Shown here: positions 1 to 64,000 of the stretch, one piece after another
Numbering within the stretch: the stretch's first letter is position 1
How the letters are laid out: each line of letters begins with the position of its first letter
Position numbers and translations under genes: made by a program
IMG/VR virus record: IMGVR_UViG_2721755651_000007
From: a virus
Taxonomy: Duplodnaviria > Heunggongvirae > Uroviricota > Caudoviricetes
Reading direction: 5' to 3' (one strand)
DNA: 64,000 nucleotides
The notes under the pieces: model-generated
What the model saw: only the letters and a program-made list of their open reading frames with translations
What the model was told of the DNA's origin: nothing
The model's database searches: none

Positions 1-347
1 GTCCTCGTCAGCTTATGCTGACTTTCCAGATATTGACTTACGACGGATTCGCTTATATCGACAATTTTAACTTTGCCATAATGCATAAGGAAAAGCTCCC
101 TGATGCATTTGGTGGCCAGAACGACTGAGCCTGGCTTAAGTGACAACGTATCCTTTTCAAGAAAAATATTAATTGGGGAGCAAACCATGATAACTGAACA
201 GACAACAGCCATTATAATTTTACTTTCATTAGCAATTGGTTAGCTCAATTATAGCCCCAAAAGGTAAATTATCATCAACACATAAGCAAAGGACTGACAG
301 GTGCCGCCCCCCCCACCAGCCGCCCATTTACCACAAATAAAAAGCCT

Positions 348-668
348 TCAGGACTGAATGCGTCTGTAACAACCGCACTGATAGTCTGCCAGACCCGCCA
401 TAACCAGCTGGGTCAGTATTAACTGGCAGCGTTCGCGTGAAAGGTAAGTATTCTGCGCAATCTCCCCGACTGTCGCCGGTTCGGTAACGCTTAATTCATT
501 AAACACCACTCTGGCGGTTTCTGTCATATCCTGCTGTTTTAGCATGTCTTTTTCCCTTTTCCGGTTAACGTGACATACCAATAACTCTTGTCGAAAAAGC
601 CAGCAAGTTGAAAGACCGGTATTAGCAACCACCAGCGCGTTTAACGCCCCGTGCCGTTTTTCAGTCAT
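348..668 (-). CDS. hypothetical small protein, first ORF of late operon (possible winged-helix-like C-terminus)
   Basis: ATG directly follows tR'-like terminator downstream of Q; near-identical paralog at 48772..49092. Confidence 0.45.
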   Translation of the reverse strand: MTEKRHGALNALVVANTGLSTCWLFRQELLVCHVNRKREKDMLKQQDMTETARVVFNELSVTEPATVGEIAQNTYLSRERCQLILTQLVMAGLADYQCGCYRRIQS

Positions 669-691
669 AAAAAAACCCGCAAAAAGCGGGC
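669..691 (-). terminator. intrinsic terminator (tR'-like) downstream of Q
   Basis: Minus strand GCCCGC-TTTTT-GCGGG hairpin followed by T7 run; position between Q and first late ORF. Confidence 0.5.
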
Positions 692-769
692 TCTTTCAAA
701 TGTCCATGTCTGCTATTCGCCTCGCGGTACAGCTTTGCGAAGCTTACCGGAATTGAAGCAGTTTTTACG

Positions 770-1336
770 TCAAAAAGCAATAACTTTTTTCTCTATACCA
801 AAAGCCATAACCATTGGTTTGTACAAAATAAATTCTGCCACCTTTAGCCAATGCTCAATGCGTCTTTCACAGGTTCTTAAACTCCATTCCGGATGTGCAT
901 CATTCAGCAATTCAGCCATTTTGCGCTTAGTCATCCCCCGCCCCACATAACGCTGACTCAGAACATTGAGCAGCCCGGGATAACCTGCCAGTACTTCACC
1001 AATAACCCTATCGATTATTAACGCCTCTGAATCGGTACAATGTGCCAGCCAGCTTTTTTGATTGCCGTTGATCATATCCCGCAAAAAAGCCTCAAGTTCA
1101 GGTTTGTCCAGACCCGCTTTTTTCATCCTCCGGAGCGCCTCGTTAATTGCCGTTTTTGTCAGCTTTTTAGAGGTCAGTAATTGGTTGAACATATTTCCCG
1201 TCTTACCGTCGCCAATATACGACCAACGCCCCCACATACGCAGTTTCCCCTGGATCCAGACACTTTCCAGCGTTTTCAGGCGTAAATGCTCACCGCTTTT
1301 GCCTGTAATTTCCGGGTATATCATATTTATGCTCAC
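770..1336 (-). CDS. late-gene antiterminator Q-like protein
   Basis: 188 aa; position between rusA and late terminator; paralog 49211..49753; family assignment by position and recollection. Confidence 0.55.
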   Translation of the reverse strand: MSINMIYPEITGKSGEHLRLKTLESVWIQGKLRMWGRWSYIGDGKTGNMFNQLLTSKKLTKTAINEALRRMKKAGLDKPELEAFLRDMINGNQKSWLAHCTDSEALIIDRVIGEVLAGYPGLLNVLSQRYVGRGMTKRKMAELLNDAHPEWSLRTCERRIEHWLKVAEFILYKPMVMAFGIEKKVIAF

Positions 1337-1386
1337 TCACTTTCAATTTTGTAAATCTTCACGCCCAGCCGCCCACCAGAAACGAG

Positions 1387-1692
1387 CTAGCCGCGCACAA
1401 TATTGATTTCATCAAACTGCTCGTCGTCTATGAGAAGTCCGGCATGCGTCAGCGCATCCAGTGGTGCTTTCAGGATATTGTCCAGGTCACGACGGCGCTT
1501 ATCCGGTGGCTCTGCAATAATCTTTATCGCCAGCCTTCCGGACAGGTTTAATTTCAGCCGCTGCTGGCGAACAATAAGTGCCACATCCCGGCGATAACGC
1601 TCACCGGCTTTTGATACAAAATATGTGCTGCCACGACGTCGCCAGTAGGTGTTCACCGTCGGCGGGTAAGGCAAAACAAACTCTATACGCAT
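1387..1692 (-). CDS. rusA: RusA-family Holliday junction resolvase, shortened by premature stop
   Basis: MRIEFVLPYPPTVNTYWRRRG...RRRDLDNILKAPLDALTHAG; TAG stop where paralog 49750..50109 has CAG and continues 18 aa. Confidence 0.8.
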   Translation of the reverse strand: MRIEFVLPYPPTVNTYWRRRGSTYFVSKAGERYRRDVALIVRQQRLKLNLSGRLAIKIIAEPPDKRRRDLDNILKAPLDALTHAGLLIDDEQFDEINIVRG

Positions 1693-1704
1693 CAGTAACC
1701 TCTT

Positions 1705-2754
1705 TTACCCGAGCACGCCGGTTGCAAAGGCGTGATCAAGAAAACGAAAAATTAAATCAACCTGGGAACCATGCTTTTCTTCGAACGCCAGCGGATCCGC
1801 ATGAAGCTCGTTGTGATGCTCCCGACACAGCGGTAGCGTGAAAATATCGTGGGATTTTGTTCCCATTCCGCCCTGACCATGACCAATCAGATGATGAGGA
1901 TCGTCCGCTGGCTTACCACAACACGCACACGGCTGTGTCTTTACCCAGCGTGTGTATTTCTCATTTACCCAGCGGCGACGTTTAGGTCGTTTCATGAAGG
2001 ATTCCGGAGACTCCGGATCAACGGCAATGCTGACCACCGTCTTTTCCTGTGGTGGGTTCTGTTGCTGGTGGGTGTGAGGCGGTAGCGCAATATTTTTTGT
2101 GCGCTGCTTCAGTATGCTGGTGGCGGTCTGTTCTCCCGGTATGATGTCGCTTTCACGGTATACGGAGCGGATTTTTTCCGCCGGTAATCCCAGAGAGCGA
2201 CGCGATACTGCCTCAGGTAATGCGTCCACCACCTGATTGCAGACTGCCCACCAGGATAATTCAGCCAGCGATAATTCCCGCTCCTGCGTGCCATTCATTA
2301 CATGGCGTATGACGTCAATCATCCAGGCTGTCAGATTTTGTTGAGTAAGTTGCTCAAGTGATTCGGAGGTCTGGTCGCGCAGCTGGTTGTCGCAGTGCCA
2401 GCACAACACCATTGCGCCAGCACCGTAACTGTGAATAACGGTTTCGCTGTGATGATAATCGCCGTGTGGCCACTGGCAGGATTTCACGTGACGTAATAAC
2501 CAGTCAGACAGTGCACCAGCGCCGCCAGCTGCACGAATCACCCGCTCATCGCTGAAAAATGGCAGCAGTGATTTATCTTCCGCCAGCGGCTGGCGAACAG
2601 CAGGAACCGCTCCAGATGGCAGCGCCCGCATGTTTTTCGGTTCCGGCTCCACCAGCACCCTGCCGCGATGAAAAACTGGCAATGATTCACGACCGGGCTT
2701 AAGGACCACCAGCCCGAGTTCCGGAACCAGAACAGGTCGAAGTAATACCCGCAC
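1705..2754 (-). CDS. DUF968/YdfU-like nin-region protein with C-terminal Cys/His-rich motif
   Basis: C-terminal CACCGKPADDPHHLIGHGQGG...CREHHNELH; start uncertain (ORF track 2808; paralog suggests start just after upstream stop). Confidence 0.5.
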   Translation of the reverse strand: MRVLLRPVLVPELGLVVLKPGRESLPVFHRGRVLVEPEPKNMRALPSGAVPAVRQPLAEDKSLLPFFSDERVIRAAGGAGALSDWLLRHVKSCQWPHGDYHHSETVIHSYGAGAMVLCWHCDNQLRDQTSESLEQLTQQNLTAWMIDVIRHVMNGTQERELSLAELSWWAVCNQVVDALPEAVSRRSLGLPAEKIRSVYRESDIIPGEQTATSILKQRTKNIALPPHTHQQQNPPQEKTVVSIAVDPESPESFMKRPKRRRWVNEKYTRWVKTQPCACCGKPADDPHHLIGHGQGGMGTKSHDIFTLPLCREHHNELHADPLAFEEKHGSQVDLIFRFLDHAFATGVLG

Positions 2755-2755
2755 A

Positions 2756-3028
2756 TTACCTCCAGACGCGCTGACGGTAGCAGGCATGTGTCCGTGGCAG
2801 ATGTGCACGAACAGGAAGATATACAGAAACGGTCCAGGTCAGACGATCAGCGTTCAGACTCCGCTCCACACGGACACCGCGACGCAGATACGCCTCTTGA
2901 AGCATATCTGCCTCATCGATCGTACAGAACAGATAGTGAAACCAGCCATACTGAGGCGCACGAAAACGCCTCCCCTGCTTAATTTCCGGGTCGGCTTCAG
3001 AATTGTGGGATTTTATGTGTTGTGTCAT
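2756..3028 (-). CDS. hypothetical nin-region protein
   Basis: 90 aa ORF; divergent paralog at 51170..51448 in same position. Confidence 0.35.
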   Translation of the reverse strand: MTQHIKSHNSEADPEIKQGRRFRAPQYGWFHYLFCTIDEADMLQEAYLRRGVRVERSLNADRLTWTVSVYLPVRAHLPRTHACYRQRVWR

Positions 3029-3149
3029 CGGATTCTCCGGTGACAGCAGGTGTCAGTTGTTCAGGCTGACTGCGCGAATTGTAAGGCAATACGCCGGAAT
3101 GTACAAACAGAAAACCCGTCAGTAAGACGGGCTTAACAAGCAGGGGCGG

Positions 3150-3494
3150 TTACTTTAATAATTTCAGTGCCTTTACATCAACTTCAACACTGCTCAGGTC
3201 TTTATCAATTTCACCCTCAATTCTTACTTTGTCTTTCGGAGAAACATTCTGCCCGGCCCATACGCTGTCATCAATATCCGTGACAATTGTCCCGCTATTG
3301 TCACGAAACTCATAACGTTCATCACCCACTTTTTTAACGATGCTCCCTTCAAGGATAACCCATGCATCATCCTTCAGTTCTTTTGCCTGCGCTACTGTTG
3401 AACGCTCTGCTTCTGGCCCCTGGAAACCACCCTGCTGTGCAAAAGCGCCAAAAGACACACCGGAAATAAGTGCTGCAATCAATACCTTTTTCAT
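3150..3494 (-). CDS. YgiW/YdeI-family periplasmic OB-fold (BOF) protein, prophage cargo
   Basis: Signal peptide MKKVLIAALISGVSFGAFA; QGGFQGP...V.L.G.I.......F.D.SG.I.V.ID pattern typical of YgiW family. Confidence 0.7.
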   Translation of the reverse strand: MKKVLIAALISGVSFGAFAQQGGFQGPEAERSTVAQAKELKDDAWVILEGSIVKKVGDERYEFRDNSGTIVTDIDDSVWAGQNVSPKDKVRIEGEIDKDLSSVEVDVKALKLLK

Positions 3495-3613
3495 TCATAG
3501 TCCTCTTTCAGAGATGAACATTCAAACAGCATTTTCAGTATGGTAAAGCGCGGGTGCGTTGAGGATGCCTGACACATCAGAGGTGGCGGGAGATTACTCC
3601 CCCGCCTGGTCTC

Positions 3614-3769
3614 TTACTTCTCAGATTCGTAGTCTACGAAGACAGCGACCTCCGTCTGACCGGTTCGGATTCGCACCTCGCAGAGGTCTTTCCTCGTTAC
3701 CAGTGCCGTCACTATGACGGTTAAACAGATGACGATCAGGGCGATTAACATCGCCTTTTGCTGCTTCAT
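3614..3769 (-). CDS. hok: Hok-family type I toxin (HokD/RelF-like), with overlapping mok frame extending to 3826
   Basis: MKQQKAMLIALIVICLTVIVTALVTRKDLCEVRIRTGQTEVAVF matches Hok/Gef family; longer overlapping ORF 3614..3826 = mok-like. Confidence 0.9.
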   Translation of the reverse strand: MKQQKAMLIALIVICLTVIVTALVTRKDLCEVRIRTGQTEVAVFVDYESEK

Positions 3770-4059
3770 AGCCTGCTTCTCCTTGCCTTTCGGCACGTAA
3801 GAGGCTAACCTACATGTGTTCAGCATGGATTGAGCCTCAGATTAATGTTAAGCGTCTTGCAGGACGCGTAATGTTAACTGGGGCTTTTCTCTATCTGCCG
3901 TTGGTGTTCATGCCCGAGGCAGATAGCCTCAAGCACCCGCAGCAATTCTACTTAACTATCCTTTTCCCGCAAACCGTTTTTATCCCCAGCGGCAAATCGA
4001 ATACACCACCAGCGCCACCGCCATCGCAATTCCTACCGTTGTGAATGCTTCAGGCCAGG

Positions 4060-4617
4060 TCATTGATTCACCTCCTGCGGCGGTTCTGGTAGCGACATCC
4101 AGTGGGTTGCTTGCCTAAGATCATTACCCGGACTAACTGCTATACCTCCGCGCCGGAACGTGCCTCCGAGATAGCGTGCGGAATATATTAATGGCCCAGC
4201 CTCGCTATCGATATTCATCGAAATAAGCACGTTCTGGCTCTTTTCAGGCATTCGCTCAGTACAGCTTATCCAGCCATCCAGAGTTATCGGAGATCTGGTT
4301 GACGTTTCCGAGATTTCCCGAAAATTGTTGGTTGACGAATTCTTATTTTCCCGAAAGTTTCCGGCCTGAAGCATGGCGACGCGGCAGGCGTTCCAGCCAT
4401 CAGCATATGTTTTAGTTACACCGTCGAGATGGCAGGTAAGCAAATCCATTTCATCAGGCACTACCATTGCTATCGGCTCTGCTTCCAGTGATGCCAGCGC
4501 GATACGAAACACATTAGCCAGCAGGCTGTCTGAAGACTTGTTATCGTGCGCCGAGTCGCTCAGGAAGCCTGTGATGTATGATTTAATCTCCGCGCGTTCT
4601 CTGGTAATAGTGCTCAT
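4060..4617 (-). CDS. DUF551-like phage protein
   Basis: C-terminal THWMSLPEPPQ motif typical of DUF551. Confidence 0.55.
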   Translation of the reverse strand: MSTITRERAEIKSYITGFLSDSAHDNKSSDSLLANVFRIALASLEAEPIAMVVPDEMDLLTCHLDGVTKTYADGWNACRVAMLQAGNFRENKNSSTNNFREISETSTRSPITLDGWISCTERMPEKSQNVLISMNIDSEAGPLIYSARYLGGTFRRGGIAVSPGNDLRQATHWMSLPEPPQEVNQ

Positions 4618-4618
4618 A

Positions 4619-4837
4619 TCAGTTTTCCTTATACGGATTAATTTTATTGTGCAGTGCGCTGAATGATTCCCATGTCACATCGGTATATAGCTCAATAACT
4701 GGTTCAAATGTCCTTCCAATTATCCAGACCAGTAATAGCGGGGATATCGGTATCATCAACACTATAAACAGAATGAAAAACAGAAACTCTGTTGTTCTGC
4801 TCTTTCGTGGGTAATTTTTTTCTAAATAATGTTTCAT
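4619..4837 (-). CDS. small single-pass membrane protein, hypothetical
   Basis: 72 aa with hydrophobic FLFFILFIVLMIPISPLLLVWIIG segment. Confidence 0.35.
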   Translation of the reverse strand: MKHYLEKNYPRKSRTTEFLFFILFIVLMIPISPLLLVWIIGRTFEPVIELYTDVTWESFSALHNKINPYKEN

Positions 4838-4964
4838 TTCTTACCGCCCTTTCGGGCGGCCTCCTGATGTTCTGAGGGTGCAGGAATCCCTCCGGTTAAG
4901 GATTTAATAAAAATCGTTTCTGATTTAAATCTTCAGTATTTAGTTGTTAGTTGGTTTATCGCCT

Positions 4965-5276
4965 TTATGCTTCAGCCTTATTTCGCAACCAGACACAAAC
5001 CGGGCCATCTTCCGTATCATGAATGGAACCAATAAACCAGCCATCGCCCTCTGGTCGTTCCGGTTCCCATGCAGAAATATCAGCATCACACGCATCAAGG
5101 TCAGCACATCCTTCATCTCTGAAGCAGAGGACGTATTGAAGATTATTTTCCTCCATCCAGGCGTTAAACTCTTCCGTTGAAATATATTCCCGACCATCAC
5201 AGAATTTTTCATATTCAGGATGTGTCCAGTAGCCATATCCGTCACGAACTACCGGCATTTCTTTAATTTCACTCAC
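4965..5276 (-). CDS. acidic hypothetical phage protein
   Basis: 103 aa ORF, Cys/Asp/Glu rich; no family recognised. Confidence 0.4.
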   Translation of the reverse strand: MSEIKEMPVVRDGYGYWTHPEYEKFCDGREYISTEEFNAWMEENNLQYVLCFRDEGCADLDACDADISAWEPERPEGDGWFIGSIHDTEDGPVCVWLRNKAEA

Positions 5277-5496
5277 TGTTAACCTCCTGCAACGCTACAC
5301 GATACGCCTTCTTTATCCACGCCTTACTGCCATATAATTTCGTCTTCATAATAAACACACCTGCACGACTCGCCGATATCCCCGGACAGGTTAACAGCAC
5401 AGCATCCACCACACGGTTATGCTTCCGAAACTCCATTACAGTACTGCTGATAACCACCTGCCCCACCGGGCCGTAATCCTGATACAGGATTTTCAC
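5269..5496 (-). CDS. hypothetical protein
   Basis: 75 aa ORF, GTG start overlapping stop of IS-disrupted upstream gene. Confidence 0.35.
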   Translation of the reverse strand: MKILYQDYGPVGQVVISSTVMEFRKHNRVVDAVLLTCPGISASRAGVFIMKTKLYGSKAWIKKAYRVALQEVNSE

Positions 5497-5598
5497 GCAG
5501 ACACCCTCCTGTCGAAATAAACGTAGTTATTCACTATGCGCAGCGGCATGCCTAATTGAACCGCCCCGGGTTTCCTGGAGAGTGTTTTATCTGTGAAC

Positions 5599-6489
5599 TC
5601 AGGCTGCCAGATCATCGTTTCCGATGGAAGCATAATAAGCTTTTTCTGCTTCTGCCGGAGGAGTATGGCCCAGCCTTCCCAGCAATCGTCGATTGTTATA
5701 CCAGTCCACCCACGTTAGTGTGGCCAGTTCCACTTCTGCACGGTTTTTCCAGCTCTTACGGTGTATTACCTCCGCTTTGTAAAGACCATTGATGCTCTCA
5801 GCCATCGCGTTGTCATACGAGTCGCCTGTACTCCCTGTTGATGCCAGTAATCCGGCTTCTTTTAGTCGCTCCGTATAGGCCAGTGACACATACTGAGAGC
5901 CTTTATCGCTGTGATGGATGGTGCCAGACGGACGACGGGCCCACAACGCCTGCTCCAGCGCATCCAGCACGAATGTCGTTTCCATAGACGATGAGACCCG
6001 CCACCCCACGATGTATCCGGCAAACACATCAATGATAAACGCCACATAGACGAAGCCCTGCCATGTGCTGACGTAAGTAAAATCAGCCACCCACAGCTGG
6101 TCAGGTCGTTCTGCCACGAACTGACGGTTTACGCGGTCGCCTGCGGCAACGGCTTTCCGGCTGATGGTCGTACGGACCTTTTTACCCCGGAGAACACCGG
6201 CAAGTCCCATAACCGCCATGAGACGTGCCACTGTACATCTGGCCACCCTGATTCCTTCCCGTAACAACTGACGCCAGACTTTACGCACACCGTACACCTG
6301 ATGATTTTCATCGTATACGCGCTGTATCTCTCTCTTCAGCCAGTCGTCGTGCTGCGCACGGGCACTGCGTTTATCCGGATGATGTCGCTGTTGCTGACAA
6401 TGGTAATACGTTGACGGGGCAATATGCAGTTCGCTGCATACCGGTCCGACCCCGTACTGCTCACGCAGCTTATCCAGCAGTGGCATCAT
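5599..6489 (-). CDS. IS3-family transposase OrfB (DDE integrase domain)
   Basis: 296 aa; WVADFTYV...HSDKGSQY...YDNAMAES motifs. Confidence 0.9.
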
Positions 6490-6812
6490 TTTTTCCAGAG
6501 GCGGTCGAACTCCGCCTTCGCAAAATAAGCGGAAGCCTGGCGAAGGATATCGTTACTGCGGCGCAGTTCACGATTTTCACGTTCCAGCTCTTTCAGACGC
6601 TGACGTTCAGCGCTGGTGAGCCCACCATCACCGCCCCCGGTATCCCGCTCATGCTGGCGAACCCAGACACGCAGAGTCTCCGGCGTACAGCCAATCTTTG
6701 GGGCAATGGAACAAATTGCCGCCCACTGTGAGTCATATTCATCCTGACTTTCCAGAACCATACGAATCGCCCGCTGACGGACTTCGGGGGAAAAACGAGT
6801 ATTTTTAGTCAT
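6486..6812 (-). CDS. IS3-family transposase OrfA (HTH)
   Basis: 108 aa; overlaps orfB as expected for -1 frameshift fusion. Confidence 0.9.
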
Positions 6813-6866
6813 CCTGTTTACCTCTTTCTCAGGGAGTTTAGTCTCCAGGATTTCCGGGGCGGTTCA

Positions 6867-7087
6867 AATTTTCTGGCAATTTCCCTTCTTTGCATGCCTC
6901 TCTGATGCAGTTGCCGCGCCAGCTCAATATCACGCTGAGAATATTTTGCCGACGGGTGAAAATCACCACGTAACATCATGCTGATGCCCAGCTCCCGTGC
7001 CTTCGTTCTCACTGCCGCTTCAGTTCGTCCGATAAGTGCGCCAACGCTTTTTACCTTCATCGTTCCCGCACACTGCCGGAGTATCAT
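6867..7087 (-). pseudogene. small HTH-like gene interrupted by the IS insertion (3' end at 5497..5556)
   Basis: Frame MKVKSVGALIGRTEAAVRTKARELGI...REIARK runs into IS end; joining flanks across the target duplication restores an ORF ending just before 5496. Confidence 0.5.
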
Positions 7088-7119
7088 GATTTCCGCCCGG
7101 CACCACGTCTTCCACCCAC

Positions 7120-7854
7120 TCACCGCTGCTGTTCTCTGGTGGCGGTAATATCCCGGAGAATATCCCGGCACTTGTTCAGCTCCCGCAGCGCGGCGCAGAC
7201 TCGCTCCCACTTCTGAACCTGACCTTTTGCCCGGCGCAGCTCGCGGTTAGCCACATGCAGCGATGGTAAAATCAGACCATCCGGATGCTTTCTGGTGAAC
7301 GACGGCTGTGACTGCACTGTGACCGCCACACTTTCCGTTTTTATTTCTTCCTGTGTTTCCGCTTCCCCGACTGGTAACGCAACACCTGCTGGCTGAGGAA
7401 AGGCTTTACCATCCGTTTCCGTTATGGATGCGGCTTTCGGCTCTGCCGGTAAATCAGCGCCCGGTATGCAGTACCGAAATTTACCGCCCTGATTCACGCG
7501 AATCAGACGCCCTTTGCTGATTGCCATGGCCAGTGATGAATTCGCCCGGCGGGAGGTAATCCCGAACATCAGTGCCAGCTCATCCGCCGTTTGTGGGCCA
7601 TGATGTTCAATCGCCTCAGTCAGCATTTGCGCTGTCACTTTCGGTACCGGTGACACTGGTTCACTTTCACCAGTCTGAGTCAGCCACCACATCGACCCCT
7701 TGTTATCCGCTTCACCACGGCGCTTCAGTTTCCACAGTTCGTTGACAGCATCTTCGCGGCTGATTCCAAGGCGCGATGCCACTACCTGTGAAGAGGCTTT
7801 TTTCAGTGCTTTCAGTGCGTCAAATACGGTTTCCATTAATATTTCCTCCGACAA
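7120..7854 (-). CDS. conserved prophage hypothetical protein downstream of P (DUF1627-like by recollection)
   Basis: 244 aa; paralog 54105..54686. Confidence 0.45.
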
Positions 7855-7869
7855 AATCGTTTCTCAGAT

Positions 7870-8532
7870 TCAAATAAAACCAGCTGCCTTCCGGCGTTCG
7901 TATTCCTGTTTCAGCCGTTCAATTGGCGTTGGCCCTTGCGGGTGTTTCGCCCCTTCCAGTTGTCGTCGCACTGGCGGAACACTCATCCCGTTACCAACAT
8001 GCTTTGCCCATTTCGTCAGTTGCCGTTCCGCAAGTCGTTTTAACTCACCTTGCGTCATCTGGCGCTCAATCCCTCTGGTACGCATTTCGAGGCAGATGTG
8101 GTACAGCACAGGCTGTGGCCACGGGTATTTATCACTCCCGTCGTATCGCCAGGATTCATTGCGCCAGCGCCGGTACTCTTCCATCACGGCATCCACCGTA
8201 AGACCAAATGGATTTGCCCCACTCTCCGAAATCAGCGCAACAAACTCAGCCAGGTCCGGGGGCCACGTTTCACCCGCCCGGCAGCGGTCCATGCACTGAC
8301 GGCACACCAGACGGATTTGCTGTTCAGTCATCGCACCAATCTGGGCAATCCAGAGCTTCGAAGGTGCGGCCCCGTTCTTCTGAGTCCAGCGGTTCGAATA
8401 CACCTCCCCCATGAGCTCCCACAGCTTCCAGGCCGTTTCCGTTGCTGATAAATCCGTTGTCACGTTCCCACTGTTCGCGTGCAGCCCGGATTTCCTGAAC
8501 TGCCCGTGATGCCGTGCCACCTGATGCTGCAT
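7870..8532 (-). CDS. replication protein P-like (helicase loader)
   Basis: Resembles lambda P incl. YPW..Y/H....LEMR region; N-terminal ~200 nt overlap O frame, start uncertain. Confidence 0.55.
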   Translation of the reverse strand: MQHQVARHHGQFRKSGLHANSGNVTTDLSATETAWKLWELMGEVYSNRWTQKNGAAPSKLWIAQIGAMTEQQIRLVCRQCMDRCRAGETWPPDLAEFVALISESGANPFGLTVDAVMEEYRRWRNESWRYDGSDKYPWPQPVLYHICLEMRTRGIERQMTQGELKRLAERQLTKWAKHVGNGMSVPPVRRQLEGAKHPQGPTPIERLKQEYERRKAAGFI

Positions 8533-9373
8533 GGCTTCCCCCCTTGCTGACTGGTTTTACCTGTGCCCTGACGTGCTGCACGTGGCGGGCAAATTTCTGC
8601 TCCCACTGAACCTGCGTGAAAACCTTCCCCTCCGCCATCCAGTAATCCCGGAATGCGGCAAGCTCAGCAGGTGTAAATTCCGGCTCAGGCAGAGCCATAC
8701 CCCACACTGCTGCCCGTTGTCGAAAATCCGGCGACGGCTGCCAGACAGTAGTCATCGAAAATTTCCCGATCGGTTCGCTCAGGCCGTCCAGGTATTCAGG
8801 TTCGGCTGTCTGCAACGGCGCACCATTCGACTCACTGGTCGGAATACTCTCGCGCGCGTTATGTGTGGGGTTTAATTCTGTATCTGTATCTTTATCTGTA
8901 TCTTTATCTGTCGTGACTTGTCGTGACAGATGCGTGACACGTCGTGACTCATCGTGACAATCAGCATTATGTTTCCGCAGCTTTTCCCGCTCCCGCTGCG
9001 CTCTCTTGCGCTCTGCCGGGGATTTTGCCGTTTGCGAAACGTTACCATTGTCCTCTTTCAGCACCTGACGTTTTTCCCATCCGGAAATAAGGTCACCATC
9101 CAGAACCCGCCCCTGCATTGCATGCAAAATTGAATCAATTACGTCTTCCGTCACATCAAGCGCACTTGCTAAATCTTCCGTCGTGACATCAATGTGACCA
9201 CGTAGTGACACGCCGTGACATGTCGTGACATTTCGTGACGCGCTCACCAGAAGATGGATATACACTGCCATCACTGTTGCGATTGGCTGTCCTGATACCC
9301 TGGCAATCGTTCGCCACTTGGGGTCATTTGGCATGTCATGCCACAATCTGAGCCAGGCATTAGCCATACTCAC
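8324..9373 (-). CDS. replication initiator O-like protein containing origin iterons
   Basis: 349 aa; internal TDKDTDKDTD encoded by DNA repeats; position upstream of P. Confidence 0.6.
   Translation of the reverse strand: MSMANAWLRLWHDMPNDPKWRTIARVSGQPIATVMAVYIHLLVSASRNVTTCHGVSLRGHIDVTTEDLASALDVTEDVIDSILHAMQGRVLDGDLISGWEKRQVLKEDNGNVSQTAKSPAERKRAQREREKLRKHNADCHDESRRVTHLSRQVTTDKDTDKDTDTELNPTHNARESIPTSESNGAPLQTAEPEYLDGLSEPIGKFSMTTVWQPSPDFRQRAAVWGMALPEPEFTPAELAAFRDYWMAEGKVFTQVQWEQKFARHVQHVRAQVKPVSKGGSHAASGGTASRAVQEIRAAREQWERDNGFISNGNGLEAVGAHGGGVFEPLDSEERGRTFEALDCPDWCDD
8881..8960. repeat. iteron-like direct repeats (candidate ori), cluster 1
   Basis: TCTGTATCTTTA repeats then five GTGAC-containing units phased at ~10 bp. 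Confidence 0.6.
9181..9240. repeat. iteron-like direct repeats, cluster 2
   Basis: Six GTGAC-containing units at ~10-bp spacing inside O-like gene. Confidence 0.55.
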
Positions 9374-9435
9374 CTCTTCTGATACCGAACTTTACCCTCG
9401 AACATCCGGAAGAAATCCGGCATGAATATTGTTGG

Positions 9436-52486: not shown

Positions 52487-53245
52487 TCAAGTGCCTTTCC
52501 TGGTCCAGCCATATTTTTTGAATGCAGGCGCCGCTTCATCGGTTTGTAGCCATTCTGCAAATCGACGGGTTTCATCATTTGCATCCTGACGTACTGTAAT
52601 GTTCATATCACGCCATATCACGTAGTCTGGCGCTATTTCCACGACATCACCAATTTCTGGATTACTGGCTGCCCAGTCAGCCCAGGTTATCCAGACATCT
52701 GCTCCAGGCTGATTCTCAAGAGCCTTACGTGCAGTTCCGCTATTGGGCGCATATAAAATAATATTTTTTCGGATTGCGGCGACAGTTTCTATATTCCCTT
52801 TACGTCCGGCAATATCTTCCCAGACGCCAGTGCCTGATGTATTACTGGTACCACCACCATCATTAACAATTACGCCAATCCCAGGTCTGGTCAGGTCGTC
52901 AATACTCCGGATATTTTTAGGATTACCTTTCTTTACCAGTAAAATACTTTTTCGCAGATAAAGAGGCTGAATATCTTTTTCACTGAAGCTGTCTTTATGG
53001 TCCCGAATGATAGCCAGAGCAGATTGTTCTGATGCGCCAAACAAGATATCTGCATTTTTTTTGGCATCTTCATTCCATTTGTTCTGTGGGCCGTAATGAA
53101 CGTTCACTATAATACCTGTTTTTTCGGCATAAAGTTTGGCTGCATCAAGCAAGGCTGTATGCGGGCCACCAGGACCATACAGATTGATATCAGCATAAGC
53201 AGCAGAAGACAGGAATATTAAAAAACCTGCCATTATGTTCCTCAT
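52487..53245 (-). CDS. orphan ModA/WtpA-like periplasmic anion-binding protein, prophage cargo
   Basis: Signal peptide; PBP type II pattern resembling ModA (...ADILFGASEQ..., ...AAPAFKKYGW...); no adjacent permease/ATPase. Confidence 0.5.
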   Translation of the reverse strand: MRNIMAGFLIFLSSAAYADINLYGPGGPHTALLDAAKLYAEKTGIIVNVHYGPQNKWNEDAKKNADILFGASEQSALAIIRDHKDSFSEKDIQPLYLRKSILLVKKGNPKNIRSIDDLTRPGIGVIVNDGGGTSNTSGTGVWEDIAGRKGNIETVAAIRKNIILYAPNSGTARKALENQPGADVWITWADWAASNPEIGDVVEIAPDYVIWRDMNITVRQDANDETRRFAEWLQTDEAAPAFKKYGWTRKGT

Positions 53246-54104
53246 AAAAAACTCCTTTTATTGGTTATCATGAAATAAAGTTATAAACACTACAAATAAT
53301 ATATATTACATCCAGATAAACTTATCCGACTTTACCTCGTGCATAGCTTGTTATTTAAAGTCAACAAAATAAGGAAAATTATACGCATATTGAAGAGTAT
53401 AAACCTTACATGTTGATTACATTTTTGTAATCAACATCCTGTTTGGAATAGCCAGCCTTTAATGGATAACTATTTCTGACAATGCAATGAGTATAATCAA
53501 GTCCATCTTCCACTGAGAATTAGAGGCGGCATGCTTTTTCCGGCTCTTGCCGGATATCCGTAATTGTCCATAATCTGCAGATTTATACCTTCTGCATGAC
53601 CTGTCAGCGAAAATTTGTCCGGTGTTTCTACGGGAATGACATCAAAAGTTACACGCACTCGCGTTACCGTGTAGACCTACTTTCCTGCACTTGCAAGATC
53701 ACAGTGGTGTAACCGTAACAGGAATTTATTCTCTGGACCGGCAGTAAATCCCTGAGTGGCGTGGTTCCCATATCAATTTCCCGCCAGGCAGCCTCCATTG
53801 CCAGCGTACAGGCTGGAGCCATGACCTGCCCTTTAAATCTGGCCCGACCATCCCACCGGACGTGTTCTTCTCCCCTGAACTTAGGTACAGTCATCTCCAG
53901 TGGCACAAAAGTGTCAGCGCCATAATTTTTGACCGTTATCGCGCTACGGATATTTTGTTGACTGGTGAAAATCACCCCGCAGAATCAGGCTTATTCCCTT
54001 AACCTGGGCTTTCATCCTGACCGCCGCCTCACTACGACCAATCAGACTGCCGATGCATTTTACCTTCATTGTTAGTATCATGATTTCAGGCCTGCACCAT
54101 CCGC

Positions 54105-54686
54105 TCATTGCCCGGACTTCCGACAAATCCCGGCAACCATATCCCGGTGCTTGTTCAGCTCCCGCAGCGCGGCGCAGACTCGCTCCCACTTCTGGACATG
54201 ATTCTTCGCCCTACGCAGTTCGCGATTTGCCATATGCAGCGATGGCAAAATCAAATCATCTTCTCGCGTTGCAGTAAACGATGGCAGCGACTGCACAATG
54301 TCCGCCACAGTTTCTGTTTTAATATCTTCCTGTGTTGCATCTTTCTGTACCGGTAACGCAACACCGGCTGGCTGAGGAAAGGCTTTACCATCGGTTTCCG
54401 CTACCGATTCAACTTTCGGCTCTGCTGGTAAATTATCACCTGGTATGCAGTAACGAATTTTACCGTTCTGGTTTACGCGAATCAGACGACCTTTGCTGAT
54501 TGCCATTGCCAGCGTTGAAGCAACTTTGCGGGATGTTGTACCGAACAGCGTAGCCAGTTCATCCGCCGTTTGTGGTCCGCGTTGTTCAATCGTCGCGGTT
54601 AAATCGCACTCTGAGATTTTCGCTTCTGTTGCCGTGGTGGTTTCTTCTGGCGCTGGCTGTTCCTGCTGAACGTTGTTATCAGCCAC
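54105..54686 (-). CDS. conserved prophage hypothetical protein (paralog of 7120..7854)
   Basis: 193 aa, shared C-terminal region with paralog. Confidence 0.45.
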
Positions 54687-54872
54687 ACGCCAGGTGTATA
54701 CGCTTTTATCAACGAAGCCAGCCTTTTTCAGTTCCCACAGCTCGTTCAGTACTTCTTCACGACTGATATCAAGTCGCGCAGCCAGCTATACCGACGTGGC
54801 TTTTCCCATCGCTTTCAGTGCGTCAAAAACAGTCTCCATAAATTTCCTCCCGGTAAAAAATCACTTCTCAAC

Positions 54873-55538
54873 TCAAACAAAACCAGCCGCTTTCCGGCGT
54901 TCATATTCCTGTTTCAGCAACTCAATTGGCGTTGGCCCCGACGGGCGTTTGGGGGCCGCCAGTTGTCGCCGGACTGGCGGAACGCTCAGGCCGTTACTAA
55001 CATGCTTTGCCCATTTCGTCAGTTGCCGTTCTGCAAGCCGTTTTAATTCCCCTTCGGTCATCTGGCGCTCAATCCCCTTTGAACGCATCTCGAGGCAAAT
55101 GTGATACAGCACAGGCTGAGACCACGGGTACTTATCACTTCCGTCGTATCGCCAGGACTCATTGCGCCAGCGGCGGTACTCCTCCATCACAGCATCCACC
55201 GTCAGACCGAATGGATTGGCTCCGCTTTTCGAAATCAGTGCCACAAACTCAGCCAGGTCCGGAGGCCATGTTTCACCCGCCCGGCAGCGGTCCATGCACT
55301 GGCGGCAGACCTGCCGGATTTGCTGCTCAGTCATCGCGCCAATCTGTGCAATCCAGAGCTTCGAAGGTGCGGCCCCGTTCTTCTGGATCCAGCGGTTCGA
55401 ATAAACCACCCCCATGAGTTCCCACAGCTTCCAGGCCGTTTCCGTCGCTGATAAATCCGTTTTCACGTTCCCACTGCTCACGTGCTGCCCGAATTTCCTG
55501 AACTGCCCGTGATGCGGTGCCACCTGGTGCTGCTGCAT
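54873..55538 (-). CDS. replication protein P-like
   Basis: 221 aa paralog of 7870..8532. Confidence 0.55.
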   Translation of the reverse strand: MQQHQVAPHHGQFRKFGQHVSSGNVKTDLSATETAWKLWELMGVVYSNRWIQKNGAAPSKLWIAQIGAMTEQQIRQVCRQCMDRCRAGETWPPDLAEFVALISKSGANPFGLTVDAVMEEYRRWRNESWRYDGSDKYPWSQPVLYHICLEMRSKGIERQMTEGELKRLAERQLTKWAKHVSNGLSVPPVRRQLAAPKRPSGPTPIELLKQEYERRKAAGFV

Positions 55539-56367
55539 GGTTTACCCCTTTGCTGACTGGTTTAACCTGCGCCCTGACGTGATTTACGTGACGGGCGAAT
55601 TTCTGCTCCCACTGAATCTGCGTAAACACTTTCCCCTCCGCTGCCCAGTAGTCCCGGAAGGCGGCAAGTTCAGCAGGTGTAAATTCTGTCTCCGGCAAAG
55701 CCATCCCCCACAACGCAGCCCGTCGTCGAAAATCCCGTGACGGATACCAGCTATCGCTCATCGGGAATTTTCCGATGGGTTCGCTCAGGCCATACAGGAA
55801 TACAGGGGGGGCTGCCTGTAACGACAAAACTTCCTGCTCACTGGTCGGAGCACTCTCGCGTGCGTTATGTGTGGGGTTTAGATCTTTGGGTTCCTTTGGG
55901 TTCCGTGATCCGTTTTTGGGTGTCTTTGATGGAAAATTTGGGTGTCTTTGGTTATTTTCCATGCAGCTAAGAGTTCTGTTTTTGGGTCTGTTTTGTGCTG
56001 AAACATAACCATTTTCGGTACTGTTTTTATTAACAGCACCAATTTTACCCACCTTTAAAGACTCCCGTTTTTGGGTGTATTCAGGCTCGGCAACACTTTC
56101 TTCTACACCGATAAGTCGGTACACCACAATTTGCTTTGTTCTGCCTTTTCTCTCACCGGTATCAACAATTAACCCAATCTCCATCAGGTGTCGTAAGCTG
56201 TCCTGCACAGTCTTTTTGTTCAGTTCCGTTACTTCTGCCAGTGCAGATACAGACGGGTATGCACACAAATCGGCACCGCACATATCAGCAAGCCAGGTCA
56301 ATACTGACTTACTGGATGAACTGCCGGTTTTCACCTTTTTAGCCCATCGTAGTGCATCGATACTCAT
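55327..56367 (-). CDS. replication initiator O-like protein, N-terminal domain distinct from prophage A
   Basis: C-terminal half near-identical to 8324..9373 product, N-terminal HTH region different; contains TTTGGGT-type repeats. Confidence 0.6.
   Translation of the reverse strand: MSIDALRWAKKVKTGSSSSKSVLTWLADMCGADLCAYPSVSALAEVTELNKKTVQDSLRHLMEIGLIVDTGERKGRTKQIVVYRLIGVEESVAEPEYTQKRESLKVGKIGAVNKNSTENGYVSAQNRPKNRTLSCMENNQRHPNFPSKTPKNGSRNPKEPKDLNPTHNARESAPTSEQEVLSLQAAPPVFLYGLSEPIGKFPMSDSWYPSRDFRRRAALWGMALPETEFTPAELAAFRDYWAAEGKVFTQIQWEQKFARHVNHVRAQVKPVSKGVNHAAAPGGTASRAVQEIRAAREQWERENGFISDGNGLEAVGTHGGGLFEPLDPEERGRTFEALDCTDWRDD
55878..55995. repeat. iteron-like direct repeats (candidate ori) inside O-like gene
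   Basis: Repeated CTTTGGGTTCC / TTTGGGTGTCTTTG units. Confidence 0.5.
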
Positions 56368-56890
56368 ACGCCCCCCTGGCAGACATTTGTTTATCTGCAA
56401 AGTAATATTGGTATTGCTGACGATACGCGTGCTTGAAAGCAATAGCTTTTTCTATAAGCTCGTCAGTCTCACGTTCCACAACAACTGGATCCGCAAAAAG
56501 CAGCCCGGACTCCACCACATCGCCATATTCTTTGTTTAACCCGGCGATCATGTACGTAATGCTTTTTCCGTCAGTAATTTCACAATACAATCTGAAATCG
56601 CTGATCCGGATAGCCTCCATAATTGCCGGAATCAGCGCCGTGAATTTGTCACGCTTATCTCTGGTGTCGATAGCTTTCCAGCGTTCGAATATCTTCACCC
56701 GGTTAACGCCCAGCGCCCGTTGATCAACCTCGCCATCATTAAACGTGACGCGTTGAACATCGATGTTCGGGCGTTCTTTCAGAGCCCAGAATGCTTCCGT
56801 GATTAATATCGTCGCCTGCTCCTGTGTCATTCCTGGTCGGCATACCCAGGTATCCAGAGCCTCACAAACCTGTTCAGTGGTGATTTTCAT
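56339..56890 (-). CDS. hypothetical early protein at cII/YdaT position
   Basis: 183 aa ORF between dicC-like gene and O; no family recognised. Confidence 0.35.
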   Translation of the reverse strand: MKITTEQVCEALDTWVCRPGMTQEQATILITEAFWALKERPNIDVQRVTFNDGEVDQRALGVNRVKIFERWKAIDTRDKRDKFTALIPAIMEAIRISDFRLYCEITDGKSITYMIAGLNKEYGDVVESGLLFADPVVVERETDELIEKAIAFKHAYRQQYQYYFADKQMSARGAYEYRCTTMG

Positions 56891-57101
56891 TGTTCAACCG
56901 CCCCGCCCGCTTTGCCTTACGATATTCGTCATAAACTTTGGGGTCGTACTGAAGTTCCCCGCCGGATGCCTCTTGCAGGCGCATCGCGCGACCTTCAGGA
57001 ACCAGTTCCCCCCATGCAGCAACGCTTGCCAGCCTAACTCCTGCGACATTGGCAAGCTTTGTTTTGCTGCCAAAAAACGCTATAGCATCAATTTTCAACA
57101 T
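56874..57101 (-). CDS. dicC: DicC-like Cro-type regulator
   Basis: 75 aa; ...VPEGRAMRLQEASGGELQYDPKVYDEYRK... as in Qin DicC. Confidence 0.8.
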   Translation of the reverse strand: MLKIDAIAFFGSKTKLANVAGVRLASVAAWGELVPEGRAMRLQEASGGELQYDPKVYDEYRKAKRAGRLNNENHH

Positions 57102-57177
57102 ATCGAAACCCTTAGATTTTCCTAAGGAAACTAGATCGTAGAGAAACCTAAGTCAAGAAAAATTAGAATTACCTAAT

Positions 57178-57585
57178 ATGAAAAACGAAACCTTCGGTGC
57201 TCGCCTCTTATACAGGCGAAAAAAATTAAAACTGTCTCAGGCCGCATTAGGTAAGCTGGTCAAAGTGGCTCACGTAACAATTTCTCAATGGGAAAGAGAT
57301 GAAACACAGCCAGCGGGGAAGAGATTATTCGCACTGAGCCAGGCGCTTCAGTGCTCGCCGACTTGGCTTCTTTTTGGAGATGAAGATAAGCAACCAGGCG
57401 AACCGATCCCAGATAATCAGCCAGTCAATCTGACAGAAGATCAAAAAGAGTTGCTTCAACTGTTCGACGCACTGCCTGAGTCAGAGCAAAAGGCTCTGTT
57501 GTCAGAGATGCGTGCTCGAGTTGAGAATTTCAACAAACTTTTTGAAGAACTACTCAAAGCTCGCAAAAGAAGCGCAAATAAATAA
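57178..57585 (+). CDS. dicA: DicA-like repressor (HTH, no peptidase domain)
   Basis: 135 aa; ...SQWERDETQPAGKRLFALSQALQCSPTWLLFGDEDKQP...EMRARVENFNKLFEELLKAR. Confidence 0.85.
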   Translation: MKNETFGARLLYRRKKLKLSQAALGKLVKVAHVTISQWERDETQPAGKRLFALSQALQCSPTWLLFGDEDKQPGEPIPDNQPVNLTEDQKELLQLFDALPESEQKALLSEMRARVENFNKLFEELLKARKRSANK

Positions 57586-57848
57586 CCCCCCTTTTTTTCG
57601 CAACTCTCTGTAATAAAAAGCACAAACTTTCAAATACTTGTGTTTTTTACATCAAGAAGCTTAGGTTTTTCTACACAAAAAGCTTGACCATAACTCTTAG
57701 GCTATTCTAAATTCTACTCATCAAGACACCGCACGGTGTTCTCAGCAAACAGTTCCGCTACCCGGCGTTAAGGGGAAGCAGAGGATTTCTCAGTGGGCGA
57801 GTCAAACATCAGAATGGAAGGCGTCCAGGGATCAGCAAAGAAACAGCG

Positions 57849-58148
57849 ATGGCGCTTTATATTGATATCAGCGCCATTGCCGGACAGGTAAGAGTTATCA
57901 GAGCGGTAACTAAGCGGTATGCGCCTTTACTTCAGAAAGTCTCTGGTGAGTGCACCGAAGATATTGTCAACGATTTCGTCATCGAACTGCGAGGACTCAT
58001 CTTCAGTTACAAGGTGACCACAATTTTTGCAGATGGCTCCCGCGAAACTGTCAGAGCCCTGCGGCTTAAAGGATGTGTCAAAGACTTAGCCACCACATTC
58101 TGGGCAAGAAAACTTGATTGTATTCATAACCAATTTCCTCTCGAGTAA
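57849..58148 (+). CDS. hypothetical protein
   Basis: 99 aa ORF in early operon; no family recognised. Confidence 0.3.
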   Translation: MALYIDISAIAGQVRVIRAVTKRYAPLLQKVSGECTEDIVNDFVIELRGLIFSYKVTTIFADGSRETVRALRLKGCVKDLATTFWARKLDCIHNQFPLE

Positions 58149-58220
58149 CAGACCCCTCAGAGGATACCACCTCGCCTGACGTGGTTAAAAAGCAGGCAAC
58201 GCTAACCACAAGGAGCCGAC

Positions 58221-58439
58221 ATGCAGAAACGAGACCCCGTCATCATCGCGCCAGACTATACCGATGATGAACTTTATGAGTGGATGCACCAGAAAATTAA
58301 GGCGGTGCAGGACCTGAAATGGGCCAATGAAGCCAGGGCTAAGCAGGCTGAAAATCTGTCCGCTCTGGAGCAGGATATCACCAATCTGGAAAAAGCAGCG
58401 GCATTAAGCATTGCCAGAATGATTACATACCCACGTTAA
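58221..58439 (+). CDS. hypothetical coiled-coil protein
   Basis: 72 aa ORF. Confidence 0.35.
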   Translation: MQKRDPVIIAPDYTDDELYEWMHQKIKAVQDLKWANEARAKQAENLSALEQDITNLEKAAALSIARMITYPR

Positions 58440-58461
58440 TAGCTAACCAACGAGGCTAATA

Positions 58462-58869
58462 ATGGAATTTAAAGATTTACCAACGCCATTACAGGAAATG
58501 GCATCGAATATAGTTCGTTCACAACTGGCTACTCTTGACCTTAGTACCGCAGAAAAAGAAACCATCGATAATATGGTTCGTAATGTGCGCAATGCTTTTT
58601 CTGGGCTATATGGTTCTGATAATCAAAAGCAGGAAAGCGATGTTAATAAACGGGTAATTTCTGTTTGCGTGAATGGCCATGTTCTTTCATCAATCAAAAC
58701 AGAAACGGCGACAGTCTTCGATTGCCTTTGCATTGTACAGAGCCTTGTTGATGCCCTGTTTCGTTCAGTGAATTTAGAAAATGATGCAAATCTGCGAGGG
58801 CGCATAATAGCACATCCATATGCACATACTTTAGGCTCTGTGGATATCAAAGATCCCACAAATCTTTAA
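58462..58869 (+). CDS. hypothetical early protein with conserved N-terminal module and unique C-terminal domain
   Basis: MEFKDLPTPLQE...DNMVRNVRNAFSGLY shared with 11274..11912 product. Confidence 0.45.
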   Translation: MEFKDLPTPLQEMASNIVRSQLATLDLSTAEKETIDNMVRNVRNAFSGLYGSDNQKQESDVNKRVISVCVNGHVLSSIKTETATVFDCLCIVQSLVDALFRSVNLENDANLRGRIIAHPYAHTLGSVDIKDPTNL

Positions 58870-59413
58870 TGAAATAGTTAACGCGAATTGTACTTGCTCT
58901 TTCGGTTGCTTTCAGAATACGCGTTGAAACTGCTGGCGGTAATTTGGTATTCCATTTATTAAAATCATGCCCGGGAAAGTACTCTTCGAAAATACTTTTA
59001 ACTGCAGACTCGCCTATTGAAATGCTGCTTACCATGCGATTTTGATAAAGGCATTTAGCAATAAGAGTTGATTTTAACATTCACCCTCCTGAGGGTTGGT
59101 AATTAAGGAGTTCTCCACGGGTGAAGTGGAGTGCGTGCGCCGGACACGGGTGAACATCCGGCACTGACAGTTTACTGAAAGGATATTTCTCTGAAAAGTC
59201 AGAGCATAACGCGAAAGCGCACGGCGAGGTTGCTGGTTCATAGATAGCCTGTCGTTAAATTTTCGTCGACCGTGCGCTTCCGGTTGTGGCACTCCGCGAA
59301 ATGGCGCAGCGGTAAGTATGGCGGGGTTATTCCTTCCCCGTTGAGGACACCGGGTTGTCAGGTTGACCATACGCTTAAGTGACAACCCCGCTGCAACGCC
59401 CTCTGTTATCAAT

Positions 59414-59466
59414 TTTCTGGTGACGTTTGGCGGCATCTGTTTGCCCATGAACTGATGTCCGCCCTT
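59414..59466 (+). ncRNA. dicF: DicF-like small RNA, divergent 3' half
   Basis: TTTCTGGTGACGTTTGGCGG identical to DicF 5' end; different stem-loop ending ...GATGTCCGCCC + T-run; upstream of dicB. Confidence 0.7.
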
Positions 59467-59638
59467 TTTAAAGTGAATTTTGTGATGCAGTGAATGCGGC
59501 TAAGCGCACGCGGAACAGTTAAAGCTAAAAACAGTGTTATGGGTGGATTCTCTGTATCCGGCGTTAATTGTTAACTGGTTAACGTCACCTGGAGGCACCA
59601 GGCACCGCATCACAAAATTCATTGTTGAGGACGCGATA

Positions 59639-59827
59639 ATGGAAACGTTATTACCAAACGTTAATACGTCTGAAGGTTGTTTTGAAATTGGTGTCACTAT
59701 CAGTAACCCTGTATTTACTGAAGATGCCATTAACAAGAGAAAACACGAACGGGAGTTATTAAATAAAATATGCATTCTTTCAATGCTGGCCCGTTTACGT
59801 CCGATACAAAAAGGATGCTGGCAATGA
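59639..59827 (+). CDS. dicB: DicB cell-division inhibitor
   Basis: METLLPNVNTSEGCFEIGVTISNPVFTEDAINKRK... Confidence 0.85.
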   Translation: METLLPNVNTSEGCFEIGVTISNPVFTEDAINKRKHERELLNKICILSMLARLRPIQKGCWQ

Positions 59828-60015
59828 ATACAGCATTTGCACTTGTTCTGACAGTTTTTCTTGTTTCCGGAGAGCCAGTTGATATTGCAGTCAGTGTTCA
59901 CAGGACAATGCAGGAGTGTGTGACTGCAGCAACCGAACAGAAAATTCCCGGTAACTGTTACCCTGTCGATAAAGTTATTCACCAGGATAATAACGAAATC
60001 CCGGCAGGTCTTTAA
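59824..60015 (+). CDS. ydfD: YdfD-like small protein
   Basis: 63 aa after dicB, hydrophobic N-terminus. Confidence 0.65.
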   Translation: MNTAFALVLTVFLVSGEPVDIAVSVHRTMQECVTAATEQKIPGNCYPVDKVIHQDNNEIPAGL

Positions 60016-60107
60016 AACAGTTCCGTAATAAACATCCGATTTCATTCTTATATGCCAGCAATGGCAGGGATTTGTTCACCCTTAAATCTGTAATGAGGTA
60101 AAACAAA

Positions 60108-62579
60108 ATGAGTAAAGTCTTTATTTGCGCCGCCATTCCGGACGAACAGGCAATAAAGGAAGAAGGTGCAGTCGCTGTAGCCACTGCCATTGAAGCCGGT
60201 GATGAACGTCGCGCCCGCGCAAAATTTCACTGGCAATTCCTGGAGCATTATCCGGCTGCTCAGGACTGCGCTTATAAATTTCTTGTTTGCGAGGATAAAC
60301 CCGGTATACCCCGCCCTGCCCTCGATTCCTGGGATGCTGAATATATGCAGGAAAACCGCTGGGATGAGGGGGCTGCTTCCTTTGTCCCGGTTGAGACTGA
60401 ATCCGATCCGATGAACGTCGCTTTTGACAAGCTGGCCCCTGAAGTACAGAACGCTGTCATGGTTAAGTTCGACACATGTGAAAACATCACCGTTGATATG
60501 GTGATTAGCGCGCAGGAATTGTTGCAGGAAGACATGGCAACATTCGACGGACATATCGTTGAAGCGTTGATGAAAATGCCAGAAGTTAACGCCATGTATC
60601 CGGAGCTTAAGCTGCATGCCATCGGGTGGGTTAAGCATAAATGTAAGCCTGGTGCCAAATGGCCCGAAATTCAGGCAGAAATGCGCATCTGGAAAAAACG
60701 TCGCGAAGGTGAACGCAAGGAAACCGGAAAATACACGTCTGTTGTTGATCTCGCCCGCGCCAGAGTCCACCGACAGCACACTGAAAACTCAGCAGAAAAA
60801 ATCCCCCCTGTCACTGCAGTCATTCGTCGCGAATATAAGCAGACATGGAAAACACTGGATGACGAACTGGCCTACGCTCTCTGGCCTGGTGATGTGGATG
60901 CCGGAAACATTGACGGCAGCATCCATCGCTGGGCAAAAAATGAAGTTATCGACAACGACCGCGAAGACTGGAAGCGTATCTCGGCATCAATGCGCAAACA
61001 GCCTGATGCCCTTCGCTACGACCGCCAGACTATTTTTGGCCTTGTCCGTGAACGTCCGATCGACATTCACAAAGACCCTGTGGCACTGAACAAATACATT
61101 ACTGAATACCTGACTACAAAGGGCGTGTTTGAAGATGAAGGAACAAATCAGAGCGCAACTGACACTCTCTCGTCGCCAGTACCAGAAACTGATGCAGTGG
61201 AAACGGCAATTCCGGACAACGAAAAAACCGAATGCAAAGTGGAAGTCGAACCATCTGTAGAGCGTGAGGGGCCGTTCTACTTCCTCTTCACCGACAAGGA
61301 TGGCGAAAAATACGGTCGCGCAAACAAACTTTCTGGTCTGGATAAGGCGCTGGCTGCCGGGGCTACTGAAATCACAAAAGAAGAATATTTTGCCCGAAAA
61401 AATGGCACATACACAGGCTTACCGCAAAATGCAAATACCGCACAAAATTCTGAACAACCAGAACCGGTAAAAGTTACCGCTGACGAAGTAAAGAAAATTA
61501 TGCAGGCAGCCAATATCAGCCAGCCTGACGCCAATCAGTTGCTCGCCGCATCACGTGGTGAATTTGTTGCAGGGATTAGCGACCCGAATGATCCGAAATG
61601 GGTGAAGGGGATTGAAACCCGCGATTCTGTGAACCAGAACCAGCAAGAAACGGAACAGAACGACCAGAAAGCGGAACAAAACAGCCCAAATACGCAACAA
61701 AACGAGCCAGAAACGAAACAACCTGAGCCAGTAGCGCAACAGGAACCGGAAAAAGTCTGCACCGCCTGCGGTCAGACCGGCGGCGGCAACTGCCCTGATT
61801 GTGGCGCGGTGATGGGCGACGCAACATACCAGGAAACATTCGATGAAGAGTATCAGGTTGAAGTTCAGGAAGATGATCCGGAGGAAATGGAAGGCGCTGA
61901 ACATCCACACAAGGAGAACACTGACGGCAATCAGCATCACGATAGCGATAATGAAACTGGCGAGACGGCAGATCACTCAATTAAGGTGAACGGTCATCAA
62001 GAAATCACATCCACCAGCAGGACGTGTGACCATCTAATGATCGACCTTGAAACCATGGGAAAAAATCCTGATGCCCCGATCATCTCAATAGGTGCAATAT
62101 TTTTCGATCCGCAAACCGGAGATATGGGACCGGAATTTAGTAAGACTATCGATCTGGAAACTGCTGGCGGGGTCATTGATCGGGACACCATTAAATGGTG
62201 GCTTAAGCAATCACGCGAAGCGCAATCTGCCATTATGACCGATGAAATCCCGTTAGATGATGCACTATTACAATTGCGGGAATTTATCGACGAAAACTCC
62301 GGTGAATTTTTTGTTCAGGTCTGGGGAAATGGAGCCAACTTCGACAACACGATTTTGCGCCGTTCATACGAACGGCAGGGGATCCCCTGCCCGTGGCGTT
62401 ACTACAACGATCGCGATGTACGCACAATCGTTGAGCTGGGGAAAGCCATAGACTTCGATGCCAGAACGGCTATTCCATTCGAAGGTGAGCGCCATAATGC
62501 ACTTGATGACGCCCGTTACCAGGCAAAATACGTTTCAGTTATCTGGCAAAAACTGATCCCGAATCAGGCTGATTTTTAA
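60108..62579 (+). CDS. large exonuclease-like protein with zinc-ribbon and C-terminal DnaQ-like (DEDDh) 3'-5' exonuclease domain
   Basis: 823 aa; CTACGQTGGGNCPDCG; C-terminal DLETMG...WGNGANFDNTIL...HNALDDARY. Confidence 0.55.
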   Translation: MSKVFICAAIPDEQAIKEEGAVAVATAIEAGDERRARAKFHWQFLEHYPAAQDCAYKFLVCEDKPGIPRPALDSWDAEYMQENRWDEGAASFVPVETESDPMNVAFDKLAPEVQNAVMVKFDTCENITVDMVISAQELLQEDMATFDGHIVEALMKMPEVNAMYPELKLHAIGWVKHKCKPGAKWPEIQAEMRIWKKRREGERKETGKYTSVVDLARARVHRQHTENSAEKIPPVTAVIRREYKQTWKTLDDELAYALWPGDVDAGNIDGSIHRWAKNEVIDNDREDWKRISASMRKQPDALRYDRQTIFGLVRERPIDIHKDPVALNKYITEYLTTKGVFEDEGTNQSATDTLSSPVPETDAVETAIPDNEKTECKVEVEPSVEREGPFYFLFTDKDGEKYGRANKLSGLDKALAAGATEITKEEYFARKNGTYTGLPQNANTAQNSEQPEPVKVTADEVKKIMQAANISQPDANQLLAASRGEFVAGISDPNDPKWVKGIETRDSVNQNQQETEQNDQKAEQNSPNTQQNEPETKQPEPVAQQEPEKVCTACGQTGGGNCPDCGAVMGDATYQETFDEEYQVEVQEDDPEEMEGAEHPHKENTDGNQHHDSDNETGETADHSIKVNGHQEITSTSRTCDHLMIDLETMGKNPDAPIISIGAIFFDPQTGDMGPEFSKTIDLETAGGVIDRDTIKWWLKQSREAQSAIMTDEIPLDDALLQLREFIDENSGEFFVQVWGNGANFDNTILRRSYERQGIPCPWRYYNDRDVRTIVELGKAIDFDARTAIPFEGERHNALDDARYQAKYVSVIWQKLIPNQADF

Positions 62580-62643
62580 TGTTCAACCCCGGTCGTTGCC
62601 CACCAGCTATAGTGGCGGCGACCATGATTAGCGAACGACGCTC

Positions 62644-64000: not shown

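Follow-up and report, generated by a model that had tools for sequence, protein, structure and literature searches.

Two hok loci in the window

The window analysed here, a stretch of 64,000 nucleotides, contains two genes of the Hok/Gef family on the minus strand, referred to below as copy 1 and copy 2, which score 81.1 and 77.2 bits against the Pfam family PF01848 (cut-off 22 bits). In both copies the hok frame is contained within a longer, in-frame mok reading frame, an arrangement seen in 42 of the 68 loci examined, and GAGG stands 8 nt upstream of each mok start (Table 1). Translation from either mok AUG would yield a 70-residue, N-terminally extended Hok. A tblastn search of the window for more hok copies returned just these two, and a covariance model of the 5' hairpin (see below), run over the whole window, gave one further weak, chance-level match at 40632-40691 (17.4 bits, E 0.08).

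Each of the two hok regions has 100% matches in hundreds of O157/O121 genomes, and those in strain 319 are separated by 48.4 kb, the same spacing as in the window. We are therefore highly confident that the window is a segment of an E. coli O157:H7-type chromosome carrying two lambdoid prophages, each with one complete hok/mok/sok type I toxin-antitoxin module. RefSeq names copy 1 'Hok/Gef family protein' and copy 2 'hokD', and its annotation of both loci consists of the Hok ORFs only, without mok, the Sok RNA or the mRNA elements.

In both hok ORFs the Tyr47 codon TAC is followed by G (TACG; 3628-3631 and 52010-52013, minus strand). It matches the motif at which A-to-I editing by TadA is reported to recode Tyr to Cys in the hokB, hokC, hokD and hokE mRNAs (bioRxiv 10.1101/2025.08.07.668861), and by the same motif RNA editing may be needed for the second cysteine of both toxins.

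Table 1. Coordinates of the two hok/mok/sok modules and of other prophage-borne RNA genes in the window. Positions written "to" in descending order follow the minus-strand RNA.
Feature	Position	Strand	Description	Basis
Copy 1 hok promoter (predicted)	3945-3972	-	-35 TTGCGG, 3972 to 3967; 16-nt spacer; -10 TAGAAT, 3950 to 3945	Read from sequence
Copy 1 tac	3927-3938	-	hok mRNA 5' end, GGGUGCUUGAGG	Start of RF01794 match; folds
Copy 1 repeat as RNA (tac-stem core)	3891-3926	-	5' arm CUAUCUGCC, 3926 to 3918; 18-nt loop; 3' arm GGCAGAUAG, 3899 to 3891	Sequence, covariation, fold
Copy 1 ucb / anti-SD	3880-3886	-	AAGCCCC	Folds; role by homology to R1 (PMC9841398)
Copy 1 mok SD	3835-3838	-	GAGG, 8 nt before the mok AUG at 3826	Sequence
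Copy 1 mok ORF	3614-3826	-	70 aa, in frame with and containing hok	ORF list; mokW in 933W, same relative coordinates
Copy 1 hok ORF	3614-3769	-	51 aa, identical to HokW; SD AGGAG 3779-3783	PF01848; 933W hokW annotation
Copy 1 3' UTR stem-loop	3585-3606	-	GC-rich	Folds
Copy 1 fbi	3550-3564	-	CCUCAACGCACCC + GC; complement of the mRNA 5' end (about 375 nt upstream)
Copy 1 Sok promoter	3783-3811	+	-35 TTGCCT, 3783-3788; 17-nt spacer ending GTAAGAGGC; -10 TAACCT, 3806-3811	Register conservation; element mutated in PMC8621323
Copy 1 Sok RNA	3818-3888	+	71 nt: 14-nt single-stranded 5' tail over the mok start codon, long stem-loop, UUUU	933W sokW misc_RNA maps here
Copy 2 hok promoter (predicted)	52305-52332	-	-35 TTGCTG, 52332 to 52327; -10 TAGGAT, 52310 to 52305	Copy 1 register
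Copy 2 tac and repeat arms	52251-52298	-	tac 52298 to 52287; arms 52286 to 52278 and 52259 to 52251
Copy 2 ucb / anti-SD	52240-52246	-	AAGCCCC
Copy 2 mok ORF	51996-52208	-	70 aa, in frame with hok; mok SD GAGG 52216-52219
Copy 2 hok ORF	51996-52151	-	51 aa, HokD in RefSeq; one residue different from K-12 HokD	PF01848
Copy 2 3' UTR stem-loop and fbi	51934-51988	-	Stem-loop 51967-51988; fbi 51934-51946, reaching 51931
Copy 2 hok mRNA intrinsic terminator	51900-51927	-	7-bp stem + T run, directly 3' of fbi
Copy 2 Sok promoter (predicted)	52165-52193	+	-35 TTGACC, 52165-52170; 17-nt spacer; -10 CAATCT, 52188-52193	As in K-12 sokC and 11 other loci
Copy 2 Sok RNA (predicted)	~52200-52250	+	~50 nt: 11-12 nt 5' tail over the mok AUG, stem-loop, U run	Register with K-12 sokC and 933W sokW
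DicF	12461-12512	+	75 bits
AgvB	46911-46970	+	56.6 bits against a cut-off of 56, borderline
STnc100	46972-47180	-	175 bits
tRNA genes (two)	47293-47366, 47450-47522	-

The hok mRNA and its leader

A TAnnAT hexamer that ends 6 nt before a GGG or GGC start recurs in almost all of about 60 homologous loci; upstream of it the sequence diverges. This conservation supports the inferred start of hok transcription, which in copy 1 would lie at 3938, perhaps up to 3940. A generic promoter scan missed the copy 1 hok promoter because of its weak -35 element. The first-pass annotation had placed conserved leaders at 3840-3960 and 52230-52330; leaders are indeed present, but these ranges take in promoter and flanking sequence, and the transcribed leaders run from 3938 to 3770 and from 52298 to 52152 (minus strand).

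The same annotation had proposed that the leaders fit the folded elements of hok mRNA, and comparison with the fold model agrees. The Rfam family RF01794 ('sok', gathering score 59) matches over its full length at 3764-3938 (113.5 bits) and 52149-52298 (103.9 bits) on the minus strand, and tac/fbi, the tac-stem and ucb are predicted in both copies. RF01794 is built in the hok sense, as a 157-nt leader that ends at the hok AUG, and it matches the hok strand in R1-type plasmid loci; in K-12 (L089 302-454) and in phage 933W (L003 1765-1939) it falls on the strand opposite the annotated sokC and sokW. Therefore, its minus-strand matches in the window do not contradict a Sok RNA on the plus strand, and automated annotation from RF01794 would put Sok on the wrong strand.

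Downstream of hok, each copy has a stem-loop in the 3' UTR followed by fbi. The terminal stem of the R1 mRNA shields the processed, truncated message (PMC9841398), and the copy 1 stem-loop is its counterpart. No recognisable intrinsic terminator follows fbi in copy 1 (3480-3550), and the same is true of 933W, so read-through of the copy 1 hok mRNA past fbi is possible. A ygiW-like ORF (3150-3494) begins about 55 nt beyond the copy 1 fbi.

The 9-bp inverted repeat

An inverted repeat in both hok leaders had been noted at first pass, and we find it at 3891-3899 (CTATCTGCC) and 3918-3926 (GGCAGATAG) in copy 1 and, with identical arms, at 52251-52259 and 52278-52286 in copy 2. It had been described as long-range, which does not hold: the arms are just 18 nt apart in both copies, and the repeat is therefore a local hairpin. 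The real long-range element is the tac/fbi pairing, which had gone unnamed. Perfect inverted repeats of 8-9 nt link 3550-3557 to 3933-3940 in copy 1 (375 nt apart) and 51931-51939 to 52293-52301 in copy 2 (353 nt apart). The local repeat is the core of the tac-stem near the 5' end of the minus-strand hok mRNA. In copy 1 it starts 3 nt past the Sok T run, outside Sok, and lengthens imperfectly to 20-nt arms (3880-3899/3918-3937, 75% complementary).

Taken alone, a 9-bp repeat is not rare. The window holds 54 perfect 9-bp inverted repeats with loops of 3-40 nt, against about 9.5 in mononucleotide shuffles, and we rejected the significance of the repeat on its own; a functional case must therefore rest on context and conservation. 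What gives the repeat significance is its position, its duplication and its covariation in 56 distinct homologues.

For the comparative test, 79 loci encoding Hok relatives were fetched from species-representative genomes, of genera that include Escherichia, Shigella, Kluyvera, Citrobacter, Photorhabdus, Pantoea, Enterobacter, Buttiauxella and Leclercia; some record titles name unrelated taxa. A covariance model of the 5' hairpin, seeded with both window copies and two R1-type plasmid loci, found the hairpin in 72 places across 82 sources, all on the hok strand and most about 90-170 nt before the hok AUG. No leader match was obtained for the plasmid hok genes linked to RelBE (L007, L008) or for L006, and these were omitted from the comparison. 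With pairs counted in an alignment fitted to the model, 97.7% of cells in the hairpin are paired across 56 distinct sequences, versus 39-57% in slid controls, and five pairs show double changes; within the repeat helix, 97% of cells are paired across the 56 leaders and four of the nine pairs have changed at both positions, as where A-U has become U-A in 17-18 sequences. On all five measures the observed value exceeded that of every shuffle. U-G occurs at three pairs, in 16, 9 and 31 of the 56 sequences by the same alignment, and pairs of this kind fit only an RNA of the hok-sense strand. An independent RNAalifold analysis of four MAFFT-aligned leaders returned the same helix and the same compensatory pair.

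The tac/fbi pairing also covaries. In nearly all loci the sequence complementary to tac lies 41-57 nt beyond the stop codon of hok, and the two partners change together between lineages (GGGUGCUUGAGG/CCUCAACGCACCC, GGGCGCUUGAGA/UCUCAAGCGCCC, GGGUGCCUGAGG/CUCAGGCGCCC and GGCGCUU/AAGCGCC), with compensatory forms such as GGGUGC.../...GCACCC, GGGCGC.../...GCGCCC and GGGUGCC.../...GGCGCCC.

Predicted folds of the hok mRNA

The extreme 5' end (GGGUGCUUGAGG) has three alternative partners: a local metastable sequence, fbi and ucb. For the first 54 nt alone, the predicted minimum-energy fold is a metastable hairpin (-19 kcal/mol) in which tac pairs with GCCUCGGGCA; it consumes part of the 5' arm of the repeat and excludes the repeat. 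Over the first 61 nt, the predicted repeat stem is lengthened by tac/ucb pairing (GGG.GCUU with AAGCCCC; -28.5 kcal/mol, z about -4.5). In full-length folds of both copies (z -6.7 and -6.3) the repeat is formed and tac is paired with fbi (CCUCAACGCACCC at 3552-3564 and 51934-51946), each with a pair probability of 1.0, and ucb pairs with the mok Shine-Dalgarno sequence, whose mean unpaired probability in copy 1 is 0.25. The folds thus suggest, by analogy with R1, that the copy 1 ucb partners either the mok SD in a closed form or tac (GCUU..GGG) in an open form.

The expectation that loss of fbi opens both mRNAs was not borne out, as only copy 2 flips in the minimum-energy fold. In silico removal of fbi switched copy 2 to tac/ucb (P 0.87), whereas copy 1 retained the closed, metastable form (tac/ucb P 0.03), its open form being 1.6 kcal/mol less stable, a difference within model error.

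Copy 1 carries a palindromic apical extension of about 20 nt (3850-3870, GCGTC TTGCAG GACGC) on the Sok/sokT hairpin that is absent in copy 2. It is kept in Escherichia and Kluyvera loci, with changes that look compensatory by eye, for example ACGTC...GACGT in L033. In the fold model the extension makes the ucb/SD hairpin much more stable, and it may be the reason that the truncated copy 1 mRNA is predicted to stay closed.

Antisense Sok RNA

The first-pass annotation had also suggested a Sok-like antisense RNA on the plus strand and, as a check, a plus-strand promoter and terminator. A generic scan for sigma-70 promoters and terminators found neither on the plus strand in either region, but promoter hexamers in conserved register and a stem followed by a T run are present in both copies. 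The hexamers are weak (TTGCCT/TAACCT and TTGACC/CAATCT) and the stems imperfect. The negative scan is not evidence of absence, because the experimentally defined -10 element of sokW, TAACCT, itself fails the thresholds of the scanner.

The Sok layout stands in one register in about 60 distinct loci: a -35 hexamer (TTGCCT, TTGCGC or TTGACC), a 17-nt spacer ending GTAAGAGGC, and a -10 hexamer, followed downstream by a variable tail of 10-15 nt, a stem of the form GCCUC...GGGGC and a T run. Variants of the -10 are TAATCT, TAACCT and TATCCT, with cA(C/G/A)TCT in the hokC group and in copy 2, where the element agrees with the consensus at A2 and T6 only. The copy 1 Sok is predicted to fold into an interrupted stem of 25 bp (-30 kcal/mol, z -5.0) with its T run at 3885-3888, and the predicted copy 2 Sok has a fold of -18.7 kcal/mol (z -4.0). 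For copy 1 the antisense RNA is more than a prediction, since at a 99% identical locus the transcript has been seen by northern blot and its promoter disrupted by a -10 mutation (PMC8621323); the absence of both had been named at first pass as grounds for giving up the idea.

Each Sok is fully complementary to its own leader only. The longest run of complementarity across copies is 10 nt, and the duplex of the Sok 5' tail is worth about -10 kcal/mol across copies versus about -24 kcal/mol for each cognate pair. The Sok/sokT cassettes of the two copies are unrelated, whereas tac, the repeat, ucb and fbi are identical and hok is near-identical. Given so little cross-complementarity, the two modules are probably insulated from each other.

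Relation to characterized hok/sok systems

Copy 1 is essentially the published hokW-sokW. It is identical at 496 of 501 bases to hokW/mokW/sokW of phage 933W (GenBank AF125520) and Sakai prophage Sp5, with the same Hok and Mok proteins, repeat, tac, ucb, fbi and Sok promoter. All five substitutions fall outside the ORFs: three lie in or upstream of the hok promoter region, one at 3861 in the apical loop of Sok/sokT and one at 3606 at the base of the 3' stem-loop. The immediate neighbourhood is alike as well, with a ygiW-like gene downstream and a gene in the same position upstream (DUF551 here, L0139 in 933W). Beyond the ygiW-like gene, however, the copy 1 prophage has a small hypothetical ORF, DUF968, RusA and, nearby, IS1203, whereas 933W has L0134/L0135.

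[quoted passage not shown] 2021, PMC8621323). In Sp5, HokW proved toxic and was neutralised by sokW transcribed from the native sokW promoter; mutation of the sokW -10 abolishes protection and unleashes HokW toxicity. The first-pass suggestion of a functional toxin locus is thus supported for copy 1 by a locus 99% identical to it. Both hokW and sokW RNAs were detected by northern blot in that study, along with shorter hokW RNAs. After mitomycin C, sokW is lost and HokW appears in a RecA-dependent manner; deletion of the locus halves phage release, and hokW-sokW is reported to approximately double release after induction (PMC8621323). All primers and probes of that study map to copy 1, exactly except for YO-352, which has a single mismatch. 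The northern probe YO-592 is an exact match to 3818-3847 and hybridises to plus-strand RNA, and primer YO-421, used for the 'pro-less' construct, maps to the -10 TAACCT at 3806-3811 with four designed mismatches.

The hok/mok/sok (parB) system of plasmid R1 and its F-plasmid relatives have in common with the window copies the order of elements, the three tac pairings and the Rfam family. The R1 Sok promoter (TTGCGC, 17 nt, TATCCT) shares their layout and register. However, R1-type Hok is only 42-44% identical to the window Hok, the R1 mok is in a different frame from hok, the loop of the R1 tac-stem is 18 nt longer, and its Sok stem and 5' tail show no sequence relationship to those of the window. 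The setting also differs, being plasmid maintenance in R1 and a prophage here.

Copy 2 has affinities with two K-12 loci. With hokC (gef)/mokC/sokC it has in common the Sok promoter type TTGACC, 17 nt, cAnTCT (sokC itself has CACTCT) and an in-frame mok; sokC is 59 nt long, compared to about 50 nt predicted for the copy 2 Sok. Hok proteins of the hokC group are 78-80% identical with the copy 1 protein as query. The stem of sokC differs in sequence from that of copy 2, which resembles those of Photorhabdus and Citrobacter loci. The second relative is hokD (relF) of the Qin prophage, likewise in a lambdoid prophage, which is about 99% identical to copy 2 over a stretch that starts 17 nt before the hok AUG and takes in the ORF, 3' stem, fbi and terminator. 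In K-12, however, relB-relE (with relE adjoining) replaces the whole leader, and tac, the repeat, ucb, the mok start and Sok are absent; copy 2 keeps all of them. By sequence, copy 2 is an intact, leader-bearing form of K-12 hokD with a sokC-type Sok promoter.

The system is a classical hok/mok/sok module. The main worth of the present analysis is in annotation. Biologically, both loci are further hok/sok modules in Shiga-toxin-type prophages, and they leave the understanding of hok/sok unchanged.

Proposed mechanism

That the loci are two complete hok/mok/sok modules is, in our view, very probably the correct explanation. The present analysis shows the sequence elements, how they are conserved and covary, and which folds are predicted. 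Toxin and antitoxin activity, the Sok promoter and the Sok transcript are published for a locus 99% identical to copy 1; mRNA processing and refolding, and every activity of copy 2, we infer. The R1 scheme for hok mRNA, with tac/fbi closed and tac/ucb open forms, a metastable nascent hairpin and a protective 3' stem, has been re-validated by mutational scanning (PMC9841398), and our folding predictions agree with it.

By homology to R1, tac would pair during transcription with the sequence just downstream, in a metastable hairpin that cannot coexist with the repeat. Once the mRNA is full-length, the repeat would form, tac/fbi would stack on it, and ucb would sequester the mok SD, giving a closed message that is stable, untranslatable and not bound by Sok. 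Slow 3' trimming would strip fbi and allow tac to pair with ucb, lengthening the repeat into the full tac-stem. This open form would free the mok ribosome-binding region, both for translation of mok with coupled translation of hok and for binding of Sok. Sok itself would be a short, unstable plus-strand RNA from a promoter inside the leader, its 5' tail covering the mok start codon and its terminator stem covering the mok SD and ucb; its pairing would block mok/hok translation and lead to cleavage of the duplex. When Sok synthesis stops, the pool of stable hok mRNA would be translated and the 51-residue membrane toxin would act. In published work this is triggered by prophage induction in the case of hokW and by plasmid loss in that of R1.

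One tentative joint reading, which we think has perhaps a minor share of the probability, is that insulated, prophage-specific control has been selected and that the apical extension of copy 1 holds processed hokW mRNA closed until an induction-specific signal. If true, induction or loss of one prophage would fire its own Hok only.

Alternative explanations

One or both loci could instead be decayed relics like the hok loci of K-12, with leader and repeat kept by descent and killing or Sok control lost. The K-12 hokD is a precedent, as it retains its ORF, 3' stem, fbi and terminator but has lost its entire leader to relBE, and the chromosomal hok loci of K-12, E. coli C and ECOR24 were reported, as cited in one preprint, to be unable to mediate post-segregational killing (bioRxiv 10.1101/2025.08.07.668861). 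The Sok -10 (CAATCT) and hok -10 (TAGGAT) of copy 2 are also weak. However, every element is intact in both copies, including promoters in register, tac, the repeat, ucb, the mok SD and ORF, the hok ORF, the 3' stem, fbi and the Sok stem, and copy 1 is 99% identical to a locus proven functional. Furthermore, an active hok next to an inactive Sok would be lethal; that copy 2 is kept at 99% or more in 559 RefSeq records thus speaks for a balanced pair. We therefore regard decay as improbable, and possible for copy 2 only.

The other alternatives concern the repeat alone, and we give each of them almost no credence. Its location between the two divergently arranged promoters of the module, identical in both copies, would suit a DNA palindrome bound by a phage or host regulator of those promoters rather than an RNA stem. 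However, pairing persists in homologues through G-U/U-G wobbles on the hok-sense strand, which DNA or the opposite strand would show as A-C mismatches, and the A-U to U-A flips alter the sequence while preserving the pair. The hairpin model scores about 72 bits on the hok strand versus at most 22 bits on the opposite strand, and the loop varies freely in homologues, both in sequence and in length (14 to 36 nt); together these make an operator unlikely. The repeat might also terminate transcription, of Sok on the plus strand or of the upstream minus-strand DUF551 gene: it is a GC-containing hairpin, 3 nt past the T run of Sok and 134 nt beyond the DUF551 stop codon (gene end 4060). Against this equally far-fetched reading, no T/U run follows the repeat on either strand (plus CCTCAAGC, minus AGAAAAGCCCC), the scan called no terminator at the repeat, Sok has its own stem and a UUUU ending at 3888, and the hairpin lies downstream of the conserved -10 and start, and thus inside the hok transcript. 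An RNA stem within the hok mRNA, as part of a complete module, remains the preferred reading of the repeat.

Other features of the window

A perfect 24-bp palindrome with zero spacer and a central EcoRI site (CCGATATGGGAA/TTCCCATATCGG) is located at 52344-52367, directly upstream of the copy 2 hok promoter and exactly where the homology between copy 1 and copy 2 stops. Neither strand has a T run after it. The window contains no second copy, and in the fetched loci the palindrome is confined to the same O157 context. Immediately upstream of the copy 2 hok module in the second prophage is the gene for the AcfC-family adhesin Paa (52487-53245, minus strand). In the first prophage, the IS3-family element IS1203 is inserted at about 5600-6900 beside a truncated gene for a DNA-binding protein, and its ALIL frameshift pseudoknot was identified at 6415-6531 (minus strand, 121.5 bits).

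Follow-up and report, generated by a model that had tools for sequence, protein, structure and literature searches.

A complete IS629/IS1203-type element, probably a recent and neutral arrival, within a small predicted two-HTH gene of a prophage in Escherichia coli O157 strain 319

The DNA analysed here, a 64-kb stretch referred to throughout as the window, is the reverse complement of positions 1752283-1816282 of NZ_CP018241.1, with 0 mismatches, and belongs to the chromosome of E. coli strain 319 (CP018241). Strain 319 is a human O157 isolate from the UK that was subjected to long-read sequencing by Shaaban et al. (PMC5359411). Two tandem lambdoid prophages are found in the window: prophage A occupies positions 1 to ~14930 and extends past the window start, and prophage B covers positions ~19200 to 64000. 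The locus described in this work is part of prophage A and of its rightward early operon, which is located on the minus strand of the window and shows the gene order cro, ydaT, an O-like gene with a DnaT domain, P, a DUF1627 gene, a small gene that will be called the HTH gene, and a series of small genes similar to those of a nin region. According to the RefSeq annotation, the integrase of prophage A is partial (14379-14930) and its RecE is truncated (13153-13954), and on these two grounds prophage A is considered defective.

The HTH gene is divided into two parts by an insertion sequence, both on the minus strand. The 5' part, corresponding to codons 1-85 if counted from a probable GTG start codon at 7123, lies at 6870..7123 and is annotated in RefSeq as a CDS (WP_072640384.1), while the 3' remnant, comprising codons 86-105 and the stop codon, lies at 5493..5556 and is annotated as a pseudogene ("DNA-binding protein, missing N-terminus"). 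Upstream, the DUF1627 gene (7120..7854, minus strand; Pfam PF07789, 5.8e-79) ends with a TGA that overlaps the probable GTG of the HTH gene. Downstream, a gene of 75 aa (5269..5496, minus strand), which matches phrog_1001 (function unknown) and has its own Shine-Dalgarno sequence (AGGAGG, 8 nt upstream), begins with a GTG (5496-5494) that overlaps the TGA of the HTH gene (5495-5493). An earlier note on this DNA, based on the letters alone, had located an interrupted small gene at 5497-7087 and had proposed that the stop codon of the restored gene overlaps the next start. The gene is indeed there and the overlap is the GTGA at 5493-5496, so that the 3' end has to be moved from 5497 to 5493.

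The inserted element is a complete IS of 1310 bp (5557..6866, minus strand), oriented as the interrupted gene and the operon. Its anatomy can be read directly from the DNA. The ends are TGAACCGCCCCGG... and ...CCGGGGCGGTTCA, of the TG...CA type; the terminal inverted repeats, IRL on the orfA side (6842..6866) and IRR on the orfB side (5557..5581), match at 22 of the first 25 terminal bases, and a repeat finder returned 26-nt arms with 88% complementarity. The first reading frame, orfA (6486..6812, minus strand), encodes 108 aa with an HTH_Tnp_1 domain (Pfam PF01527, E 2.4e-12) and covers the N-terminal part of the NCBIfam transpos_IS3 model. The second, orfB (5599..6489, minus strand), encodes 296 aa with a DDE integrase core (rve, PF00665, 9.3e-28), an HTH_21 domain (3.7e-18) and a match to NCBIfam NF033516 transpos_IS3 at 2.9e-94 (316 bits vs a cut-off of 160). 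The 3' end of orfA reads TGG AAA AAA TGA, containing an A6 slippery run, orfB lies in the -1 frame, and the transposase is labelled "programmed frameshift" in RefSeq; from its sequence, orfB would be expressed as an OrfAB fusion through a -1 frameshift at TGG AAA AAA TGA. A frameshift-stimulating pseudoknot of the ALIL type is predicted at 6415..6531 (minus strand), across the junction of orfA and orfB; the Rfam model RF01497 is matched over its full length (1-117) at 121.5 bits, the gathering score being 50. All the hallmarks of the IS3 family are therefore present, namely an orfA with HTH and an orfB with DDE domain, a slippery site followed up by a structure, TG...CA repeats and a target duplication of 3-4 bp.

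Copies with 100% identity to the element over all 1310 bp occur in many E. coli genomes, and the best match to it is at least 99% in 1230 records. These copies are named "IS3-like element IS1203 family transposase" in RefSeq, and the O111:H- strain 11128 encodes an identical transposase (WP_171877072.1). IS1203 is an isoform of IS629 (PMC3271280). From the transposase profiles and the full identity to RefSeq IS1203-family copies, the element can be classified as an IS3-family member of the IS629/IS1203 type, in agreement with the description as a 1310-bp "IS3-family, IS629-like" sequence given beforehand. When compared with IS629/IS1203 of Shigella and of Shiga-toxin-producing E. coli, it shares the same 1310 bp, ends, ORFs, frameshift, ALIL and 3-bp duplication; the element itself shows no difference, and the insertion site alone is new, being found in strain 319 only among the collections searched. 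It is the single IS629/IS1203 copy of the 64-kb window, and a location within a prophage is typical for IS629 (PMC3271280).

On both sides of the element the trinucleotide AAT is found, at 5554..5556 and at 6867..6869, and a single AAT is present in the empty site elsewhere, as expected for the 3-bp duplication that had been suggested; an example of a k-mer across the joint between IS and flank is GCGGCATGCCTAAT followed by TGAACCGCCCCGGG. The insertion was then undone in silico by removing the IS and one AAT, and a query of 517 nt across the resulting joint was compared with complete E. coli genomes. The excised 517 nt are identical (100%) to the uninterrupted locus in all genomes among the matches listed, with 500 records at 99% identity or higher and 526 records containing most of the query. 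The restored minus-strand frame is continuous, without any internal stop codon, and the uninterrupted locus is annotated as a "DNA-binding protein" of 93 aa (WP_000603384.1) placed between DUF1627 and a hypothetical gene of 75 aa. The excision thus reproduces exactly a widespread allele. The proposal that the IS splits an ORF has consequently been borne out by the excision and translation put forward as its test: the flanks rejoin into a known intact allele carried by hundreds of genomes, and neither stop codons in the restored frame nor flanks lacking an uninterrupted homolog, the two outcomes that would have spoken against it, were encountered.

The true length of the restored protein requires some discussion. 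Three candidate start codons are available, i.e., an ATG at 7060 giving 84 aa, the ATG at 7087 chosen by RefSeq giving 93 aa, and the GTG at 7123 giving 105 aa. The stop-free small protein anticipated in the earlier note is confirmed, and its length of ~85 aa, which corresponds to the internal ATG 7060 (84 aa), is to be replaced by 93 aa as annotated and probably by 105 aa. About 25 of 39 homolog clusters, including the most divergent ones (53-58% identity), start further upstream with a conserved W-x-R-A-E-I segment. The same segment is in frame behind GTG 7123, 36 nt upstream of the RefSeq ATG, and this GTG overlaps the TGA of DUF1627 as GTGA; moreover, 105-112 aa is the length of the homologs encoded by phage D6, Vibrio phage F89 and Serratia phage Parlo. 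A product of 105 aa from GTG 7123 is most likely because of the upstream starts of the homologs, the in-frame segment behind the overlapping GTG and the length of the phage homologs. In the AlphaFold model, W-x-R-A-E-I constitutes most of helix 1, and the RefSeq start is probably too short, removing half of the first helix.

From a structural perspective, the alignment-based AlphaFold model of the 105-aa form (mean pLDDT 79.8) consists of two three-helix bundles, formed by helices 9-18, 24-31 and 35-45 and by helices 63-74, 79-86 and 90-104, joined by a linker of low confidence; domain 1 (helices 9-45) reaches a pLDDT of about 88-91. The two HTH-like segments noticed in the translation thus find a counterpart in the two tri-helical HTH domains of the predicted structure. 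In the model, domain 1 resembles the DNA-binding domain of GcrA/Myb and domain 2 is of the resolvase/sigma region 4 type. Over the whole chain, Foldseek finds its best matches in two-HTH domains, namely the Tc3 transposase (1u78), Myb R2R3, the AraC DNA-binding domain and Cbp1 (2lvs), which have in common with the HTH protein the plan of two tri-helical HTH units plus a linker; the matches are weak (E >= 0.05, TM about 0.35) and do not amount to membership of these families at the sequence level.

Pfam searches with the HTH protein gave matches below threshold, and in the C-terminal half only, with HTH_7 at 21.9 bits (gathering threshold 23.8), HTH_23 at 18.4 (24.6) and Sigma70_r4_2 at 16.9 (25.7). 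A weak match of Sigma70_r4_2 in the C-terminal half was found in 38 of 39 homologs (best E 2.7e-07), and many homologs carry precomputed matches to PF13384/PF08281. The GcrA model (PF07750) was unmatched at E <= 0.1 in the HTH protein and in 38 close homologs, and for this reason the HTH protein is not regarded as a member of the GcrA family; with respect to GcrA (PDB 5yiu; PF07750), it lacks the part of GcrA that lies beyond the DNA-binding domain and possesses a second HTH instead. Among phage families, phrog_323 ("transcriptional regulator, D5-like") matches residues 2-92 of the 93-aa form (E 5e-23, 83.1 bits), although the alignment involves positions 156-248 only of a profile of 319 positions and "regulator" is an annotation label; phrog_30109 matches the N-terminal segment alone (2e-16). 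A profile search retrieved 1,720 cluster representatives at E <= 1e-3, including many forms of 150-180 aa as well as long proteins of 300-950 aa (P0117, P0138 and others) with 5-11 tandem matches, in which Pfam recognizes arrays of HTH, Myb and GcrA-like units. In phage records the HTH protein is labelled hypothetical, and the distant homologs of phage D6, Vibrio phage F89 and Serratia phage Parlo have small hypothetical neighbours that give no functional clue. DNA binding is the probable function of the HTH protein.

Two further leads on the family were discarded. A sequence search of the PDB returned TPR proteins of the Pins/LGN type (E down to 2.8e-07), which were regarded as spurious since the score is the sum of weak stretches, each with an i-Evalue >10. 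Furthermore, DUF1627 proteins of 238-241 aa, products of the adjacent gene, fall in the same 90%-identity cluster as the 93-aa HTH protein. Their sequences are plain DUF1627 and bear no relation to it, and the grouping is an artefact of the clustering, presumably with a read-through gene call as the bridge.

When the insertion is placed on the model, it separates K85 from L86, where helix 2 of the second HTH ends. The present ORF, starting from GTG 7123, is made of 85 native residues and 16 IS-encoded residues (101 aa) and ends at a TAA (6820-6818); the RefSeq version of this fusion, WP_072640384.1, has 89 aa from ATG 7087. The recognition helix of the second HTH is encoded by the 3' remnant (5493-5556), as are Y98, F99 and R101, which are invariant in the family and lie beyond the insertion point, and the GcrA/Myb-like N-terminal domain is untouched by the IS. 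On the basis of the model, the second domain would be expected to lose DNA binding.

Prophage B carries a counterpart of the gene at the same position. Directly after the DUF1627 gene of prophage B, a remnant of 54 aa (WP_001505071.1; 53944..54108, minus strand) contains the first domain only, shows 69% identity to the prophage A protein over 45 aa, has a deletion of 6 aa in helix 1 and bears a TAG where A has CAG, so that the truncated and different version foreseen in the earlier note is a diverged remnant. At the DNA level, A and B are homologous (78% over about 2 kb) as far as 6928 in A and 53937 in B, at about codon 65, within the linker. Prophage B continues from 53937 with a pseudogene of a fimbrial protein (53406-53939) and the gene of the paa adhesin (52487-53245), so that in B a cargo cassette made of these two has replaced the second HTH domain. 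The 54-aa allele, which is old and common, is found on at least 1000 contigs and is present in the "PPompW" prophages of other STEC.

The distribution of the IS-bearing allele is quite different from that of the intact one. A 140-nt query across the left junction was covered in one of 5,426 complete E. coli genomes, that of strain 319, and the IS-fusion protein was found on a single contig (CP018241) among ~15 billion proteins, vs at least 999 contigs for the intact 93-aa allele. The rarity of the junction, the identity of the flanks to the empty site, the perfect duplication and the identity of the IS to other copies all argue for a transposition that appears recent and strain-specific. In O157:H7, 62% of the IS629 copies reside in prophages, at sites that are strain-specific and show no hot spot at the sequence level (PMC3271280), and the prophages of the strain set to which strain 319 belongs are enriched in IS elements (PMC5359411). 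The insertion could in principle be reversible, because IEE promotes the excision of IS629 in EHEC (PMC9943667, PMC9397093).

Two possible sources of further insertions were considered and rejected. A recurrent targeting of the HTH gene was suggested by O111:H8 and O145:H28 genomes, which cover most of a 2-kb query, but the HTH gene is intact in them. Likewise, draft assemblies broken at the IS might have been represented by two N-terminally truncated "partial" proteins (P0028, 73 aa; P0070, 55 aa), which proved to be unrelated contig ends. In O111:H- 11128 and O145:H28 16003, IS629/IS1203 truncates the neighbouring DUF1627 gene or the gene of a DnaC-like ATPase; in other STEC lineages, the prophage early region takes IS insertions repeatedly, at different sites.

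The best explanation as a whole, to which we assign a probability of about 0.93, is a recent, strain-specific and probably neutral insertion of IS629/IS1203 in a two-HTH gene. An intact element would have transposed into codon 85/86 of the small prophage A gene, with duplication of AAT, thereby depriving the C-terminal HTH of its third helix, the recognition helix, and leaving a product of 85 + 16 residues. Transposition in the IS3 family is of the copy-out/paste-in type and occurs via a circular intermediate, a route that would have been followed here as well. Selective neutrality is the most likely outcome, because the host prophage was already degraded and the tandem prophage has lost the same C-terminal domain long ago.

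A different consequence of the same event has to be considered, i.e., that the insertion generates a working shortened protein, rather than a null allele, in which the GcrA/Myb-like domain alone keeps the same or a modified role. RefSeq still labels the fused ORF as a DNA-binding protein, and this was counted against the reading as a null allele; moreover, domain 1 is left whole (pLDDT about 88-91), phrog_30109 covers the N-terminal segment by itself, and an allele restricted to domain 1 persists on at least 1000 contigs. This very allele, however, looks as if it were decaying, given the deletion in helix 1 and the in-frame TAG, while the part removed by the IS includes the invariant Y98, F99 and R101 and the 16 foreign residues at the C-terminus may destabilise the product, so that a functional short form appears unlikely. 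An adaptive insertion, which would lock down or modify the early operon by polarity on the downstream nin-like genes, by a promoter at the IS end (outward-reading or hybrid) or by the loss of a regulator, and would have been favoured by selection, is highly improbable. The IS is co-oriented with the operon and directly upstream of a translationally coupled gene, and the effects of IS629 on prophage genes have been discussed for this strain set (PMC5359411), but the downstream gene has a Shine-Dalgarno sequence of its own and prophage A was defective in any case. A crude scan of positions 5200-7300 detected 0 promoter-like and 2 terminator-like sites vs a shuffle expectation of 1.7 and 1.8, that is, no promoter-like site and a shuffle-level number of terminators, and is uninformative as to polarity. 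The occurrence in 1 of 5,426 genomes gives no sign of spread or recurrence, and the IS copies of O111 and O145 are in neighbouring genes instead. Finally, the position of the IS might be an artefact of the long-read assembly, in which a repeat copy would have been put in the wrong place, since ~19 places in strain 319 match the IS end and repeats can confuse assemblers; yet a perfect 3-bp duplication with flanks that join exactly into the empty site is the signature of a true transposition, and long reads easily span 1.3 kb (PMC5359411), which makes this explanation scarcely credible.

As regards the meaning of the insertion, it is an ordinary event, already annotated in RefSeq for the genome of strain 319. 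Insertions of IS629 into the prophages of O157 are amply documented and serve for strain typing, and the junction described here represents a marker unique to strain 319. The intact protein, a two-HTH phage protein of wide distribution that is as yet unstudied, has a natural truncation allele in strain 319, and the start annotated in RefSeq for this gene family deserves attention, since 105 aa fits the family better than 93 aa. GcrA is a reader of DNA methylation. It is conceivable, albeit very unlikely, that the HTH gene belongs to a large and so far uncharacterised family of phage early proteins, that of the 1,720 cluster representatives, with a GcrA/Myb-like and a sigma-r4-like HTH, and encodes a real regulator of the lambdoid early/late program that reads, for example, methylation. 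If it were a true regulator, a natural knockout would be available in strain 319, where both tandem prophages are without the second domain.

A few other features of the window may be recorded. At the junction between the two prophages (15400-19058), the RefSeq annotation shows nested IS elements: a complete ISEc8 of the IS66 family, consisting of tnpA (16313-16693), tnpB (16690-17037) and the transposase gene (17087-18625), interrupts a transposase pseudogene of the IS256 family, whose two pieces lie at 15400-16218 and 18663-19058. Structural genes of prophage B are damaged within 23252-36432, where the portal gene (33911-36432) has a frameshift and an internal stop, gpJ (23252-26730) is frameshifted and a truncation affects the minor tail protein L. 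Cargo encoding type III effectors is located at the tail-fibre end of this prophage (19208-20921), namely nleG7 (19208-19858) and a pseudogene of NleG that contains an internal stop (20568-20921). In the same prophage, the genes of tRNA-Arg (47290-47366) and tRNA-Ile (47447-47522) adjoin a DNA methyltransferase gene.

Follow-up and report, generated by a model that had tools for sequence, protein, structure and literature searches.

That a replication origin can lie inside the gene of its own initiator and go together with an exchangeable specificity module is textbook knowledge. The iterons of phage lambda are about 19 bp long and have inverted symmetry. In lambda and in Stx phages, the origin is found at the centre of the O gene and consists of iterons and an AT-rich region; O of Stx phages has two additional iterons, with 13 additional residues (PMC7466680). 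Protein gp38 (G38P) of phage SPP1 binds the direct repeats of oriL inside gene 38, beside an AT-rich DUE (PMC6316719), and Rep of plasmid pSK41 binds Rep boxes that are positioned centrally within rep (PMC5703833).

Here we compare with these systems a locus from a stretch of 64,000 nucleotides (the window), which is part of the E. coli O157:H7 chromosome and contains two neighbouring prophages, A and B. We consider it likely, from the sequence and by analogy with the systems above, that prophage A has its replication origin in two GTGAC arrays and an AT-rich tract inside its own initiator gene. The 1050 bp used as query match many O157:H7 genomes at 100% identity, and of 5426 complete E. coli genomes, 658 have a copy (at least 80% of the query covered). 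No paper describing an origin or repeats for this initiator family was found; the literature coverage was incomplete and an earlier description is possible.

The replication region of prophage A

The O-like gene of prophage A is embedded in a typical lambdoid early-right operon, with the following genes:

10179-10817, plus strand: LexA-like repressor of the early-right operon
between the repressor and the O-like gene in the operon listing: P22-Cro-like gene, then a YdaT-family gene (CII position)
8324-9367, minus strand: O-like initiator gene of prophage A (open reading frame list, RefSeq annotation of the identical O157:H7 locus, PHROG families)
7870-8331, minus strand: lambda-P-like helicase-loader gene (Pfam Phage_lambda_P, PF06992, E 1.3e-15; RefSeq 'replication protein P')
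listed after the lambda-P-like gene: DUF1627 gene

Counted from its ATG, the O-like protein has 347 residues, while the open reading frame reaches a GTG at 9373. RefSeq calls it a 'DnaT-like ssDNA-binding domain-containing protein', and the PHROG 'replication initiation protein' families 15931, 1408 and 3729 match it. The P-like protein scores 57.9 bits with PF06992 (cut-off 26), and its gene shares 8 nt with the end of the O-like gene. A lambda-P-family gene thus stands immediately downstream of the O-like initiator, as in the lambda-type O-P module. An IS element is found 1.5 kb downstream. Prophage A may be defective and, given the IS element and this possible defect, its copy of the origin may never fire.

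Two helically phased arrays in the initiator gene

The repeats within the O-like gene are organized as follows (arrays identified from the sequence, by Tandem Repeats Finder and by motif counts):

9181-9240, minus strand: gene-proximal iteron array of 6 units, coding-strand core GTCACG
8911-8958, minus strand: gene-distal iteron array of 5 units
9150-9154, plus strand: core in inverted orientation, one copy (coding strand GTGAC, read as D-V-T in ALDVTE)

On the plus strand, GTGAC starts at 9183, 9194, 9205, 9215, 9225 and 9235 in the proximal array (spacing 11, 11, 10, 10 and 10) and at 8913, 8923, 8934, 8944 and 8954 in the distal array (spacing 10, 11, 10 and 10). The two arrays are about 260 bp apart, and the inverted copy is 33 bp from the proximal one. 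Tandem Repeats Finder reports a period of 10 in both arrays, and in addition a 6/12-bp repeat (TCTGTA / TCTTTATCTGTA) at 8877-8911, which codes for TDKDTDKDTD in the minus-strand open reading frame 8324-9373. The initial annotation, made from the letters alone, had described clusters of five to six GTGAC units at about 10-bp spacing inside the O reading frame, with TDKD-coding repeats next to them, and both the direct reading of the sequence and the programs bear this out. GTGAC is indeed present as it had stated, but the conserved core is longer, the coding-strand hexamer GTCACG.

The clustering is very unlikely to be due to chance. GTGAC occurs 72 times and GTCAC 70 times in the whole 64-kb window, and 11 of the GTGAC copies are in the two arrays. 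About 0.37 copies would be expected per 330 bp, and a Poisson estimate made by hand gives approximately 3e-13 for at least 11. By motif count, no other 60-bp stretch of the window has three or more copies of GTGAC or GTCAC. A spacing of 10-11 bp corresponds to one helical turn, which places the sites on one face of the DNA. This phasing is general among the homologues, with the units 10 bp apart in 134 cases and 11 bp apart in 36 when all iteron classes (see below) are counted.

Searches for other signals gave little. Near the arrays there was no DnaA-box-like site with at most one mismatch, and the scan for Dam sites found one GATC only, at 8768. The promoter and terminator scan returned weak consensus matches at chance level, one of them created by the repeats themselves (8934-8961), and no Rfam family matched within 8300-9400.

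Conservation of the DNA words

As a period of 10-11 bp is not a multiple of three, one DNA word is translated in three frames. The core GTCACG falls in all of them, giving S-R when read as TCA CGn, V-T when read as GTC ACn, and G, C or R followed by H when read as nGT CAC. In protein alignments of the family, the peptides SRNVT..RGHxDVT and CHDESRxVT look invariant; they are simply the translated DNA repeats.

The homologue sample comprised 49 loci on contigs from one genome per species. About 25 of the 49 have GTCAC at the same offsets in the coding sequence (128, 138, 148 and 159, and approximately 386-417), and few copies of GTGAC or GTCAC are located outside the gene in the homologous loci. 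Offset-matched copies were found in Escherichia, Shigella, Rahnella, Serratia, Superficieibacter, Scandinavium, Pseudomonas, Gilvimarinus and Bordetella, and also in Acidovorax, Aquitalea, Chromobacterium, Castellaniella, Entomomonas (34% GC) and Pseudothauera (69% GC).

For 22 homologous genes from genomes with 34-69% GC, codons were shuffled synonymously, 1000 times per gene. The shuffled genes had 1.3-3.8 copies, compared with 6-11 observed, and for each of the 22 genes the observed number was reached in 0-2 of the 1000 shuffles. Codon alignments agree with this result. In the proximal array, the codons are TCA for Ser (20 of 21), GTC for Val (21 of 21), ACG for Thr (21 of 21), GGT for Gly (21 of 21), CAC for His (20 of 20) and GTC for the second Val (21 of 21); in the distal array, they are CAC for His (18 of 18), TCA for Ser (20 of 20) and GTC for Val (20 of 20). 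The Ser codon TCA is retained in the motif even in GC-rich hosts. At most of the conserved residues outside the repeats, the commonest codon accounts for a fraction of only 0.28-0.81 in the same alignment, and few such residues come close to a single codon (D15 with GAC in 20 of 21, and the flanking A47 with GCG in 19 of 21 and N50 with AAT in 18 of 19).

By these comparisons, the GTCACG repeats are under selection at the DNA level and are not merely driven by coding. The initial annotation would have been refuted had the repeats turned out to be coding-driven only; the shuffles miss the counts, the third codon positions are nearly fixed, and the word occurs in three frames.

The AT-rich tract beside the distal array

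The distal array directly adjoins a further element:

8870-8911, no strand assigned: AT-rich tract with purine/pyrimidine asymmetry, (AGATAA/AGATAC)n on the coding strand, candidate unwinding element (stability profile)

The tract codes for TDKDTDKDTDTE. In the stability profile, no 40-mer of the region 7800-10200, the repressor-cro intergenic region included, is less stable than 8870-8909, which ranks at the 99.3rd percentile of instability over the whole window. The suggestion that an AT-rich unwinding element might be found next to the repeats was thus a good one, and the element coincides with the 'TDKDTDKD' tract itself. By its predicted stability, 8870-8909 is a candidate for DNA unwinding, and about 30 homologues are built in the same way.

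In order to compare homologues, stability profiles were calculated for 37 of them, for 30-mers within the coding sequence and for the 6.4-kb loci. In most of the 37, whatever the iteron class, the 30-mer of lowest stability in the coding sequence starts 5-27 nt past the last distal iteron, and in most the tract is among the 0.5% of the 6.4-kb locus with the lowest stability. Its sequence is (C)AGATAAAGATAAAGA or AGATAAGAGAAGA, even where the genome has 60-69% GC. The purine tract is found in all three frames (in 27, 4 and 4 loci), where it is translated as DKDKD, RLDKRR or QIREEEI. A tract that is kept while its peptide changes with the frame is a feature of the DNA.

The initiator protein

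Two domains can be recognized in the O-like protein:

8963-9367, minus strand: N-terminal winged-helix domain and basic helix (residues 1-135), proposed iteron-binding domain
8561-8761, minus strand: DnaT-like ssDNA-binding domain (residues 205-271 in the 349-residue numbering; Pfam PF17948, E 2.9e-17)

According to the AlphaFold model, the protein begins with three helices, a loop of low confidence that is encoded by the proximal array, and a helix-turn-helix with a beta wing; a basic helix (residues 117-134), a disordered linker for which the distal array and the AT-rich tract code, and the DnaT-type domain follow. The proximal array codes for SRNVTTCHGVSLRGHIDVT, the loop that joins helix 3 to the helix-turn-helix (pLDDT 56-69), and the distal array codes for CHDESRRVTHLSRQVT in the interdomain linker, which is predicted to be disordered.

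The modelled fold of the N-domain resembles those of the DnaD N-terminal domain and of the RepA_N initiator of pSK41, although the structural match is moderate and the mean pLDDT of the model is 72. The second helix of the predicted helix-turn-helix (TEDVIDSILHAM) is acidic, an uncommon property in a helix that reads DNA. The initial annotation had implied an N-domain of the lambda O type. This part did not hold, as PF04492 (Phage_rep_O) gave no match for the prophage A protein even at E-values up to 10 and the modelled fold is DnaD- and RepA_N-like. Searches of Pfam and NCBIfam with the N-domain returned no significant family, and only PHROGs placed it, in the 'replication initiation protein' families, with weak links (4e-6 to 2e-3) to replisome-organiser families. 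With PF09681 (Phage_rep_org_N), the homologue from phage Evi reaches 12.8 bits (E 0.12), the cut-off being 23.3; the N-domain of the window is not listed. There are 1052 detectable relatives of the N-domain, and some of them have been named 'phage replisome organizer' by NCBI.

The C-terminal half is easier to assign. Its match to PF17948 has 62.6 bits (cut-off 25), and Foldseek aligns it with the DnaT structures 4ou6 and 6aeq at E 2e-5 and a TM-score (target) of 0.84-0.89.

Exchange of the N-domain together with the repeats

Prophage B offers an internal comparison:

55327-56367, minus strand: O-like gene of prophage B (N-domain of HTH_36 / weak Phage_rep_O type, same DnaT-like C-terminal half)
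7808-8874 and 54811-55880: block common to prophages A and B, 85.5% DNA identity (blastn of the two regions)

The match of the prophage B protein to Phage_rep_O is faint (E 0.26). Six of the nine TTTGGGT words in the window are inside its O-like gene, within 55885-56076, in the part coding for the linker. In protein alignments, the C-terminal 212 residues of the two O-like proteins are 72% identical, the N-terminal parts are unrelated, and the P proteins are 89% identical. The initial annotation was therefore right that prophage B has TTTGGGT repeats and a different N-terminal domain, joined to the same C-terminal and P region. The DNA homology of the two prophages ends, in A, 3 nt from the AT-rich tract and, in B, 5 nt from the first TTTGGGT. 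Because it stops at the edge of the repeats, the exchanged unit is the N-domain with its repeats, that is, with the proposed origin. The position of this junction (8874 in A, 55880 in B) and the shared C-terminal half and P argue, at the level of sequence, for its suggestion that initiator specificity has been swapped in front of a common helicase-loader end.

The same conclusion can be approached from other genomes. In the phages Evi and Tritos, the N-domain and its repeats (5 + 4 units) are joined to unrelated C-terminal halves; in P. aeruginosa, they occur as a stand-alone protein of about 160 residues (P0108); in Detrevirus phages of Pseudomonas, they are located ahead of a 1830-bp gene annotated as 'replication protein P'. 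Conversely, YdaU of Rac-SA53 has the same C-terminal half with another N-domain and lacks the GTGAC arrays. The proximal array of the window has two units more than that of Evi and Tritos, which amounts to an in-frame indel of 21 bp and 7 residues.

Other iteron classes

Homologues with 43-55% identity have other words, also phased at 10 bp, at the same two places, and all of these words have an ACG core. The classes and their members in the homologue sample are:

CGAACGC class: L031, L032, L034, L035, L037, L040, L043, L047, L048
GTAACG class: L023, L026, L038
TAACGC class: L036, L039

The low-GC homologues L030, L033 and L041 are without clear arrays and retain the AT-rich tract. We considered that the iteron class might co-vary strictly with the phylogeny of the N-domain, but this is only partly supported, as N-domain identity is 0.70 within an iteron class versus 0.65 between classes. 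Users of GTAACG and GTCACG can be close relatives (L023, L025 and L026), so that the third base of the word is perhaps not read by the protein. For this reason, we do not claim that these two classes differ in specificity; they may not.

It is conceivable, though we regard it as decidedly improbable, that the peptides encoded by the iterons (SRNVTRGH and CHDESRNVT in the GTCACG class, NATERGRTQ in the GAACGC class) help to read the iterons themselves. This could explain both the small N-domain difference between the classes and the acidic recognition helix. If true, any change of the DNA word would also change the protein segment that reads it, and the specificities of origin and initiator would be coupled in one stretch of DNA.

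Proposed mechanism and alternative readings

The hexamers, their phasing and the AT-rich tract are conserved, the N-domain and the repeats are inherited together, and the homology junction is located at their edge. Binding, unwinding and firing we infer by analogy, in the following way. The N-terminal winged helix would bind the GTCACG hexamers in both arrays and in the inverted copy, on one face of the DNA. The bound protein could then oligomerize and bend or wrap the DNA in an O-some-like complex, which would melt the adjoining (AGATAA)n tract. The DnaT-like C-terminal half may hold the single strand and recruit the lambda-P-like protein with the host DnaB. The N-domain and the iterons would thus be one exchangeable cassette that sets the specificity of the origin. 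The C-terminal half and P would be a common helicase-loading back end, which prophage B would use with its other N-domain and TTTGGGT repeats. Against this reading stand the acidic helix of the helix-turn-helix, the loose fit between iteron class and N-domain tree, the close kinship of some GTAACG and GTCACG users, the lack of clear arrays in L030, L033 and L041, and the possibly defective state of prophage A.

The arrays might be binding sites of a protein without being the place where replication fires, for example sites for autoregulation, handcuffing or copy control by the initiator, a fork barrier like oriR of SPP1, or sites for a different protein of the phage or the host. There are two arrays and an inverted copy, the proximal array is inside the code for the DNA-binding domain and would not be needed in a lambda model, and in SPP1 the organiser has a second binding site, where forks are presumed to stall. 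We nevertheless judge this alternative to be unlikely. In most homologues the least stable, AT-rich tract begins 5-27 nt past the distal array, which is the classic arrangement of iterons plus DUE. Moreover, the arrays accompany the N-domain irrespective of neighbouring genes and C-terminal domains, the rest of the window has no other GTGAC or GTCAC cluster, and in homologous loci few copies are located outside the gene.

The words might also act in the mRNA, as a phased array for an RNA-binding protein or in translational control of the initiator gene. Selection on synonymous sites alone cannot separate DNA from RNA, and the direct copies are all on the coding strand. The inverted copy is informative in this respect. 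GTGAC is present at the equivalent offset 192 in most homologous loci, all 18 homologues with Val at that column use GTG for it, and relatives have palindromic forms of the word (GTAACGTTAC and GTCACGTGAC). In RNA, an inverted copy and palindromic variants would read differently, and the fixed GTG together with the palindromic forms indicates recognition of double-stranded DNA, not RNA. In addition, a spacing of 10-11 nt fits the helical repeat of DNA, Rfam had no match, and the AT-rich tract is a feature of duplex stability. A role in the mRNA is thus very unlikely.

We also find it highly improbable that the repeats are mainly substrates for recombination or slippage, marking the junction of modules and taking no part in initiation. 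The breakpoint of A/B homology at the edge of the repeat region and the two-unit, 21-bp indel relative to Evi and Tritos would fit such a role. However, the exact hexamer, its phasing and its position are kept across Gamma- and Betaproteobacteria, and a junction at the edge of the origin is expected if N-domain and origin must be inherited together.

Finally, a coding-driven peptide motif that is periodic by accident and without function as DNA, which would agree with the invariant S-R, V-T and G/C-H residues in family alignments, is scarcely credible in view of the 10-11 bp period with the word in three frames, the shuffles that (almost) never match the counts, the third positions fixed at 34-69% GC with TCA kept in GC-rich hosts, the location of the arrays in a loop of low confidence and a linker predicted to be disordered, and the codon variability of conserved residues on the flanks, which excludes recent common descent as the cause of the fixed codons.

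Significance and comparison with known systems

The origin reading provides a concrete candidate origin for a very common family of prophage initiators (more than 1000 proteins), whose members are called only 'DnaT-like' or 'replisome organizer' in current annotation. The arrays also illustrate cleanly how a DNA signal can be written through a coding sequence in all three frames. A peptide motif that seems invariant is here a by-product of selection on DNA, which calls for caution in protein analyses that are based on conservation. In O157:H7, two neighbouring prophages have a common helicase-loading back end and different cassettes for origin specificity, and this difference bears on which prophages replicate, interfere with each other or complement each other after induction.

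One of the closest parallels is with lambda and the Stx phages. They share with prophage A an intragenic origin (a proposed one in A), in which the iterons are followed by the AT-rich region in the direction of transcription. In both, iterons code for a tolerant linker, so that extra units add residues to the protein (7 residues for two units in A). As in lambda, a gene for a P-type loader is immediately downstream, and an exchangeable N-terminal specificity module is combined with a common C-terminal part. Unlike that of lambda, the N-domain of prophage A does not belong to Phage_rep_O, the cores are 6 bp long and repeated every 10-11 bp, there are two arrays, one of them inside the code for the DNA-binding domain, and the C-terminal half is DnaT-like.

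SPP1 G38P is similar in having repeats within its own gene beside an AT-rich neighbour, and relatives of the prophage A protein bear the name 'phage replisome organizer'. However, similarity to Phage_rep_org_N is below threshold for the Evi homologue and no match is listed for the prophage A protein, the hosts are Proteobacteria, the sequence and layout of the repeats differ, and the partner in helicase loading is lambda-P-like rather than G39P. No sequence similarity is detectable between the prophage A protein and either the DnaD N-terminal domain or RepA_N initiators such as pSK41 Rep, which are from Gram-positive plasmids, and the C-terminal domain binds DnaG primase in RepA_N initiators whereas it is DnaT-like in prophage A. 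Satellite phage P4 has, at ori and crr, short octamer repeats about one helical turn apart in two separated clusters, and the initiator binds to both. The P4 initiator, the alpha primase-helicase, is an unrelated protein, and its two clusters are kilobases apart.

Prophage A thus differs from the known intragenic iteron origins in its initiator family, in the short hexamers at one-turn spacing, in the bipartite layout and in the DnaT-like C-terminal half. Based on its sequence and on these analogies, it is best read as a further initiator family of the kind represented by lambda O, SPP1 G38P and pSK41 Rep, a case that extends this kind and overturns nothing.

Candidate origin of prophage B and start of the P-like gene

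The candidate origin of prophage B lies inside its O-like gene, as follows.

55885-56076: candidate origin of prophage B, six TTTGGGT repeats in the linker-coding part of the O-like gene

Six of the nine TTTGGGT words in the whole window fall within this segment. Their spacing is uneven (10, 20, 22, 44 and 89 bp), and the DNA between and after the repeats is T-rich.

As a mechanically called open reading frame, the P-like gene spans 7870-8532 and is extended upstream by 201 nt, running into the O-like gene of prophage A in another frame; RefSeq places the P start at 8331. The upstream extension is conserved between prophages A and B because it overlaps the conserved C-terminus of the O-like protein.

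Insertion sequence and RNA genes

Prophage A carries a mobile element close to its replication genes.

5599-6812: IS3-family insertion sequence, just downstream of the prophage A replication module and the DUF1627 gene

Its two transposase ORFs, of 108 and 296 aa, overlap each other, and Rfam matches an ALIL frameshift pseudoknot at 6415-6531. The element suggests that prophage A is rearranged or defective.

Each prophage has one match to sok, the antitoxin RNA of hok/sok-type loci (3764-3938 and 52149-52298), at a similar distance from the replication module in both. A DicF sRNA gene is located in the immunity-side region of prophage A (12461-12512) and is also found in phage Tritos (5384-5436 of locus L002), which has the N-domain cassette in common with prophage A. 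In prophage B, genes for the STnc100 and AgvB (anti-GcvB) sRNAs are clustered with two tRNA genes at 46911-47522.

Arrays and purine tracts in homologous loci

Two homologues have unusual array geometries, which could bear on protein oligomerisation on DNA. In the Erwinia locus (L025; 3141-3185 and 3411-3455) the core is packed at a 5-bp period (GTCACGTCACGTCACGTGAC), and in the Pseudomonas locus (L028; 3136-3210) three direct core copies are followed by three inverted ones.

The Serratia and Pantoea homologues (L042, 3004-4194; L051, 3001-4305) keep the N-domain without GTCACG-type arrays, and their C-terminal part is different and longer. Words resembling CTACGTAG are abundant in the region after the N-domain in both and may represent another repeat class. 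Clear phased arrays are absent from three Entomomonas/Ventosimonas loci of about 34% GC (L030, L033 and L041), where only one or two AACG-type remnants were found and the AT tract is kept or expanded, with eight AGATAA units in L041. These three homologues have either very degenerate sites or a different way of initiating.

GATC is absent from the end of the purine tract in the window copy. At the corresponding position just after the distal array, the tract ends in AAAGATCT in four homologous loci (L010, L016, L021 and L036); read on the opposite strand, this sequence resembles the 13-mer consensus of E. coli oriC, GATCTnTTnTTTT.

Follow-up and report, generated by a model that had tools for sequence, protein, structure and literature searches.

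Prophages of Escherichia coli encode small RNAs (sRNAs) in the leaders of their dicBF and kil operons. One of these RNAs, DicF (Rfam family RF00039; dicF, b1574, in the Qin prophage), lies in a lambdoid prophage operon that is controlled by dicA and has the order ydfABC-dicF-dicB-ydfD. DicF accumulates as an Hfq-dependent RNA of about 53 nt with a 5' end processed by RNase E, and the inhibition of division after which the gene is named goes with its complementarity to ftsZ; it is described as toxic when expressed and as a link between low oxygen and the virulence of EHEC. Pairing with the ribosome-binding site of ftsZ involves the 3' region of DicF and is lost in the mutant DicF9, and pairing with xylR involves the 5' end and is lost in the mutant DicF3, which also loses the regulation of pykA (Balasubramanian et al. 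2016, PMC5069750). In a further mutant, DicF23, both ftsZ and pykA are affected (PMC5069750). DicF9 and DicF21 keep the regulation of xylR and lose that of ftsZ, which in DicF21 is accompanied by the loss of pykA regulation, and they cause neither filamentation nor a growth defect; moreover, ftsZ alone does not fully explain the toxicity of DicF (PMC5069750). The 3' end of DicF also pairs with manX (bioRxiv 10.1101/169359). According to secondary sources, DicF activates pchA by binding, within the coding region, to an anti-Shine-Dalgarno element. The expansion of dicF to four copies in EHEC and the accumulation of canonical DicF there under low oxygen are stated in reviews that cite Melson and Kendall 2019. 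Another sRNA of this kind, KilS, has been verified by Northern blot and detected in Hfq RIL-seq, and the paper that names it makes no mention of DicF (PMC8175672). Here, we describe a DicF-like sRNA gene, hereafter copy B, and compare it with these two RNAs. We consider it probable that copy B is a recombinant allele of DicF, with arms of KilS type and a loop of its own, which would act on part of the DicF target set. Copy B belongs to the known prophage sRNAs of the dicBF/kil leader, and the variant itself is new.

The window, which is the whole stretch of 64,000 nucleotides that was analysed, is colinear with positions 1752283-1816282 (reverse strand) of E. coli O157 strain 319 (NZ_CP018241.1). 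It contains two DicF-like loci, both on the plus strand. Copy A, at 12460-12517 including its U tract, is located in an early region of Sp11 type, and its equivalent in strain Sakai is upstream of ECs_2214, annotated as 'cell division inhibition protein'. Copy A is the one DicF that an Rfam scan of the window returned with more than the gathering score (12461-12512, +; 75 bits). Compared with dicF of K-12 (NC_000913, 1649382-1649434), copy A (12460-12512) differs by a single base, A39G. Its predicted fold comprises about 15 unpaired nucleotides at the 5' end, a hairpin and UUUUU, with an energy of -15.4 kcal/mol. The dicB gene that follows copy A occupies 12687-12875 (+), and ECs_2214 is found at the same 227-nt offset from dicF in Sakai.

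Copy B, at 59414-59469 (+), is carried by a prophage integrated at ompW. Its operon is headed by a gene for a DicA-like helix-turn-helix repressor (57178-57585, +), which is followed by a hypothetical gene, ydfC (58221-58439, +), an ORF of 135 amino acids (58462-58869), copy B, dicB (59639-59827, +) and a ydfD-like DUF1482 gene (59824-60015); the genes for an exonuclease, an excisionase and an integrase and then ompW complete the order. The position of ydfC is taken from the RefSeq annotation, and those of the repressor, dicB and DUF1482 genes are taken from the RefSeq annotation (for dicB, that of the colinear strain 7636) together with the list of ORFs. Copy B is situated inside a long untranslated stretch downstream of ydfC and of the 135-aa ORF, which is the operon position of dicF in Qin.

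Some further features of the window can be noticed. Among the genomes listed for segments 1-22000 and 40000-64000, strain 319 is the only one with a single uninterrupted counterpart of the window. Strain 7636 has the left part (the early region of Sp11 and the end of Sp12, in the Sakai naming) about 360 kb away from the right part (the ompW prophage), which points to inter-prophage recombination or to an inversion in the lineage. A weak STnc100-like match was found at 59453-59600 (+), with 16.4 bits and E = 0.17. The element common to this match is the hairpin CACCUGGAGGCACCAGGCAC (59586-59606), just upstream of dicB, and the same motif is present in the bona fide STnc100 and upstream of dicB at copy A. 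STnc100 itself (46972-47180, -) belongs to a known EHEC prophage RNA island at 46911-47522, along with AgvB (anti-GcvB; 46911-46970, +) and the genes for tRNA-Arg and tRNA-Ile (47293-47522, -). Two hok/sok antitoxin RNA loci, one per prophage, and the ALIL frameshift pseudoknot of an IS3-family element account together for the segments 3764-3938, 52149-52298 and 6415-6531, all on the minus strand.

To compare the two copies, about 600 nt around each of them were aligned. With the exception of one island, the two loci are nearly identical over a stretch that begins about 160 nt before the RNA and ends about 230 nt after it, and 7 of 399 flanking positions differ (98.2% identity). The upstream flank, which contains the 5' end of DicF, is the same in both for about 90 nt. 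The island corresponds to segment 59434-59458 (+) in copy B and to segment 12480-12506 in copy A, and 16 of its 27 columns are divergent, a 2-nt deletion included. The binomial probability of such a divergence is about 9e-22 at the substitution rate of the flanks, so this block has been exchanged and not eroded by point mutation. On the 5' side of the block, the single-stranded region of DicF with the xylR-pairing seed UUUCUGGUGACGUUUGGCGG is conserved, 20 of 20 nucleotides being the same in copy B, copy A and K-12. A 19-nt motif from this region, TTCTGGTGACNTTTGGCGG, has two sites in the window, which are copies A and B, and none is expected from shuffled sequences. Thus the inner stem and loop of copy B are replaced, whereas its first 20 nt, the flank at the 5' end, the stem base, the U tract and the flank downstream are those of DicF. 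A permissive Rfam scan of 59300-59600 aligns copy B to DicF at 59415-59464 (+) with 43.5 bits and E = 1.6e-8, which is under the curated gathering score of 48 bits for RF00039.

The extent of copy B is supported by the Rfam match, by the fold and by the exact recurrence of the sequence in genomes. In the predicted structure, about 15 unpaired nucleotides that constitute the 5' single-stranded seed (59414-59428, +) are followed by a terminator hairpin (59429-59463, +) and by the U tract UUUUU (59465-59469, +). The fold has an energy of -17.3 kcal/mol, with z = -2.8 relative to shuffled sequences, and copy B thus has, like DicF, a Rho-independent terminator hairpin. The replaced block provides the inner stem and the loop (59439-59449). 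The arms of the hairpin, CATC..GATGT, are of KilS type, while the loop, TTTGCCCATGAA, is private to the copy B allele. According to the calculated energies, the hairpin would be somewhat more stable than the canonical one, and termination or the accessibility of the loop could be altered. A simple consensus terminator scan did not flag this hairpin because its stem is bulged. A sequence-only reading of the window had placed a DicF copy upstream of dicB and of a ydfD-like gene in both prophages, one canonical apart from a single base and the other retaining the first 20 nt and a terminator hairpin around a replaced central and 3' part, and the comparison bears this description out. The same reading had assigned copy B to 59414-59466; the feature stands, but this end position lies within the U tract, and the 3' terminus of the RNA is expected at about 59469.

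Hairpin arms like those of copy B are found in another RNA, KilS, which belongs to the 5' UTR of kilR. Some phage records matched the 3' part of the copy B query only, which led to the equivalent slot in Rac-like phages and from there to the Rac prophage of K-12, where RefSeq places kilS (b4833, 1418405-1418502, -) upstream of kilR. The 3' hairpin of KilS is composed of GGCGGCATCAG, a loop and CTGATGTCCGCCCTTTTT, followed by the flank AAAGTGAATTTTGTGATG; the hairpin of copy B is composed of GGCGGCATCTG, a loop and CTGATGTCCGCCCTTTTT, followed by the same flank. The arms GGCGGCATC and CTGATGTCCGCCCTTTTT of copy B are identical in kilS of K-12. When a hairpin of KilS type is defined by the arms GGCGGCATCNG ... 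CTGATGTCCGCCC, five U residues and the AAAGTGAATTTTGTGATG flank, the corresponding arms in copy B are GGCGGCATCTG ... CTGATGTCCGCCCTTTTTAAAGTGAATTTTGTGATG, and arms of this type are common to K-12 kilS and 40 IMG/VR haplotypes. Since KilS has identical arms and an identical downstream flank, copy B can be described as the 5' half of DicF joined to a stem of KilS type. The arms GGCGGCATC / CTGATGTCCGCCC, the U tract and the flank that follows it are common to the two RNAs, and both genes directly precede a division inhibitor gene, in equivalent slots of the early-left operon. However, the 5' region of KilS (...TGCTGTGTGTAGTCC) is longer and unlike that of copy B, the KilS loop is UUUUUUUCUUGAAGUUCGG, which also differs, and KilS precedes kilR, whereas copy B has the 5' region of DicF and precedes dicB. 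Two canonical DicF copies with the change T21C (loci L349 and L027) have the KilS-type 5' arm GGCGGCATCAG beside a canonical loop and 3' arm; they could be intermediates of recombination or could have arisen by a point change alone.

The slot alleles were collected from IMG/VR with four anchors, and this sample is biased by the search patterns and gives no frequencies. The 287 loci have 88 distinct alleles. At least four 5' regions are recurrent, namely the DicF type, the KilS type, the CATGTTGAT type and the GTGAAGTACC type. There are three types of stem, those of DicF, of KilS and of GGCGGGTATC/GATACCCGCC, and more than 10 loops. These elements are found in different combinations. The loop TTTAATTGCTGG is preceded by at least four distinct 5' regions, two types of stem are found with the CATGTTGAT 5' region, and in one locus (L309) the 5' region of KilS is joined to a stem of DicF type. 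All major slot alleles fold as a hairpin followed by a U tract. The DicF seed, in the slot alleles of IMG/VR, is coupled to two hairpins only, the canonical one and that of copy B. Two scans of IMG/VR for the DicF seed with a non-canonical hairpin returned copy B; the other hits were a chance match and the two canonical copies altered by a point change at position 21. Copy B is thus the sole alternative hairpin found on this seed in 2.9 million viral contigs. DicF and KilS are positional homologues in a family whose 5' regions, stems and loops reassort. The KilS-type hairpin and the placing of DicF, KilS and the other alleles in one modular family are two points that the sequence-only reading did not contain. 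A paper of 1994 had reportedly noted terminator sequences related to dicF in other prophages.

Of 5426 complete E. coli genomes, 290 (about 5%) carry a match of 100% identity to the 44-nt core of copy B. Most of these are O157:H7, and the others include O55:H7, O121 and O103. Copy B is found in EDL933 (NZ_CP008957.1, 1847266-1847321, -), in strain 86-24 and also in the type strain of E. albertii. Nearly all hosts belong to pathotypes that carry the LEE island. A sequencing or assembly artefact was ruled out, as the 290 independent complete genomes have the identical sequence. In O121, copy B is again carried by the ompW prophage, as in O157, while in the swine strain JP538 it is located in another prophage, with a different integrase, at tRNA-Ser/mtfA, behind ydfA-ydfB-ydfC. 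Copy B thus occurs in at least two different prophage backbones and is not a private mutation. In IMG/VR, 23 contigs with five flank haplotypes have the copy B block, in a dicF context every time, and the loop of copy B was likewise found in a dicF context only. Among 50,697 GenBank phage records, none has the block, and all full-length matches are of canonical type, with at most 91% identity to the copy B query. The canonical DicF core is present in 3823 of the 5426 complete E. coli genomes, at up to six places per genome. A scan of species-representative genomes with the 19-nt seed gave 36 loci, of which about two-thirds are chance matches in unrelated phyla; the real loci belong to Escherichia, Shigella and a few metagenome bins with dicF flanks of E. 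coli type.

RefSeq records produced by the NCBI pipeline have no annotation under copy B nor, in most cases, under canonical DicF, and the curated record of K-12 is the only one with an annotated dicF and kilS. As a consequence, the copy number of DicF cannot be read from standard annotation. An effect of the sub-threshold Rfam score on the annotation of copy B was considered and dropped, as the canonical copies are mostly unannotated too.

The pairing of the two copies with published targets was modelled from windowed RNAduplex energies and from opening energies derived from unpaired probabilities, with 40 shuffled sequences for each target. Full-length RNAduplex against targets of 125 nt had given over-extended, uninformative duplexes, and it was replaced by the windowed calculation. 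For canonical DicF and copy A, the published sites in ftsZ, pykA and xylR were recovered. The ftsZ duplex comprises nt 32-53 and positions -28 to -7 (-8.2 kcal/mol, reached by 4 of 40 shuffles), the pykA duplex nt 26-43 and positions -18 to +1 (-12.1 kcal/mol, 0 of 40), and the xylR duplex nt 6-15 and positions +11 to +20 (-11.6 kcal/mol, 0 of 40). Copy B pairs with xylR at the same site and with the same values (-11.6 kcal/mol, 0 of 40), and opening of the seed costs 0.3 kcal/mol. With ftsZ, the best duplex of copy B involves the 5' end and reaches -5.1 kcal/mol, which is at chance level (16 of 40 shuffles), so that the complementarity to the ribosome-binding site is gone. With pykA, the Shine-Dalgarno site is lost in copy B and the best duplex is formed by the 5' seed at +31 to +38 (-8.8 kcal/mol, 3 of 40). 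This last site is available to DicF as well, since nt 4-12 of its seed pair there with GUUACCAC at the same energy; such a second, seed-mediated pykA site, if the model is right, could explain the loss of pykA regulation in DicF3. The model also finds the manX site (nt 42-54 with +35 to +45), at a level no better than chance (35 of 40 shuffles); as this site is validated, the model can miss real interactions and has low sensitivity for sites buried in stems.

These differences correspond to the position of the replaced block. Within the block are the residues for pairing with the ribosome-binding site of ftsZ and with the Shine-Dalgarno region of pykA, as well as the 3' arm that pairs with manX, whose canonical residues GCUCUGCCGCCC are altered in copy B; the xylR seed is left untouched. 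A difference in target range, which the sequence-only reading had suggested, is in this way supported computationally and agrees with the published genetics. In addition, the loop of copy B, UUUGCCCAU, has a perfect 9-nt complement in the codons of pchB (ECs_2182) at +66 to +74, AUGGGCAAA, with a total energy of -7.3 kcal/mol. The pairing predictions for pchB comprise several weak, mutually exclusive sites and do not single out the published anti-Shine-Dalgarno interaction. We treat the match as a lead only; it could be due to chance and to the linkage of copy B to a prophage that carries effectors.

The reading that we prefer, that of a recombinant DicF allele, can be described as a series of steps. 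The inner stem and loop of a DicF gene would have been swapped for a hairpin with arms matching those of KilS, with the DicF seed, the base of the stem and the flanks kept. Copy B would be transcribed within the dicA-controlled operon ydfC...dicB, which is expected to be repressed by the DicA-like repressor in the lysogen. Transcription would stop at the hairpin and U tract of copy B itself, and the 5' end would be trimmed at the conserved upstream site, as in the processing of DicF by RNase E. The product would be an sRNA of Hfq type with a length of about 51-56 nt. Targets of xylR type should still be repressed through the unchanged 5' seed (nt 1-15). Since copy B has neither the ACUCCG anti-Shine-Dalgarno loop nor the CUGCUCUGCC arm, which serve ftsZ, pykA and manX in DicF, it should not repress ftsZ and probably does not repress pykA or manX, and no filamentation should follow. 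In the model, copy B would correspond, as a natural allele, to the separation-of-function mutants DicF9 and DicF21, with the same predicted behaviour of retained xylR regulation, lost ftsZ regulation and no filamentation. The difference is that the two mutants are laboratory substitutions of a few bases, whereas copy B is a natural exchange of a 25-nt module and its behaviour is a prediction. Some toxicity of copy B could persist through the 5' seed, because the toxicity of DicF exceeds its effect on ftsZ. We keep copy B apart from DicF proper because it lacks two defining properties, a score above the Rfam threshold and complementarity to ftsZ.

Three other explanations were weighed against this one. 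Copy B could be one of many interchangeable terminators of the early-left operon that arose by lambdoid recombination, which we hold to be possible though rather doubtful; the loop UUUGCCCAUGAAC would have no target of its own, and copy B, with the ftsZ/pykA/manX arm gone, would amount to a partial loss of function, to which we give the same doubtful standing. Every slot allele keeps a stable hairpin and a U tract while the loops vary freely, the borders of the block lie exactly within stretches common to all alleles, GGCGG and CCGCCCTTTTT, and no target specific to copy B was established in this analysis. However, the block is invariant, save for one bulge base, over five flank haplotypes, two backbones and two species, in a sample that is largely clonal. 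Moreover, the equivalent loop of canonical DicF is a proven target-binding site, and loops in the DicF scaffold can therefore be functional.

It is improbable that copy B is a silent relic, an unexpressed gene or one with an unstable RNA, which persists with the prophage only. The early-left operon is controlled by a DicA-like repressor, no expression data on the copy B allele were found in publications, and a full-text literature search for the block sequence returned no paper. Nevertheless, the upstream flank with the mapped 5' end of DicF is identical, the terminator and the downstream dicB are intact, and the reviews describe an accumulation of canonical DicF from operons of this type in EHEC at low oxygen. 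Finally, the private loop could have become a new seed for mRNAs beyond those of canonical DicF, such as the pch virulence regulators, and copy B would then gain a regulatory arm as well as lose one. This is very unlikely in spite of the perfect pchB match and the LEE pathotypes of the hosts, as a 9-mer match in one of five tested targets arises by chance with a probability of roughly a few percent (a rough estimate), an inner stem of 4 bp partly closes the loop and costs 4 kcal/mol to open, and the host association is accounted for by linkage to the effector-carrying ompW prophage.

The recombinant DicF allele bears on the number of DicF loci in EHEC. The O157 strains TR01 and FDAARGOS_293 have four places with the canonical core each, plus copy B. 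In an Rfam-based list for EDL933, the four DicF have lengths of 52, 52, 56 and 52 nt; the copy B match has 50 nt and is below the threshold. Copy B is therefore probably a fifth, uncounted DicF locus of EHEC. The coordinates of DicF_1-4 given by Neuhaus et al. for the old EDL933 assembly showed no correspondence with the current assembly; GCCCATGAACTGATG is the sequence by which the copy B type would be told apart among dicF1-4. A wider reading, which we put forward tentatively and with more doubt than confidence, is that the slot is a modular sRNA cassette exchanged among lambdoid prophages, and that copy B is an expressed fifth DicF of EHEC that splits the two arms of DicF regulation, maybe with new targets for its loop. 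If this were true, each prophage would have its own regulatory RNA, and copy B would separate the metabolic and virulence arm, which depends on the 5' seed, from the division-inhibition arm.

If copy B acts as predicted, the DicF-like regulators of O157 would be more numerous and more heterogeneous than the count in the literature, and strains deleted for "all four" copies may retain an RNA with a competent 5' seed. Copy B would also offer a natural separation-of-function allele, with which the phenotypes of DicF could be mapped to the halves of the RNA. Taken with KilS and the other alleles, copy B suggests that the sRNAs of this slot evolve by the exchange of modules and not by point mutation, and module exchange provides a testable model of how horizontally acquired sRNAs may change their targets.
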